Numbered from the stretch's first letter, positions 1-64,000 are shown. The stretch is DNA of 64,000 nt from an uncultured delta proteobacterium (GCA_963790475.1 CAWBOS010000013.1:288001-352000), one strand, 5' to 3'. The notes: generated by a model not told the origin, from the letters alone. Numbers and translations: made by a program.

Positions 1-197
1 AGGTGACCCATTGCTACCATCGACGGCCTGAAGGAAATTGGAATTATAATCTTTTTACCATGATTCATGGGGCCGGAGAAGAAGCCTGCCATCGCTTAGC
101 TGAAAGGATATCCCGAGCGACCGGAGTAGTTGATTATAAGTTGCTTTTCAGTCAGAGGGAATTGAAGAAGACCACCATGAGGTATTTTTATGAATAA
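1..197 (+). CDS. ahbB: Siroheme decarboxylase subunit (AhbB/NirH-like, Lrp/AsnC fold), 5'-truncated by window edge
   Basis: THCYHRR...WNYNLFTMIHG...LFSQRELKKTTMRYF is the typical AhbB C-terminus; directly upstream of hemL. Confidence 0.8.
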   Translation, partial: VTHCYHRRPEGNWNYNLFTMIHGAGEEACHRLAERISRATGVVDYKLLFSQRELKKTTMRYFYE

Positions 198-1488
198 CCG
201 TTGGCCGAAATCAGAAAGGCTCTTTGTACGGGGGCAGACCGTCATCCCCGGAGGGGTCAATAGTCCGGTCCGGGCCGCCAGGGCCGTAGGCACCATCCCT
301 TTGTTTATCAACCGGGGCCAAGGCTCGAAGATCTTTGATGTGGATGGAAACTCTTATATTGATTATGTGGGATCCTGGGGCCCGCTGATCCTGGGGCATG
401 CGCATCCGCTGGTGGTGGAAGCTGTCAAGCGGGCCGCCGAGATGGGAACCAGCTTTGGGGCCCCGACCGAGACCGAGATCGAACTCGCCGAACGGATCGT
501 GGGCTGTGTCCCTGGCATAGAAATGGTTCGATTGGTCACCTCCGGAACCGAGGCCACCATGAGCGCCGTCCGTTTGGCCCGGGCCTACACCAACCGGTCT
601 TTAATCATCAAGTTTGACGGTTGTTATCACGGGCACGGAGACAGTTTTCTGATCAAGGCCGGTTCAGGGGTAGCCACCCTGGGCATTCCCGGCAGTCCGG
701 GGGTTCCACAAGAAATCGCCTCTCTGACCCTTTCGCTGCCCTATAATAATTTGAATAAAGTCCGGGAGACCTTCAGGACCTTAGGGGATCGGGTGGCGGC
801 GGTGATCGTGGAACCTGTGGCCGGCAATATGGGCGTAGTACCGCCTGTTCCCGGTTTTTTAGAAGGGGTCCGGGAAGAAACCCTTCGGCATCAATCCCTG
901 TTGATTTTTGATGAGGTCATAACCGGGTTTCGAGTGGCCCTCGGAGGGGCACAAGAACTTTTTCAAATCAAGCCCGATTTGACCTGCCTGGGCAAAATTA
1001 TCGGCGGAGGTTTGCCGGTCGGGGCTTACGGCGGGAAGAAAGAGATCATGTCCTTTATAGCCCCGGAAGGCCCGGTCTATCAGGCCGGGACCCTCTCCGG
1101 CAATCCTCTGGCCACAGCCGCCGGATTGGCGGCTTTGACTGTCCTTTCTCAAGAAGGGATTTATGAACAATTGGAGGAGAAGGCCGCCTTCTTTTTTAAC
1201 CGGCTGAACCAGCAGGCCCAATCCAAGGGGATACCTTTCATCACCACTCGTCTGGGGTCAATGGGCAGTCTTTTCTTTTCTCGGGATGACATCCGCGACT
1301 ATGCCTCGGTTCAAAAGGCTTCTTCGGAAATCTACGCCCGCTTCTACCGGGAAATGCGTTCCCGCGGGGTCTATCTGGCCCCATCGGCCTTTGAGGCTTT
1401 GTTCATTTCTCTGGCTCATTCCCGGGAAGATCTGGAAAAAACCCTGGCCGCAGCCGATGAGGTTTTTGACCTTTTAGTACAAAAGTAG
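190..1488 (+). CDS. hemL: Glutamate-1-semialdehyde 2,1-aminomutase
   Basis: PGGVNSPVRA, SGTEATMSAVRLARA, FDEVITGFR, GKIIGGGLPVGAYGG motifs. Confidence 0.97.
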   Translation: MNNRWPKSERLFVRGQTVIPGGVNSPVRAARAVGTIPLFINRGQGSKIFDVDGNSYIDYVGSWGPLILGHAHPLVVEAVKRAAEMGTSFGAPTETEIELAERIVGCVPGIEMVRLVTSGTEATMSAVRLARAYTNRSLIIKFDGCYHGHGDSFLIKAGSGVATLGIPGSPGVPQEIASLTLSLPYNNLNKVRETFRTLGDRVAAVIVEPVAGNMGVVPPVPGFLEGVREETLRHQSLLIFDEVITGFRVALGGAQELFQIKPDLTCLGKIIGGGLPVGAYGGKKEIMSFIAPEGPVYQAGTLSGNPLATAAGLAALTVLSQEGIYEQLEEKAAFFFNRLNQQAQSKGIPFITTRLGSMGSLFFSRDDIRDYASVQKASSEIYARFYREMRSRGVYLAPSAFEALFISLAHSREDLEKTLAAADEVFDLLVQK

Positions 1489-1511
1489 GGATTAATCCGG
1501 CACGCAGGCGG

Positions 1512-1580
1512 AAGGGATTCGAAGGTCCAAAGGTTTTAATTTCTGACTTATCATTTGAACCTTTGATTCTCGAACCCCTT
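1512..1580. repeat. Intergenic imperfect inverted repeat built of ~8-mer units
   Basis: AAGGGATTCGAAGGTCCAAAGGTT ... AACCTTTGATTCTCGAACCCCTT; similar units to 12625-12712. Confidence 0.6.
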
Positions 1581-1682
1581 AAAAAGGCCATCTGTCCTCT
1601 TGCCTTTCGTTCCATTTTTCTCCTTGACCGTGCCTTTGTCTTTGCCTATACTCCATCCCCAAAAAAGGAAATTTTTATCAAA

Positions 1683-3062
1683 ATGATCAAACCGTCTTCT
1701 CCAAAGGTCTTGTTGCTCAATCCTCCCGGAGACCGCAATTATGGCCGCGACTACTACTGCAGCAAAGTCAACAAAGCCAATTACGTCGAACACCCGGTTG
1801 ATTTTGTTTATTTAACGGGAATATTAGAACAGCAGGTGGAATACCTCATCATCGACTCTATTGTAGATAAACTGGATCCCGCGGAATGTTTAAAACGCGT
1901 TCTCGATTTTCACCCGGATGTGATCATTTTCTTGAGTGGATGGGTTTCCTGGATCAAGGACTTTCCCTTTCTGAAATCGGTCAAACAGCATTTGCCGTCC
2001 AGCCGCTTGATCGGGATGGGAGATCTTTTTTTGGATCGGGACGTTTTCTTGAAACACGAGTGGATCGATGGGGTCCTTTATGATTTTCGCAATGGCGATA
2101 TCCTTGAATATCTGAGCGGGAATGTTGAGGGCGTGACCAATATGTTGGTCCGGCATCAAGGGAACCTCATCGAAAGAAAATTGGCCAAAAACCAGGGTCT
2201 GAAAACTTTCCGGTCTTCGCTGCCGCGGCATGAATTGTTTCTGGAACACGCCTACTCCTTTCCCTTCGCCAAACGACTTCCCTTCGTTACCGTTCTAACG
2301 GATTTCGGCTGCCCGTTTCGATGCCGGTTTTGTGCCTATTCTGAAATTGGTTATCGGACAGGAGACCTTTCGGAAGTTTTTAAGGAGCTGGAACACATCC
2401 ACTCCCTCGGAGTACGGGAGATATTCTTTAAAGATCAGACTTTTTGCATCGACCGCCGGCGTGGAGAAGCCCTCTGCCGCTTCATGATTGAGAAAAATCT
2501 GGACCTTTCCTGGACTTGCTTTCTCCGGGTTACCCAGGCGACACCCGATTTCCTGAAGCTGCTCAAGGAGGCCGGCTGCCACACCATTATCTTCGGGATA
2601 GAAACAGCCAGTCAGGAGGAGCTCGACCGCTATCAAAAACAAACCTCCATCGAGGAGATTCGACGGGCCATTCGAGCCGCACGGCAAGCGGGCATTCGCT
2701 CGGTCGGCACCTTTATCCTGGGATTCCCCAATGAGGACTCCACCAGCATCCAAAACACCATTCGGTTTGCTTTAGAACTGGATCCGGACTATGCCGCTTT
2801 CAACACCTATGTCCCGAAGACGGAAGCGATGGGATTCGACCCCTCGCTGAATAACAGATATGATCAATCCGGGATTGAAAGTAACACCGATGGCGGCAAC
2901 GGTATTCTCACGGGGCAGGAGATCAGTTATTGGCGGCGGCAGGCCGTAAGACGTTTTTATCTGCGGCCGCGTTACCTTCTACGACAATTGATGCGGATGA
3001 AATCCGGCGTTGAACTCAAAATGCACCTGAAAAGTTTCTTGTTTGTTATGAAGTCGTCCTGA
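1683..3062 (+). CDS. Radical SAM protein with probable N-terminal cobalamin-binding domain
   Basis: CPFRCRFC (CxxxCxxC), KVLLLNPP N-terminus, AGC..I.FGIET and FILGFPNE motifs; start placed at ATG 1683 (ORF track starts at 1563). Confidence 0.85.
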   Translation: MIKPSSPKVLLLNPPGDRNYGRDYYCSKVNKANYVEHPVDFVYLTGILEQQVEYLIIDSIVDKLDPAECLKRVLDFHPDVIIFLSGWVSWIKDFPFLKSVKQHLPSSRLIGMGDLFLDRDVFLKHEWIDGVLYDFRNGDILEYLSGNVEGVTNMLVRHQGNLIERKLAKNQGLKTFRSSLPRHELFLEHAYSFPFAKRLPFVTVLTDFGCPFRCRFCAYSEIGYRTGDLSEVFKELEHIHSLGVREIFFKDQTFCIDRRRGEALCRFMIEKNLDLSWTCFLRVTQATPDFLKLLKEAGCHTIIFGIETASQEELDRYQKQTSIEEIRRAIRAARQAGIRSVGTFILGFPNEDSTSIQNTIRFALELDPDYAAFNTYVPKTEAMGFDPSLNNRYDQSGIESNTDGGNGILTGQEISYWRRQAVRRFYLRPRYLLRQLMRMKSGVELKMHLKSFLFVMKSS

Positions 3063-3079
3063 AAGAACTGAAAAGGCCA

Positions 3080-4669
3080 TCAAGATCCTGCCCGTATGTC
3101 CCCGGATTTCGGCGGTATCCAGCGCAGTCCCCCTTTAAAGCCGTAAGCGCGATAAAGAAAAAAGGTTTTCACTATCTGCTTTTGATCTCCGGCCCCCGAC
3201 GGCCCTACAGAAGACCGGAAAATATCCAGCTTTACCGGCGGATCCACATGTTCGAAAACCTCCTTTAAACGCCCCCAATGACTGATGCTGTCATAGGTCA
3301 CGCCGACGGCGTCCCAGCCCATCACATCTTTATCCTGCCACCAGTAGTCATAGACGTTGGGACGGGACCAGCGATTAATGGAGACGGTTCGGGGTTGAGT
3401 GGGGGTGTAAAAAGCCAGTTCGCTGGCCGTCTGGTAGTCTAAACCAAAAATAAAGGTATGCCTGGGATGGGGCATGGTCTGGACCAGGTCTGAGGTTTTC
3501 AAGCCCAACTCCCGCCATCCGCCAAGTTCGATGGCCATGCGGTCCAGATACATCGGCAGAGGCAGAAACGGCCATACCGTTTGCACCAATACCAGGGCTG
3601 TGAGAGCATACGAGGTGCCCACAGCCCAGAAGTATAAACGGCGGCCCCGGCCTTGTTTCTTTTCCCCCCAAATCCTCCTCGGCTTGCCCCCGTATAATGT
3701 GACCGTTAAAACCAGGGCGGTCAGATACGCGGCGCCCGGCCAGTTGCCATATACCCGGCTGTGCAAGCTCAAAAGGGCGAAAAAAGCAAACATCGGCAGG
3801 GAGGTATAAACGAGATAGGGATAAATCCACTCATTTGGGGGATAACGTTTTAGAATCACAGCCCCCCAGCCCATCAAAATTAAGATGAACACGATCGGCG
3901 ACAGTAGCCCGGCCTGAGAAGCCAGGTAATCCCCGATAAATTCCCAGTGGATGGCCAACAAAGCCTCGTCGCTGCCGCCAAGATGGCTTACATGACGCAG
4001 GGAATTCCAGCCGTGGGTGGCATTCCAGATAACAACCGGCAGAAACATCAGCACCCCGATTAAGCTTCCCACATAGGGCCGGATGCTGACCAGGCGGCGG
4101 CGGTGCAGCCGGGAGAATAAACCATAACCCAAAGCCGCCGGCAGAAAAATGATCATGGTATATTTGCTGAGCATGCCCACCCCGAACCATAGTCCGCTGA
4201 TCAGCCATTGGCCCCAGCCATTGTTCTCATAGGCCCGGGCCACATGATAGGCGGCAGCGGCCCAGGCCGCTGCCTGCAACCCGTCAGAGGTGGCCAACAA
4301 TCCGCCCACATTCAGAGCCAGGATCCCCTGGGTGATCAGGGCGGTTTGAAAGGCCGCTCGAGAATCCACCCAGCGGGCGGCCATGCTTACCAGATAGAGG
4401 GAGGCAACGGCTATGGCGATGACCGACGGTAAACGCACAGCCAGTTCAGTATTTCCCAAAAAATAACTGCTGAGCGAAATGGCCCAGGCGATCATAGGGG
4501 ATTGGTCATAGTATCCCCAGGCTAAATAACGACTCCACTGCCAGTAATTGGCTTCATCGGGGGCCAACGGAAAAAAATTGGCGTAGATCAATCTGAAAAA
4601 AGTAAAACCCAGTACCCAAGCCCAGGCCAGGGCAAGATCGTTTCGGTTGGTTTTCGTGGTCAGAGGCAT
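3080..4669 (-). CDS. GT-C membrane glycosyltransferase (ArnT/PMT-like, family 39/83)
   Basis: PDEANYWQWSRYLAWGYYDQSPMIAW, ELAVRLPS, GMLSKYT motifs; many TM segments. Confidence 0.85.
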   Translation of the reverse strand: MPLTTKTNRNDLALAWAWVLGFTFFRLIYANFFPLAPDEANYWQWSRYLAWGYYDQSPMIAWAISLSSYFLGNTELAVRLPSVIAIAVASLYLVSMAARWVDSRAAFQTALITQGILALNVGGLLATSDGLQAAAWAAAAYHVARAYENNGWGQWLISGLWFGVGMLSKYTMIIFLPAALGYGLFSRLHRRRLVSIRPYVGSLIGVLMFLPVVIWNATHGWNSLRHVSHLGGSDEALLAIHWEFIGDYLASQAGLLSPIVFILILMGWGAVILKRYPPNEWIYPYLVYTSLPMFAFFALLSLHSRVYGNWPGAAYLTALVLTVTLYGGKPRRIWGEKKQGRGRRLYFWAVGTSYALTALVLVQTVWPFLPLPMYLDRMAIELGGWRELGLKTSDLVQTMPHPRHTFIFGLDYQTASELAFYTPTQPRTVSINRWSRPNVYDYWWQDKDVMGWDAVGVTYDSISHWGRLKEVFEHVDPPVKLDIFRSSVGPSGAGDQKQIVKTFFLYRAYGFKGGLRWIPPKSGDIRAGS

Positions 4670-5036
4670 GCTACTCCTGTCCCAAGCATACGGTATCCCT
4701 CTTGAACTCTGAGGTAGTCGTTTTTTTCTCTTTTATCATAGGTCGCCTCCAAACGCTCTTTTTTTTATCATACTTTTCTAAGGCGTCTACCGTTACTTTA
4801 CCAGCTCAGGTCGCGTTATGCAAAAAAAAGAGAGCAGCGGATTTTTGTTTTTAAATTTCAGACCGGTAAAGATCCTTTTTATTCGGAGAATCCCTCTGTC
4901 TCCTGACTTTCGCCCCTTTTTCTTCTTGATCCCGTCTTTTCCTTGATCTATACTCTTCCTTCAAAAAGCAGGCTCTTATCAACCACCGATCTGTAAGACT
5001 TTTAACGATTTCATCAAACTTGCATCACCCAGGACC

Positions 5037-5873
5037 TTGCCCGTGGAAGAAAAACATCATCCGACGGTTTCTTGTTACATCCTCGCCTTTAATGAAAAGG
5101 AGAAGATCACTGAGGCCATTGGCAGCGTGCAGTGGGCCGACGAAATCGTGGTGGCCGACTCAAACAGCACCGATGGTACCACCGAAATCGCCCGTTCCCT
5201 CGGCGCGCGGGTAATCCAAATCCCATTTTCCGGATATGGCGATCTGCGCAATCGCGCCATGTCGGCCTGCCGGGGAGAGTGGATCTTCAGCCTGGATGCC
5301 GATGAACGCTGCACTATTGAAGCACAGGAGGAGATGCTGGCTATCGTCCATTCGCCCCAAGCGCTGGACGCCTATTATGTGCCCCGCAAAAATTTCTTCA
5401 TGGGCCGTTGGATCAAGCATTCGGGATACTACCCCGACTATCGCCAGCCCCAACTGTTTCGCAAAGGGGTGCTGACCTTCCGATCGGACCCTGTGCACGA
5501 GGCCTTTGATTTGTCTTCCACCCGCATCGGTTATCTGAAAAACGCCATCTGGCAGTTTCCCTTCAAGGATTTGGAGCAGATCATCCATAAATGCAATCGC
5601 TACTCCACGTTAGGCGCCGAAAAGCTGGATGCCCAGGGAAGACGCGCCGGTATCGGAACGGCCCTGGGTCACGGCCTGTGGGCCTTTAATCACCAATACC
5701 TGATCAAACTGGGTTTCCTGGATGGCTGGCCGGGCTTTGTTCTGGCGCTGAGCCATTTTGAAGCCACTTTCTATAAGTATGCCAAACTCTATGTGCGCCA
5801 GTCCCGATGGCCCTGGCCAGGCATCCAGCCGGCCGACTCAGCCAACGCACCAACGGATAAGCGCAATGGCTGA
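5037..5873 (+). CDS. Glycosyltransferase family 2 (LPS core, KdtX/WaaE-like)
   Basis: ADEIVVADSNSTDGT, WIFSLDADE, YPDY, VHE, GFLDGWPG. Confidence 0.88.
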   Translation: MPVEEKHHPTVSCYILAFNEKEKITEAIGSVQWADEIVVADSNSTDGTTEIARSLGARVIQIPFSGYGDLRNRAMSACRGEWIFSLDADERCTIEAQEEMLAIVHSPQALDAYYVPRKNFFMGRWIKHSGYYPDYRQPQLFRKGVLTFRSDPVHEAFDLSSTRIGYLKNAIWQFPFKDLEQIIHKCNRYSTLGAEKLDAQGRRAGIGTALGHGLWAFNHQYLIKLGFLDGWPGFVLALSHFEATFYKYAKLYVRQSRWPWPGIQPADSANAPTDKRNG

Positions 5874-6019
5874 AGAAGATATCTCCTTTATTTTCAGAAA
5901 CGGGAATGCCCGGGTCTCGCTGCTGCCACTAATGAAATCCAGCCGGCACATGGTTTCCGGAAGAAATGCCGGAGGTCCCTTTCCCCCTAAGCGCCAGGAT
6001 AAAGACGGGAAAATGCGCC

Positions 6020-7177
6020 GTGGGTAACCGTCCAATAAAAATAGCCGTGGTGGTTCCACGCTACGGTCGCGTGGGCGGGGGTGAACGGTTCGTCATGGCC
6101 TTGACCGAACAGCTTGCCGCCATCAACGGCCTGGAAATGCATGTCTTTGCCAACCGCTGGGATACGCACAGCACCGGCGTGCACTTTCATAAGGTGCCGA
6201 TCATCAAATTCCCGCGCTTTTTGACCACCATCAGCTTCGCCTTTTTTGCCAATAAACGTATTGCCGCGGCGAACATGGACTTGATTCACACCCATGACCG
6301 CATCCTAAACGCTGATCTTTTTACGGCCCACGGCCTTCCCCATTCCACCTGGATACGGGAAGTACGTCGCAAACGCCCCAGCCTGTTCGATCGAACGACG
6401 GCCTGGGTCGAGCGGCGATTGGTTATGAGCGCCCGCTGCCGCCGGATTATGCCGGTATCCACCCTGGTCCAGGAGAAGATGATCGCAGCCTTCCCGGGCA
6501 TCGTCGAAGATAAAATCCGGGTGATTACACCAGGGGTGGATAAGACCCCCTTCGATGCCTTAAACCGCCACGAATGCCGCGCCCGGATACGACCTCAATT
6601 CGGCATCGCCGAATCCGATCGGGTCATACTCTTCGTGGGAATGAATTTCGAAGTCAAGGGGTTGGCGGCCCTTATGGCCGCCTTGGGACAACTCAAAAAA
6701 ATCCAGCCCGGGGTTGCGACCCGACTGCTGATCGTTGGCAAAGGCGACACCAAACGCTATCAGGGTCTCGCCAGGCAATTGGGCCTGGAAGAGGATGTTC
6801 TTTTTGCCGGCGTGTGGCGGGAAGAGATCGCGCCGCTCTATCTGGCCGCGGATCTGTTTGCCATGCTCTCAATCTACGACACCTTCGGATTGACGGTGTT
6901 GGAAGCCATGGCCGCGGGGCTGCCGGTCATCATCAGTCCCACGGTGGGCGCGCGGGATGTGGTGCGCAACGGCCAAAACGGCTATATCGTAGATCCCGGC
7001 CAAACCGAAGAAGTCAGCCGCCACCTGGCCATGGCCTTGGAAAGAAAAGAAAATGAACGCCTAGCCGGTTGTGCCCGGCAAACAGCCCAAGCCCATACCT
7101 GGTCGGCCATGGCCCGTAAGGTGGCCGGGATATATGAAGAATTGCTTCGCCCGGATGGAATCGAATATAACCCCTAA
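6020..7177 (+). CDS. Glycosyltransferase family 4 (WaaG/RfaG-like)
   Basis: GGGERF, KGL..L, DTFGLTVLEAMAAGLPVI; start uncertain (5966 or GTG 6020). Confidence 0.88.
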   Translation: MGNRPIKIAVVVPRYGRVGGGERFVMALTEQLAAINGLEMHVFANRWDTHSTGVHFHKVPIIKFPRFLTTISFAFFANKRIAAANMDLIHTHDRILNADLFTAHGLPHSTWIREVRRKRPSLFDRTTAWVERRLVMSARCRRIMPVSTLVQEKMIAAFPGIVEDKIRVITPGVDKTPFDALNRHECRARIRPQFGIAESDRVILFVGMNFEVKGLAALMAALGQLKKIQPGVATRLLIVGKGDTKRYQGLARQLGLEEDVLFAGVWREEIAPLYLAADLFAMLSIYDTFGLTVLEAMAAGLPVIISPTVGARDVVRNGQNGYIVDPGQTEEVSRHLAMALERKENERLAGCARQTAQAHTWSAMARKVAGIYEELLRPDGIEYNP

Positions 7178-7194
7178 GGAGGGAAATCAAAATT

Positions 7195-8295
7195 TTGGCA
7201 TCCCCGATGGTTAAAGGCGGCCCCCTAACATTCGAGAGCGTCCATCGGCTGCTTATCATCCAACTGGGTGATATTGGCGATGTTGTCCTTACTACTCCGA
7301 GTATAGTGGCCTTGCGGAAACGGTTTCCGCAGAGCGAAATAACCATAGCCGTGCGCGGTAAAGCCAAAGAACTCATGGACGATTGCCCTTTGGTCGACAA
7401 AGTAATAGTTGCGGATAAGGAAACGGGCCCCCTCCTTAAACAATGGACTGAGGTAAGGAGCCAAATCCGCACCCTGCGTAAAACCGGATTCGACCTGGCG
7501 ATCGATTTTCGCACCGGCACGCGTGGTGCCGTAACGGCCTGGCTCTCGGGCGCATCCCAGCGAATCGCTTTTTGCGCAGACAATGAAACATTCTGGCGTA
7601 ATTGGGCCTTTACCCATCTGGCGGATCTCCCTTATCAGGTAGGTACCTATGTGGCGGATTACTATCATCAGCTTCTACAGGTGGTTGGTCTTTCCGCCCA
7701 ACCCGGTCCGCTGCAGTTGTGGGTAGACCCCGGCAGACAGCGACGCGTGGATCATCTTTGCCAGGAGGCGGGATTCAACCCCCAATCCCCTTTTGCGGTC
7801 ATTCAACCCTTTTCCTTGTGGTCCTACAAAGAGCTGCCGCGGAACCACTATGTCCAACTTATTGAAGCGATTCATCGCCAATTTGACCTTCCGATGGTGA
7901 TCGTGGGCGCCCCCGCGGAAAGGGAAAAGGCCGAAGCGATCTTAGATCGCTGCCAAAGTAAAGCCTTTAATTTCGCCGGGAAGACCAGCATTGGCGAATT
8001 GGTGGCGCTGTTATCCCGCAGCCTTCTTTTTGTGGGCATCGACAGTTCCGGATTGCATATGGCCGCGGCGGTGGATTGCCCGACTGTGGGAATTTTTGGT
8101 CCTTCGGCCCCGGCCTCCTGGGCGCCTCGCGGGGAACAACATAAAGTTGTGCAACCCGACGAGCCTTGCGTCCCTTGTCGTAACAAGGGATGCGAGGATA
8201 CCGGAGTGAGCCAATGTCTACAACGGTGGCCGGTTGAAAATATCTTGACTGTAATTGAGGGGCAGTTGCATTCCTTGAAACACCACAGGGAATGA
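7195..8295 (+). CDS. Glycosyltransferase family 9 (LPS heptosyltransferase)
   Basis: IGDVVLTTPS, FDLAIDF, GKTSIGEL, DSSGLHMAAAV..PTVGIFGPS. Confidence 0.9.
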   Translation: MASPMVKGGPLTFESVHRLLIIQLGDIGDVVLTTPSIVALRKRFPQSEITIAVRGKAKELMDDCPLVDKVIVADKETGPLLKQWTEVRSQIRTLRKTGFDLAIDFRTGTRGAVTAWLSGASQRIAFCADNETFWRNWAFTHLADLPYQVGTYVADYYHQLLQVVGLSAQPGPLQLWVDPGRQRRVDHLCQEAGFNPQSPFAVIQPFSLWSYKELPRNHYVQLIEAIHRQFDLPMVIVGAPAEREKAEAILDRCQSKAFNFAGKTSIGELVALLSRSLLFVGIDSSGLHMAAAVDCPTVGIFGPSAPASWAPRGEQHKVVQPDEPCVPCRNKGCEDTGVSQCLQRWPVENILTVIEGQLHSLKHHRE

Positions 8296-8708
8296 GATAG
8301 ATTGGACGGCAAAGGATTTCGATTTCTGTCTCAACAGCCATCTCTTATTACTCGGGCATGTTGAGAGCGGATATCGCTTCTTTAAGGTCCGACTCGTGGG
8401 CCGGGGTCATTTCTCACCTCCAGTTATTTTGTTTCGGTCGTAGATTGACAAGGCCATTCATCGAGGGGCATGGATAATATCTAATTACGCCCTTCCCGAT
8501 CATCAGTCGCTGGTAATGGCGCCGCACACCTGGGGAGGGATTGCTCAGTTCCGGAAAGTCCGTTAATACCCTTATAATGATTTTTCACTAAGCAGGCAGT
8601 GTTAATATATCGAATGATGAGGGGCGCTTCTCCAACTCTTGGTCAAAGGTCGAAATAAAGGTCAACGATTATAATTTGAAAGGGACGCCCAGCGAAGCCG
8701 AACCCATT

Positions 8709-9986
8709 CTAACCCAATCTTCTATTCTTTTGTTTATTTTCATACATGACCTTATCCGCCTGAGCCAGCAGGACGTCGATGGAACAGGGATTTTGGGAAT
8801 TAAAACAGGTAATGCCGAAGGTCAGGGAGAGCGCAAAGGGACGCTTTGTCTGGAGATGATGGTCATTCAAGACCTTCTCGAAGCGCTCAACCAATTTTTC
8901 AGACGAAGTCTCATGGCCGTTCATGGCCAGGATGACAAATTCATCACCTCCTATGCGGGCGATGATATCCGATTCCCGAAAAGTTTCTTTAAGTACCTGT
9001 GAAATAATCACCAAAGCTTGGTCCCCTTCTTTATGGCCGAAGGTATCATTAATACCCTTCAAATTATCCAAGTCTCCGAAAATGAGTATCATCTCCGATC
9101 CCATCCGTTCGGCCGTTTTCAAAGCCTGTTCGGCCAGGGTAAAGAATCCCCGGCGGTTAAAGAGGCCGGTCAGGTCATCTTTAAGGGACAAGGTCTTGAG
9201 AGCTTCTTCGGCCTGCTTGCGCTCGGTAATGTCACGGCCAATCCCCAGGACCGAATGGGGCTGACCATTATGATGGATAATGGAGGCCTTGGTTTCCACA
9301 GTTACATAGCTGCCGTCCTTGCGCTTTAATTTATATTCGCATAATTCTTTCTGAAAGCCGGTCTGTAATATCTCATTGAAATCTTTTAGTCCCCTGGAGA
9401 GATCATCTTCGCTTAACAAAGACGCAATACTAAGACGGTCAATATCTGCTCTTTCATAGCCCAACATATTCAAGGCCGCCTGGTTGGCATCGACGAACGC
9501 CCCCTCAAGATCGACGATATATACGGCGTCATGGGAGCGGTCAAACAGGGCGATGAAGCGCTCATTGCTTTCCTTAAGTTGTTTTTCTGCCAGCCTCCGC
9601 ACCCGTCTTTCCCCGGCCTCTATCAACTCCCGCTCAATCGCGGGAATAAGGCGATACAGGTTGTCCTTCATGATATAGTCATTAGCGCCGGCTTTCATAG
9701 CCTCCACGGCGGTCTCTTCCCCGATGGCACCGGATACGATGATGAGAGGGATGTCCAGTCCGGTATCCTTAAACATTTCAATGACGGCAAGACCGTTGAA
9801 GGTTGGAAGCTTATAATCGCACAGGATCACGTCCCACCGCTTTTCCCGAAGGGCAGAGCGAATAATCTCGATTGTTTCCACCCGTTCATATATCGGATCA
9901 TACCCCCCCTTTTGAAGCTCACGGATAAGCAGCAGAGCATCATCCTCTGAATCCTCAATCAATAAAACTCGAAGGGGCTCTCCCAT
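8709..9986 (-). CDS. Response regulator receiver + PAS + GGDEF diguanylate cyclase
   Basis: VLLIEDSEDD receiver, PAS (DANQAALNMLGY...RDITERK), DDLTGLFNRR and RIGGDEF. Confidence 0.92.
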   Translation of the reverse strand: MGEPLRVLLIEDSEDDALLLIRELQKGGYDPIYERVETIEIIRSALREKRWDVILCDYKLPTFNGLAVIEMFKDTGLDIPLIIVSGAIGEETAVEAMKAGANDYIMKDNLYRLIPAIERELIEAGERRVRRLAEKQLKESNERFIALFDRSHDAVYIVDLEGAFVDANQAALNMLGYERADIDRLSIASLLSEDDLSRGLKDFNEILQTGFQKELCEYKLKRKDGSYVTVETKASIIHHNGQPHSVLGIGRDITERKQAEEALKTLSLKDDLTGLFNRRGFFTLAEQALKTAERMGSEMILIFGDLDNLKGINDTFGHKEGDQALVIISQVLKETFRESDIIARIGGDEFVILAMNGHETSSEKLVERFEKVLNDHHLQTKRPFALSLTFGITCFNSQNPCSIDVLLAQADKVMYENKQKNRRLG

Positions 9987-10291
9987 TTTCTTTCTCCTTA
10001 CCCCCCAAGGGGGCCGGCTCATTCCGGGGAGCCCAAAAAGGCCGAAGAATTTGGCGGCACCCGGAACTGTTCAAAATCAAGGGGCTCTCGGGCCTAACTT
10101 TTGGCCCGGTTTTTACCCTTCGATCACGTTCTTCTGATCTATGGATGATGTAATGAAAAACCCCACCTCTATTTTGAAAAACGGGGATTATTCCATCAGC
10201 ACTCCTTGTTTAAGGGTAGTCAGCACTAAAACAGTTTAATTTTACATAGAAATTTCTATCCCGTCCCCATCAATAAGTCAACTAAAATCCT

Positions 10292-11050
10292 TTAGAATTG
10301 GACTCTACGCGTGAGGGCGCCGTCGCAGATCAGGTTCGTACCACTGATGAAGCTGGCGGCCGGACTCGAGAGAAAGACGACCGCGTTGGCGACCTCCTGC
10401 GGCGTCCCCATGCGGCCTGTCGGGTTTCGCGAGAGCGCATTTTTGTATATCTCGACGGCCTGCTGCTGGATCCTCTGCCACACCCCGCCTTCGAAATAGA
10501 CCGTTCCCGGCGAGACGAGATTGGCCCTAATGTTATTCGGTGCAAGCTGTACAGCCAGCCCCTTGATATAGGGAATGAGTGCCGCCTTTACGCCGGAGTA
10601 GGCCTGCGGCCCCTCCACCTGGACGGCCGCAGTGGAGCAGACCACCACAATGGCGCCGGTACCGGATTTCTTAAGAAACGGCAGTCCGGCTTCCACTGCG
10701 TTGACGGTTCCCAGGATGTCCAGTTCGAACCCGCGCTTCCAGGACGCCGGGCCGGCGCCTACGTCCATGGCACTCACGTTGGGAACCAGGATGTCGAGGC
10801 CGCCCAGGGTCTTCTCCGCGCTCTCGATCCAGGACCTCAAGGCTTCCCCCTGAGCCACATCGACCGCCGAACCCGTGGCCTTCGCTCCCCAGGCTTCCAG
10901 TGCGGCCACGGCCTGCTTCACCTCGTCTTCGTGTCGCGCGCAGATCCCTACATCGCATCCTTCACGCGCCAGAGTCTCGGCGATGGCGCGTCCTATCCCC
11001 CGCGTCCCCCCGGTCACGATCGCCTTCTTTCCCTTCAATCCTAAGTCCAT
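10292..11050 (-). CDS. Short-chain dehydrogenase/reductase
   Basis: TGGTRGIG, YSGVK, IRANLVSPG; visibly GC-richer than neighbours. Confidence 0.92.
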   Translation of the reverse strand: MDLGLKGKKAIVTGGTRGIGRAIAETLAREGCDVGICARHEDEVKQAVAALEAWGAKATGSAVDVAQGEALRSWIESAEKTLGGLDILVPNVSAMDVGAGPASWKRGFELDILGTVNAVEAGLPFLKKSGTGAIVVVCSTAAVQVEGPQAYSGVKAALIPYIKGLAVQLAPNNIRANLVSPGTVYFEGGVWQRIQQQAVEIYKNALSRNPTGRMGTPQEVANAVVFLSSPAASFISGTNLICDGALTRRVQF

Positions 11051-11198
11051 CGTCTCTCCTTTCCCCGGCCACCGGGAACCCCATATGTTCAGCGCCTGCC
11101 TTCGAGTGCCCTATCCCCTGCCTCAGGCAAACCACTGATCGGGATTACCAGCCCACTTGATAAGATTTGTTTTTTAGTTAGAAAAATATATAAACAAG

Positions 11199-11831
11199 TC
11201 ATTCATTCACCGGTTTATTGGATAATGCCCGTTCCCTCAGGGACCGTATAACGGTAAGCGGGGTTTCCGTGATAACCATGTTATAGAGCCGTGAAGGGAT
11301 ATTCCCGCCCGGATCAACAAACCCTTCCAGCAAGACATGAACATACCCGTTTTCCATAGGTTGAACACTCCATTTTTGCCAGTATTTCCTGACCCGCACC
11401 AGATCCGGTGCTTCCGGGATAACATTAAGGAGAGGTTTTGCAAGATAGGTTCGTTCTCCGGTTACAGGATCCTCTGTAATGGTCGATTCCACCACCAGGT
11501 CGCGGTCGGAAAACGGCCAGGGTACATTGTAAATGAGGTAATACTGGATAAACTTATTTTCCTGGTGGGCGAGTACTTTTATTCCCCGGATGTCCTTTCC
11601 CCACCAGTCAAAGTTCTTTCCGTTTCCAAGCAACAAACATAATTTTTCCACTTTGGCCTGGAAAGTGGTTTCCCCTTTGAAGGATTTCAACGAACTGTTC
11701 ATTTCCTTCCTGGTAAATATTTTTATCCCGTCTTTTTCCTTAATGAAAACCCAGGGCTGACCGTAAAGATCTTTGGCCATGATAATAAATAAAAATGATA
11801 AGGTCAGGGGGATCCAAAAGTAATGCTTCAT
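11199..11831 (-). CDS. START-domain lipid-binding protein with signal peptide
   Basis: W....EKDGIKIF, PWPFSDRDLV, DPGGNIPS.L.N. Confidence 0.8.
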   Translation of the reverse strand: MKHYFWIPLTLSFLFIIMAKDLYGQPWVFIKEKDGIKIFTRKEMNSSLKSFKGETTFQAKVEKLCLLLGNGKNFDWWGKDIRGIKVLAHQENKFIQYYLIYNVPWPFSDRDLVVESTITEDPVTGERTYLAKPLLNVIPEAPDLVRVRKYWQKWSVQPMENGYVHVLLEGFVDPGGNIPSRLYNMVITETPLTVIRSLRERALSNKPVNE

Positions 11832-12150
11832 CAGGAACACCAATTATTATGCAAAGTAAATTTAACCAAGTCAAGTTAACTACAAGAAACTATTTCCGAG
11901 TTGTTGGGGCCGTCCTGACGATAAAAAAGCTGAACAAAGGCAAAAAGAATCAGCAGAATAAAATCGTTATAGAAAAGCTTGAAGAATAATCCGAACTGAA
12001 ACGCCAGGGATTTATCTCCTCTGTCCCTTATTCAGTTTATGAAAAGACGTTTCTTTTGAATGGTAGAGTATAAAATACGATGGAAGATCGGTCAATTATA
12101 AAAAATAAGAAAAGACGGGGGTCTCAAGGATTTTCAAAGGCTTGAACCGC

Positions 12151-12609
12151 TTATTCTTTCCCCCGCTCCTGGCGGTCGGCTTCCCGTTTCATATCCTTCT
12201 TTTTTATGGCTTCTCTCTTGTCATACAATTTCTTCCCTTTGACCAAAGCCAGCTCGACCTTGGCCTTACCGCCCTGGAAGTAAAGTTTGAGCGGGACTAC
12301 GGTCAAACCTTTTTCCTGAATCTTCCCGATCATCCGCCTGATTTCCTGTTTATGCAGGAGGAGCTTTCGGGTTCGGGTCGCGTCCTGCTCATTCAAGGGG
12401 GAATTTTCATAGGGGCTGATGTGGACCTCATGCAAAAACACTTCCCCACCCTTGGGTTTGGCATAACTGTCTTTCAGGTTGGCCCTTCCCAGGCGGAGTG
12501 ATTTAACCTCCGGTCCGGTCAATACCAAACCGGCTTCAACGGTTTCCTGAATCTGGTAATCATGATGGGCCTTGCGGTTTTGGCAGATTATTTTTATATG
12601 TTCAGCCAT
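12151..12609 (-). CDS. smpB: SsrA-binding protein
   Basis: NRKAHHDY, EAGLVLTGPEVKSLR, RKLLLHKQEI, GKKLYDKRE. Confidence 0.97.
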   Translation of the reverse strand: MAEHIKIICQNRKAHHDYQIQETVEAGLVLTGPEVKSLRLGRANLKDSYAKPKGGEVFLHEVHISPYENSPLNEQDATRTRKLLLHKQEIRRMIGKIQEKGLTVVPLKLYFQGGKAKVELALVKGKKLYDKREAIKKKDMKREADRQERGKE

Positions 12610-12624
12610 CTCTTTTCAAAAATA

Positions 12625-12712
12625 GGGTTCAAGGAGTCGAGGATTCAAGGGTTCAAGGGTTCGACCTTTTTAGTTTATACTTGAATCCTTGACTCCTGGA
12701 CCCCTCGAATCC
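12625..12712. repeat. Intergenic hairpin of 8-mer tandem repeats
   Basis: GGGTTCAA GGAGTCGA GGATTCAA GGGTTCAA GGGTTCGA - 16 nt spacer - TTGAATCC TTGACTCC TGGACCCC TCGAATCC. Confidence 0.85.
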
Positions 12713-12720
12713 TTTCTTTT

Positions 12721-14502
12721 TCAATAAAGCATCGTTCCGTTGATCCCGAAACTATCGGAGAACAATTGAAACATCTCCTGTTTGACATAGGCATTAATCT
12801 CTTCGGTTGTATTCAAGGCAAAAACTTTGTGCAAGAACTTCTTCGATTTTTTGTGAGAGGCCATGCGGATGATCCGTTTGACCCGGGGGAGGGACATGGG
12901 ATTCATACTCAGTTCATCCAGCCCCAGCCCGAGCAAGATCGGGATGTAAAGAGGTTCTCCGGCCATTTCCCCGCACATGGCCACCGGGATCCCGGCCCGA
13001 TGCCCGGCCTCAACGGTTTGCTGGAGCAGGCGCAGGATGGCCGGGTGCAAAGGCTGATACATATGGGCTACCTGTTCATTGACCCGGTCGATGGCCAGCG
13101 TATATTGAATCAAGTCATTGGTCCCGATGCTGAAAAAATCGACCTCCCTGGCCAGCAAATCGGCTATGGCCACGGCCGAAGGGATCTCGATCATGATCCC
13201 AATGGGAATTTTTGGGTCAAAAGGAATTTTTTCGGCGGTAAGGTCATCCTTGACCTCTTTAAGAATGGCCTTGGCCTTGAAAACCTCGTCGATGTCGGAG
13301 ATCATAGGGAAGAGTATCTTTAAGCTCCCATAGGGACTGGCCCGTAAGATGGCCCGTAGCTGTCGTTTAAAAATATCCACCTCTTTCAGGGAAAAGCGGA
13401 TGGCCCTCAAACCCAGGGCCGGATTCATCTCCTCGGCCAGGTCCATGTGGGAAGCGAACTTATCCCCGCCGATGTCCAGGGTTCGGATGGTCACCGGATT
13501 GGGGGCGATGAGCCGGCCTACATTCCTGAAGCTTTCAAAAAGGGTTTCCTCACTGGGCAATTCTTTCTGGCTCAAATATAAAAATTCAGTCCGGAAAAGA
13601 CCGATGCCCTCCGCCCCGTTGGCCAATACGGTGGGAATCTCTTCCAGAAACTCAATATTGGCCAGGGCCTTGATCCGGAACCCATCCAGGGTTTCTGCCG
13701 GCAGATAGCTGTATTTGGCGATCTCGTTCCGGTAGGCGGCCAGTTTTTCCTTTTTTTGTTGATAAGAATATATCGTTTCCGGATCGGGGTTCAGGATCAC
13801 CTGGCCATCGCTGCCATCCACGATAATCCAATCCCCACTGCTAATCGCCTGGGTGATTCGTTCCAGGCCAACTACGGCCGGAATTTCCAGGGACTGGGCA
13901 ATAATGGCGGTATGGGAGGTCTTTCCGCCCATGTCGGTGACAAAACCCAGAACGTTGTCCAGTCGCATCTGGGTGGTATCGGCAGGAGAAAGATCATGGG
14001 CCACAATAATGACTTGCCCTTGGATGTCGGCTAGATTCTCCACCTTCTTTCCCGTCAGATTTCGGAGGATCCTTTCTGAAACATAGACCACATCGTTAAT
14101 CCGAGCACGAAAATACTCATCCTTAATTTTGGCAAAAACTTCCTGGGAGTGTTCGACGGCCTTTCGAAGGGCCCATTCGGCATTGATCTGTTCGTCCCGG
14201 ATGAGCTCCAGGGTTTGGTCATAGATCATCCGGTCCTTTAGAATCAAGCGGTGAGAATCAATAATACCGGCATGATCTTTAATCTCTTCAGGGATTTCTT
14301 CGATGATCTGATGGAGTTGGAGATCGGCTTTGTCTACCGCCTCTTTAAATCGTTCCATCTCCGGTTCGATCTGGCTGGGATCGAGAAGGTATTGGTAAAC
14401 AACCTTGACCCGGCTGCGATCCACCAGATAGGCTTGGCCTATAGCTACCCCGCCGGAGGCCACGACCCCCTTCATAAGGACATTCATGGGTCCTTTTTCC
14501 AT
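12721..14502 (-). CDS. ptsI: PEP-protein phosphotransferase (PTS enzyme I)
   Basis: GGKTSHTAII (phospho-His), GIGLFRTEFL, RTLDIGGDK, FSIGTNDLIQY, MCGEMAG; start uncertain (14532/14502). Confidence 0.96.
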   Translation of the reverse strand: MEKGPMNVLMKGVVASGGVAIGQAYLVDRSRVKVVYQYLLDPSQIEPEMERFKEAVDKADLQLHQIIEEIPEEIKDHAGIIDSHRLILKDRMIYDQTLELIRDEQINAEWALRKAVEHSQEVFAKIKDEYFRARINDVVYVSERILRNLTGKKVENLADIQGQVIIVAHDLSPADTTQMRLDNVLGFVTDMGGKTSHTAIIAQSLEIPAVVGLERITQAISSGDWIIVDGSDGQVILNPDPETIYSYQQKKEKLAAYRNEIAKYSYLPAETLDGFRIKALANIEFLEEIPTVLANGAEGIGLFRTEFLYLSQKELPSEETLFESFRNVGRLIAPNPVTIRTLDIGGDKFASHMDLAEEMNPALGLRAIRFSLKEVDIFKRQLRAILRASPYGSLKILFPMISDIDEVFKAKAILKEVKDDLTAEKIPFDPKIPIGIMIEIPSAVAIADLLAREVDFFSIGTNDLIQYTLAIDRVNEQVAHMYQPLHPAILRLLQQTVEAGHRAGIPVAMCGEMAGEPLYIPILLGLGLDELSMNPMSLPRVKRIIRMASHKKSKKFLHKVFALNTTEEINAYVKQEMFQLFSDSFGINGTMLY

Positions 14503-14509
14503 AAAAGGA

Positions 14510-14773
14510 TTATTCTTCTCCAAACTTGTCATCGATCAGCCTTTCCACGGCTTCCAGGAGTTCATCGGCATCGGGGCCGTCGGCCCGCAGTAAGATTTTT
14601 GAACCAACGGGACAGGCCAGGGTCAGAATACTTAAGATACTTTTCCCGTCCACTTCCTGCCCATCAAACCGGATGGAAAAGTCTGAGGTATAACTATTGC
14701 TTAGTTGAACCATTTGAGCGGCCGCCCGGGCATGAAGACCTAATTTATTTTTTATGACTGACTGTCGTTCCAT
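14510..14773 (-). CDS. ptsH: HPr phosphocarrier
   Basis: GLHARAA, VDGKSIL. Confidence 0.95.
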   Translation of the reverse strand: MERQSVIKNKLGLHARAAAQMVQLSNSYTSDFSIRFDGQEVDGKSILSILTLACPVGSKILLRADGPDADELLEAVERLIDDKFGEE

Positions 14774-14862
14774 TACCGTTTGGATTTCGGACTGCGGATT
14801 TGTTCCCTAAAACTTAAAACCTTGTCGACCAACATCGTCTTGCCAAAACCGAACTACGACCA

Positions 14863-15552
14863 TTATTTTTCTTCCGGTGACAGTAAAAGCGTATATTCCC
14901 CTTTGGGTTCCCGGTCCGACAATTGCCGGATCAGTTCACTGACCGGTCCGGAAATGATTTCTTCATAAACTTTGGTCAGTTCCCGGGTCAAGGTAACCTC
15001 CCTCTCTCCCAAAACGGTCCGGATCTCCTCCAAAAGGTCTCCTATCCGGTGGGGCGACTCATAGAAAATGACGGTCCTTTTTTGTTCCTTCATTTCTTGA
15101 AGGATTTTTTTTCGGCGGCTTTTACGTCGGGGCAAAAATCCCAGAAAGACAAAAGAATCCCCCGGCAATCCCGAAGCACTCAAGGCACAAATCAGGGCCG
15201 ATGGCCCAGGGATGGGAACCACCATCATCCGGGCCTGGCGTGTTTCCCGGACCAGTTCCCGTCCGGGATCGCTGATACCCGGCGTCCCGCCGTCGGTCAC
15301 CAGACTGATCTGCAGTCCTTGTTTCAATCGTTCAATCAGATCCGGTATTTTCCTAAATTTGTTATTTTCATTAAAGCTTATCAAGGGACAATGAAGATCA
15401 TAAGCAGAAAGAAGTTTCTGCGTCCTTCGCGTATCCTCAGCCGCTATCAGGTCAGAACCTTTCAGCACCTCCAGTGCCCTTAGGGTAATGTCCTTTAAAT
15501 TGCCCAGCGGCGTGGCCACCACATAAAGGGTGCCCTTTTCTTTTATTTCCAT
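14863..15552 (-). CDS. rsmI: 16S rRNA C1402 2'-O-methyltransferase
   Basis: LYVVATPLGNL.DIT.RA, AEDTR, DGGTPGISDPG, FYESPHR, RELTK. Confidence 0.95.
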   Translation of the reverse strand: MEIKEKGTLYVVATPLGNLKDITLRALEVLKGSDLIAAEDTRRTQKLLSAYDLHCPLISFNENNKFRKIPDLIERLKQGLQISLVTDGGTPGISDPGRELVRETRQARMMVVPIPGPSALICALSASGLPGDSFVFLGFLPRRKSRRKKILQEMKEQKRTVIFYESPHRIGDLLEEIRTVLGEREVTLTRELTKVYEEIISGPVSELIRQLSDREPKGEYTLLLSPEEK

Positions 15553-15664
15553 TCCTGATGAAGCCTAAGAATGCGGGATTAAATTCAAAATAATGGAAAG
15601 ACCAGAACTCAAAAAATATTTTCCTATTTCAACCCTTCGACGGGCAGGAGCCTTCGGCCTGCCT

Positions 15665-16051
15665 TTAATACGCCAGATCAAAGGCGTTTCGGAACAGTTC
15701 TATTTTTCCCTGCTCCTGATCCAGATCAATGGCCACCACATCAAAACGGGCCGGTTGTTCCAGAAGAGAATGACTTTTTAAATAATCCAGGGCCAACATG
15801 GACAACTTCCGTTGTTTCCTGGGGCCTACCGCCCATTTGGCCGTTCCAAAATCAGAAGTCAGACGGGTCTTGACCTCCACAAAGATCACGGTCTTTCCTT
15901 CCCGGGCAATAATATCAATTTCCCCAAGAGGCGACTTAAAATTCCTTTCCAGGATTTTATACCCTTTTTTCTTGAGGAGTTCAAAAGCCAGAGCCTCTCC
16001 TGTTCGGCCCACCCGGCTTCGAGGGTCCTTAGCTAGCTTTGGGAGTCTCAC
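15665..16051 (-). CDS. yraN: YraN family endonuclease-like protein
   Basis: GEIDIIA..G..IFVEVKTR, RFDVV. Confidence 0.92.
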   Translation of the reverse strand: MRLPKLAKDPRSRVGRTGEALAFELLKKKGYKILERNFKSPLGEIDIIAREGKTVIFVEVKTRLTSDFGTAKWAVGPRKQRKLSMLALDYLKSHSLLEQPARFDVVAIDLDQEQGKIELFRNAFDLAY

Positions 16052-16667
16052 CGGAAAACGTTCCTCTAAAACTTAAGCGATGGAGTGGACAAGGCCCGTA
16101 TTTCTTCAAGGCGACCAAATGTTCATGAGTCCCATATCCCTTATTATTGAAAAAATTATATTGCGGGAAATGGTGATGCCAAGATTCCATCAGCTTGTCT
16201 CGAACCACCTTGGCTATGATAGAGGCGGCCCCAATAGCGTGACTCAGGCGGTCACCCTGGATCAAACATTTCTGAAAAAAAGGTTGGTTCAAGGGACGAT
16301 TTCCATCGACAAGGATCAAATCGGGTTTCACCTTGAGATGAAAAACCGCCCTTTCCATGGCCGCCAATGAGGCTTGGAGGATATTCAGTCGATCAATTTC
16401 CCGGGGCCCAAGGAGCCCCAGACCTACAGTCATCGACTTCTGCTTGATCAAGAGGAAGAGTGATTCCCGTTGCTTGGGGGTTAATTGTTTGGAGTCGGCC
16501 ACACCGGGAACAAAGACCCCAGGTGGAAAAATAACCGCCGCCGCCAGCACCGGCCCGGCCAGAGGACCCCGCCCGACCTCATCCACCCCGGCGATCAGGA
16601 TGGTGCCCGCTTTATCAATTTTACGTTCGTAATAATAAAAGGACTTCGTTGCCGTGCTCACAACCAC
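16029..16667 (-). CDS. rnhB: Ribonuclease HII
   Basis: AGVDEVGRGPLAGPV, DSKQL, AASIIAKV.RD, NKGYGT..H. Confidence 0.96.
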   Translation of the reverse strand: MVVSTATKSFYYYERKIDKAGTILIAGVDEVGRGPLAGPVLAAAVIFPPGVFVPGVADSKQLTPKQRESLFLLIKQKSMTVGLGLLGPREIDRLNILQASLAAMERAVFHLKVKPDLILVDGNRPLNQPFFQKCLIQGDRLSHAIGAASIIAKVVRDKLMESWHHHFPQYNFFNNKGYGTHEHLVALKKYGPCPLHRLSFRGTFSGETPKAS

Positions 16668-16697
16668 CTGATCATTAGGCTAAGGGAGGTAAAAAAT

Positions 16698-16777
16698 CCG
16701 GTTCGGAGTTAAGAGTTTCGAGTTCGGAGCAAAACCAAAACTACTCCAGACTCTGAACTCCGAACTCTTAACTCCGG
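16698..16777. repeat. Hairpin of 7-mer tandem repeats overlapping rplS stop
   Basis: GTTCGGA GTTAAGA GTTTCGA GTTCGGA ... ACTCCAG ACTCTGA ACTCCGA ACTCTTA ACTCCGG. Confidence 0.8.
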
Positions 16778-17139
16778 GAAGCCGCCCCATTAGGGGTTAC
16801 CCTTCGTTCTTTGATCCGGGCTGCCTTGCCTTTAAGTTCCCTTAGGTAATACAATCGCGAACGGCGCACTTTCCCCCGGCTGACAATATCAATCCGATCA
16901 ATGGCCGGCGCGTGGAGGGGGAAAATACGCTCCACACCTACGCCATAGGAAACCTTGCGCACCGTAAAAGTGGCCCCGGTATTTCCTTTTCTTTTTCGAA
17001 TAACTACCCCTTCAAAAACCTGGATCCGTTCCTTTTCCCCTTCTTTTATTTTGACATGGACCCGAATCTGATCTCCGGTTTTAAAGTCGGGAAGATCCAC
17101 CCGCATCTGTTCTTTTTCCAACATGGTTAAGGCATCCAT
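16768..17139 (-). CDS. rplS: 50S ribosomal protein L19
   Basis: [41 protein letters not shown]. Confidence 0.98.
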
Positions 17140-17205
17140 TCTATTTGCTCCTTTTCTAATTCTTTACAACATGCGCCTCTTGCAACTGTTTCCAATCCTT
17201 GGCAG

Positions 17206-17940
17206 CTAATCCTTTTCTTTTAACTTCCGTATTATCTTCCGTTCTTCCGGACTCAAACAATCTTCTTCTATCAGATTGGGACGCCGTTTTAGGGTTTTGT
17301 TCAAAGATTGACGACGCCTCCAGGCTCGAATCTTTTCATGGTCCCCGGAGAATAGAATTTCGGGAACACCATGCCCTTTAAAATTTCGGGGTCTGGTAAA
17401 CTGGGGGTATTCCAATAACCCCTCTTCAAAAGATTCTTCCTTACCCGAATCGGAACAACCCATGACCTCGGGAATCAACCGGATCAAGGCGTCTAATAGA
17501 ACCAGGGCCGCCGGTTCCCCGCCGCTCAGGACATAGTCCCCGATCGATATCTGTTCATCACAGAAAAAATCGGCAATCCGTTCGTCAACCCCCTCGTACC
17601 TCCCGCAGATCAGGATGATTCGCGGACAGAGAACCAGTTCTTTCACCCGTGATTGTTTCAGGGGAGTCCCCTGAGGGGTTAAAAGGATTACCCAAGGCTG
17701 AGGTCCTGGCAAGCCTTTCAGCCAGGTTAAGGCCCGGAAGATGGGCTCGGGTTTCAACACCATCCCCGCCCCACCGCCGAAAGGCCGGTCATCCACCGTG
17801 CGATGTCGATCCCCGGCAAAGTCCCTCAGATTGAATATCCGGATCCGGACCCGCCCCTTCTCGACCCCCCGGTGAAGGATTCCTTCTCTTAAAGGAGAAA
17901 AAAAATGACCGGGGAAGAGGGTCAGAATATCAACTATCAT
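17206..17940 (-). CDS. trmD: tRNA (guanine37-N1)-methyltransferase
   Basis: DILTLFP, VDDRPFGGGAGMV, CGRYEGVDER, SIGDYVLSGGE, LLEYPQFTRP. Confidence 0.97.
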   Translation of the reverse strand: MIVDILTLFPGHFFSPLREGILHRGVEKGRVRIRIFNLRDFAGDRHRTVDDRPFGGGAGMVLKPEPIFRALTWLKGLPGPQPWVILLTPQGTPLKQSRVKELVLCPRIILICGRYEGVDERIADFFCDEQISIGDYVLSGGEPAALVLLDALIRLIPEVMGCSDSGKEESFEEGLLEYPQFTRPRNFKGHGVPEILFSGDHEKIRAWRRRQSLNKTLKRRPNLIEEDCLSPEERKIIRKLKEKD

Positions 17941-18466
17941 TTCCCGTATCATTACCCCAAGTGGGATCATACAAATTCCGGACCCGGATTTGTCTTTGGG
18001 GCAGGTCAACCGAAATCACGAAGTCCTCGACGGCCGGAAGCATTAATTCCTTTTTGTCGTCCCGAATGACCCAGATGTCATGAGCCGGGGTTGAAAATAT
18101 CTCCTCCAGGAGACCTAAAAATCGGCCCTGATCGGTATAAACTCGGCTTCCTATCAGTTGGTACCAGTAATATTCTCCCTCTGGAAGGGCTTGGAGATCC
18201 TTCTCGTCAATGTATAAAGAATAGCCACTTATTGCCTCAGCCTGCTCACGAGTATCCAGCCCTTGAAAATGAAGGAGCAATGAACGGGCCTGAATTTTCA
18301 CTTCCGAGATCAACAGGGCTTTCATTTCTTGGTCTTGATTCAAATAGATTTTACGCCCGACAAAGAAACTCTCATAAGAAGAGGCGTAAGAATAAACCTT
18401 CACCTGGCCGCGCAGCCCATGAGGTTTGGCCACCTTGCCGATCAACAGAAAGTCCGATTTCATCAA
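17930..18466 (-). CDS. rimM: Ribosome maturation factor RimM
   Basis: IGKVAKPHGLRG.VKV, LPEGEYYWYQLIG; operon position. Confidence 0.95.
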   Translation of the reverse strand: MMKSDFLLIGKVAKPHGLRGQVKVYSYASSYESFFVGRKIYLNQDQEMKALLISEVKIQARSLLLHFQGLDTREQAEAISGYSLYIDEKDLQALPEGEYYWYQLIGSRVYTDQGRFLGLLEEIFSTPAHDIWVIRDDKKELMLPAVEDFVISVDLPQRQIRVRNLYDPTWGNDTGNDS

Positions 18467-18481
18467 CTCAGGATGGTTTAT

Positions 18482-18712
18482 TTATTCCAGGATTTCCAGA
18501 ACCGATCTTTTCCTGATCTTGGTGGAAGCAGCACTCAAGATAGTTCTCATAGCTCTGGCGGTTCGGCCCTGTTTGCCTATGACCTTGCCCAGATCCTCCT
18601 TGGCAACTTTTAATTCGATTACCGAAGTTTGCTCGCCTTCTATTTCATTCACTTCCACCTGATCCGGATGATCCACCAACGCCTTAGCAATGTACTTTAC
18701 CAAGTCCTTCAT
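18482..18712 (-). CDS. khpA: KH-domain RNA-binding protein
   Basis: [18 protein letters not shown]; between rpsP and rimM. Confidence 0.93.
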
Positions 18713-18859
18713 GCCGCTACCTCCTCCTTTTGAGTTGCCGGTTTCCCATTATAGACTGATTCCGCTTAGGTACTCTGGTTATCAGTCAACCAGTGGATCT
18801 ATGCCAGTGAATCGGTTATTATCACAGGAGAGGGTGAGGTGTTTCGCCTCTACAACTTC

Positions 18860-19108
18860 TTATCCCTTAAGTACGCCGCTGCTGCGAATCAAATTTTTAA
18901 CGGTCGTGGTCGGTTCGGCCCCCACTGAAAGCCATTTTTTCAACACGTCCGGTTTCCAGGAAACCGCCGCCGGTTCCTTATTGGGGTCGTAGGTTCCGAC
19001 GATCTCAATAAAGCGGCCGTCTCTCGGGGACTGGGAATCAGCCACCACCATCCGATAATAAGGCTTTTTCTTGGCCCCCATTCGGGCCAATCTAATCTTT
19101 GCTGCCAT
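18860..19108 (-). CDS. rpsP: 30S ribosomal protein S16
   Basis: [29 protein letters not shown]. Confidence 0.98.
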
Positions 19109-19156
19109 AATAGTTATGCTCCTTTTTCCCTTCCCTTATAGTGTAACTAAAAACCA

Positions 19157-20488
19157 TTAAAAAGGCAAGTATCCTCTTTGGGCGGCTTTTCGGCCCCCCT
19201 TGCTGAATTGCTTGAGCATCTTCTGCATCTGCTCAAAATTTTTAAGCATTTTATTGACTTCCTGAACCGTGGTCCCGCTCCCCTTGGCGATACGCCGGCG
19301 CCGGCTTCCGTTGATGATCTGATAGCTTCTTCGTTCTTCAAGGGTCATGGAATTGATAATGGCTTCCGTCCGAACCAATTCCTTTTCATCGGGCTTCATA
19401 TCTTTTAAGCCCTTGACCCGGTTTATGCCCGGGATCATCTGAATCATCTGTTCCAAAGAACCCATTTTTTTAATCTGCTTAAGCTGATCTTTAAAATCGT
19501 CCAGGGTGAAGGTTTCCTTGCGAATCTTCTTCTCTAAGGCCAGGGCCTGCTTTTCGTCAAAATGGATTTGGGCCTTTTCGATCAGGGAAAGGACGTCCCC
19601 CATTCCCAGGATGCGGGAGGCCATCCGGTCGGGATGAAAAGGTTCCAGGGCATCCAATTTTTCTCCAACGCCGATGAATTTTATCGGTTTTTGGATGACC
19701 GATTTGATGGACAAAGCGGCCCCTCCCCGGGCATCCCCCTCCATCTTAGTCAGGATGATCCCGGTTAATCCCAGCCATTCATTGAATTTCTGGGCGACGT
19801 TGACGGCGTCCTGGCCAGTCATGGCATCTGCGACCAGAAGGATTTCATTAGGCCGGACCTGTTCCTTGATTTTTTTAAGTTCCTCCATCAAGGTTTGGTC
19901 AATGTGTAAACGGCCGGCGGTATCCAGGAGCAGGGGATTTAACCCATTTTGCTTCCCCCATTCCATGGCCGAAAGACAGATATCCACCGGATTATTCCGG
20001 GGATCTGAGGGATAGACTTCAACCCCGGCTTGTTCACCCACCTTATGCAGTTGGGCAATGGCCGCCGGCCGATAGACATCCGCCGGAACCAGCCCTGGTC
20101 GAAAATTTTTTTCTTTCAAATATAAGGCCAGTTTTCCGGCCGTGGTCGTTTTTCCGGAACCTTGAAGGCCGGACAGCATTATGGCCACCGGGGCACGTCC
20201 GGCCAAGTTAAGATCCTGCCTGGCCCCGCCCATGAGCTCGGTCAGCTCTTCTTGCACAATCTTAATCACCTGCTGAGCCGGGGTGAGACTGGCCAGGACC
20301 TCTTGTCCCAAAGACCTTTCCTTGACCCGGTCAACAAACTCCTTGGCCACTCTGTAATGGACATCGGCTTCGAGCAAGGCCAGACGGACCTCCCGAAGCC
20401 CTTCCTTCATATTGGCTTCGCTTAATTTGCCCTGGCCTTTCAATTTTTTAAAAGTCAGGTTTAAACGCTCAGTTAAGGACTCAAACAT
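19157..20488 (-). CDS. ffh: Signal recognition particle protein
   Basis: GLQGSGKTTT, DTAGR, DARGGAALS, M-domain SRRRRIAKGSG. Confidence 0.98.
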   Translation of the reverse strand: MFESLTERLNLTFKKLKGQGKLSEANMKEGLREVRLALLEADVHYRVAKEFVDRVKERSLGQEVLASLTPAQQVIKIVQEELTELMGGARQDLNLAGRAPVAIMLSGLQGSGKTTTAGKLALYLKEKNFRPGLVPADVYRPAAIAQLHKVGEQAGVEVYPSDPRNNPVDICLSAMEWGKQNGLNPLLLDTAGRLHIDQTLMEELKKIKEQVRPNEILLVADAMTGQDAVNVAQKFNEWLGLTGIILTKMEGDARGGAALSIKSVIQKPIKFIGVGEKLDALEPFHPDRMASRILGMGDVLSLIEKAQIHFDEKQALALEKKIRKETFTLDDFKDQLKQIKKMGSLEQMIQMIPGINRVKGLKDMKPDEKELVRTEAIINSMTLEERRSYQIINGSRRRRIAKGSGTTVQEVNKMLKNFEQMQKMLKQFSKGGRKAAQRGYLPF

Positions 20489-20738
20489 TGGCGATCTTTC
20501 AAAAAGTTATAAATTTTTAATTTTATTATCTATTTTATATAATGTCAAGATATTTTTATTAATTTCTAATTAAATGAGGCCAACTTTGATACTCCTCATA
20601 AAAAGTTAAAAAGTAGCCTTTTAAGAGGATATCAAAGAGGTAACCCCCTTGTTTTTCCGAAAGAATTTCTTTTTAATTTGCTTAGCCCTGATATTTTTGC
20701 TATTTTCCGATATCATCGACTTAAATCAGGATGTTTAA

Positions 20739-21935
20739 ATGCCCTTTTGGAGAACCGATAACCCCGATCATATCTTAATCCCCTTTATTGAAGGAGATGG
20801 AATCGGCCCGGATATCTGGCGGGCCACCAGGCCGGTTTTGGAGACCGCAGTCCGAAAAGCCTACGGAGGACTTCGGCGAGTGGAGTGGCTGGAAGTCCTG
20901 GCCGGAGAGAAAGCCTATTCTCAGACCGGCCAATGGCTGCCGAAGCCAACCATAGACGCTATCCGTCAGTTCGGTCTGGCCTTAAAAGGCCCTTTGACCA
21001 CTCCGATAGGTCAGGGGATCCGGAGCCTCAATGTCCAGATCAGGCAGGTCTTGGATCTTTATGTCTGCCTCCGGCCGGTCCGTTATTTTGCCGGGGTACC
21101 CAGCCCCATGCGTCATCCCGAATTGGTGAATATGGTCATCTTTAGAGAAAATACCGAGGACGTCTATTCCGGCATCGAATGGCCGGCAGAAAGTGCCGAG
21201 GCCATAGAACTGAGCGAATGGATCGCCAAGAAAACCGGCAGGAAATTAAACCCTGACTCAGGGATCGGCATCAAGCCGATCAGTCGCACGGGAACCCAGC
21301 GCCTGGTTCGCCGGGCCATCGAATATGCCTTACGCCGCAACAAACCGAGTGTCACCCTGGTCCATAAGGGTAACATCATGAAATTTACCGAGGGGGCCTT
21401 TCGCACTTGGGGTTATGAACTGGCGCAGAAAGAATTCCCCAATGAAACCCTGACTGAAGCGGAATTTGACCGGCAACCCGATGGCCAACACTCTCTGACA
21501 AAGGTCATCATCAAGGACCGGATTGCCGACATGATGTTCCAGCAGGTCCTGTTGCGTCCGGCCGAATACTCGGTCATTGCCACCGGTAATCTGAACGGGG
21601 ATTATCTTTCCGATGCCCTGGCGGCCCAGGTTGGGGGCTTGGGCATGGCCCCGGGGGCCAACCTGGGAGATGATTGCGCAGTCTTTGAAGCCACCCACGG
21701 CTCGGCCCCTCAATATGCCGGCCTGGACAAGGTAAACCCAGGGTCTTTGATCCTTTCCGGTGCCCTGCTCTTGGAACATCTGGGCTGGCAGGAAGCAGCG
21801 GACTTGATTTATGCGGCTATTCAAAGGACCATCTCGGAAGGCGTGGTCACCTATGATCTGGCCCGCCAAATGGCTGGCGCCCATGAGGTCTCATGTTCCC
21901 AATTTGGTCAGTCTCTAATCGAGCGCCTGGAATAA
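20739..21935 (+). CDS. icd: NADP-dependent isocitrate dehydrogenase
   Basis: [52 protein letters not shown]. Confidence 0.95.
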
Positions 21936-22658
21936 ATCGTTCTTGGCGGTCCGGATTCATTTCCCTCTTCTTCCCGGAGAAATGCCATTTTTGCCGTACC
22001 TTATTAAATATCCAGGGCGAAGAAATTCCCGGACTGTGCCCGGCCTGCGAAAAAGATATTCAATGGATGCTTCCCCCCTATTGTCCCCGCTGCGGCAAGC
22101 CGTTCCCCAGAGGATCGACTTCTCACTTATGTTCCGATTGCCTCCGACAAAAGCTTTCCTTTGATTGGGGCCGGGCGGCGGCCATGTATCAAGGCGTTCT
22201 GGCGGAGGCCATCCAGCGGTTTAAATATCATGGAGAGGTCAATCTTGCCGGCCCCCTAAGTTGGTTCTGGAACAAAATAAATTTAGAAGAATTTATCCTT
22301 TGAGGCCATCATCCCGGTTCCGCTTCACCCCTCCCGCCTGCGGGAAAGGGGCTTTAATCAATCCCTTCTGTTAGGAAAAACCCTGGGCAAAATTCACAAT
22401 AAAAAGGTCTTGGCCGGAGCACTCCGGCGTATCAGGAATACCATCCCCCAGGTTCAACTTGACCATTCGGAACGGGAAAAGAATGTCCGTGGGGCCTTTG
22501 CCGTCAGGAACCAGGAGGAAATAATGGACAAACGCTTTCTTTTGGTTGATGATGTCTTTACCACCGGGGCGACGGTTAATGAATGCGCCCGGGTTTTAAA
22601 AAAATCCGGGGCCAAGGAAATCATTGTTTTGACCCTGGCCCGGGTAGGAGCGGAATGA
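21893..22658 (+). CDS. comF: ComF family protein (double zinc ribbon + PRTase domain), split by a +1 frameshift near 22292
   Basis: CHFC/CPAC/CPRC/CSDC in first frame; [16 protein letters not shown] and [20 protein letters not shown] in second frame; start uncertain. Confidence 0.85.
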
Positions 22659-23146
22659 AAAATAAAATTATCTCTCGCTCTCAGATTGCCGGATTAATCA
22701 GCGATCTCAAAAAGAAGAGACAAAAAATCGTCTTTACTAATGGATGTTTTGATCTCCTCCATGTCGGGCACGTCCGCTATCTTCAGGAGGCCAGGGCCCT
22801 GGGAGACTGCCTGGTTATCGGTTTAAACAGCGATCAATCCGTGCGACTGATTAAAGATCCGGCTCGTCCATTAATATCGGAAGACCAGCGAGCCGAGGTT
22901 TTGGCCGCCCTGGAATGTGTCGGATATGTAGTTCTCTTTGACGAGGCCGATCCCTTCGCCTTGATCGATGAAGTCAGGCCCGACGTCCTGGTTAAAGGGG
23001 CGGACTGGTCCATGGACAAAATTATCGGGGCCGACCTGGTGAGCTCCTATGGCGGGGAAGTGCGAAGGGTGGACCTGGTACCTTCGATTTCCACCTCGGA
23101 AATCATCAACAGGATTATTTCCCGCTATAGTAAAAGTGACGCCTGA
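22655..23146 (+). CDS. rfaE2: D-glycero-beta-D-manno-heptose 1-phosphate adenylyltransferase
   Basis: VFTNGCFDLLHVGH, GLNSDQSVR, PDVLVKGADW, STSEII. Confidence 0.93.
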   Translation: MKNKIISRSQIAGLISDLKKKRQKIVFTNGCFDLLHVGHVRYLQEARALGDCLVIGLNSDQSVRLIKDPARPLISEDQRAEVLAALECVGYVVLFDEADPFALIDEVRPDVLVKGADWSMDKIIGADLVSSYGGEVRRVDLVPSISTSEIINRIISRYSKSDA

Positions 23147-23161
23147 GGGTCATTTCTCTTG

Positions 23162-23383
23162 TTAACGTTTGAAAAGGGAAAATAAGAGGGTTAAAAGAAT
23201 ACTGATGATGATACAGGTGGTGATAGGAAAATAAAAAGAAACTTTCTCTCCCTTAAAGAATATATCTCCGGGCAATCTCCCGATCCAGGGGATCTTGGGC
23301 CAGAGGAGGAAAATCGTACCGACCCCGACCAGGATCAGACCAATAATGAGGAGTGCCTTTCCTAAGCCATCAAAGGAATTCAA
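23162..23383 (-). CDS. DUF2905-family small membrane protein
   Basis: GRLPGDI...FYFPITTCIIIS motif. Confidence 0.85.
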   Translation of the reverse strand: MNSFDGLGKALLIIGLILVGVGTIFLLWPKIPWIGRLPGDIFFKGEKVSFYFPITTCIIISILLTLLFSLFKR

Positions 23384-23694
23384 CTTTTCTTACATACCCT
23401 TTCCATTTTTTTATACATATTTTATTTTAACTTCTTTCCCTGCCAAGTGTCAATAACCTTTAAAATCCCCCGAGTTAGTATGAATAAGCATTCGTCAGTC
23501 AGCATCGGCGTCCTTACTTTTTGCTTCGCGGGGCCACTTCAGGCCGGCATGAGGATTTATGCCAAAATCCTTCAGAGTTTTTCCGTCACCGGAAAGAACT
23601 ATTGATTTTTTCACAATTCGTCCTTATTATACAACAAAGTTGTAACCGTTGAAAAAGGAAGTAAAAAAAGGATAAGCGAGGAGGGAAGCGGGCC

Positions 23695-24090
23695 ATGTCC
23701 GAGAATGAAGAAAAAGGCTTTGTATTTAAGGACCGCAGGAAAATGTTTTCTGAATCAGATCAAAAACCTGAGGTGGGGGAAAAACCCCCGGAGGAGGAGA
23801 AGGTTCAGGAAAAAGCTGAACAGAAAGAACCCCCTCCACACCCGCCCCTGCCCGAGGTCAATTTCTCCACTTTTATAATCTCTTTGAGCACCGAGGTCTT
23901 GTTTCATTTAGGGGAATTCCCTCATCCCGTTTCAGGGGAAAAGCAAAAGGATCTGCCCCTGGCCAAACACGCTATCGATACCCTGGCCATGCTGAAAGAA
24001 AAAACCCAGGGTAATCTATCCGATGAAGAACAACAACTCTTGGAAGGTATGTTATACGATTTGCGTATGGCCTTTATCCGAACATCATAA
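23695..24090 (+). CDS. DUF1844-family protein
   Basis: F.TFIISL, LAKHAIDTL.ML.EKT.GNL..EE..LL...LYDLR. Confidence 0.85.
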   Translation: MSENEEKGFVFKDRRKMFSESDQKPEVGEKPPEEEKVQEKAEQKEPPPHPPLPEVNFSTFIISLSTEVLFHLGEFPHPVSGEKQKDLPLAKHAIDTLAMLKEKTQGNLSDEEQQLLEGMLYDLRMAFIRTS

Positions 24091-24135
24091 AAGAACCATT
24101 TCGGAATTTTCGTATTACATCAGGAGGACATTGGA

Positions 24136-25603
24136 ATGTCAGAAAATTTTAAAAAACACCGTTATTTATGGACGCTGGCCGGGGTTTCTCTGCTGTCGCT
24201 GATTGCCGGGTTAATCATCGCCGCCAACCTGAACTGGACCAATCCTCTATCAGCCAAAACTGAAGTCCCGACCGTCGGAGGACTTCCCTCTTTCGCCGAT
24301 TTGGCTCAGGCAGCCTCCCCGGCTGTGGTCAATATCAGCACCACCAAAACGGTCAAAGGGGGGGGGCGTGTCTTTGACTTCTTTCAGGGCCCGAGAGATC
24401 GAAGAAATCCAATGGATGATTTTTTTGAGAGATTTTTCGGAGGAGATATCCCCCAACCAAGAGAACACAAACAAAAAAGCCTGGGCTCAGGGTTCATTAT
24501 CGACGAGGAAGGGCATATCCTGACCAACAACCATGTCGTTGAGGACGCCGATGAAATCAAGGTTATCTTAAAAGACCACAAGGAATTCGATGCCAAAGTC
24601 ATCGGCCGGGATGCCAAGACCGATCTGGCTTTGATCAAGATTAAATCCTGGAAAGGGCTTCAACTGATAAAACTCGGAAATTCCGATGAGCTCCGGGTCG
24701 GCGATTGGGTTAGTGGCTATCGGCAATCCCTTCGGCCTGGACCATACGGTTACGGCCGGCATCGTCAGTGCCAAGGGCCGGGTAATCGGGGCCGGGCCTT
24801 ATGACAATTTTATTCAGACCGATGCCTCCATCAATCCCGGAAACAGCGGGGGCCCCCTGATTAATCTCAAAGGAGAAGTGATCGGGATCAACACGGCCAT
24901 TTTCGCCGGCGGCCAGGGCATCGGATTCGCCATCCCCATCAATACGGCCAAAGAACTTATTACTCAATTAAAAGATAAAGGTAAAGTCACCCGCGGCTGG
25001 CTGGGAGTCATGATCCAAAAAGTGACCCCGGACCTGGCCAAATCGTTTAACCTCAAAGATGAGTCCGGCGCCCTGGTCGGAGATGTTACCCCCGGAAGCC
25101 CGGCAGACAAGGTGGGCATAAAACCAGGGGATATCATCATTGAATTTGACAATAAGCCCATCAAAGAAATGAATGAACTCCCGCGACTGGTAGCGGCTGT
25201 TCCGGTGGGTAAGACGGTGGAGGTCAAGGTCTTACGAGACGGTAAGCCTCAAACCTTCAAAGTCCAGGTTCAAGAATTGGATGACAAACAATTAGCCACC
25301 GGTCCTTCACAAACCAAAGAAAGTATGGGACTCTCCGTTCGGGAGTTCACGCCCGAACTGGCCCGACGTTTCAGGATGGATTATGAACCGGGCATCCTGA
25401 TCATCGAGGTTCAGGAGGGAAGCCCGGCTGAAGAAGCTGGCATTCAAGAAGGAGATTTAATTAAAGAAGTAAACCGAAAACCGGTCAAGGACCTTAAAAC
25501 CTATCAAACCCAGATCGGCGGCATTAAAAAAGGAGGGAATGTTCTTTTCCGGATCAAACGGGGAGGGATGAATCTCTTTGTCAGTCTTCGTCTGGGAGAA
25601 TAA
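24136..25603 (+). CDS. htrA: HtrA/DegP (Do-family) periplasmic serine protease with two PDZ domains, split by +1 frameshift near 24710
   Basis: [18 protein letters not shown] in frame 1; [22 protein letters not shown] in frame 2; removing one T gives [12 protein letters not shown]. Confidence 0.92.
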
Positions 25604-25634
25604 AAGATTCTCTATTAAGGAATCTTAACATTTC

Positions 25635-25709
25635 TTTCCAACTTTTCCAATTGGAGTAATGGAGTACTGATTCTATTAGTCCATTACTCCAACACTCCAT
25701 TTTTCCAAC
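25635..25709. repeat. Intergenic hairpin of 8-mer tandem repeats
   Basis: TGGAGTAA TGGAGTAC ... CCATTACT CCAACACT CCATTTTT. Confidence 0.7.
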
Positions 25710-25771
25710 TTATTTTTTCCCTCTTTTTAGGTTCAAGGAATAATTTTCAAAAATTCATAATCCGGTTTTTT

Positions 25772-26632
25772 ATGAAACCCATATCCGAAGGTATCAAAAT
25801 CCTGGCCCCGGCCAAAGTTAATCTTTTTCTGGAAATTCTCGGAAAAAGGGCCGACGGTTATCACGAAATCCGGTCTCTGATACAGCCGATCCGTTTATTC
25901 GATACCCTCTGGATCGAAGCCGGATCCCAGGGTCCTGAAATCCATTGTCCCAGCCATCGGGAATTGGAAAATAAATCCAATCTGGCCCTTCGCGCCATCC
26001 ATCTTCTGGAAAAAGAGTTGAACCGCACTTTGCCTTTTTCGGTTCGGTTAATAAAAAAGATCCCCATCGGAGGCGGTTTGGGTGGGGGGAGCAGTGACGC
26101 CGCGGCTGTTTTAACCGGTATAAACCAATTGTTAGGGGAGCCGGTTCGACCGGAACGTTTGCGGGCCTTAGCCGCTCAAATCGGATCGGACGTCCCCTTC
26201 TTTTTATCTAGCGAAACAGCCCTGGCTTTGGGACGGGGGGAACGGATAGAGCCCTGGCCGGCCTTTCCTTCCTGGTGGTATGTCTTGATTTACCCGGGGT
26301 TTTCCATTTCAACATCCTGGGCCTACGATCATGTAAAATTCCCGTTGACAAGGGGTGAAAAATCAATTAACATTGAAAGGTTAAAGGCCACTAAAGATAT
26401 TAGGGGGAAAGAACGGTTAATAAACGATCTGGAAGAAGTCATCCGGCCTTTCTTCCCCATAGTCGGAGAAATCAAAAAAGCCTTATTGGAACAGGGGGCC
26501 TTCCAGGCCCTGATGAGCGGCAGCGGCTCTACTGTTTTTGGAATCTGGGAGACCAAGAAAAAGGCCCAGGAAGCCTATCTTCATCTGAAAGAACAAGGAT
26601 GGGGAGAAGTCTTTATGGTTAGGGGTTTATAG
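25772..26632 (+). CDS. ispE: 4-diphosphocytidyl-2-C-methyl-D-erythritol kinase
   Basis: APAKVNLFL, KKIPIGGGLGGGSSDAA, GSDVPFF, MSGSGSTVFG. Confidence 0.96.
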   Translation: MKPISEGIKILAPAKVNLFLEILGKRADGYHEIRSLIQPIRLFDTLWIEAGSQGPEIHCPSHRELENKSNLALRAIHLLEKELNRTLPFSVRLIKKIPIGGGLGGGSSDAAAVLTGINQLLGEPVRPERLRALAAQIGSDVPFFLSSETALALGRGERIEPWPAFPSWWYVLIYPGFSISTSWAYDHVKFPLTRGEKSINIERLKATKDIRGKERLINDLEEVIRPFFPIVGEIKKALLEQGAFQALMSGSGSTVFGIWETKKKAQEAYLHLKEQGWGEVFMVRGL

Positions 26633-26642
26633 AAATACAGAA

Positions 26643-26712
26643 CGCGGAGACACGGAGAAGCGGAGAGGAAGGGCCGGGAAGTATTCCCCGTGTCTCCCCT
26701 TCTCCCTATCAC
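26643..26712. repeat. Intergenic hairpin of 8-mer tandem repeats
   Basis: CGGAGACA CGGAGAAG CGGAGAGG ... TTCCCCGTGTCTCCCCTTCTCCCTATC. Confidence 0.7.
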
Positions 26713-26753
26713 CGGGTCGGAATGATTATTAACTTTCATAATTTTTAAAGAAT

Positions 26754-26828
26754 TGGGGTGTCGGCAAGCGGTAAGCCACGGGTCTTTGGAACCCGCATTC
26801 GGAGGTTCGAATCCTCCCACCCCAGCCA
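26754..26828 (+). tRNA. tRNA-Gln (anticodon UUG)
   Basis: Cloverleaf: TGGGGTG acceptor, anticodon arm CGGGT-CTTTGGA-ACCCG, GGTTCGAATCC T-loop, encoded CCA; canonical ispE-tRNA-Gln-prs context. Confidence 0.96.
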
Positions 26829-26895
26829 ATTTTTTTTCGGATTTTCGGAATCGGGTTTACAACAGTAAAATTCATCAGGGTGGTGGCCGGGAAAA

Positions 26896-27837
26896 ATGGA
26901 TAATCAAATGAAATTATTTACAGGCAATTCAAATCCCCAATTGGCGGAAAAAATCTGTTCCTATCTGCAGATGGACCTGGGAGCCATTCAAGTCAGGCGA
27001 TTCAGCGACGGGGAGATTTTTGTTGAAATAGGTGAAAACGTCCGCGGCAAAGATATTTTTGTCATGCAATCCACCTGCTCTCCGGTCAATGACAATCTGA
27101 TGGAACTTTTAATCATTATGGATGCCCTCCGCAGGGCTTCGGCTCGACGGATGACTGCGGTTATGCCTTATTACGGCTATGCCCGCCAGGACCGCAAGGT
27201 CGCACCCCGGGTTCCCATCACGGCCAAATTAGTGGCTGATTTGATTACCGCCTCCGGCACCAGGAGGGTATTGACCATGGACCTTCATGCCGGGCAGATT
27301 CAAGGTTTTTTTAATATCCCCGTGGACAACCTTTTTGCCGCTCCGGTACTGCTGGAGTATATCAAAGAAAATTTTCAAAACAATCTGGTGATCGTCTCCC
27401 CCGATGTGGGAGGGGTGGAGCGGGCCAGGGCCTTTGCCAAAAGACTCAATGCCCAGATCGCCATCATTGATAAGCGTCGAGACCGACCAAACTCCTCTGA
27501 AGTTATGAATATTGTCGGCAAGGTGGAGGGTTGCAACGTCATCCTTTTGGATGACATGGTGGACACTGCCGGGACCCTGGCCAAAGCCGCCGTGGCTTTA
27601 TCCGAACAGGGGGCAAAAAAAGTATTTGCCTGTGTCACCCATCCGGTGCTTTCTGGTCCGGCCGTGCACCGGATTATGGATTCCCCTATGGATCAATTGG
27701 TGGTTACCGATACTATTCCCTTACAGGGCAGGGCCGCTACATGTCCTAAAATCAAAGTGCTGACCGTAGCCCCTCTCCTGGGAGAGGCGATTCGAAGGAT
27801 TCATGACGAGGACTCGGTCAGTTCTTTGTTCGTTTAA
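26896..27837 (+). CDS. prs: Ribose-phosphate pyrophosphokinase
   Basis: [37 protein letters not shown]. Confidence 0.98.
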
Positions 27838-27927
27838 CAGGATACTGAAACGGTTTGACCGGGCGGTAAGAATAAGTTTTTCGTAGTTCAATACTAAAAG
27901 TATAAAAGGAAAGGGAGTTAATACATT

Positions 27928-28584
27928 ATGGAACAAGTAGCCATAGAAAGTTTTGTTAGAAAGCCCTCCGGCAAAGGCGGGGCCCGCACCTTGCGGCGAA
28001 CCGGGGCTATCCCGGCAATTTTTTACGGACCGGAGACCGAATCGATCCCTATTCAGGTAACCAAAAGCTCTCTGGAGAAAACCTTAAAAAAACAATCCAG
28101 TGAAAATATCCTTTATCAGTTGACCATCAAAGGAAATGACCCGGAGATAGTTAAAACGGCCATGCTCAAAGAACTTCAACAAAACCCTATTGATCGGGAG
28201 ATCCTCCATCTCGACTTTTATGAGGTATCCCTATTCAAGGAAATCGATGTCACGGTCGGGCTGAAGATCATAGGTAAGGCCGTCGGGGTGGAAAAAGGTG
28301 GAATCCTCCAGGAAATATCACGGGATTTGGAAATTCGCTGTCTGCCTACCAATATCCCCAATCATATTGAGGTGGATGTGACTGCTCTGGATATCGGGGA
28401 TTCCATCCATGTCAGTGATATCAAATTGCCTGAAGGAATTCTTGTCCTCTCCGATGCCCATCTCACTCTGGTTACCGTGGTTCAGCCGATAGAAGAAAAA
28501 CCCGCGGCCGAGGAGCCCGCTCCCGAACCCGAGGTGGAAGTGGCCACTAAGAAAGGCAAAGCCAAAACCGAGGCAGAGGGGTAA
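27928..28584 (+). CDS. rplY: 50S ribosomal protein L25 / Ctc
   Basis: GKGGAR.LRR.G.IPAIFYG, HLDFY, GVEKGG. Confidence 0.95.
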   Translation: MEQVAIESFVRKPSGKGGARTLRRTGAIPAIFYGPETESIPIQVTKSSLEKTLKKQSSENILYQLTIKGNDPEIVKTAMLKELQQNPIDREILHLDFYEVSLFKEIDVTVGLKIIGKAVGVEKGGILQEISRDLEIRCLPTNIPNHIEVDVTALDIGDSIHVSDIKLPEGILVLSDAHLTLVTVVQPIEEKPAAEEPAPEPEVEVATKKGKAKTEAEG

Positions 28585-28592
28585 CCTTCCCG

Positions 28593-29174
28593 GTGTACCT
28601 GATTGTCGGCTTAGGGAATCCAGGTCAAAAATACAAAAACACTCGCCATAATCTGGGTTTTTTGACCCTGGCGGCCTTGGCCCGCCGTCATCAAATCTCG
28701 CCAGAAAAACGAAAGTTTGAAAGTCATTACGGGTTGGGAGAAATACTTCAGGAAAAGGTCATTCTCTTAACTCCCTTGACCTATATGAACCTGAGCGGTC
28801 AGGCCGTCGGCTCTTTCCTGCGATATTTTCAGATCTCATCTGCCAATCTGATCGTCATCCACGACGATCTTGATCTCCCCTGGACCCGAATGAAGATAAC
28901 GAATAAGGGTGGGGCCGCCGGACATAAAGGCCTCCTGTCCATAATAAGTCATATTCAGGCCAGCGAATTTATTCGGATACGCCTGGGAATCGGCCGTCCG
29001 CCGGAAAGAATTCTACCGGAATCCTATGTCCTGGAAGCCTTCTCGGCCGAAGAGAGAAAAGACCTTCCCCTCCTGATCGACCGGGCCTGCGAGGCTATCG
29101 AGGTCATCCTTGAACAGGGAATAACCACGGCCATGAACCGATTTAATGTCCGGGAATCCAAGGCTGAGGTTTAG
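28593..29174 (+). CDS. pth: Peptidyl-tRNA hydrolase
   Basis: LIVGLGNPG..Y..TRHNLGF, TYMNLSG, HDDLDL, GHKGL, RIRLGIGRP. Confidence 0.97.
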   Translation: MYLIVGLGNPGQKYKNTRHNLGFLTLAALARRHQISPEKRKFESHYGLGEILQEKVILLTPLTYMNLSGQAVGSFLRYFQISSANLIVIHDDLDLPWTRMKITNKGGAAGHKGLLSIISHIQASEFIRIRLGIGRPPERILPESYVLEAFSAEERKDLPLLIDRACEAIEVILEQGITTAMNRFNVRESKAEV

Positions 29175-29231
29175 ATAGTAGATTAAAAAATTTAGAAAAC
29201 AGGCTAAAATCCATTTTCCGAATTCTTCAAT

Positions 29232-30584
29232 ATGACTGACGAACCTTTGCCCAAGACTGATTCGAGAGCCCCGAAAAATGTTCAATTTTGGCCAAGATCA
29301 AGGAAAACGAAAATTTTGACCACAGGAATACCTGTAGTATTTCGAGGATTAAAATTTGAGTTTGACAAAGAGATTGGGCAAAAGGGGACGTTTTTCAAAT
29401 TTTTCAGCTTAATCTTTTTACTCACCCTCCTTAGTTCCTGCTCCTTTTTCGTTCAAAAGCCCTCTCCCGCCGAAGAATCAATCCGTTTCCAATTGGTTCC
29501 GGAACAAGAATGGCCTATATTGGAGGATGACTTAGATCAAGAGGGTTTAGAGCAGGCGGTTGTTCAAAGTCTGACTTATCTGAAAAATCGATCCGGAGAT
29601 AAAAAATTTATTCTGGGATCGCGGGAGATATCCAATGAAGAATTTCTGGAAAGCTTAACCCTTTTTCTGGAGATTATCAAAGATAATCCGGATAAAGACT
29701 CCCGGTTAATACAGATCAAGACTCAATTTCAACTTTATCGAACAGTCCAAAACAAAGAACCTTTGCCTCTTCTGGTAACCGGTTATTATGAACCCCTTCT
29801 TCGGGGGAGCCGTAATCCAACTGATCGCTTTCGGTACCCCGTTTACGGCCTACCCGATGATCTTTTCTTCATCGATCTGGGAAAATTTTCAAAAAAATAT
29901 CAAAATCAAAAATTGATGGCCAGGATCGAGGACAACCAGGTTATTCCCTATTATTCCCGGCGGGAGATTGATCTGGAAGGCCGTCTGGCCGGGAAAAATC
30001 TGGAAATTCTCTGGGTGGATGATCCGTTAAAACTCTTTTTCATGCACATTCAGGGGTCGGGCCAGGTTCTTCTCGAAGATGGATCTACGGTCAAATTAGG
30101 CTACGAAGCAACCAACGGCCATCCGTATTATGCCATCGGACGGGAACTGATCCGTAAAGGGGTGATTAAACCTGGAGATATATCACTTCAGTCCATCTAC
30201 GCCTATCTTGCAAATCATCCGGAAGAGCAGGCGGCCATATTGAACCTGAATCCCAGTTACATTTTTTTCCAGGAGGTGCAGGGGGGACCTTTCGGCAGTC
30301 TGGGCTTACCCCTTACGCCAAACCGCTCGGTGGCCGCGGATTTTAAAATTTTTCCTCCGGGCGGACTGGCCTGGTTGGAGAGTTGGAAACCACAATTAGA
30401 TAATCAAAATCAAATCCGATCCTGGGTTCCTTTTGGACGCTGGGTCTGCCTTCAGGACAGCGGCGGGGCCATAAAAGGCCCTTCCCGGTTGGATCTTTTC
30501 TGGGGGAATGGCCAGGAAGCCGAAATAGCGGCCGGCCACCTCCGCCACCCGGGAACTATTTTTATTCTATTAAAAAAAGAGTAG
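29232..30584 (+). CDS. mltA: Membrane-bound lytic transglycosylase A (MltA + 3D domain), lipoprotein; N-terminus contains an in-frame repeat element
   Basis: Lipobox LLSSC, TGYYEP, FFMHIQGSG, NPSYIFF, QDSGGAIKG..R.DLFWG. Confidence 0.9.
   Translation: MTDEPLPKTDSRAPKNVQFWPRSRKTKILTTGIPVVFRGLKFEFDKEIGQKGTFFKFFSLIFLLTLLSSCSFFVQKPSPAEESIRFQLVPEQEWPILEDDLDQEGLEQAVVQSLTYLKNRSGDKKFILGSREISNEEFLESLTLFLEIIKDNPDKDSRLIQIKTQFQLYRTVQNKEPLPLLVTGYYEPLLRGSRNPTDRFRYPVYGLPDDLFFIDLGKFSKKYQNQKLMARIEDNQVIPYYSRREIDLEGRLAGKNLEILWVDDPLKLFFMHIQGSGQVLLEDGSTVKLGYEATNGHPYYAIGRELIRKGVIKPGDISLQSIYAYLANHPEEQAAILNLNPSYIFFQEVQGGPFGSLGLPLTPNRSVAADFKIFPPGGLAWLESWKPQLDNQNQIRSWVPFGRWVCLQDSGGAIKGPSRLDLFWGNGQEAEIAAGHLRHPGTIFILLKKE
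29264..29405 (+). mobile_element. ~141-bp MITE-like repeat, copy 1 (degenerate ends), in-frame within mltA
   Basis: Aligns end to end with the reverse complement of 56184-56324 (shared blocks ACCACAGGAATACCT.TAGTATTTCGAGGATTAAAATTT, AGAGATTGGGCAAAAGGGG). Confidence 0.85.
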
Positions 30585-30610
30585 CGCTTTAGGTATTTGA
30601 AAAAGTTTTT

Positions 30611-30801
30611 TTTCACCGCAAAGCCGCAAAGATCGCAGAGAGAATTATTTTTGTTCAATCCTCCGAGAGGTGGGATTGAACAAACCAGATCTGGCCTCCG
30701 GCCAAACAATTACCCTCAGGGTAGCGAAGGTTATTGATTGTCCCGCGGGACAATCAATAAAAAATTTCCTTCTTTGCACCCTTTGGGACTTTGCGGTGAA
30801 A
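30611..30801. repeat. ~190-bp nested palindromic (MITE/REP-like) element
   Basis: 13-bp terminal IR TTTCACCGCAAAG/CTTTGCGGTGAAA enclosing hairpins TTTGTTCAATCC..GGATTGAACAAA and TTATTGATTGTCCC-GC-GGGACAATCAATAA. Confidence 0.75.
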
Positions 30802-30818
30802 GCAGTCTATTATCTACT

Positions 30819-32173
30819 TGTTAAATGCCATGACATCGTGAACTAAATAATGTGCCATAACATCGTGAACAACGTTCTGTGACAATCGAATAGCCTCTCT
30901 GTCACAATCATGGACACCAAAACCAAAATGGAGGTGTTCATGATTGATGAGATTCAGCAACAAAGGACTTGGGCCGTACAGCGTTTTATTAACGGGGAGA
31001 AACCGGAATCCATTTGTGTCTCCCTGAGTTGCTCGAAAACGTGGTTGTACAAGTGGGTTAACCGTTTTTTAGAAGGCGATCCTTTCTGGGTAGAAAGTCG
31101 GTCCCAGCGACCTCTGATCACTCCGACACGTACCCCGCCGGAGATTGAAGAAATCGTCAAGTTGGTGCGTCTGAACCTTTACAACCGGGACTTGTTCTGC
31201 GGCGCCCAAGCCATCCACTGGGAAATGGAAGAACTCAACGTCCAACCGTTGCCTTCCATTCGGACTATCGACCGGATTCTCAGTCGCCAGGGTCTGACCC
31301 ATCGTCGAACCGGCCGCTATGAATCCAAGGGCACAGCCTATCCGAAGCTGCCCTCCTTGGTGCCGAATCAAACCCATCAGGCGGATTGGGTCGGTCCGTG
31401 TTATTTAACAGGACCCTTACGCTTCTATAGCCTCAATGTGGTCGATCTGGCTACGGGCCGCTGTGGGGTACATCCATCCGTCTCCAAAGCGGGCCAGAAT
31501 GTCATAGATGCCCTCTGGGCTATTTGGAAACGTCTGGGGATACCGGATAACCTCCAAGTGGATAATGAGATGTCTTTTTTCGGTAGTCCCATCCATCCTC
31601 GCGGTATGGGGCCACTGATCCGGTTGTGTCTGCATCACGGAGTCGAACCGTGGTTCATCCCCATGGCCGAACCCTGGCGTAATGGGGTAGTGGAGAAATT
31701 CAATGACCATTACGAACAACGGTTTCTTGCCAAAGATCCTTATGGCCACGCCGACGGATCTGCTATCCGGGTCACTGGCCTACGAGCAGAGGCACAATAG
31801 CACCTATCGTTACAGTAAACTGGGCGGCAAAACGCCACTGAAAGCCCTGGAGGTTGCTAAGCGAAGGCTACGTTTCCCTAAAAAAGAGCAAGCCGCCTCG
31901 GCATCGGCTCAAAAAACCTGAACTCGGACGATATCATCTTGTCCGCTTTATCCGGAGCAACCTGAAGTTGAACATCTTCGGTGAAATATTTCGTATGCCT
32001 CCCGAGTTGGAATATCAATATGTAGTGGCTACTATCGATGTCAAAGAACAAAAACTAAAACTCTACTTGGATAAAACCGAACAGTTGGTGTTCAACTACA
32101 AATTACGTTGAGAAACCCTTTGTCCACGATGTCATGGCATGAAAATCTGTCCACGATGTCGTGGCATTCATCA
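30819..32173 (+). mobile_element. Insertion sequence, IS481-like DDE family, 1355 bp
   Basis: TG...CA ends, 6-bp direct repeat TCTACT at 30813-30818 and 32174-32179, two 18-bp inverted subterminal motifs per end. Confidence 0.88.
30910..32111 (+). CDS. Transposase (HTH + integrase-core DDE) with two +1 frameshifts (~31734, ~31890)
   Basis: SKTWLYKWVNRF HTH, QADWVG (D), QVDNEMSF (D), NGVVEKFN (E); three overlapping frames join into one protein. Confidence 0.85.
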
Positions 32174-32431
32174 TCTACTCCATTTAATAACTGCTAATTG
32201 TCCAACAGCCCCACCTTCATTTCCCTTGGCTTTTTAGCCTCTCGAAGACCGCTGATAAAACGGCTTTCTTCTATTCCCCCGGGAATCCAGTATATTAATC
32301 AGTTTTTTCTCTCACCCAAAAGTAGATACTATTCTGAGAAGCTGACCTTCTGATTTTCGTTCTAAGTCATACTGACATAATGCTGGCAGTCCGACAGGAT
32401 ATAGGAGACCAATCATAGTTTTTACCAGCCG

Positions 32432-32460
32432 TTGACAATCAGATTGTGCTGTGGTATTTT
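32432..32460 (+). promoter_or_regulatory. Putative sigma70 promoter upstream of the ORF6N/cas region
   Basis: TTGACA - 17 nt - TATTTT with TG extension; palindrome ACAATC-A-GATTGT overlaps -35. Confidence 0.5.
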
Positions 32461-32532
32461 TTTTAACTATCTTATTAATTTTTCTTTTCTTTTTGTCTTT
32501 AACCCTAACTCGGGGAGTATAAGATGAAGATC

Positions 32533-32571
32533 AAAGGCCCTTTTCCTTTTACTGGAATTGGGCCTTTTTTT
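32533..32571 (+). terminator. Intrinsic terminator-like hairpin
   Basis: AAAGGCCC...GGGCCTTT followed by T-run. Confidence 0.65.
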
Positions 32572-32626
32572 ATACTTTTCCAAGGCTTTCAAAATTTTCC
32601 GGAAAAAAGTTGAGGAGTCTCAGGAA

Positions 32627-32657
32627 CTTTTAAAGTCACAATTTGTGACTTGAAAAG
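32627..32657. repeat. Non-coding palindrome (15-bp arms, 1 mismatch) related to the ORF6N/Bro-N coding palindromes
   Basis: CTTTTAAAGTCACAA-T-TTGTGACTTGAAAAG; reads LKSQFVT-stop in one frame. Confidence 0.8.
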
Positions 32658-32726
32658 AGGAGAACTGTTTAAGGTTACTAAAGATAGGGTCTCAACTGAA
32701 TGAAATAAACAATAAGGGGAAAATAG

Positions 32727-33275
32727 ATGGAATCTTTGGTTCCGACGGAAGTTATTGAGAGCAGAATCTTATTGATTCGAAGGCAGAAGGTCATGCTGGA
32801 TTCCGACTTGGCGGAGCTTTATGGGGTAACAACGAAAAGACTGAATGAACAAGTTAAGCGGAATCGTGGTCGTTTTCCTGAGGCTTTTATGTTTCAACTG
32901 AACTCCGAGGAAAAAGCCCAGGTGGTCGCAAATTGCGACCACCTGGCCAAGCTTAAGTTTTCGGCCACCCTCCCTTATGCTTTCACTGAACATGGGGCTC
33001 TCATGGTTGCCAGTATACTTAATACCCCCCGAGCTATTGAAATTAGTATCTTCGTCGTGAAAGCCTTCGTTAAACTCCGGGAGATGATCTCCACCAATAA
33101 AGATTTAGCCCGGCGGTTGGATGATCTGGAGAAAAAATATGACGGCCAATTCCAAGTGGTCTTCGAGGCTATCCGGGCCCTAATGGCTCCGCCGGTTAAG
33201 CCTAAACGAAAAATCGGCTTTGATCTGAAGGAGAAGCAGGCCGGATATGGCAGGAGGGGAACGAGAAAAAAATAA
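32727..33275 (+). CDS. ORF6N (KilA-N-like) domain DNA-binding protein, paralogue 1
   Basis: IRRQKVMLDSDLAELYGV.TKRLNEQVKRN..RFP..FMFQL, PYAFTEHG, KRKIGF tail. Confidence 0.9.
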   Translation: MESLVPTEVIESRILLIRRQKVMLDSDLAELYGVTTKRLNEQVKRNRGRFPEAFMFQLNSEEKAQVVANCDHLAKLKFSATLPYAFTEHGALMVASILNTPRAIEISIFVVKAFVKLREMISTNKDLARRLDDLEKKYDGQFQVVFEAIRALMAPPVKPKRKIGFDLKEKQAGYGRRGTRKK

Positions 33276-33415
33276 GGTGCTAATTTTCATCAATTTCACC
33301 ATGATCTGGCAATGTCATTCCAGACTCGATTCGGAATCCAGTATGTGAATCCACCCAAGGAAGGATGCTTCAACCGGAGCAATGAAAATTGGAATTCGAT
33401 ATCTTGAAAGGAGAA

Positions 33416-34045
33416 ATGAACACTATGGGAAAGGTGGTAAAGGGTAAACGGAAGGGAGCTGTTCCAAAAGCAAGACCAAAGGTAAAAAAAGATGAAAACC
33501 AGGACAGGGTTTACCAGCTCAGGATATCACTCATCGGCAGCAAGCCGGAGATTTGGAGACGAATCCTGGTCTCGGGCAATACCACCTTGGCCAAGCTTCA
33601 CGGAATCATACAGATACTCATCGGTTGGGAGGATGACCATCTCCATGAATTTGTTATTGCCGGGGTGCATTACACTATGCCTTTGCCTGATGATCTGGTC
33701 CCGTCTCAGGATGAAAAACGATTTCGTCTTTATGAGGTAGCCGCTAAGGAAGGCCTGAAATTCCTCTACACCTATGACTTTGGTGATGACTGGGAGCATG
33801 AGATCATGGTCGATAAAATCCTGGAAGAAGACAAACGGTTCGTTGGAAAGCCTGTCTGCATAGGGGGTGAGAATGCCGGCCCTCCCGAGGATATCGGCGG
33901 CATATTAGGCTACCTTGAAACGTTGAAAGCCATCAAGAATCCCCGCCATCCGGAACACGAGGAGTTGAAGGAATGGCTCGGGGAGTTCGATCCCAAGGCT
34001 TTTGATATCGATTTGGTAAACCGAATTCTGTCGAGAATGAGATGA
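33416..34045 (+). CDS. Plasmid pRiA4b ORF-3 family protein
   Basis: YQLRISL....P.IWRRILV, LH..IQ...GW...[25 protein letters not shown]. Confidence 0.88.
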
Positions 34046-34055
34046 GGAGGTTTTA

Positions 34056-34610
34056 ATGAAAGAATCCGATATGGCACCTGCTGAGATTGTCGCAAAAAAA
34101 ATATTCCTTATCCGCGGGCAGAGAGTCCTGTTAAGCTCCTCCTTAGCGGAACTGTACGGGGTTGAACCGCGGGTGTTGATGCAGGCCGTAAAAAGAAATC
34201 TTGATCGGTTTCCTTCGGATTTCATGTTTCAATTATCCATAGAAGAGTTCCAAAACTTGAAATCACAGATTGTGATTTCAAGTTGGGGCGGATTGCGCCG
34301 GGCAAGACCTTATGCATTCACTGAACAAGGGGTGGCTATGTTATCCAGTGTCCTTAACAGTCCAAGGGCTATTAAGGTTAACATTACGATCATGCGCGTT
34401 TTTGTCCGGCTTCGCCAAATGATGGCCTCCCAAAGGGCCCTGTCCGGCAAGCTGGCCGAATTGGAAGAACGCATCCAGGATCACGATGAACAAATTACAG
34501 ACATTTTTAAAGCCATACGTCAGCTCATGGCACCGCCACTGAAACCCAAACGAAAAATCGGCTTTGATCTGAAGCAGAAACAGGCGAGGTATGGAAAAAA
34601 GAAAGGGTGA
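34056..34610 (+). CDS. ORF6N (KilA-N-like) domain DNA-binding protein, paralogue 2
   Basis: IRGQRVLL...[47 protein letters not shown]. Confidence 0.9.
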
Positions 34611-34630
34611 AAGGGAAAGAGGAATCATCA

Positions 34631-34819
34631 ATGACGCCTGAAAAATATTACGCCCACAGCCTGCCCGGCAGGCCCCCTGCCGAATGGCAGCCGCTGGAAA
34701 CGCATCTGAAAAATGTGGCTGAACTGGCCTGGGGATTTGCTGACTGTTTTGGGACGGGGGAGTGGGAGTATCTGGCGGGGTTGTAGCATGATTTGGGGAA
34801 GTATTCATTTGATTTTTAG
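34631..34819 (+). pseudogene. cas3: Remnant 5' end of a different cas3 (HD nuclease domain)
   Basis: Translates as MTPEKYYAHSLPGRPPAEWQPLETHLKNVAELAWGFADCFGTGEWEYLAGL*HDLGKYSFDF*; YAHS, HL..VA and HDLGKYS are Cas3 HD motifs; not in ORF track. Confidence 0.85.
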
Positions 34820-34856
34820 GAAATGTCTATAAAATAGTTGGAAGGCAGAATTATTC

Positions 34857-37208
34857 ATGAGATTTATCGCAAGATTTAATGAATCTGGTGGAGAACAGAC
34901 CCTCGTCAATCATCTGACCGGAGTCAGCACGAAAATTCACGTTTTGACCGACAATGATTTTTTCGGCGAGATTACTGGAATGCTTCATGACATAGGTAAG
35001 TACTCGGTCGCGTTTCAAGAACACGTTCGATCCAATTCGGAGGAGAATAAACCAGACCATTCGTCTGCCGGAGCGCAATTGCTTCTAAGCCTATTAAAAA
35101 AGCGAGCTGAGGAAATTGGTGAAGAAGAAATTAAACGGATTGCCCCGCTAATGGGACGCATGATTGCCCATTGCGTTGCAGGGCACCATTCGGGGCTGTT
35201 AAATGGATCTTCGGTTGGAGATGAAACCTCTTTAGAACGCCGGCTGACCAAGATATTGGAGCCGTATCTAAGTAATATCGAGCCGGACATTTCGCAAAGA
35301 TTAGATTCAATGGTCAATTCACTTTTGTCTGAAGAAAACCTCGATTATGTCTGTCGTTGGATTGATTCTGACGGTAATGTATCCGGGCGAGATGCATATT
35401 CGCTGCAATTCGCCATCAGAATTCTTTTCAGCGCTCTCGTTGATGCAGACCGACTCGATTCAGAGCAGGCCGGGAACCCCGACCAGTGGAAGATGCGTAT
35501 GTCGATAAAGAAAGATACGTTCCCTGTCTTGCTGAAAAAGATCGAAGATCATTTGAGCACACTTCCCTCGAATGGGACTGTGAACAAGGTGCGCAGAGAA
35601 GTCTCAGAGCAGTGCAAGGACGCTGCATCGGTGGAGCCGGGTTTTTTTGATTTAACCGTTCCAACAGGAGGGGGCAAAACATTTGCCAGTCTGCGATTCG
35701 CCCTTCACCATGCAATTAAACATGGGATGCGCAGGGTCATATATGTAATGCCCTACACAACCATTATTGATCAAAATGCGGATGAGTTCCGGAAGGTATT
35801 AGATCGAGACAAAGCTAGCATCAACGTACTTGAACACCATAGCAACATGGAACCTGAAAAGGAAACTCAAGAAAGTGAATTACTGACTGACAATTGGGAT
35901 AGCCCGGTTGTTGTAACCACGAGTGTACAATTCTTTGAGTCTTTCTATGCGGCCAAGTCAAGCCGATGCAGACGGCTGAATGCTATCAGGCAGGCAGTAA
36001 TTATTCTTGATGAGGCCCAGACAGTCCCTGTGCGCTACTTGAAGGCCGTAACTTGGGCGCTGGAAGAGCTTGTCACCAATCACAGTTGTTCAGTTGTCTT
36101 CTGTACGGCGACACAGCCGTTGCTGGACTCAAAACGTCTGGACGGAGAGGCACTGGATAATCATAGGATCGGTGTTACGAACGTCCGGCCAATAATTACA
36201 GAGCCTCAGAAATATTTTGTTGGACTGAGCCGTGTCAGGGTCCGTTCGGTTGATTCCAAGGAACCTCTCTGCGTCTCTGATATTGCGGCTATGGTAATGG
36301 AAAAGGCACAGGCAAGGAAAAGCGTACTATGCGTTCTTAATACAAAGAGCAATGCCAAGGCAATCTTCAAAGAAATGAACAATGGGACTGTTGTGAACAG
36401 ACTCTGGCACCTTTCAACTGGTATGTGTCCCCAGCATCGGAAAGATGTAATCGAGATTGTCAGATTGCTAACGGCCTATTCCCGCAAAACAGGAACGAAA
36501 GCTCCTATTGTGATCAGCACGCAACTTGTTGAGGCTGGAGTGAACCTCGATTTTGACGTTGTATTCCGAGCTATGGCAGGAATCGATTCTATTGCGCAGG
36601 CGGCAGGGCGGTGTAATCGCGAAGGCAGCATGCCTGCCCTTGGGGAAGTCTATTATTTCAGGGCGGAAGAGGATCTTCGCCACCTCCGAGATATCGCTGA
36701 AGCAAAACGTATAGGAATCGATACCCTTTCTGCCCTTGAGGGCAATACCGCGCTTACACAGGCCGAGAAAGATCCCATCGGTCTCATGGCGGTAGAGGAG
36801 TACTTTCAGAGGCTATACTGGAGCCAAGCTTCCGAGATGGATGAAAAAGGGATTGTTGCCCGTCTCACGTCACCGCGAAGAATAGAGGAGAGTGCCTATG
36901 TGCCTTTTACCACTATTGCCGATGACTTTCGATTCATAGAGAATGACACAGTCTCAATTCTGGTGCCCTATGGCCAGGTAGGGAAGTCGTTGTGTGACAA
37001 GCTAATCAAGGGCGGAATGTTGGGGTTTGATGAATACAAGACGGCAGGCAGATACTCTGTACAGGTATTCAGAGACACGTTGCCAAAGTTTAAACCACTT
37101 GTTTCCCCAACGAAAAGCAGCTGGCTTGTGCTGGCAGACAGTAAACATTACAACGAAACGGGCCTTCTTGGGCCAAATGAACTTTCAGTGGAGGACTATA
37201 TAGTATGA
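34857..37208 (+). CDS. cas3: CRISPR-associated helicase/nuclease Cas3 (HD + SF2)
   Basis: LHDIGK, HHSGL, LVDADRLD, VPTGGGKT, DEAQ, CTATQP, QAAGRCNREG. Confidence 0.95.
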   Translation: MRFIARFNESGGEQTLVNHLTGVSTKIHVLTDNDFFGEITGMLHDIGKYSVAFQEHVRSNSEENKPDHSSAGAQLLLSLLKKRAEEIGEEEIKRIAPLMGRMIAHCVAGHHSGLLNGSSVGDETSLERRLTKILEPYLSNIEPDISQRLDSMVNSLLSEENLDYVCRWIDSDGNVSGRDAYSLQFAIRILFSALVDADRLDSEQAGNPDQWKMRMSIKKDTFPVLLKKIEDHLSTLPSNGTVNKVRREVSEQCKDAASVEPGFFDLTVPTGGGKTFASLRFALHHAIKHGMRRVIYVMPYTTIIDQNADEFRKVLDRDKASINVLEHHSNMEPEKETQESELLTDNWDSPVVVTTSVQFFESFYAAKSSRCRRLNAIRQAVIILDEAQTVPVRYLKAVTWALEELVTNHSCSVVFCTATQPLLDSKRLDGEALDNHRIGVTNVRPIITEPQKYFVGLSRVRVRSVDSKEPLCVSDIAAMVMEKAQARKSVLCVLNTKSNAKAIFKEMNNGTVVNRLWHLSTGMCPQHRKDVIEIVRLLTAYSRKTGTKAPIVISTQLVEAGVNLDFDVVFRAMAGIDSIAQAAGRCNREGSMPALGEVYYFRAEEDLRHLRDIAEAKRIGIDTLSALEGNTALTQAEKDPIGLMAVEEYFQRLYWSQASEMDEKGIVARLTSPRRIEESAYVPFTTIADDFRFIENDTVSILVPYGQVGKSLCDKLIKGGMLGFDEYKTAGRYSVQVFRDTLPKFKPLVSPTKSSWLVLADSKHYNETGLLGPNELSVEDYIV

Positions 37209-37939
37209 AAAGAAAATCACCACCATTAGTTTTCACTGTTCGTGCTGAACGGGCGCTGTTTACCAGACAGGACCTTCGGATAGAGCGCTTCACGTATCCA
37301 GTACCTACGTTTGGTGCTCTTGCAGGAGTTCTGCGGTCGATCTACGCGAAACCCGCTTTTTACTGGGTACCGTCGAAGGTACTTATCTTGCAACCCATTA
37401 GTTACCAGAATATCCAAGTCAATGAGGTGAAAGATGCTGTTATCACGCAACGCCCATTCATTGCACCGGATCGGCGTGTCCAGAAAATGCAGACATATCT
37501 AAATAACGTTCATTATGTTGTTGAGGCGCACTTTGAGTGGTCTGGCAAAAACCCTGAAGACGAGAACCTCGGCAAGCACCTTGACATTTTTCGTCGATCC
37601 TTAGAAGTAGGAGGCCGTCGTGATGTTTTCTTAGGATTGAGGGAATGTACTGCTGTCGCAGAACCAATTGATGCAAAGTTCGATACGTTCAAGACGGAGG
37701 ACAGATTCAGTGCTGTCGTGGAAGAACAACGTGGGGAATGGAGGAAAATGGGACAAACAGGCTTAACAATGGATGTAGGCATTATGTTTTACGGTTGGGA
37801 GTGGGGTTCCGCTGGGGATGGGACAGATACACCTATCTTTTTTCATGCGATGGTGCAAAACGGTGTTCTTGAATACCCTCATCCAGATGATACTACCAAT
37901 CTCATACACCAAAAATTTGAAAGGAGGGCAGCGCAGTGA
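37205..37939 (+). CDS. cas5: Type I-C Cas5 (Cas5d), divergent
   Basis: ALFTR....ER.TYPVPT, NEVK, V.YVVEAHF, FLGLREC; position after cas3. Confidence 0.85.
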   Translation: MKRKSPPLVFTVRAERALFTRQDLRIERFTYPVPTFGALAGVLRSIYAKPAFYWVPSKVLILQPISYQNIQVNEVKDAVITQRPFIAPDRRVQKMQTYLNNVHYVVEAHFEWSGKNPEDENLGKHLDIFRRSLEVGGRRDVFLGLRECTAVAEPIDAKFDTFKTEDRFSAVVEEQRGEWRKMGQTGLTMDVGIMFYGWEWGSAGDGTDTPIFFHAMVQNGVLEYPHPDDTTNLIHQKFERRAAQ

Positions 37940-39995
37940 TTGCTGAACTCGTCAAGCAATACGACACGCTTAAGAGATGCAATGCTGAAGTGCCAGACCC
38001 GTATTTCAAACAACTGGAGGTCTGGGTAGAGATTATTTTGAAGTCTGATGACTCTTTCTACGTAAACTGGATTGGCAAACCAAAAGAAACGCCGAAGGAT
38101 AAGAAACCTACGATGAAGGAAGAAGGCGATACAGATGTGAATTGCCCCGTCACAGAAAATTCAACCTGCCGGTCCAGCGGGAACGATTCTCCACATGGTC
38201 TGGTGGATAATGCTATGTGGATTTTCGGTAAGTTCGCAACTGAAAAACAGAAGCAGAAATCGCAAACGGTGCCCAGAAAACTAGCCAAAGGAAAACAGAG
38301 CAAGGATAAAATTCCCTCTGATGAAGCCAGACGACAAGCCTATTTGAGTCAAATAAAAGCCTTTTATGATTATAAGCCCGATGTGCTCGGAGAGGTTAAG
38401 ACAATTTATGATTGCCTTTCCTCTGACGCTAAACGCAACGAACTATGGATAGCCATTGAGAAGGAACTGAAAGACAAAATTATTGATTGGAAGGGGGGAA
38501 GCTGTTTGAGAAAGACCAGCATAAGTGGCAGGTAACCGCCTCAAAGGCGAATATCCGGTGGGTAATCCAAAGTACCGGTGAATCCGGCAAGCCAGTAAAT
38601 GTGCTGGAGAATGTGAAAAAGGAATGGAAAGCCTTTCAGGAGAGCAAGAATGAATGGTGGATTACTAGCTTAGTAGATGGTCAGCGGAAATTAGCCCGAA
38701 TACTCCATCCTAGGGTTGGGGGAGCCAGTCTCGTCTCGTTCAACAATGCGGCAACATATTGTGGTCATTTAAGCCCTGAGTATAGAGGGAAACCTGGCAA
38801 GAAAAAAGAAAAAGATGGTGGCAAAGAAAAGAAGCGCCAAAAAAGTCGTCAAGGAGCTAATAATGGTAATGAAAAAGAGGAAACCGATGGTAGTGCTCTT
38901 CCTGCTCAGGTTGGATTTGAAGAGGCCGAGAAATACTCGAAGGCTCTTGACTGGCTAATAGAAAAATCGTCAGTCAGGTTTGGCGGCGATTCAGTTAATT
39001 GTATCTGGGTTGACCAAGGACAATCGGATGTCCAAGCGTTGGACTACGGTGCTTATGAGATTGTTAAACCACAGAATGAAAAGAGCATTTTTTCTAAAGG
39101 AAAGGCCAAAGGAGGCAAAGGACAAGTTCTGGCGGATAGCGGCGATTTGCTCAAAGCTTTACAGCGGTTTAGGAGCGGTCAAGAAGCTGGTTACCGTGAC
39201 AAACGGTTTTACTTGCTTTCGCTCCTCTTACGGAGAAAGGGTCGGCATGCAGTCCTTGGCAGCTACGTGGGCACTATGGCCCTTCTCGATGACAATGCCA
39301 ACCAGTTCGTCAGTCACACAAAGATAATGATTCCTCCGCGGTATCTTAACAATAAAGATGAAGCCCGTGAGTTCTGTCCTACATTGATGGATATTCTCTC
39401 TGCGGCGGGGGTCAAGTCTGAAAAAAAACAGCGACTGGTATGGGACCGTGAGGTCATTGAAGTAATTGTCACAGGTCGATCTCTGCCTGTGGATTTATGC
39501 CGGTTGGTACTACAGAAGGCCATTAAGGATAAACACTTAGAACGGTCAGAAAAGAAACGTTCAGAATACTTGGCACTGCTTGCTACTGCGGCAGGATGTG
39601 CCAGACACTATCTAACCGCAATCAGAAAGGAGGGATACGGAATGGGACTTGATACAAACATAAAAGATACCGGTTATCTCACAGGGCGATTATATGCTTT
39701 ATGCGAGAATATCCAGAAGCGGGGGAGGAGTTGGGGTCCAACTCTATCGGACAAACTGTTCTCTGCTGCTATCGATATGCCAAGGCAAACGCTGGTACAG
39801 CTTTACAAGAACTGCCTTTGTTACGAGGTATATAAGGCAGACCGAGAGTGGTTTGCGGAGATATTCGACAAGTTAAAACTGAACGACGGTGATTGCGGTG
39901 AAGGGGAAGTAATGCCCGAGACCGGCGTAGACCAATTTGCATTTATGCTGGGGTACTGGCACCAGCGTGGCGAACCTGCAAAGGACAAACAATAA
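37936..39995 (+). CDS. cas8c: Type I-C large subunit Cas8c (Csd1), divergent, split at G6 tract 38493-38498
   Basis: CRSSG, ARILHP, ASLVSFN, AEKYSKALDWL, GYLTGRLYALCENIQ, FMLGYWHQ; a seventh G joins ORFs 37936-38535 and 38487-39995. Confidence 0.82.
39642..39995 (+). CDS. cas11: Cas11c small subunit, internally translated in-frame from cas8c 3' end
   Basis: AAGGAGG at 39627-39633, ATG 8 nt later, MGLDTNIKDTGYLTGRLYA; matches known I-C internal start arrangement. Confidence 0.75.
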   Translation: MGLDTNIKDTGYLTGRLYALCENIQKRGRSWGPTLSDKLFSAAIDMPRQTLVQLYKNCLCYEVYKADREWFAEIFDKLKLNDGDCGEGEVMPETGVDQFAFMLGYWHQRGEPAKDKQ

Positions 39996-40059
39996 AAGTG
40001 GGGACGATAGTTCTACCAGAGCACAGACAAGAGAATAAAAAAAGATAAGGAGAACGACT

Positions 40060-41082
40060 ATGACCACAAATGCTTTGAAAAAACCAATCGAAAGCCGTGT
40101 TGATTTTGTTCTTGTTTTCAGCGTTGACAATGCCAATCCGAATGGTGATCCCGGCTACGATAACCGTCCACGGATGGATGGATATACCGGACACGGCTTA
40201 GTTACTGACGTGTGTCTAAAAAGGAAGATAAGAAATAGGATCGAGGCAATTAAGGAGCTTCAAAGCGGCTACGATATATGGGTTCGTTCAGGAACATATC
40301 TGAGAGAAACTATTGGAGATACACTTGATAAGGTAAGAAAGGAAGAAGAATACAAGAAACTAAAAACAGACAATGAAAAAGCCCAGTACGAGAAACGTCG
40401 CCTGTGTGAGCAGTTCTTTGACATAAGGGCTTTTGGTGGTGTCCTGACAAGTGACTCCGATTCCGAGGGCGAAGAAGGCCAGGCTGCGACCACGCAGAAA
40501 GCCAAATCCAAAGTCAGCCAGGTTCGCGGGCCAGTAAGCATTCAGTATGCCAAGAGCATCACTCCTATTGTCGTGGAAGACGACGAAATAACTCGAGTCT
40601 GCCCAACAAAATTCGAACCTAAGAAACCGGACAAACAGACAGAAATGGGGCGTAAGAAACGAATTCCCTTTGCGGTATATGTTGCCAAAGGGTCTGTCAG
40701 TGCCAGGCTCGCTGAAGGTGACAAGGGGACGGGATTTTCTATTGAGGATTTGAATTTGTTAAAAGAAGCAACGAAAACCCTGTTCCTAAATGACGAAAGC
40801 ACAGCCAGACCTATTGGATCAATGATTATACAGAAAGGAGTGTTCTTTACCCATAAAGATAAAGATGGCGACGAGGCTGTTCACAAAACACTGGAGCGGC
40901 TCAAGGTAGAATTCACGGGCAAAGAGGAAAACGGCGTCAAAGTCGAGAGATCGGAAAAGGCCAGAGATATGGGATGCTACAAAATATCCCTCGACAAAGA
41001 AAACCTGCCTAAAGATGATAATGGACAGCCAAAGATCAAGATAGAAGAGTTCGGCGAGTATGCTGCCGTGAATGTTTCGTGA
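40060..41082 (+). CDS. cas7: Type I-C Cas7 (Csd2)
   Basis: NANPNGDP..DNRPRMD, VTDVCLKRKIRN, FFDIRAFGGV, QVRGPV, EMGRK. Confidence 0.93.
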   Translation: MTTNALKKPIESRVDFVLVFSVDNANPNGDPGYDNRPRMDGYTGHGLVTDVCLKRKIRNRIEAIKELQSGYDIWVRSGTYLRETIGDTLDKVRKEEEYKKLKTDNEKAQYEKRRLCEQFFDIRAFGGVLTSDSDSEGEEGQAATTQKAKSKVSQVRGPVSIQYAKSITPIVVEDDEITRVCPTKFEPKKPDKQTEMGRKKRIPFAVYVAKGSVSARLAEGDKGTGFSIEDLNLLKEATKTLFLNDESTARPIGSMIIQKGVFFTHKDKDGDEAVHKTLERLKVEFTGKEENGVKVERSEKARDMGCYKISLDKENLPKDDNGQPKIKIEEFGEYAAVNVS

Positions 41083-41111
41083 TGCAGATGAACGCCACCC
41101 CACCCTATCAC

Positions 41112-41168
41112 CCCCCCCACGGCGGCTATCAGAACTCACAGTCCTACCAGATGGCCGAGATTGTTTAT
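41112..41168 (+). pseudogene. 5' fragment of a four-helix-bundle gene
   Basis: PPHGGYQNSQSYQMAEIVY vs PPHGGYQDLQSYQMSEIAY (42074-42130): 15/19 identical. Confidence 0.8.
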
Positions 41169-41182
41169 AAGGAGATCAGGGA

Positions 41183-42016
41183 ATGGAAACAAACATAGCC
41201 GTTTTTAGAGGTAAGGAAATCAGGAAGACGCTTCATAAGAATGAATGGTGGTTTTCCGTTTCCGATGTGGTTGCCGCGTTAACGGATAGCGCAGATCCAA
41301 AGCAATATATAAAGAAAATGAGACAGCGCGATCCGGAACTTAGCTCCTACTGGGGTACAATTTGTACCCCCCTTGAAATTACTGCCCTAGACGGAAAAAT
41401 GAGGGAGACAAATTGTGCCAATACCGAAGGTATCTTCCGAATTATTCAGTCCATCCCCTCCCCCAAGGCGGAGCCTTTCAAACGCTGGCTGGCCAAGGTG
41501 GGCTATGAGCGGGTGCAGGAAATAGAAGACCCGGAACTGGGGACTAAGAGGACCCGGGCCTTATACAAGGCCAAGGGCTATTCTGATGACTGGATCGAGA
41601 AACGGATGCGGGGTATTGCCATCCGGGAAGAGCTTACGGATGAGTGGAAAAAGAGGGAAGTGGGGCAAGAAAAAGAATACGCCATCCTGACCTCTGAGAT
41701 CGCTAAGGCCGCTTTCGGAGTAACACCGGGAGAACATAAGAAAATAAAGGGACTAAAACGGGAGAATCTCAGAGACCACATGAATGATCTCGAATTGATT
41801 TTCTCCATGTTAGGTGAAGCGGCCACGACGGAGATAACACGGGTTGATGATGCCAAAGGATTTCAGGAAAGCAAGCGAGCCGCCCGCAAGGGCGGGGGGG
41901 TGGCCGGGAAGGCCAGAGAAGACCTGGAGCGAAAAACCCTTAAAAAAGTAGTTTCATCAGAGAACTATCTGAGTATTCCGCAGAAAAGACAAAAGCAGTT
42001 AAAAGAAAAGGGATAA
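41183..42016 (+). CDS. Bro-N domain DNA-binding (antirepressor-like) protein
   Basis: F.GKEIRK....EWWFSVSDVV..LTDS, RIIQSIPSPKAEPFKRWLA.VG.ER, ENLRDHM. Confidence 0.88.
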   Translation: METNIAVFRGKEIRKTLHKNEWWFSVSDVVAALTDSADPKQYIKKMRQRDPELSSYWGTICTPLEITALDGKMRETNCANTEGIFRIIQSIPSPKAEPFKRWLAKVGYERVQEIEDPELGTKRTRALYKAKGYSDDWIEKRMRGIAIREELTDEWKKREVGQEKEYAILTSEIAKAAFGVTPGEHKKIKGLKRENLRDHMNDLELIFSMLGEAATTEITRVDDAKGFQESKRAARKGGGVAGKAREDLERKTLKKVVSSENYLSIPQKRQKQLKEKG

Positions 42017-42025
42017 GGGGCCGTA

Positions 42026-42613
42026 ATGGATCGTCCTAATAACAAGCAAGGCGAACAGGCATCTAAGCTCATCCCGCCTCATGGCGGCTATCAGGACCTG
42101 CAGTCTTATCAGATGTCCGAGATTGCCTATGACGCCACCGTGGTGTTTTGCGACCGGTTTATCAGTCCCCGCTCGCGCACCCATGACCAGATGGTCCAGG
42201 CGGCCAGGAGCGGCAAGCAGAATATTGCCGAGGGCAGTATGGCCTCCGGCACCTCCAAGAAAACCGAACTCAAACTCATCGGCGTGGCCCGGGCCAGTTT
42301 GGAAGAATTGCTGCTTGATTTCAAGGACTTTTTGCGCCAGAAGGGGCTGCCCCTTTGGGGGAAGGATCACCCCAAAGCCAAAGAGGTTAGAGGGTTGTGC
42401 TACCGAAAAGATAGGTCTTATGAGACCTATAGGACCTATATTGAAAACCAAAGCCCGGAGGTGGCCGCCAACACCATGATTTGCCTGATCCACCAGACCA
42501 ACTATCTTTTGGACCAGCAACTGCGGGCCTTGGAAAAAGAGTTTGTTGAAGAGGGCGGTTTCACAGAGAGACTTTATCGCCTGCGCTCGCAGGCGCGGGA
42601 AAGAAAGAAATAG
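42026..42613 (+). CDS. Four-helix-bundle protein (23S IVP/Avd-like fold) with C-terminal suffix domain
   Basis: DQMVQAARSGKQNIAEGS, ELKL..VARASLEELL.D, LLDQQLRALE.EF..EGGFTERLY. Confidence 0.85.
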   Translation: MDRPNNKQGEQASKLIPPHGGYQDLQSYQMSEIAYDATVVFCDRFISPRSRTHDQMVQAARSGKQNIAEGSMASGTSKKTELKLIGVARASLEELLLDFKDFLRQKGLPLWGKDHPKAKEVRGLCYRKDRSYETYRTYIENQSPEVAANTMICLIHQTNYLLDQQLRALEKEFVEEGGFTERLYRLRSQARERKK

Positions 42614-42634
42614 TCGTGAAAGAATAGGACTTAT

Positions 42635-43285
42635 ATGACTGATAGGACCTATACTCACACTGAGGAAGATTTGATCATGCTGTCCGCATTGCAGCATTAT
42701 GCTTTTTGTCCCCGGCAGTGTGCGCTGATTCATGTGGAGCAGGTTTGGGTGGAGAGCGGTCTGACCGCCCAGGGCCGGATTATGCACGAGAAGGTTCACC
42801 AGGAAGGCAATGAAACTCGTGGCCCGGTGAAGATTGCCCGAGGGGTGCCGCTCCGGAGCTTGAGACTGGAGCTGGTGGGTGTTGCCGATGTGATTGAATT
42901 CCACAAGATGAACAAAGGGGCCTGGCAGCCCTTTCCGGTGGAATACAAGCGAGGGAAGCCAAAAGCCGACCATTGCGACCTGATCCAACTTTGTGCCCAG
43001 GCTATTTGCCTGGAAGAAATGCTGGCCGTTGCGGTTCCCTGTGGGGCCTTGTTCTATGGCCGGACCCGCAGGCGTCTGGATGTGACCTTCGATGACGATC
43101 TTCGCCATGAAACGGAAGAGACGGCACGAAAGGCCCATGAACTGATCGCTTCCGGAATAACCCCGCCGCCGGTTTATGAAAAGCGCTGTGAAAGTTGTTC
43201 CCTGATCGGAGAGTGTCTACCGAAAAAAATTCAAAAGAAGGTTTCGGTGAAAAGTTATTTAACCCGCATGATGGACTCGCCATGA
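42635..43285 (+). CDS. cas4: Cas4 exonuclease
   Basis: SALQHYAFCPRQCALIH, G.ADVIEF, PVEYKRG, QLCAQAICLEEM, C.SCSL...C. Confidence 0.96.
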   Translation: MTDRTYTHTEEDLIMLSALQHYAFCPRQCALIHVEQVWVESGLTAQGRIMHEKVHQEGNETRGPVKIARGVPLRSLRLELVGVADVIEFHKMNKGAWQPFPVEYKRGKPKADHCDLIQLCAQAICLEEMLAVAVPCGALFYGRTRRRLDVTFDDDLRHETEETARKAHELIASGITPPPVYEKRCESCSLIGECLPKKIQKKVSVKSYLTRMMDSP

Positions 43286-44313
43286 AAAAACATCTCAATA
43301 CCCTTTATGTGACCACCCAAGGGTCCTACCTTTCCAAAGAGGGCGAGACCGTCGTCGTTAAAGTTGAGGGGGAAGTCCGTCTCCGCCTGCCGGTCCACAC
43401 CATCGGCGGCATTGTCTGTTTTGGGAATGTCTTGTGCAGTCCTTTTTTGATGGGATTTTGCGCAGAGAACCAGGTGGGCTTAAGTTTCTTGTCTGAACAC
43501 GGCCGGTTTCTGGCCAAAGTTCAGGGGCCGGTTTCCGGAAATGTCCTGCTTCGACGGGAACAATACCGTCGGGCCGACGATATGAAATTCTCAGCCGAGG
43601 TCGCCGGTTTCATTCTAACCGGAAAGATCACCAATTGCCGAACGGTGCTGCAAAGGGTTATCCGGGACCATGCCGAAAAGATTATGGAACAGGAGGTTCG
43701 CAATGCCGTCACCAAGCTGAACCACCAGCTTGATTTTTTTAATAAGGATTTGCCGCTGGATGTTTTGCGGGGGATCGAGGGCGATGCCGCCCATACCTAT
43801 TTTACTGTCTTTGATCATCTGATTTTGGCGCAGAAAGAAACTTTTCGATTCGATGAAAGAAACAGGCGGCCACCGCTGGATAATGTCAACTGCCTTTTGT
43901 CTTTTATTTATACGCTTCTGATGCATGATGTCCGGTCCGCTTTGGAAACAGTAGGCCTCGATCCGTCTGTCGGATTTCTTCACCGGGATCGACCCGGAAG
44001 ACCTGGGCTGGCTCTGGACCTGATGGAAGAATTCAGGCCTTTTATTGCCGACCGTTTGGTTTTGTCTTTGATCAACCTGCAGCAGGTTCGGGATAAGGGA
44101 TTTCAGAAGATGGAATCCGGTGCAGTCCTTATGGACGATGATACCCGGAAAACAGTTCTGGTTGCTTACCAGGAGAGGAAGCAGGAAGAAATATTCCATC
44201 CTTTTCTGGATGAGAAGGTAATGATCGGCATATTGTTTCACATCCAGGCCCTGCTGATGGCCCGGTATCTGCGTGGAGACCTGGATGGGTATCCACCTTT
44301 CATTTGGAAATAA
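43282..44313 (+). CDS. cas1: Type I-C Cas1
   Basis: LNTLYVTTQG, SGNVLLRREQY, LRGIEG, RRPPLD.VN..LSF, LALDLMEEFRP, YPPFIWK. Confidence 0.97.
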   Translation: MKKHLNTLYVTTQGSYLSKEGETVVVKVEGEVRLRLPVHTIGGIVCFGNVLCSPFLMGFCAENQVGLSFLSEHGRFLAKVQGPVSGNVLLRREQYRRADDMKFSAEVAGFILTGKITNCRTVLQRVIRDHAEKIMEQEVRNAVTKLNHQLDFFNKDLPLDVLRGIEGDAAHTYFTVFDHLILAQKETFRFDERNRRPPLDNVNCLLSFIYTLLMHDVRSALETVGLDPSVGFLHRDRPGRPGLALDLMEEFRPFIADRLVLSLINLQQVRDKGFQKMESGAVLMDDDTRKTVLVAYQERKQEEIFHPFLDEKVMIGILFHIQALLMARYLRGDLDGYPPFIWK

Positions 44314-44325
44314 GGAGGCCTCTCG

Positions 44326-44616
44326 ATGTTTGTTTTGGTCAGCTACGATGTTTCAACCATTGATCCCGGTGGGCCGCGCCGTTTGAATCAGGTAGCCAAG
44401 GCCTGTAAGGATTATGGCCAGCGGGTGCAATACTCTGTTTTCGAATGCCTTGTGGACCCGGCCAAGTGGGCAGTTTTGAGGCAACGGCTTATTGATATTA
44501 TCGATCATAAGGTGGATAGCCTGCGTTTTTATTATCTGGGGGCCAATTGGCGCAGGCGGGTTGAACATGTGGGCGCGAAAAAAGGGATTGACCAGGAAGG
44601 GCCTCTGATCGTTTAA
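44326..44616 (+). CDS. cas2: Cas2
   Basis: VLVSYDVS, CKDYGQRVQYSVFEC, DSLRFYYLG. Confidence 0.97.
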   Translation: MFVLVSYDVSTIDPGGPRRLNQVAKACKDYGQRVQYSVFECLVDPAKWAVLRQRLIDIIDHKVDSLRFYYLGANWRRRVEHVGAKKGIDQEGPLIV

Positions 44617-44801
44617 GAAGGATTTGCGAACCTGAAGGGGACATGATTTACCGGGGAGGTTCGCATTGGAGTTAATTGTTTGAACTAATTATATTTTTTG
44701 AATATGTTCTTTGATAATTGAATAAAGGTAGTTGTAAATTTGGCAAGGTGCGCAAAAATCATAATATTTTTTGTTTATTAATAAATGTTTACAAGTTGTA
44801 T
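44617..44801 (+). promoter_or_regulatory. CRISPR leader
   Basis: AT-rich, between cas2 and first repeat; motifs TGCGAACCT (44625), AGGTTCGCA (44657), AGGTGCGCA (44746) of the kind seen in I-C leaders. Confidence 0.85.
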
Positions 44802-49458
<4,657 letters not shown>

Positions 49459-49529
49459 AAATGTCGGGAAAGGAGTAACCCTATGAAGATTTCCTTGAAA
49501 AAAAAGAGGAACTAAAAGCCGGGCTAAGG

Positions 49530-49805
49530 ATGAAGTTAAAAGCCGAGAATAACCAAATTATAATCTATGATCCGATTACTCAAAATTTTAAGACTATTGA
49601 GTATTCTCTCATAGATAAAAAGGAAGGGATTTTCTTTGACAACCCCTTGGTTTTTGACATTGATATTAGAAAACCGAAAGAGTTTCCAATTATTGATCGG
49701 GAAAGGAAAATGATAACCGTCTATTCCAGAAGACAACGAATATTGACCACCTTCACTCTTCCCGATAAATACTTTGACTTGCCGGAATATACTTGGAATG
49801 CATAG
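49530..49805 (+). CDS. Small AT-rich hypothetical protein; true start may be ATG 49483 across an A8 tract
   Basis: 91-aa ORF; AGGAG at 49471 precedes ATG 49483, which becomes in-frame if A8 (49498-49505) were A9. Confidence 0.45.
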   Translation: MKLKAENNQIIIYDPITQNFKTIEYSLIDKKEGIFFDNPLVFDIDIRKPKEFPIIDRERKMITVYSRRQRILTTFTLPDKYFDLPEYTWNA

Positions 49806-49944
49806 GTAATAAAAGGGACGTCCCCTTTAATTACCCCTTAAAAGTTGACCAAGTGATGCGCTGGAAAAGCGATGTATAGTTTAACAAAATAGGGACCTGC
49901 CACCGCCTAAGTAGAGACAGGCCCTCCCAAAATTCCAAAACTTT

Positions 49945-50286
49945 CTATTGCTTTTCTCCGGTGAAGACGCCCTTCCCGTATGTTCCAAAGACAACAGTGC
50001 CGCTGACCTTATTGCCCTCAATCTTTCCTTGATAGGTTATCTCAAGCCCTTTATTATTGAATGTGTATATGAAATCTTTCCCTAGTATTTTTCCGGTAAC
50101 TTTATCCGTTTGGTAGTTTCCGGTAATTTGCTCACCATCCTGTTGTAAGACAAAAGTTGGATTTCCTTTGTAGCCAGCCGAATCAACCGACATAACCCAG
50201 GTTCCGGTCAAACTATCTCCAGCCTGAGCGACCACGGCCCTCGCAGCTAACCCAAAAACCACAAAAAGCATCAGGCCTGACCTCAT
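49945..50286 (-). CDS. Small exported beta-rich hypothetical protein
   Basis: Signal peptide then LTGTW...LQQDGEQITG.Y, Y.GKIEGNKVSG. Confidence 0.7.
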   Translation of the reverse strand: MRSGLMLFVVFGLAARAVVAQAGDSLTGTWVMSVDSAGYKGNPTFVLQQDGEQITGNYQTDKVTGKILGKDFIYTFNNKGLEITYQGKIEGNKVSGTVVFGTYGKGVFTGEKQ

Positions 50287-50303
50287 CCCCTACAGCATGC
50301 TTA

Positions 50304-51074
50304 TCAGGCCAGTAAACCCCCATCCATAACCAGGGTATGTCCGGTAATATAACTGGAGGCGTCCGAGACTAAAAAGAGGACCGGCCCCAGCACCTCCTCC
50401 ACCCCGGCCAATCGACGTAAGGGATAACTTTTCTCGGCCTTTTTCCGGGTTTCCGGGTCCATCCTCTCCCGGACCTTCTCGGTCAGGGCCTGGGAGGGGG
50501 CGAGGGCGTTGACCCGGATATTATACTTACCCAGATCCCAGGCCAGATTTCGGGTCAGCATAATAATACCGGCCTTGGCAATGTTGTAGGAGCCTCTCTT
50601 GGTAAAGGCCTTCATTCCGGCGGCCGAGGCCATATTCAGGATATTCCCTTTCTTTCGTTCGATCATCCCTTTGACGGCAGCCTGGGAACACAAAAAAGCC
50701 GCTTTAAGATTGTTATCCATGACCATCTGCCAATCTTCTAATGAGGTTTCATGAAGCAGGGGAGAAAGGCCGGCCCGGCCCCCGGCGTTATTGACCAGGA
50801 TGTCAAGACCCCCCATTTCATTTTCGACCTGCCGGACGAGATCCTCGACTTCCGCCTTTTGAGTCAAATCCACCCGAACAGCCAGGGAACGGCGTCCAAG
50901 CCCCCGGATCGCTTCATATACGCCGGTCAAGTCGCCTTCTTCCTCAACTCGATCACAAACAGCCACATGGGCGCCCGCTTCGGCCAGAGCCAGGGCAATC
51001 GCCTTGCCCAATCCCCTTCTGCTCCCGGTCACCAGAGCGGTTTTTCCTTCTAACAACAGATTGGGTATGCTCAT
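50304..51074 (-). CDS. Short-chain dehydrogenase/reductase
   Basis: TGSRRGLG, DILVNNAG, YNIAK, IRVNALAP. Confidence 0.92.
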   Translation of the reverse strand: MSIPNLLLEGKTALVTGSRRGLGKAIALALAEAGAHVAVCDRVEEEGDLTGVYEAIRGLGRRSLAVRVDLTQKAEVEDLVRQVENEMGGLDILVNNAGGRAGLSPLLHETSLEDWQMVMDNNLKAAFLCSQAAVKGMIERKKGNILNMASAAGMKAFTKRGSYNIAKAGIIMLTRNLAWDLGKYNIRVNALAPSQALTEKVRERMDPETRKKAEKSYPLRRLAGVEEVLGPVLFLVSDASSYITGHTLVMDGGLLA

Positions 51075-51150
51075 TTTTTCCTCTCAACAATTAAATGGTT
51101 TTCGGTCAATTGGATAGTTCCCTCTTTGCCGCGGTTTTTCCCGATTTTAT

Positions 51151-51672
51151 TCAGAGCGATCCATCCAATTCATCGGCCACCGGCTTCTTACAGGATCGGC
51201 AGCGCTGGGCACCCCGGAAAAGAGGTTTCCCGCATGAAGGACAATGATAGCGTTCACATTCGGACCGGGCCCATTCGATGCTCCCTTTTTCAGCACCGTG
51301 TTCAGCGACGAAGGCCCGCCAAACGGGTAGGGTCCTTTTCATCACTCTCAGCCCGGTCGTCAACCCGAAATTCTCTATGAGATCGCAAGGCCACTCCTGA
51401 CATTGATGGCAGGAGTAATACCCCTTTCCTCTAACGCAATCCCTTATCTTGCAGGTTTTGCAGTACCCATAAAGTTTTTCCGGCGGATCGGGCTGCATAC
51501 AACCCAGGCATTCGGTTGTCTCCGGGGTTGTCCCATAGAGATTGGCCATAGTCGCCTTGAATTTCTCGTTCCCATCCCTGGTGGCGATATAAACGCCGCA
51601 CGCGCCACAGTACAATCCGCAAGGGGCCATTAATGACTTATTCCTGATTTCTTCTTCTTTCCATCCTTCCAT
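51151..51672 (-). CDS. DUF3795-like cysteine-rich protein
   Basis: APCGLYCGAC, CLGC, C.IRDC, C.QC..WPC, C-terminal CPSC/CRSC. Confidence 0.78.
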   Translation of the reverse strand: MEGWKEEEIRNKSLMAPCGLYCGACGVYIATRDGNEKFKATMANLYGTTPETTECLGCMQPDPPEKLYGYCKTCKIRDCVRGKGYYSCHQCQEWPCDLIENFGLTTGLRVMKRTLPVWRAFVAEHGAEKGSIEWARSECERYHCPSCGKPLFRGAQRCRSCKKPVADELDGSL

Positions 51673-51746
51673 GATTCACTCCTTGGATCAGGGCCATTCA
51701 TTTTTGGGTAATTCCAGATTTCTCTCTACCCCTCTCTTTTTCCCGG

Positions 51747-52586
51747 TCATTTTTCTTTCAGCAGCGCTTCGGCGGCCAGTTTATATTGTCTTCTTATCCA
51801 CTCGGCCTGGTCCCGGGTTTCGGTTTCTTCGGTTGGAAAAAAGTCGACCATTTTACTTTTTCGGGCCATCTCATCAATTGTGAGTCCTTGAGACCGGAAA
51901 TCCCTCACTTCAAACTCCAGTTCCTCAAAAAAAGTCAGATATTTTTCTACCATCCCTTTTACGCCCACCGGACCGTGTCCGGGGACCACCACATCGATTT
52001 CCATGGATAGCATTTTCTTGAGGGCTTCCTTCCATTTCCCAAAATGGGCCTGTCCCAAAAAGGGGAATTGCCCTTCCACATTATCTCCGGTAAACAGAAT
52101 CTTTTCCTCGGGGAGATAAATCATGATGGTGGCGGGCGAGTGCCCGCCTACAAACTCGAGGACGAAGGTAGCATCCCCCATATCCAGATTAAGCCCTTTA
52201 TCAAAGGTAATGTGCGGCGAAACAAAATCAAACCGGGCGAAATAGGACTCGTATCGGGGGATAACATCGGGGAAGGCGTCCTTGATGACTTGTTTGAGGG
52301 CCTGTTTATTTTTCAGGTAATCCATACCTTTGGCCGCCCTGGTATGACAGATCACATTCGGAGTCAAAAAACTGTTTCCCATGACATGGTCATAATGGTG
52401 ATCGGTATTGATCACGTAAGCCGCGTCCTTACCAGTCTGCTGTCTGGTGAGGCCGGCCCACTTTTTGCCGTCCTGGGGTAAAAAAGGACTGTCTATAAAA
52501 ACAAGCCCCCGTGAGGTGGCAATGCAACTGACATTGGCCCCTAAATAGTCGGTTTCAACCAGTATTCTTTTTTTAATGATCTGCAT
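51747..52586 (-). CDS. Metallo-beta-lactamase fold hydrolase (cyclase-like)
   Basis: NTDHHYDHVMGN, GGHSP, LFTGD, VPGHG. Confidence 0.88.
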   Translation of the reverse strand: MQIIKKRILVETDYLGANVSCIATSRGLVFIDSPFLPQDGKKWAGLTRQQTGKDAAYVINTDHHYDHVMGNSFLTPNVICHTRAAKGMDYLKNKQALKQVIKDAFPDVIPRYESYFARFDFVSPHITFDKGLNLDMGDATFVLEFVGGHSPATIMIYLPEEKILFTGDNVEGQFPFLGQAHFGKWKEALKKMLSMEIDVVVPGHGPVGVKGMVEKYLTFFEELEFEVRDFRSQGLTIDEMARKSKMVDFFPTEETETRDQAEWIRRQYKLAAEALLKEK

Positions 52587-52673
52587 GAGTCAACCTCTCT
52601 TTGAATGGTTTCCTAAAACAGGATAAATCTAAACCCGTTCCCTGATTTCTGCACTGGCCTTCAGCGTTGCCGC

Positions 52674-53666
52674 TTAGAGCTTAAGCACAATTTTCCCGAA
52701 ATGAGCGTTGGTAGTCATATACTGGTGCGCCTCCGTTGCCTGATCAAGGGAGAATACGCGATCAACCACAGCTTTCAACCGGCCGTCGTCCAGGGCGGGC
52801 AGCAGGTCGAGGATCATCGATCGGGCTATTTCGATTCTTTCAGTGAAAGTTCGGGTACGGAAGGTAACTCCGATAAGCTCCAGCCGTTTCAGGGCCAGCA
52901 GGTCCATGTTCAGCTGACCGATTTCTCCTCCCAGCCTGCCCACACTGACCAGGCGGCCTTTCAGGGCCGTGCACTTCAGGTTATCTTTTAAATGGGGTCC
53001 GCCGACGTGATCAATAATCAGGTCAACGCCTTTTCCCTCCGTGGCCGAGAGAACGGCTTCCTTAAAATTTTCCGTCCGGTAATTAATGCCCACATCCACA
53101 CCCAATGTCCTGAGGGCGGCCAGTTTGGCAGGTAATCCGGACAGGCCGATGACCGGTTTTGCCCCCCATAACCGGGCAATCTGTACCGCCGCGACTCCGA
53201 CACCCGATGAGGCCCCGTTGATCAACACCGCTTCCCCGGCTCGAAGACGACCGTTGGTGATCAGAGCGTTATGTTCGGTCATGTAGGAAACCGGAATAGT
53301 TGCCGCTTCTTCCCAGCTCAGCCTCTCCGGCACGGCCATGGCCAGGTGCTGATGTAGGATAGTGAATTCGGCATATCCGCCGGCACACATGCCCATCACC
53401 CGATCCCCTTTGGCAAACCCTGAAACGTCTTGGCCCAGATCCACCACGACACCGGCGGCTTCCCCCCCGACAATCTCCGGCAGTCCTTCGGCCGTTGTTG
53501 ATCCTGTCGTTACATAGGTGCCTTGTACCCGAAAAAGATCGGCCCGGTTTAAGGCCGTGGCCTTCACCTCAATCAAAAGTTCTTCCGGCCGGGGTTTAGG
53601 AATCGGAACCTCCTGCAGGGCCATGGCCCCGCCCTGTTCTTTTCTGATAATAACGACAGCTTTCAT
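52674..53666 (-). CDS. NAD(P)H:quinone oxidoreductase (zeta-crystallin/MDR family)
   Basis: ALNRADL, GGYAE, GASSGVG, HFGKIVL. Confidence 0.9.
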   Translation of the reverse strand: MKAVVIIRKEQGGAMALQEVPIPKPRPEELLIEVKATALNRADLFRVQGTYVTTGSTTAEGLPEIVGGEAAGVVVDLGQDVSGFAKGDRVMGMCAGGYAEFTILHQHLAMAVPERLSWEEAATIPVSYMTEHNALITNGRLRAGEAVLINGASSGVGVAAVQIARLWGAKPVIGLSGLPAKLAALRTLGVDVGINYRTENFKEAVLSATEGKGVDLIIDHVGGPHLKDNLKCTALKGRLVSVGRLGGEIGQLNMDLLALKRLELIGVTFRTRTFTERIEIARSMILDLLPALDDGRLKAVVDRVFSLDQATEAHQYMTTNAHFGKIVLKL

Positions 53667-53712
53667 AGGTATCTCCCGAGTTTTTACCAGGGTGTTAAAC
53701 CTGAATTGATTT

Positions 53713-54960
53713 TCATATTCGGGTCAATGGCGGCGGAAACCAGGTCGCCTCAACGACATCACGCCGGCCTTCATAGATACGAAGCCCAAGCATATAGGGA
53801 CCGGCGGGTGCCGGGAGCCAATTTGAAATGTCGGCAGGGGGTTCACCGCCGAAAGTAATCGTAAGTCCATCGTGGTCACGAAGCAGGCCCGGGCTACGGT
53901 TTCCGATGCTATAGCGATTGAGAGGATTATCATAAAAAAACATGTCGGGTCCATAGACCGTGAGGGACCAGAAGGCCTTGGCGGGCGGTTCTTCTCCCGG
54001 AGGAAAACGTAAGGTAAGGCGGCGGCTTCCGTTCAGCGGTTCTCCCGCATTGTCATGCCGGGCGGAGTAGCTGCTGTTCTCCTGGCGGTGGTGTCCTGCT
54101 AAAGTGAACCGGGCGCAGGCGGCTCGGGCCAGGACGTCCTGACCGAACTGAGTGCCTTTTGAACGGGTACCCCAACCATTCCGGAAACGGTCAGCCCCGA
54201 AACCGACTGCCCGGATGCGTTCGTCTCCGACCGTGACCCCGGCGGCCAGAACTTCAGGATCGGCACCGGTTTCAAGCAGCCCTTGTTGTTCGGTGGTGAG
54301 CTTCGGATGCCAGGCCGCAGGAGGGTCAACTGACAAGGCTTCACGCAGCTCATCAAAGAACAATGCTCCCGCCGAAGACACCTCATTCGGTCGGCCCGGC
54401 GGCGGTGGTGTAGGGTTTGACGGGTGGTCTGGCGGAGCGGTCACCTTGATGCCTTCCTGCACCGCCCGAGCCCGGACCAGATCATCAGGGCCGTCAACCA
54501 GCGTTCGAACGAGCACCCACACGGTGGGTGTTCCGATGGCAATCGTGTCGGCACGTCGGGTGTGGTCGTGTTCTACCCTTGGGTCGTAGGTGAGCCGGAC
54601 CGAGGCCCCATCCACTCCGTACTGGCGCCGGCTGACATAGGTCACATGGGTAAAGGCATCAAGCAGCATTACCGACCAGTACCGATCGGGATGATCCATC
54701 GGCGGTATGTCGAGCTGCAAGTCGCCCCATCGCAGATCATACCAGCCCGAAGAATACAGCGTGTCGTTGTTCGGTCCGACTACGGTCCGATCTCCGGCTG
54801 TCGCCAGTTCCCGGCGATGACGAAGAATACCCTGACCGCCTCGACCGCAGTGAAGGGCACGGGTCCGGTGCATGACCACCAGGGGGTGTCCCCAGACAAA
54901 AAGGCCGGCCGCAAGTTCGGACAAAGGATCCAATTCCTTTTCGATCTTATTGATGTTCAT
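53713..54960 (-). CDS. DUF1254/DUF1214 domain protein
   Basis: VVGPNNDTLYSSGW.DL, RYWSVMLLD, FWSLTVY, NRYSIG, NWLPAP, LRIY. Confidence 0.85.
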   Translation of the reverse strand: MNINKIEKELDPLSELAAGLFVWGHPLVVMHRTRALHCGRGGQGILRHRRELATAGDRTVVGPNNDTLYSSGWYDLRWGDLQLDIPPMDHPDRYWSVMLLDAFTHVTYVSRRQYGVDGASVRLTYDPRVEHDHTRRADTIAIGTPTVWVLVRTLVDGPDDLVRARAVQEGIKVTAPPDHPSNPTPPPPGRPNEVSSAGALFFDELREALSVDPPAAWHPKLTTEQQGLLETGADPEVLAAGVTVGDERIRAVGFGADRFRNGWGTRSKGTQFGQDVLARAACARFTLAGHHRQENSSYSARHDNAGEPLNGSRRLTLRFPPGEEPPAKAFWSLTVYGPDMFFYDNPLNRYSIGNRSPGLLRDHDGLTITFGGEPPADISNWLPAPAGPYMLGLRIYEGRRDVVEATWFPPPLTRI

Positions 54961-55049
54961 AAGGCAGCAGGGAATTATTTCATTAATTGATTTATGAAAG
55001 CCAGTGTATTAGGGAACCTTTAAATTTGTCAATTTATTTATCGGCAAAA

Positions 55050-55255
55050 AAAGACGGTCTTCTTACGGGAAAGTCCGGATTGAAGTCTTCAAGCCACCTT
55101 GACACCGACCAATCCGTCCGGCAAGGCTATGGTGGAGGCACCCGTTGTCCTGGTCCTTTGCGGCCGGTTGCAAAAAGCGGGTTTTTATAAGGGCCAAGTG
55201 ACCACCAAGTTCGGAGATTGGTTTTTATACGACTTGGGGATTGCTACCCAATCGG
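55050..55255. ncRNA. Putative structured RNA (long interrupted rod); strand and family undetermined
   Basis: Nested pairings CAAGCC/GACTTG, ACCAATC/GATTGGT, TGGTGG/CCACCA, CCCG/CGGG across 55090-55236. Confidence 0.4.
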
Positions 55256-55257
55256 TC

Positions 55258-55396
55258 AGGAGCCAGTAGTCAGAATCCAGAATAAAGCAGAATAAAAAGG
55301 CAGAAGATTGTAGTCAGAAGTAAGAAGTCAGAATAAAAACAGCGAGCCTATTTCCAGTATTTCCTTCCTGCTGAATTCTGGATTCTGAATTCTACT
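55258..55396. repeat. Intergenic hairpin of 7-mer tandem repeats
   Basis: AGCCAGT AGTCAGA ATCCAGA..AGTCAGA AGTAAGA AGTCAGA ... TGAATTC TGGATTC TGAATTC. Confidence 0.75.
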
Positions 55397-55409
55397 ATTT
55401 TACGTTTTC

Positions 55410-56153
55410 TTAAGCCTTGCGCTGAAACAGGTGTTTAATCGCGCTCCAGCCCATCTTGCGGCGCAGCATCCCCAACTGATCCTGCAGAGGCAGGTCTTTG
55501 GGACAGACGTCTTCACAACCCAACAATCCCATGCAGCCGAAGATCCCCTCGTCGGTCCCGACTAACTCGAAATATTGTTTATCGGTACGCTGGTCCCGCG
55601 GGTCCATCATAAAGCGGGCGATGCGGTTTAGGGCCACGGCCCCGACAAAATCCGGCCGCATATTGGCCGTACCGCAGGCGGCCACGCAGCAGCCGCATTC
55701 AATGCACCGTTCCAATTCATAGATCTCTTCGGCCAGAGAATTGTCCATGCGTTCTTCTCCGGCCGCAGGATCAAAGACCTTGTCCGTATGGACCCAGGAT
55801 TCCACCTTCTCGTTCATGGCCCGAAACCAGTTGCCGGTGTCCACCGAAAGATCACCGATCAGTTTAAAAACCGGGAGGGGCAGAAGGGTGATTTCATTAG
55901 GCAGGTCTTTGGTTTTAGTGTGGCAGGCCAGATCGGGTCGCCCATTGATCAGCATGGCGCAGGACCCGCAGATCCCGGCCCGGCAGCAGAAATCAAACTG
56001 AAGACCGGGGTCTTGTTCTTCCCGGATCCGATTCAGGGCGATAAAAAGGGTCAAGCTGTCGGTTTCTTCCAGATGAAAATCCTGCATGTGCGGCTGTGAA
56101 GCGGGATCCAATGGATTATAGCGGAAGATGTGAAAGGTCAATTGTCTGGCCAT
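55410..56153 (-). CDS. frdB: Fumarate reductase/succinate dehydrogenase iron-sulfur subunit
   Basis: CRAGICGSC, CIECGCCVAAC, CMGLLGCEDVCPK. Confidence 0.93.
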   Translation of the reverse strand: MARQLTFHIFRYNPLDPASQPHMQDFHLEETDSLTLFIALNRIREEQDPGLQFDFCCRAGICGSCAMLINGRPDLACHTKTKDLPNEITLLPLPVFKLIGDLSVDTGNWFRAMNEKVESWVHTDKVFDPAAGEERMDNSLAEEIYELERCIECGCCVAACGTANMRPDFVGAVALNRIARFMMDPRDQRTDKQYFELVGTDEGIFGCMGLLGCEDVCPKDLPLQDQLGMLRRKMGWSAIKHLFQRKA

Positions 56154-56183
56154 ATTAAGAACCTCGTTTCTCAGCAATTAGCT

Positions 56184-56324
56184 GGGACCTTTGAAAACCC
56201 CCCCTTTTGCCCAATCTCTGCGTCAGACTAAAATTTTAATCCTCGAAATACTATAGGTATTCCTGTGGTAAAAATTCCCGTCTTCCTTGACCTTGAACAA
56301 AATGGAACATTTTTCAAAGGTCTC
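56184..56324 (-). mobile_element. ~141-bp MITE-like repeat, copy 2 (intact terminal IRs), between frdA and frdB
   Basis: TIR GACCTTTGAAAA / TTTTCAAAGGTC; homologous to 29264-29405. Confidence 0.85.
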
Positions 56325-56405
56325 TATCTAACAGCGATTAACACTAAGAATTCAACTTTAAGAGTTTTTGTTTTTGGCTGACTGCAGACCGCTGTTAGCT
56401 GTTAT

Positions 56406-58274
56406 TCATTCATTAAATTCAGATGTCGGTTCTTTAAGCCCGCAAACCTCCGGGTCTTCAGAACAGATGATAGTACTGGCCCCGTAGCCCCGGTCTCCGG
56501 GCGGGATCTCCCAGACCTTCGAATTAGTCTCATAGGTCAGGGTGGGAAGTCTATCCCCTTCCTTCCAGGTCGCTAAGGTCCTTTTCAACCAGTCCCGGTC
56601 GTTTCGTTCCGGATAGTCTTCCCGGGCATGGCAGCCCCGGCTTTCGGTTCGCATTAAGGCCCCATAGGCAACGCACAGGGCCAGGCGCATCATCCCTTTA
56701 AAACGGATGGCCAGGGAAAGTTCCGGGTTGGCCCCCAGACCGTTAGACTTAAGGCCGATCTTTTGGGCCCTTTCATATATGGTTTGAAGGTTGTCCACGG
56801 CCTTTTGCAGATCCTGCCCATTCCGGAAAATAGCCACCCTATCCATCAACTCGTCCTGCATGGCCTTTCGGAGTTCAAAGACGTTTTCTTCGCCGTCCCG
56901 TCTTTGTATCAGCCGTTCGATCCGGTTTTCATCCTTTTTTATGGCCTCGCGGACGGATTCGGTTTTAAACTGAACTTCATATCCCTCCAGAAAATCACCG
57001 ACTTTTTCACCCACAATCTTCCCGGCCACAATGGTTTCGGCCAGGGAATTGCCTCCCAGGCGGTTGAAGCCATGCATGTCCCAGCAGGCGGCCTCGCCGG
57101 CGGCAAAGAGGCCTTTTAAGCCATAAGCCGCACCGTCTTTGTTGGTTCTAACCCCCCCCATGCTGTAATGCTGGCAGGGACGGACCGGGATCATCTGGGT
57201 GACAGGATCTATGCCCAAAAATTTATTGCAGATCTCATCCACTTCCCTGAGTTTGGTCTTGATGTGCTGAGCCCCCAGGTGGCGGATGTCCAGCCAAAGG
57301 TGATCGCCATAAGGGCTTTTGACCCCTTTGCCTTCCCGGATATGGTGGGTCATCCAGCGGGAGACGACGTCCCGGGAAGCCAGTTCCTGTTTGGCCGGCT
57401 CATAAATATTCATGAACCGTTCTTCGTTGACATCCTTTAAGGTCCCGCCGTCTCCCCGGCATCCCTCGGTGACCAGGATATTGGTGGGCACAATACCCGT
57501 GGGGTGAAATTGTACGGCCTCCATATTGCCCAGAGGGACAACGCCGGTATCCAGGGCAAGGATCGCTCCGGAACCGTCATTGATCACGGCATTGGTGGTT
57601 TCCCGGTAAAGCCGGCCGTAGCCGCCGGTGGCGATCAAGGTGGCCTTGGCCAGATAGACCCGCAGGTTCCCGGTCCTTAAACATCGGGCCACGGCTCCCA
57701 TGCAGGTGACCCCATCATGGATCAGGGAGAGGACCTCCACCCGGTCATGAACCGTCACTCCCAGCTGGACTACAACATTATCCATAGTGAACAACAGGGT
57801 GTGTCCGGTCCCATCCGAAGTGTAGCAGGTCCGCCATTTAGCCGTGCCTCCGAAATCCCGGGCCATGATCAGCCCTTCCTTTTCTTTGACCTCGATTTTT
57901 TCATATTGCTTCCCGGCCTTGAAATAGGTGCTCTTACCGGCCACTACCCGATTCCAGGGGATCCCCCAATGGGCCATTTGCCGCACGGCAATCGGAGCGG
58001 TTTCAGCAAAGAGACGGGCCACTTCCTGGTCGCATCCCCAGTCCGAACCTTTAACGGTGTCGGAGAAATGGATGTCCGGACAATCGCCGTCACCCATACA
58101 ACAATTTCCCAAAGAGGCCTGCATACCGCCCTGAGCGGCCGAGGAATGAGAGCGTCTGGGAGGGACAATACTAAGGAGGAGGGTCTTGAAACCGCGGGAA
58201 GCTGCTTCCACAGCCACTCGTTCACCGGCCAGTCCGGCCCCTATGGATAATAAATCAGTGTAGTAGGTTTCCAA
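56406..58274 (-). CDS. frdA: Fumarate reductase/succinate dehydrogenase flavoprotein
   Basis: GAGLAG, RSHSSAAQGG (FAD His), QFHPTG, TEGCRGDGG, HYSMGG, HGFNRLGGNSL, RTESRGCH. Confidence 0.95.
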   Translation of the reverse strand: METYYTDLLSIGAGLAGERVAVEAASRGFKTLLLSIVPPRRSHSSAAQGGMQASLGNCCMGDGDCPDIHFSDTVKGSDWGCDQEVARLFAETAPIAVRQMAHWGIPWNRVVAGKSTYFKAGKQYEKIEVKEKEGLIMARDFGGTAKWRTCYTSDGTGHTLLFTMDNVVVQLGVTVHDRVEVLSLIHDGVTCMGAVARCLRTGNLRVYLAKATLIATGGYGRLYRETTNAVINDGSGAILALDTGVVPLGNMEAVQFHPTGIVPTNILVTEGCRGDGGTLKDVNEERFMNIYEPAKQELASRDVVSRWMTHHIREGKGVKSPYGDHLWLDIRHLGAQHIKTKLREVDEICNKFLGIDPVTQMIPVRPCQHYSMGGVRTNKDGAAYGLKGLFAAGEAACWDMHGFNRLGGNSLAETIVAGKIVGEKVGDFLEGYEVQFKTESVREAIKKDENRIERLIQRRDGEENVFELRKAMQDELMDRVAIFRNGQDLQKAVDNLQTIYERAQKIGLKSNGLGANPELSLAIRFKGMMRLALCVAYGALMRTESRGCHAREDYPERNDRDWLKRTLATWKEGDRLPTLTYETNSKVWEIPPGDRGYGASTIICSEDPEVCGLKEPTSEFNE

Positions 58275-58294
58275 AATAACCTCCAGAAGGATTA

Positions 58295-58382
58295 CGGTAT
58301 AAGGTATAAGGTGTACGGTTTTCCCTTAAACCTCCTGCCCCTGCGGGCCTGCAGGCGCAGGCCTTTAACCTTGAACCCTGAA
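58295..58382. repeat. Intergenic hairpin of 7-mer tandem repeats
   Basis: GGTATAA GGTATAA GGTGTAC ... CCTTAAA..CCTTTAA CCTTGAA CCCTGAA. Confidence 0.7.
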
Positions 58383-58385
58383 TTT

Positions 58386-59036
58386 TCAAAGCACCAAAGT
58401 ATAAAAGCTATAAAGCGTCACCGCCCCGATAATCAGGAAACAGAGGGTCAGGATATTTTCCAGCCGTTTATAAAAGGGACGATTGGACCTTTTGATGATT
58501 CCCCATTTGACACCGATCCGGTAGAAGCCGATCCCGACGTGAAGCTCGATCATGGGCAGCAATATGATATAAAAAACCAGCCAGAATCCACCTTGAATAC
58601 GGGCAGCACTTTTAGCCGCCCTGATGGGGAGATCGGTCAAGATGGTCCAAATGTGAATGGAACCCATGATGAGTACGATCATGGCCGTCCCCGCCTGGAT
58701 CACCCACAACCAGGTATCCAGATGATGGAGTCTCTGGCTGTGCTGCCAGATGGCCTTTTGTTCCTGGCTGCGGAAGGGGAGCTTGCGGGCGGCCAGGATA
58801 AAATGGAGCAAAAAAGCGGCGCCGATAAACGGCCCCCCGATCTGAGCCATATAGGTATCTTCCAGGAATTTGGCCAGGGCGTTCATCGCCCCTGGTCCCA
58901 GGTTGATGCTGGCCACCAGGATCATGTGGCTCCACATAAATAGGATTAATCCTACACCGGTCAGCATCTGTAAAAAATCGAGGTAGGCAGCGGTGCGAAT
59001 AGATGGTCGCGCATAAGTGAGGGTTTCACTGGGCAT
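58386..59036 (-). CDS. frdC: Fumarate reductase diheme cytochrome b subunit
   Basis: D.LQMLTG..L.LFMWSH, LLHFILAARK, H.DTWLW, ELHVGIGFYR..VKWG. Confidence 0.9.
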   Translation of the reverse strand: MPSETLTYARPSIRTAAYLDFLQMLTGVGLILFMWSHMILVASINLGPGAMNALAKFLEDTYMAQIGGPFIGAAFLLHFILAARKLPFRSQEQKAIWQHSQRLHHLDTWLWVIQAGTAMIVLIMGSIHIWTILTDLPIRAAKSAARIQGGFWLVFYIILLPMIELHVGIGFYRIGVKWGIIKRSNRPFYKRLENILTLCFLIIGAVTLYSFYTLVL

Positions 59037-59143
59037 GATTCCTCCCCAAAAAATAAATTCTGAAGGGATTAAGCGTTCACCTTGGAACAGGTGCAAATTT
59101 TATATCAAGGCCCGATTGGCTTGTCAAGGAATACCATTTTTGT

Positions 59144-60317
59144 TCAGGCCTTTTGTAAAATCAGCCCCTTCAAATAAAGGCTTTCCGGAAAATTCAATAA
59201 GACCGGGTGATCCCCGGCCTGCATCCTTTTTTCCAGAAGGAGGATTCTGCCACCGGCTTTTTGGGCTGAATGGGAAAGAATATCCAGAAAAAGGGATTCG
59301 GTGATGTTATACGAACAGGAATAAGTACTTAAGAATCCCGCCGGGATTTAGGCATCGTAAGCCCCGTCGATTCAATTCCTGATATCCCCGAAGGGCAGAG
59401 GAAACAACAGACTTCTTTCTGGCGAAGGGTGGCGGATCCAGGACGATCAGATCAAATTTTAAGCTCTGCTCATCAGCTTCTTTAAGATAATCAAAGATAT
59501 TTTTTTTCTGAAAGCTGATATTGGAAAACCCATTCAGTTCGGCATTCTTTCGGGCCATTTCCAAGGCCGGGGCTGAATCGTCAATAGCCAAAACCTCTTT
59601 GGCCTTTCGGGCCAGGTGCAGGGCAAACCCGCCGGTATAGCAGAAACAATCCAGGACCCTTCCCTGACTTTGAGGGTACGAAACCAAATGGAGCCGATTT
59701 TCTTTTTGATCCAGATAAGCTCCGGTTTTTTGACCTGACACCAAGTCCACCTCATACTGGACAGGACCTTCCCCAACTCGTACTTTTTCGGGAACTTGTC
59801 CGTATAAGGTCCGGACCTCGTGGGGAAGATGCTCTATGAAGCGGGCTTCGAAATCGTTTCGAATCAGGATGGAATCAGGGTGAATAAGTTCTTGAAAAAT
59901 AAGTTCTAACTGACTTAATATTCTATCTATTCCAGGTATAATGGTTTGGATAACCAAATGACCGGCATACCAATCGGCAATCAATCCGGGAATACCGTCG
60001 GCCTCGGAGAAAACAAGCCGGCAAGCCTGGTTCCGGTCCAAGAATTCTTTTCGGCTGTCTATGGCCTTTTGAAGCATCAGACGCCAGTAGTCTTGTTCAA
60101 TGATTCCGGTATCTGAGGTGATAAATCTTAAAGTAATCTTGGAATAACGGCTATAGAAGGCCCAACCTAAAAAAACATTCCGTGGGTTATAAAGAGCGAC
60201 TATATCCCCGTTCTCGGATTCGTTCAGGCTTGAGACATCATCTCGAAAGATCCAGGGGTGACCTGATCGAAACCATCTTTCCCCTTTGGGGGTTAATGTT
60301 GCTTTGGGGTGATTCAT
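59144..60317 (-). CDS. rlmI: 23S rRNA m5C1962 methyltransferase (RlmI-like), +1 frameshift near 59330
   Basis: GHPWIF, SEADGIPGL, GQKTG.YLDQ, LDPPPFA; shifted frame continues YSCSY...QAGDHPV..FPESLYLKG to TGA at 59144. Confidence 0.85.
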
Positions 60318-60322
60318 TGAGA

Positions 60323-60497
60323 TAGACTGAAGACTGAAGGCTGAAGACTGAAGGTAATACAGTATGATATCATTAATACCGAAGGTTTAACTTTATAAAA
60401 ATAATGGAATATACCAAGGCGTTTTCTGTTCTGTCCCCAAAAATCTTCAGCCTTCGGTCTAATGGTCTTCAGCCTATTCCCAGCCTTCAGCCTATTC
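60323..60497. repeat. Intergenic hairpin of 7-mer tandem repeats
   Basis: GACTGAA GACTGAA GGCTGAA GACTGAA ... CTTCAGC CTTCGGT..CTTCAGC..CTTCAGC. Confidence 0.8.
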
Positions 60498-60509
60498 ATC
60501 TGAGTCTTG

Positions 60510-61514
60510 TTACTCTTCCAGCAGCGGTTTGTATTTCTTTAAATCAGTCAGGATTTTTTTCATCCCCCTGATGACACAAAAATGGGGTTCCGGAGGAATT
60601 CGAACCGGCAGGTTGAATCTTTTTTTTATTCTTTCCGGCCAACCCTTAAGCAAAGCCCCTCCCCCTACCAGTGTTGCACCGTTGTTGGAAATATCGGTGA
60701 TCAATTCAGGGGTCAGAGATTCCAAGGCCAGTCCGATCCCATTGAGTATTTTCCGGGTGGGGGTTTCCAAGGCCAGACGAATATCGGCGGTATTCAGCCG
60801 GCTCTGCCTTGGAAAACGATAGATCCGATTAAATCCCTTAATGTCAAAGGCATAATCCTCATCTACCGGGGCTACACTGCCATGAAGTATTTTCACGGTT
60901 TCCGACGTGTTCAACCCGATGGAGAAATGATGTTTGAGTTCAATATCCTGTTTGATGGCCTGATCAAAAACATTACCTCCGATTTTCAGGGACATACACT
61001 TTACAACCCCGCTCAGGGACAGGATGGTTATTTCAGTGGTCCCTCCTCCAAAATCTATTACCAGGTTGCCGGAAGGGGCCTCAAGGGGGATCTCCGCTCC
61101 CAGGGCCGCCGCATAGGGTTCCCGGATCAGGAAGATCCGGGAAAAAGGAAAAAGTTCCAGTTGTTTTCGATAAGCCCTGATCTCAACATCGGTCGCACCC
61201 CAAGGAAGGCAAAAAAGGACATTACGCACGATGCCCCTTCGGTTCTTTAAGACCTTTTTGATCAGGATCTGGACGAAGCTGCGGCACACCTCAAGATCGG
61301 AAATAACCCCGTCCCGCAAGGGTTGAATCACCTGGATATTTTTGGGGGCCAGGCCAAACATCTCTTTGGCCGCAATCCCAATGGCCAGGGGAGCTTTATC
61401 TTGATTTTTTAAGGCAACGAAGGTAGGTTCCATCAGGAAGCTGTCGTTTGCAAAAAGATAAGCAACCGAGTAGGTGGTACCCAAATCAATGGCCAGATGA
61501 TGCAATAAAGCCAT
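60510..61514 (-). CDS. MreB/Mbl-like actin ATPase (divergent paralogue)
   Basis: AIDLGT, PLRDGVI, EP.AAALGA, IDFGGGTTEI, VGGGALL. Confidence 0.88.
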   Translation of the reverse strand: MALLHHLAIDLGTTYSVAYLFANDSFLMEPTFVALKNQDKAPLAIGIAAKEMFGLAPKNIQVIQPLRDGVISDLEVCRSFVQILIKKVLKNRRGIVRNVLFCLPWGATDVEIRAYRKQLELFPFSRIFLIREPYAAALGAEIPLEAPSGNLVIDFGGGTTEITILSLSGVVKCMSLKIGGNVFDQAIKQDIELKHHFSIGLNTSETVKILHGSVAPVDEDYAFDIKGFNRIYRFPRQSRLNTADIRLALETPTRKILNGIGLALESLTPELITDISNNGATLVGGGALLKGWPERIKKRFNLPVRIPPEPHFCVIRGMKKILTDLKKYKPLLEE

Positions 61515-61527
61515 GGGTTATTTTTGA

Positions 61528-62487
61528 CTAAAGCCCTTCTTTGGCTAATTCTTCCAGGAGCTTTTTTTGAGGGTCCGACAATTTTTTGGGGACTTTAATT
61601 AAGATTTTGACAAACTGGTCTCCCTTGCCCTTACTTCCTAAAATAGGCAGGCCATATCCTTTTAATCGCAGTTTGGATTGGGGTTGCGTTCCAGCCGGGA
61701 TTTTGACATGAAGAGACTTCCCTTCCAAGGTGGGAACCTCCACCTTGGTTCCCAGGACCGCCTGGGAAAAGCTGATTTCTTTTTCGACCACCAGGTTTTG
61801 TTCTTCCAGTTTAAATATCGGGTCCTCCAGGACTTTTATTTGAATAAATAGGTCTCCTGAAGGCCCACCGGTGAGGCCGGGGTCCCCTTTTCCTGAAATG
61901 CGCAGCTTTTTTCCCGTTGAGATACCGGGGGGTATCTTGACCATGACCTTTTCCGTCTTCCTCCCCGTCGGAAAAGACAGCTGTTTTTCCGTCCCCAGGG
62001 CCGCTTCCTTAAGAGTGATGGAAAGTTCATACATCTGATCATCCCCCCTTTGAGGTCTGCCGGCTCCGGCATACTGCGCAAAGGGATCTCCATAATCGAA
62101 GCCTTGACCACCCCGGTTAAAAGTATAGGTCTTATAACCCCCCCCACCCGGATGGCCGGTCCTCTGGCCGAAAATATTTTCAGAGCCGCCGCCGAATCCA
62201 AATTCTTTAAAGAGATTGCTGAAATCGAAACCCCGGAAGATGTCTTCCTGGCTATAACGCTGCTGAAATCCATCGGAACCAACGGTGTCGTACTGCTTTC
62301 TCTTTTCTTTGTCACTCAACACCGCATAGGCCTCACTCAGTTCCTTGAACTTTTCTTCGGCCTTTTTGTCCCCTTTATTCCGGTCGGGATGAAACTTCAT
62401 GGCCAGTTTCCGGTAGCTTTTTTTGATTTCATCCTCGGTAGCCTTTTTTTCCACCCCGAGGGTCTTATAATAATTTTTATCGCTCAT
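61528..62487 (-). CDS. DnaJ-class chaperone without zinc finger (CbpA-like)
   Basis: J domain with HPD, G/F-rich region, C-terminal GDLF/LGT..EVPTL/GDQFV. Confidence 0.92.
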
Positions 62488-62867
62488 GTTAAATCCTATC
62501 TTCGGGAAAATTCCATTTTCTCAAAAGGTTAGGTTATCTTTTTAAATAACTTTTAATAATTATATCCATATTTTTTGTTCTGTCAATCGAATCCGTGGCT
62601 AAGGGCCCTCAAAATTGAGAATCGGTAGTGTATCACTTTCAAAATTGTCCCCATTGAAATTCCCGAAAGAGCATGATATACTTTTGGTATGAAAAAAATC
62701 AAAATAGAACACCCCGATTTAAGTCAGCTTGCCCACGCCGTGGTCAAGGCTGCTGCAGAGGACGATAATTAATCAAAGCAACCCCCCTGAGAATCTTTTT
62801 AATTGAATCCAGTTTCAACCGATGGTGATCTAAAGATTTTATATTCTCCTTCTTCAGCAAGAACATC

Positions 62868-64000
62868 GTGGAATCATTTCTAAGACAATTAAAAAAAATC
62901 CCTTTGGGGGAGATGATCTGTTTCCATCAAAGGATAGCGGCCCGGCCTTCCCGCTGGGGACATCCTAAGGCCCCCTTTCCGGAATTGATTCACAAGGCCT
63001 TAACCGACAAGGGGATTTCGCGCCTTTATGCCCATCAGGTCGAGGCCCTGGAGAAAATTCAAACCGGGGAACCGGTCATTATCTCGACGCCCACGGCCAG
63101 CGGCAAATCGCTGATCTATGTCCTGGCCAGTCTGCTTCACCTGATTCAGGACCCTGCTTCGAAAGCTTTATACCTGTTTCCGATCAAGGCCCTGGAACAG
63201 GACCAACGGAAGATCCTTGAGGAATGGACCCCCTATCTGCCTTTTTCCGGAAAGCCTCTTTCCGCCATATACGATGGGGACACTCCGGTTTCCCAGAGAA
63301 AAAAAATCCGCCAAAATCCTCCTTCTATTCTGATCTCCAATCCGGATATGCTCCATATGAGCATCCTGGCCTATCACGAGCAATGGAAAGATTTGTTCAA
63401 AGACCTGAAATTAGTGGTCATCGACGAAGCCCATGTCTACAAGGGGATTTTGGGGAGCCATCTGGTGCAAATCATCCGCAGACTGCGCCGGATCTGCCGG
63501 CTCTACCAAAGCGATCCTCAGTTTGTACTCTGTTCAGCCACGATTGCCCATCCTGAACTTTTTTCCGAGTCACTTACCGGCCTTCCCTTTCAAGTGGTTC
63601 AGGAATCCGGTTTCCCCTCCCCGGCCAAACATTTCCTTTTTCTGAATCCGGATATCAGCGCCTCGGTTGTGGGAGCTCGTCTCTTTACCTATTGTCTTTC
63701 CCAGGGGAAAAAAACCATCCTTTTTACCCAGGGCCGAAGGGTAACGGAACTGATCCATATGTGGGTGGAACAGATGGCCCCGGCTTTGAAAGGGAAGATC
63801 AGCTCCTATCGGGCCGGTTTCCTGCCCGAGGAACGGCGGATTATTGAGCGCAGATTGGCCTCCGGGGAATTGCTGGGGGTCATTTCCACCAGCGCCCTGG
63901 AGATGGGCATCGATATAGGCAGTCTGGATGTTTGTTTGCTGGTCGGCTATCCGGGAAGTGTGATCAATACCTGGCAACGAGGGGGAAGGGTGGGACGGAG
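62868..64000 (+). CDS. DEAD/DEAH helicase, YprA/MrfA-like, runs off window; absent from ORF track
   Basis: LYAHQ, TPTASGKSL, FPIKALEQDQ, YDGDTP, NPDMLH, IDEAH, SATI, YRAG, STSALEMGIDIG, WQRGGRVGR; open from ATG 62913, GTG 62868 needs A8->A7. Confidence 0.9.
   Translation, partial: MESFLRQLKKIPLGEMICFHQRIAARPSRWGHPKAPFPELIHKALTDKGISRLYAHQVEALEKIQTGEPVIISTPTASGKSLIYVLASLLHLIQDPASKALYLFPIKALEQDQRKILEEWTPYLPFSGKPLSAIYDGDTPVSQRKKIRQNPPSILISNPDMLHMSILAYHEQWKDLFKDLKLVVIDEAHVYKGILGSHLVQIIRRLRRICRLYQSDPQFVLCSATIAHPELFSESLTGLPFQVVQESGFPSPAKHFLFLNPDISASVVGARLFTYCLSQGKKTILFTQGRRVTELIHMWVEQMAPALKGKISSYRAGFLPEERRIIERRLASGELLGVISTSALEMGIDIGSLDVCLLVGYPGSVINTWQRGGRVGR

Follow-up and report, generated by a model that had tools for sequence, protein, structure and literature searches.

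A perfect palindrome at a fixed coding position of ORF6N genes is a candidate operator of the proteins that they encode

Genes of the ORF6N family carry a single perfect palindrome of 25-27 bases at a fixed spot in their coding sequence, and Bro-N genes carry it in a weaker form. The palindrome is probably an operator to which the gene's own product binds. Judging from the sequences, such an embedded operator is the best-supported reading, backed by the two-fold symmetry of the site, by non-coding copies upstream of the genes and by covariation between the bases of the site and residues of the putative recognition helix. Our literature search found no published description of ORF6N genes bearing their own palindromic site.

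The window analyzed here, a 64-kb stretch of DNA from an uncultured delta proteobacterium, contains two ORF6N genes and a Bro-N gene, the latter sitting as an insertion between cas7 and cas4 (Table 1). The two ORF6N genes scored 105.9 and 113 bits against PF10543 (gathering score, 27.8), and the Bro-N gene scored 52 bits against PF02498 (gathering score, 25.6). The ORF6N-2 protein is 48% identical to ORF6N-1 (BLASTP), and both have a putative recognition helix, TKRLNEQVKRN in ORF6N-1 and a stretch of 11 residues in ORF6N-2. The C-terminal half of ORF6N-1 is coiled-coil-like, ends with the residues KPKRKIGF and matched coiled-coil chains only in a search of the PDB, in which no solved structural relative of ORF6N was found by sequence. 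Homology of this Bro-N set to ORF6N was undetectable by profile comparison (probability 0.3).

Table 1. Genes and palindromes of the locus, with positions counted from the first letter of the window.
Feature	Coordinates	Strand	Description
Non-coding palindrome	32627-32657		CTTTTAAAGTCACAA-T-TTGTGACTTGAAAAG; 15-bp arms with one A-G mismatch, inner 9 perfect; 11/12 pairs
ORF6N-1, 182 aa	32727-33275	+	Pfam PF10543, E 1.3e-30; PADLOC PDC-S05, E 4e-54
Internal palindrome 1	32918-32946		CCAGGTGGTCGCAA-A-TTGCGACCACCTGG; perfect 14-bp arms, 1-nt centre; half-site GGTCGCAA
PRiA4_ORF3-like gene, between both ORF6N genes	33389-34045	+	Pfam PF07929, E 8.6e-63
ORF6N-2, 184 aa	34056-34610	+	Pfam PF10543, E 8.2e-33; PADLOC PDC-S05, E 2.6e-55
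Internal palindrome 2	34254-34284		AACTTGAAATCACA-GAT-TGTGATTTCAAGTT; perfect 14-bp arms, 3-nt centre; half-site AATCACA
Bro-N gene, 277 aa	41183-42016	+	Pfam PF02498, E 1.2e-13; PADLOC PDC-S13, E 5.4e-119
Bro-N internal palindrome	41349-41373		10/12 pairs; perfect part GGGGTACAA-T-TTGTACCCC (41352-41370), 9-bp arms, encodes WGTICTP

All four palindromes reported by the first-pass annotation were found in the sequence where it had placed them, and the centre of the Bro-N palindrome, CAA-W-TTG, is that of the ORF6N palindromes. As single-stranded DNA, the four fold with energies of -7.6 to -16.9 kcal/mol (z from -4.0 to -7.6), and none of 200 shuffles folded equally well. Only 9 distinct perfect palindromes with arms of at least 9 and a loop of at most 6 are present in the whole window, and the 6.34-Mb genome holds 36 with arms of at least 12 and a loop of at most 3, of which 7 are of the ORF6N type. 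No further palindrome of this type was found elsewhere in the window, and the suggestion that the sites possibly regulate the cas operon finds no support. Metagenome contigs from other organisms accumulate over internal palindrome 2 and nowhere else along the gene.

The palindrome is a property of the family rather than of this locus. Among 124 distinct ORF6N homologues from many phyla, 122 show 8 or more complementary pairs out of 12 around a centre at one fixed codon position, and in 101 of the 124 this centre lies 61 or 63 nt past the R of the RFPxDF motif. The core, TC-N-CAA-W-TTG-N-GA, is invariant, and the arms covary out to 12-13 bp. Covariation of the arms, which the first-pass annotation proposed to test, is borne out by comparison with synonymous-codon shuffles: the best perfect arm averages 10.0 in the 124 genes versus 4.9 in the shuffles, with 61 genes reaching the floor of p <= 0.005, and in 120 sequences 92.2% of the cells are paired versus 67.9% in shuffles (0 of 500 as high) and 33-42% with slid partners. 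In the same 120 sequences, both sides vary at 11 of the 13 palindrome pairs. Between 2 and 12 bp from the centre, complementarity is 0.85-1.0, and it drops at 13-14 bp, in both codon registers (n = 49 and 73); it has the same extent in 30 non-coding upstream sites that were chosen by the core alone. Across 108 related pairs, the density of substitutions is 0.057 in the palindrome versus 0.138 in its flanks, so that the palindrome evolves 2.4 times slower. Gene fragments and intact genes have similarly perfect palindromes (11.35 vs 11.23 of 12 pairs). Furthermore, relatives of the Bro-N gene have palindromes at the same codons as the gene in the window.

Among ORF6N genes, the same palindromic DNA is read in two codon registers around one shared centre, as the first-pass annotation had noted for this locus, and the arrangement proved far more widespread than the locus suggested. 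Internal palindrome 1 encodes QVVANCDHL in the in-frame antisense register, and internal palindrome 2 encodes a 10-residue peptide in the other one. The difference in peptide between the ORF6N subfamilies results from a change of register over the same DNA, and the encoded amino acids covary by the antisense code. Codon choice follows the palindrome: one pair is either Thr ACA/Cys TGT (27 genes) or Ala GCA/Cys TGC (21) in 48 of 49 genes, and another is Val GTC/Asp GAC (35) or Ile ATC/Asp GAT (9) in 44 of 49. Nearly all of 120 relatives of ORF6N-1 have the peptide (E/Q)VVANCDHL, and most of 120 relatives of ORF6N-2 have NLKSQIV(I/T)SS. Thus, the description of the palindromes as encoding a variable segment fits Bro-N, in which this is the most variable stretch of the protein, but not ORF6N, in which the peptide is near-constant within a subfamily.

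Two bases of the internal palindrome, located 4 and 7 bp from its centre, are predicted by four residues of the putative helix-turn-helix (HTH) recognition helix, at positions -12, -11, -8 and -7. These correspond to helix positions n, n+1, n+4 and n+5, the usual DNA-facing side of an HTH recognition helix. From residues -11, -8 and -7, the base at 4 bp is predicted in 96 of 99 ORF6N genes of both registers: G with R/E/Q (43/45), A with x/Q/x (46/46) and C with R or K at -8 (7/8). The base at 7 bp tracks residue -12, being G with K in 60 of 66 cases and A with R in 22 of 32. In a second set, composed of loci from the same genome and the same genus, the prediction was right in 40 of 42 cases. 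The mutual information in one class is 0.99, 0.87 and 0.99 bit, with 0.14 in the next best column, and on a tree built without the trait columns all 6 independent, well-supported contrasts agree in direction (p = 0.031). The genes of the window follow the same code: the residues K, R, E and Q of ORF6N-1 call for G at both 7 and 4 bp, those of ORF6N-2 (R, V, Q and A) for A at both positions, and all four bases were found as predicted. The covarying residues lie ~25 codons (~95 nt) upstream of the palindrome, and the columns between do not covary. Of the proposal that each palindrome is an operator whose own peptide recognizes it, the embedded operator is the best-supported part; a recognition role of the palindrome-coded peptide found no support and is not required, since the covarying residues sit in the distant helix and the code is the same in both registers.

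Outside the ORF6N genes, 160 loci contain 37 distinct sites, mostly 50-150 bp 5′ of ORF6N start codons. Of 64 extra sites, 35 lie 250-350 bp 5′ of the internal centre, and shuffled loci yield 1 site in 436 kb. At least one strict upstream site is present in only 32 of 136 ORF6N gene contexts. The two sampled genes without an internal site (L034 and L070) have an upstream site of the helix-predicted type. In only 13 of 25 cases does the type of an upstream site agree with the prediction from the gene next to it. Similarly, the arms of upstream sites agree with the adjacent gene's own palindrome at 7.67 of 13 positions versus 7.05 in shuffled pairings (p = 0.12), and the idea that site and reading head change together finds no support here. 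Several upstream sites are relics of truncated genes. At our locus, the centre of the non-coding palindrome lies 85 bp 5′ of the ORF6N-1 ATG and 290 bp 5′ of internal palindrome 1. One of its frames reads ..VEESQELLKSQFVT and then a stop, which suggests that it derives from an older ORF6N gene of which only the 5′ half is left; it is at the same time an operator-like site. With G at 7 bp and A at 4 bp from the centre, it matches neither ORF6N-1 nor ORF6N-2 and would suit the helix type K/A/Q/A of a paralogue on contig C12. The neighbours of ORF6N genes are typical of repressor modules: a gene for an ImmA/IrrE-type peptidase lies immediately 5′ of an ORF6N gene, and a palindrome precedes both.

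The same symmetry could mark a structural DNA element, that is, a hairpin or cruciform extruded from supercoiled DNA, or from single-stranded DNA during replication or transfer, which is recognized as such or serves as a rearrangement joint for ORF6N genes. The conserved centre would then be the hairpin tip, and the arms would only need to pair. Pairing at every position to 12-13 bp despite variable arm bases, around an invariant centre, is indeed the classic signature of a stem-loop, and with its A/T-rich centre and G/C-rich arms the element forms a strong fold as DNA. Moreover, 9 of 31 partial ORF6N matches start or stop at HMM position 62-63, where the palindrome's last codon lies, the palindrome is a breakpoint of truncated and mosaic gene pieces, fragments keep it perfect, and the genes are clustered in tandem, with 4-11 matches per genome within the genus. 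Nevertheless, we consider this explanation unlikely: on its own it leaves the covariation of the 4- and 7-bp bases with the helix residues unexplained, and none of 55 pairs of closely related intact genes is chimeric at the palindrome. The hairpin or recombination site that the first-pass annotation offered as its other option has some support from the breakpoints and mosaic relics, against which stands the lack of chimeras. The centre lacks the asymmetric spacer of recombinase core sites, and an unsystematic look revealed no recombinase gene alongside the family; a tyrosine recombinase core site in particular was rejected, given a centre of 1-3 nt that is itself symmetric instead of an asymmetric 6-8-bp spacer, as well as the lack of chimeras. 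A structural element would be compatible with an operator if the protein binds the extruded form. It is very improbable that the palindrome is a mutational by-product, in which a peptide with antisense symmetry produces a quasi-palindrome, template switching perfects it and the internal copy is without a function of its own. In the parts consulted of PMC7202029, PMC8794818 and PMC8604942, template switching at quasi-palindromes is described as a known mutational process that makes the arms of inverted repeats alike. The independence of palindrome perfection from an intact gene and the 37 double compensatory versus 66 single-arm changes among related gene pairs would be in line with it. Such a process would not account for a core that is invariant across phyla and two registers, for the same DNA end distance in both registers and in non-coding copies, for the slow evolution relative to the flanks, for the clustering of non-coding copies at one distance 5′ of ORF6N genes or for a covariation with HTH residues that skips the intervening columns; nor would it explain why the long perfect palindromes of the genome are so few and 7 of them belong to this one family.

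Two further explanations concern the transcript and the protein. With an mRNA hairpin acting on translation, stability or processing, or ending antisense transcription, the upstream and internal copies would lie on one shared transcript. On the minus strand, GCTTTTTCCT follows the ORF6N-1 palindrome, and a simple scan calls this palindrome terminator-like; however, 2 terminator-like calls were made in the region versus 2.9 expected, and none on the sense strand of the palindromes. An RNA stem would accept G-U on the sense strand only, but the 112 mismatches comprise 22 G:T and 30 A:C, so that G:T is not in excess, and G-U occupies at most a few cells per pair. Considering also that pairing stays at 98-100% to within 2-3 bp of the centre, although no loop requires this, and that the palindromes survive in gene fragments, an RNA hairpin seems extremely unlikely. 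In Rfam, the palindrome sites had no match at E <= 1. Finally, the covariation between helix and bases might reflect coevolution inside the protein, with the helix packing on the palindrome-coded peptide and the palindrome being kept for another reason. The 4- and 7-bp bases do alter the peptide (Thr/Ala and Val/Ile or, in the other register, Val/Ala and Thr/Ile), and the large helix residues R, E and Q pair with the small Ala, as packing predicts. Yet one code holds in two registers, in which the residue that changes is on one side of the centre or the other and belongs to unrelated peptides, the mirrored base change is synonymous, and the residues concerned are polar or charged, at n, n+1, n+4 and n+5 of a helix that follows an HTH-like turn. 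We regard this explanation as quite improbable; an intraprotein contact is a less likely source of the covariation because the code stays the same although the bases change different peptide positions, or none, depending on the register.

Two features of a dimeric HTH repressor with a palindromic operator are present, a two-fold symmetric site and helix residues that covary with its bases. In the operator reading, ORF6N proteins would be homodimeric HTH regulators. The recognition helix of each monomer (TK-R-LN-E-Q-VKRN in ORF6N-1) would enter the major groove of its half-site and contact the base pairs at 4 and 7 bp from the dyad, and the A/T-rich centre CAA-W-TTG would fall between the two monomers. 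With one copy of the site within the coding sequence of the DNA-binding domain and further copies often upstream of the start codon, the protein might control its own gene by a roadblock or by a loop of ~270 bp from the upstream to the internal site, and paralogues might control one another. Operators of dimeric repressors are seldom perfect over 25-27 bp, and the symmetry seems to be kept by something besides binding, for example, hairpin formation or template switching; the latter, acting at the hairpin, may contribute to the perfection of the arms outside the recognized bases.

Operators within genes have precedents. The auxiliary operators lac O2 in lacZ and gal OI in galE lie within coding regions and, like the ORF6N palindrome, combine a symmetric repressor site in coding sequence with a promoter-proximal site at loop distance. 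Each, however, belongs to one operon in a few species, where it occupies a downstream structural gene, whereas the ORF6N site lies in the codons of the regulator's own DNA-binding domain, is fixed across phyla and dictates the peptide. The 16-bp parS of Bacillus subtilis, which functions in chromosome segregation, lies inside spo0J/parB, with many further copies around the origin; it is thus a palindromic site within the gene of its own DNA-binding protein, as putatively in ORF6N, but parS is not known to be coded in two registers or to keep one codon position throughout a family. In the immunity repressors of temperate phages and mobile elements, such as ImmR/ImmA of ICEBs1, the recognition helix sets operator specificity, as a helix swap between 434 and P22 reportedly showed. 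These are small dimeric HTH proteins with palindromic operators and classes that differ in few helix residues, likenesses that remain putative for ORF6N, and an ImmA/IrrE-type peptidase partner adjoins some copies of both; their operators are intergenic, however, and ORF6N belongs to another fold family. Inverted repeats in the mitochondrial genes of one animal group are likewise perfect, lie in coding genes and encode conserved residues in both arms, a compromise between DNA structure and protein as in ORF6N. They reach 284 bp, occur in many genes and have no assigned binding protein, in contrast to the one 25-27-bp site per gene in a single bacterial gene family that covaries with the encoded protein. 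The upkeep of hairpins and inverted repeats by template switching, as far as the consulted parts of PMC8794818, PMC7202029 and PMC13100816 describe it, also holds arms perfect through concerted double changes; as described there, it is a mutational process and not a function, and it leaves the invariant core, the fixed size and the helix covariation unexplained.

Both ORF6N proteins match PDC-S05 and the Bro-N protein matches PDC-S13, PADLOC models of candidate defence genes. In the portions consulted of a preprint (10.1101/2024.09.26.614923), one PDC-S05 member lowered the plating of T7 and T5 about 1000-fold; this member is described with a Virulence_RhuM domain and is perhaps of another type than ORF6N, and those portions do not mention palindromes. 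Because the site is inside the gene, an ORF6N gene and its predicted operator would be inseparable on transfer between defence islands or mobile elements. The coding sequence would have to accommodate the site, and therefore the peptide would be fixed by the DNA, read in two registers and subject to antisense amino-acid covariation. If the palindrome is indeed an operator, a DNA site dictates part of the sequence of the protein.

All four palindromes that the first-pass annotation had located in two ORF6N genes, in a Bro-N gene and in a non-coding stretch were confirmed in the window sequence. Only 9 distinct perfect palindromes with arms of at least 9 bp and a loop of at most 6 are present in the window, and 7 of the 36 palindromes with arms of at least 12 bp and a loop of at most 3 in the 6.34-Mb genome are of the ORF6N type. 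ORF6N-1 and ORF6N-2, both ORF6N-domain genes, are 48% identical and belong to a set of six full-length ORF6N paralogues in this genome. In five of the six, a perfect palindrome with arms of 13-15 bp occupies the same position; in the sixth, the arms are 12 bp long and contain one mismatch. Fragments of ORF6N genes in the genome also have palindromes, one with 16-bp arms.

Coordinates of the genes and palindromes discussed here (window coordinates, except for the last line, where G000 is the genome of the window and C12 one of its contigs)
Feature	Position	Details
ORF6N-1 gene	32727-33275	
ORF6N-2 gene	34056-34610	
Bro-N gene	41183-42016	
Internal palindrome of ORF6N-1	32918-32946	perfect 14-bp arms
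Internal palindrome of ORF6N-2	34254-34284	perfect 14-bp arms
Bro-N gene palindrome	41352-41370	perfect 9-bp arms
Non-coding palindrome	32627-32657	15-bp arms, one mismatch; centre 85 bp upstream of the ORF6N-1 ATG
ImmA/IrrE-type peptidase (Peptidase_M78) gene directly before an ORF6N gene (locus L192)	G000:C12:903788-905383	family palindrome ~155 bp upstream of the pair

In metagenome contigs from four runs, the palindrome sequence of ORF6N-2 was common to unrelated ORF6N genes. In one of these runs (X3), the summed contig depth over window positions 34248-34324 was 350 on the palindrome compared to ~45 beside it, and many contigs matched 34254-34291 alone before diverging into other ORF6N genes. 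Thus, in this run the palindrome is common to many otherwise diverged genes. Note that the contigs are uninformative on inversions, because a perfect palindrome is identical after inversion. The sequence next to the ORF6N-1 palindrome, read onwards along the minus strand, is GCTTTTTCCT, which is complementary to conserved EEK codons; a simple scan marks the palindrome as terminator-like in this direction, and it could thus stop antisense transcription.

The palindrome is a property of the ORF6N family and extends beyond the window. We sampled 160 loci containing relatives of ORF6N, of which 80 came from genomes across many phyla and the other 80 from viral contigs. In the large majority of the 169 gene hits, one fixed place holds the longest perfect palindrome present anywhere in the gene, and arms of 11-17 bp were found in 72 of the 169. 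After removal of duplicates, 122 of 124 genes had at least 8 of 12 complementary pairs round a centre, and in 101 of the 124 the centre lies 61 or 63 nt past the R of the RFPxDF motif. The comparison with synonymous-codon shuffles proposed in the first-pass annotation revealed palindromy beyond the codon null: the mean best arm in the 124 genes was 10.0, compared to 4.9 in within-gene shuffles, with the lowest attainable p in 61 genes and p <= 0.05 in 81. Furthermore, in a formal pair count over 120 sequences, 92.2% of cells were paired, as against 67.9% in shuffled sequences and 33-42% with slid partners, and both-sided change was found in 11 of 13 pairs.

The core T-C-N-C-A-A-W-T-T-G-N-G-A is near-invariant among ORF6N palindromes, whereas d4, d7, d8, d9, d11 and d12 (dN denoting N bp from the centre) are variable yet complementary. 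Complementarity is 0.85-1.0 over d2-d12, 0.66 at d13, 0.41 at d14 and at background further out, and this limit falls at equal DNA distance in both reading registers. In 49 genes the centre falls on the second codon base and the peptide reads E-V-V-[A/T]-N-C-D-H-L, and in 73 genes the centre falls on the first base and the peptide reads L-[K/R]-S-Q-[I/F]-[V/A]-T-S or a variant. In the 49 genes of the former, in-frame register, mirrored codons are mutual reverse complements: ACA/TGT (27) and GCA/TGC (21) make up 48 of 49, GTC/GAC (35) and ATC/GAT (9) make up 44 of 49, and one position further out the pairs are GTG/CAC (27), CTT/AAG (5), GTT/AAC (3) and CTG/CAG (3), the outermost being GAG/CTC (22) and GAA/TTC (4). 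Thus, the synonymous choice for Cys and Asp tracks the residue across the centre, and amino acids covary across it as well (Val-His, Leu-Lys, Val-Asn and Leu-Gln). The segment had been described as variable in the first-pass annotation; this holds between subfamilies and in Bro-N genes, but within an ORF6N subfamily the peptide is highly conserved.

Judging from its mismatches, the palindrome seems to act as DNA rather than RNA: 22 of 112 mismatches were G:T and 30 were A:C, and a stem in RNA would favour G-U on one strand. Pairing nearly reaches the centre, which a hairpin loop would not need, and an Rfam search of the palindrome sites returned no match. Across 108 related pairs, which are not mutually independent, differences per site amounted to 0.057 in the palindrome and 0.138 in the rest of the gene; the changes within the palindrome were 37 compensatory double, 66 single-arm and 4 other changes.

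For each register, we scanned the protein columns outside the palindrome-coded peptide against the variable bases. For d4, three columns stand far above the rest; counted from the R of the RFPxDF motif they are -11, -8 and -7, with mutual information of 0.99, 0.99 and 0.87 bit in one class (next best column, 0.14) and 1.08, 1.24 and 0.50 bit in the other. Helix residues R, E, Q pair with TCGCAA in 43 of 45 genes; [A/V/T/S], Q, [A/S/Q] pair with TCACAA in 46 of 46, and R or K at -8 with T[T/G]CCAA in 7 of 8. Overall, the d4 base was predicted in 96 of 99 genes of both registers. At d7, G goes with K at residue -12 (60 of 66) and A with R (22 of 32). A second set, from the genome of the window and its genus, fits in 40 of 42 cases, as do all six paralogues of the genome, whose translations were read by eye: ORF6N-1 combines K,R,E,Q with the half-site GGTCGCAA, and ORF6N-2 combines R,V,Q,A with AATCACA. 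On a quick maximum-likelihood tree from which the trait columns were left out, d4 changes at least 33 times, and the helix changes along with it in 6 of 6 independent well-supported contrasts (p = 0.031).

The four residues occupy positions n, n+1, n+4 and n+5 of the helix after an HTH-like turn (LYGV-xT-KRLNEQVKRN), the usual DNA-facing side of a recognition helix, and the pairing of Arg with G and of Gln or Ala with A:T is common in protein-DNA contacts. In addition, the d4-d7 half-sites on either side of the dyad lie approximately one helical turn apart, fitting the expectation for a homodimer. Sequence searches for solved relatives gave coiled-coil or spurious matches alone, and a search of the ESM Atlas gave no usable match.

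Palindromes of the family also occur outside the coding sequence. Within the 160 loci, 119 sites lie inside recognised ORF6N genes and 37 distinct sites outside; shuffled loci contained 1 site in 436 kb. Of 64 extra sites, 35 precede the internal centre by 250-350 bp, and hence the start codon by 50-150 bp, and at least one such upstream site is found in 32 of 136 distinct gene contexts, some having two or three, 31-72 bp apart, and some promoters having two or three of differing types. In thirty upstream sites chosen by the core alone, complementarity is 0.8-0.9 over d7-d11 and at background past d13; since these sites end at a like distance, the size of the element is independent of coding. 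Judged by the d4 base, only 13 of 25 upstream sites were of the type predicted for the adjacent gene, and agreement between the upstream arms and the palindrome inside that gene was at chance level. Upstream sites may thus serve other paralogues or be relics; at two sampled loci (L008 and L229) and at the non-coding window copy, a truncated ORF6N 5' half visibly ends in such a site.

The site upstream of the peptidase-ORF6N operon on C12 has the same 13-bp arms as the palindrome inside a paralogue on contig C6, suggesting a regulatory link between the two, and the upstream site in the window agrees with the helix type of the paralogue on C12, from which we infer a second link. At least six ORF6N genes or fragments lie inside 16 kb of locus L225 (G286:C30:252000-270000); its last gene is preceded by three palindromes of three types within 100 bp (15537, 15574 and 15632), which suggests input from several paralogues. 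The ORF6N genes of loci L034 and L070 are without an internal palindrome at the usual place, and each has an upstream palindrome of the type predicted from its own recognition helix.

Relatives of the Bro-N gene carry palindromes with a CAA-W-TTG centre at the same codons as the window gene. At least 9 of 12 pairs were found in 22 of 30 Bro-N loci of the same phylum, perfect arms of at least 7 and up to 15 in 16 of 28 loci, and a second copy 274 bp upstream in one locus. The synonymous null was exceeded by 30 of 55 distinct viral segments at p <= 0.05, and by 8 of them at p <= 0.01. The arms are mostly shorter than those of ORF6N genes, and the palindrome segment, which also switches register, is the most variable stretch in proteins that are otherwise 70-90% identical. 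As a single query, the window Bro-N protein matched nothing in the viral contigs, whereas an alignment query did. The positions of the ORF6N and Bro-N palindromes are equivalent by analogy only: profile comparison of the two domains detected no homology, so the shared palindrome may be inherited or convergent. The window Bro-N gene and a four-helix-bundle gene, which has a TIGR04258 suffix domain and a weak 23S rRNA-IVP match, are inserted (41183-42613) between cas7 (40060-41082) and cas4 (42635-43285) of the cas operon.

The simplest account of the ORF6N data is that each protein binds the palindrome within its own gene, which would make the palindrome a putative operator. Further sites in promoters would allow self-regulation and cross-regulation, and the internal site would tie regulator and operator inseparably. 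Covariation between helix and base could also arise if the helix packed against the palindrome-coded peptide; this is less likely, because the code stays the same even where the substituted base affects other positions of the peptide, or no position at all. A recombination site, the other option in the first-pass annotation, agrees with the position of breakpoints, given that the last codon of the palindrome (HMM position 62-63) is the start or end of 9 of 31 partial ORF6N matches in the genus, but no recent chimera at the palindrome was found among 55 close pairs of intact genes. The idea that relic copies decay faster than those in intact genes was rejected, as palindromes in gene fragments are equally perfect. 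Since this perfection, over 25-27 bp, exceeds the usual demand of dimer binding and is as high in fragments, it probably owes something to hairpin formation and to template switching.

Between the two registers there are systematic differences in the outer arms (d8-d12), which stay symmetric though their sequence varies. The palindrome-coded peptide with its neighbourhood is the sole part of the protein to show such differences between the arm classes. It is conceivable, if rather improbable, that the palindrome serves as an operator and also encodes a second reading element: the HTH helix would read the inner bases, and the self-encoded peptide the outer arms. A concerted change of both arms, for example by template switching, would then alter the site together with the peptide that reads it, giving rise to a new specificity class at a single stroke. 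The 4-11 paralogues of a genome would thereby make up a network, every gene being labelled with what its product recognises.

Genomes of the genus contain 4-11 ORF6N matches each, and the genes are often clustered beside toxin-antitoxin genes, IS elements and ImmA-like genes. On C6, an HTH_3 + M78 gene and a HigB-like gene lie ahead of another ORF6N gene. From such neighbourhoods, and from the peptidase-ORF6N pair on C12, ORF6N may stand in for an ImmR-type repressor. A control search also returned matches in Bacteroides thetaiotaomicron, Caulobacter vibrioides and Lactococcus lactis. Only 3 relatives of ORF6N-1, all weak, were found among GenBank phage records. PADLOC matched ORF6N-1 and ORF6N-2 to the candidate defence family PDC-S05 and the Bro-N protein to PDC-S13; a preprint reports phage resistance for one PDC-S05 member, described with a RhuM domain (10.1101/2024.09.26.614923). 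These matches, with the type I-C cas operon alongside, make the reading testable in phage-defence assays.

Several further features were observed around these genes. A second, broken cas3 5' end (34622-34810), reading EYLAGL(stop)HDLGKYSFDF(stop), an HD motif with two stop codons, lies between ORF6N-2 and the intact cas3 (34857-37208), which has its own MLHDIGKYSVAFQ motif; it looks like a rearrangement relic at the head of the type I-C operon. The cas8c-like gene (37936-39995) is in two overlapping frames (37936-38535 and 38487-39995), and the frame change near a G run at ~38490-38500 could reflect a frameshift, an assembly error or slippage. At 30731-30760, a spacerless perfect palindrome of 30 bp, TTATTGATTGTCCCGCGGGACAATCAATAA, is located 150 bp ahead of an apparently split transposase gene of rve/HTH type (30910-31800 and 31703-31921); with an identical copy 47 kb off in the genome (G000:C13:271040-271069), it is probably an IS end or operator. 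A repeat with GAATTCTACTCAAATTGGATAGAATAT, of which ~15 copies with conserved flanks are found in the genome (e.g., C10:519292, C12:317997 and C13:134594), looks like a small dispersed element; it has no relation to the ORF6N palindrome, with which its centre agrees by chance.

Few predicted DNA-binding modules are as common in phages, mobile elements and defence islands as the ORF6N and Bro-N domains. Our literature search, covering mostly open-access and few subscription journals, found almost nothing on what they bind, ORF6N in no title or abstract, and no account of the palindrome, the recognition code or any operator for ORF6N. Related known features are intragenic auxiliary operators, parS inside parB and the coding palindromes of nematomorph mitochondria; template-switch upkeep of inverted repeats is a related process. 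If our reading holds, the binding sites of thousands of ORF6N/Bro-N-type proteins would be directly readable from their own genes. A simple recognition code would also be at hand, in which R..EQ goes with G, x..QA with A and R/K at -8 with C at d4, and K or R at residue -12 with G or A, respectively, at d7. Regulatory links of paralogues and defence islands would become predictable. It would also be a clear bacterial case of a DNA site, and not protein function, fixing a stretch of amino acids, so much so that a single place in the fold accepts two unrelated peptides. For genes that often move, an operator inseparable from its regulator by recombination would be a neat design, and a very common, uncharacterised family would gain binding sites that are legible in its gene sequences.
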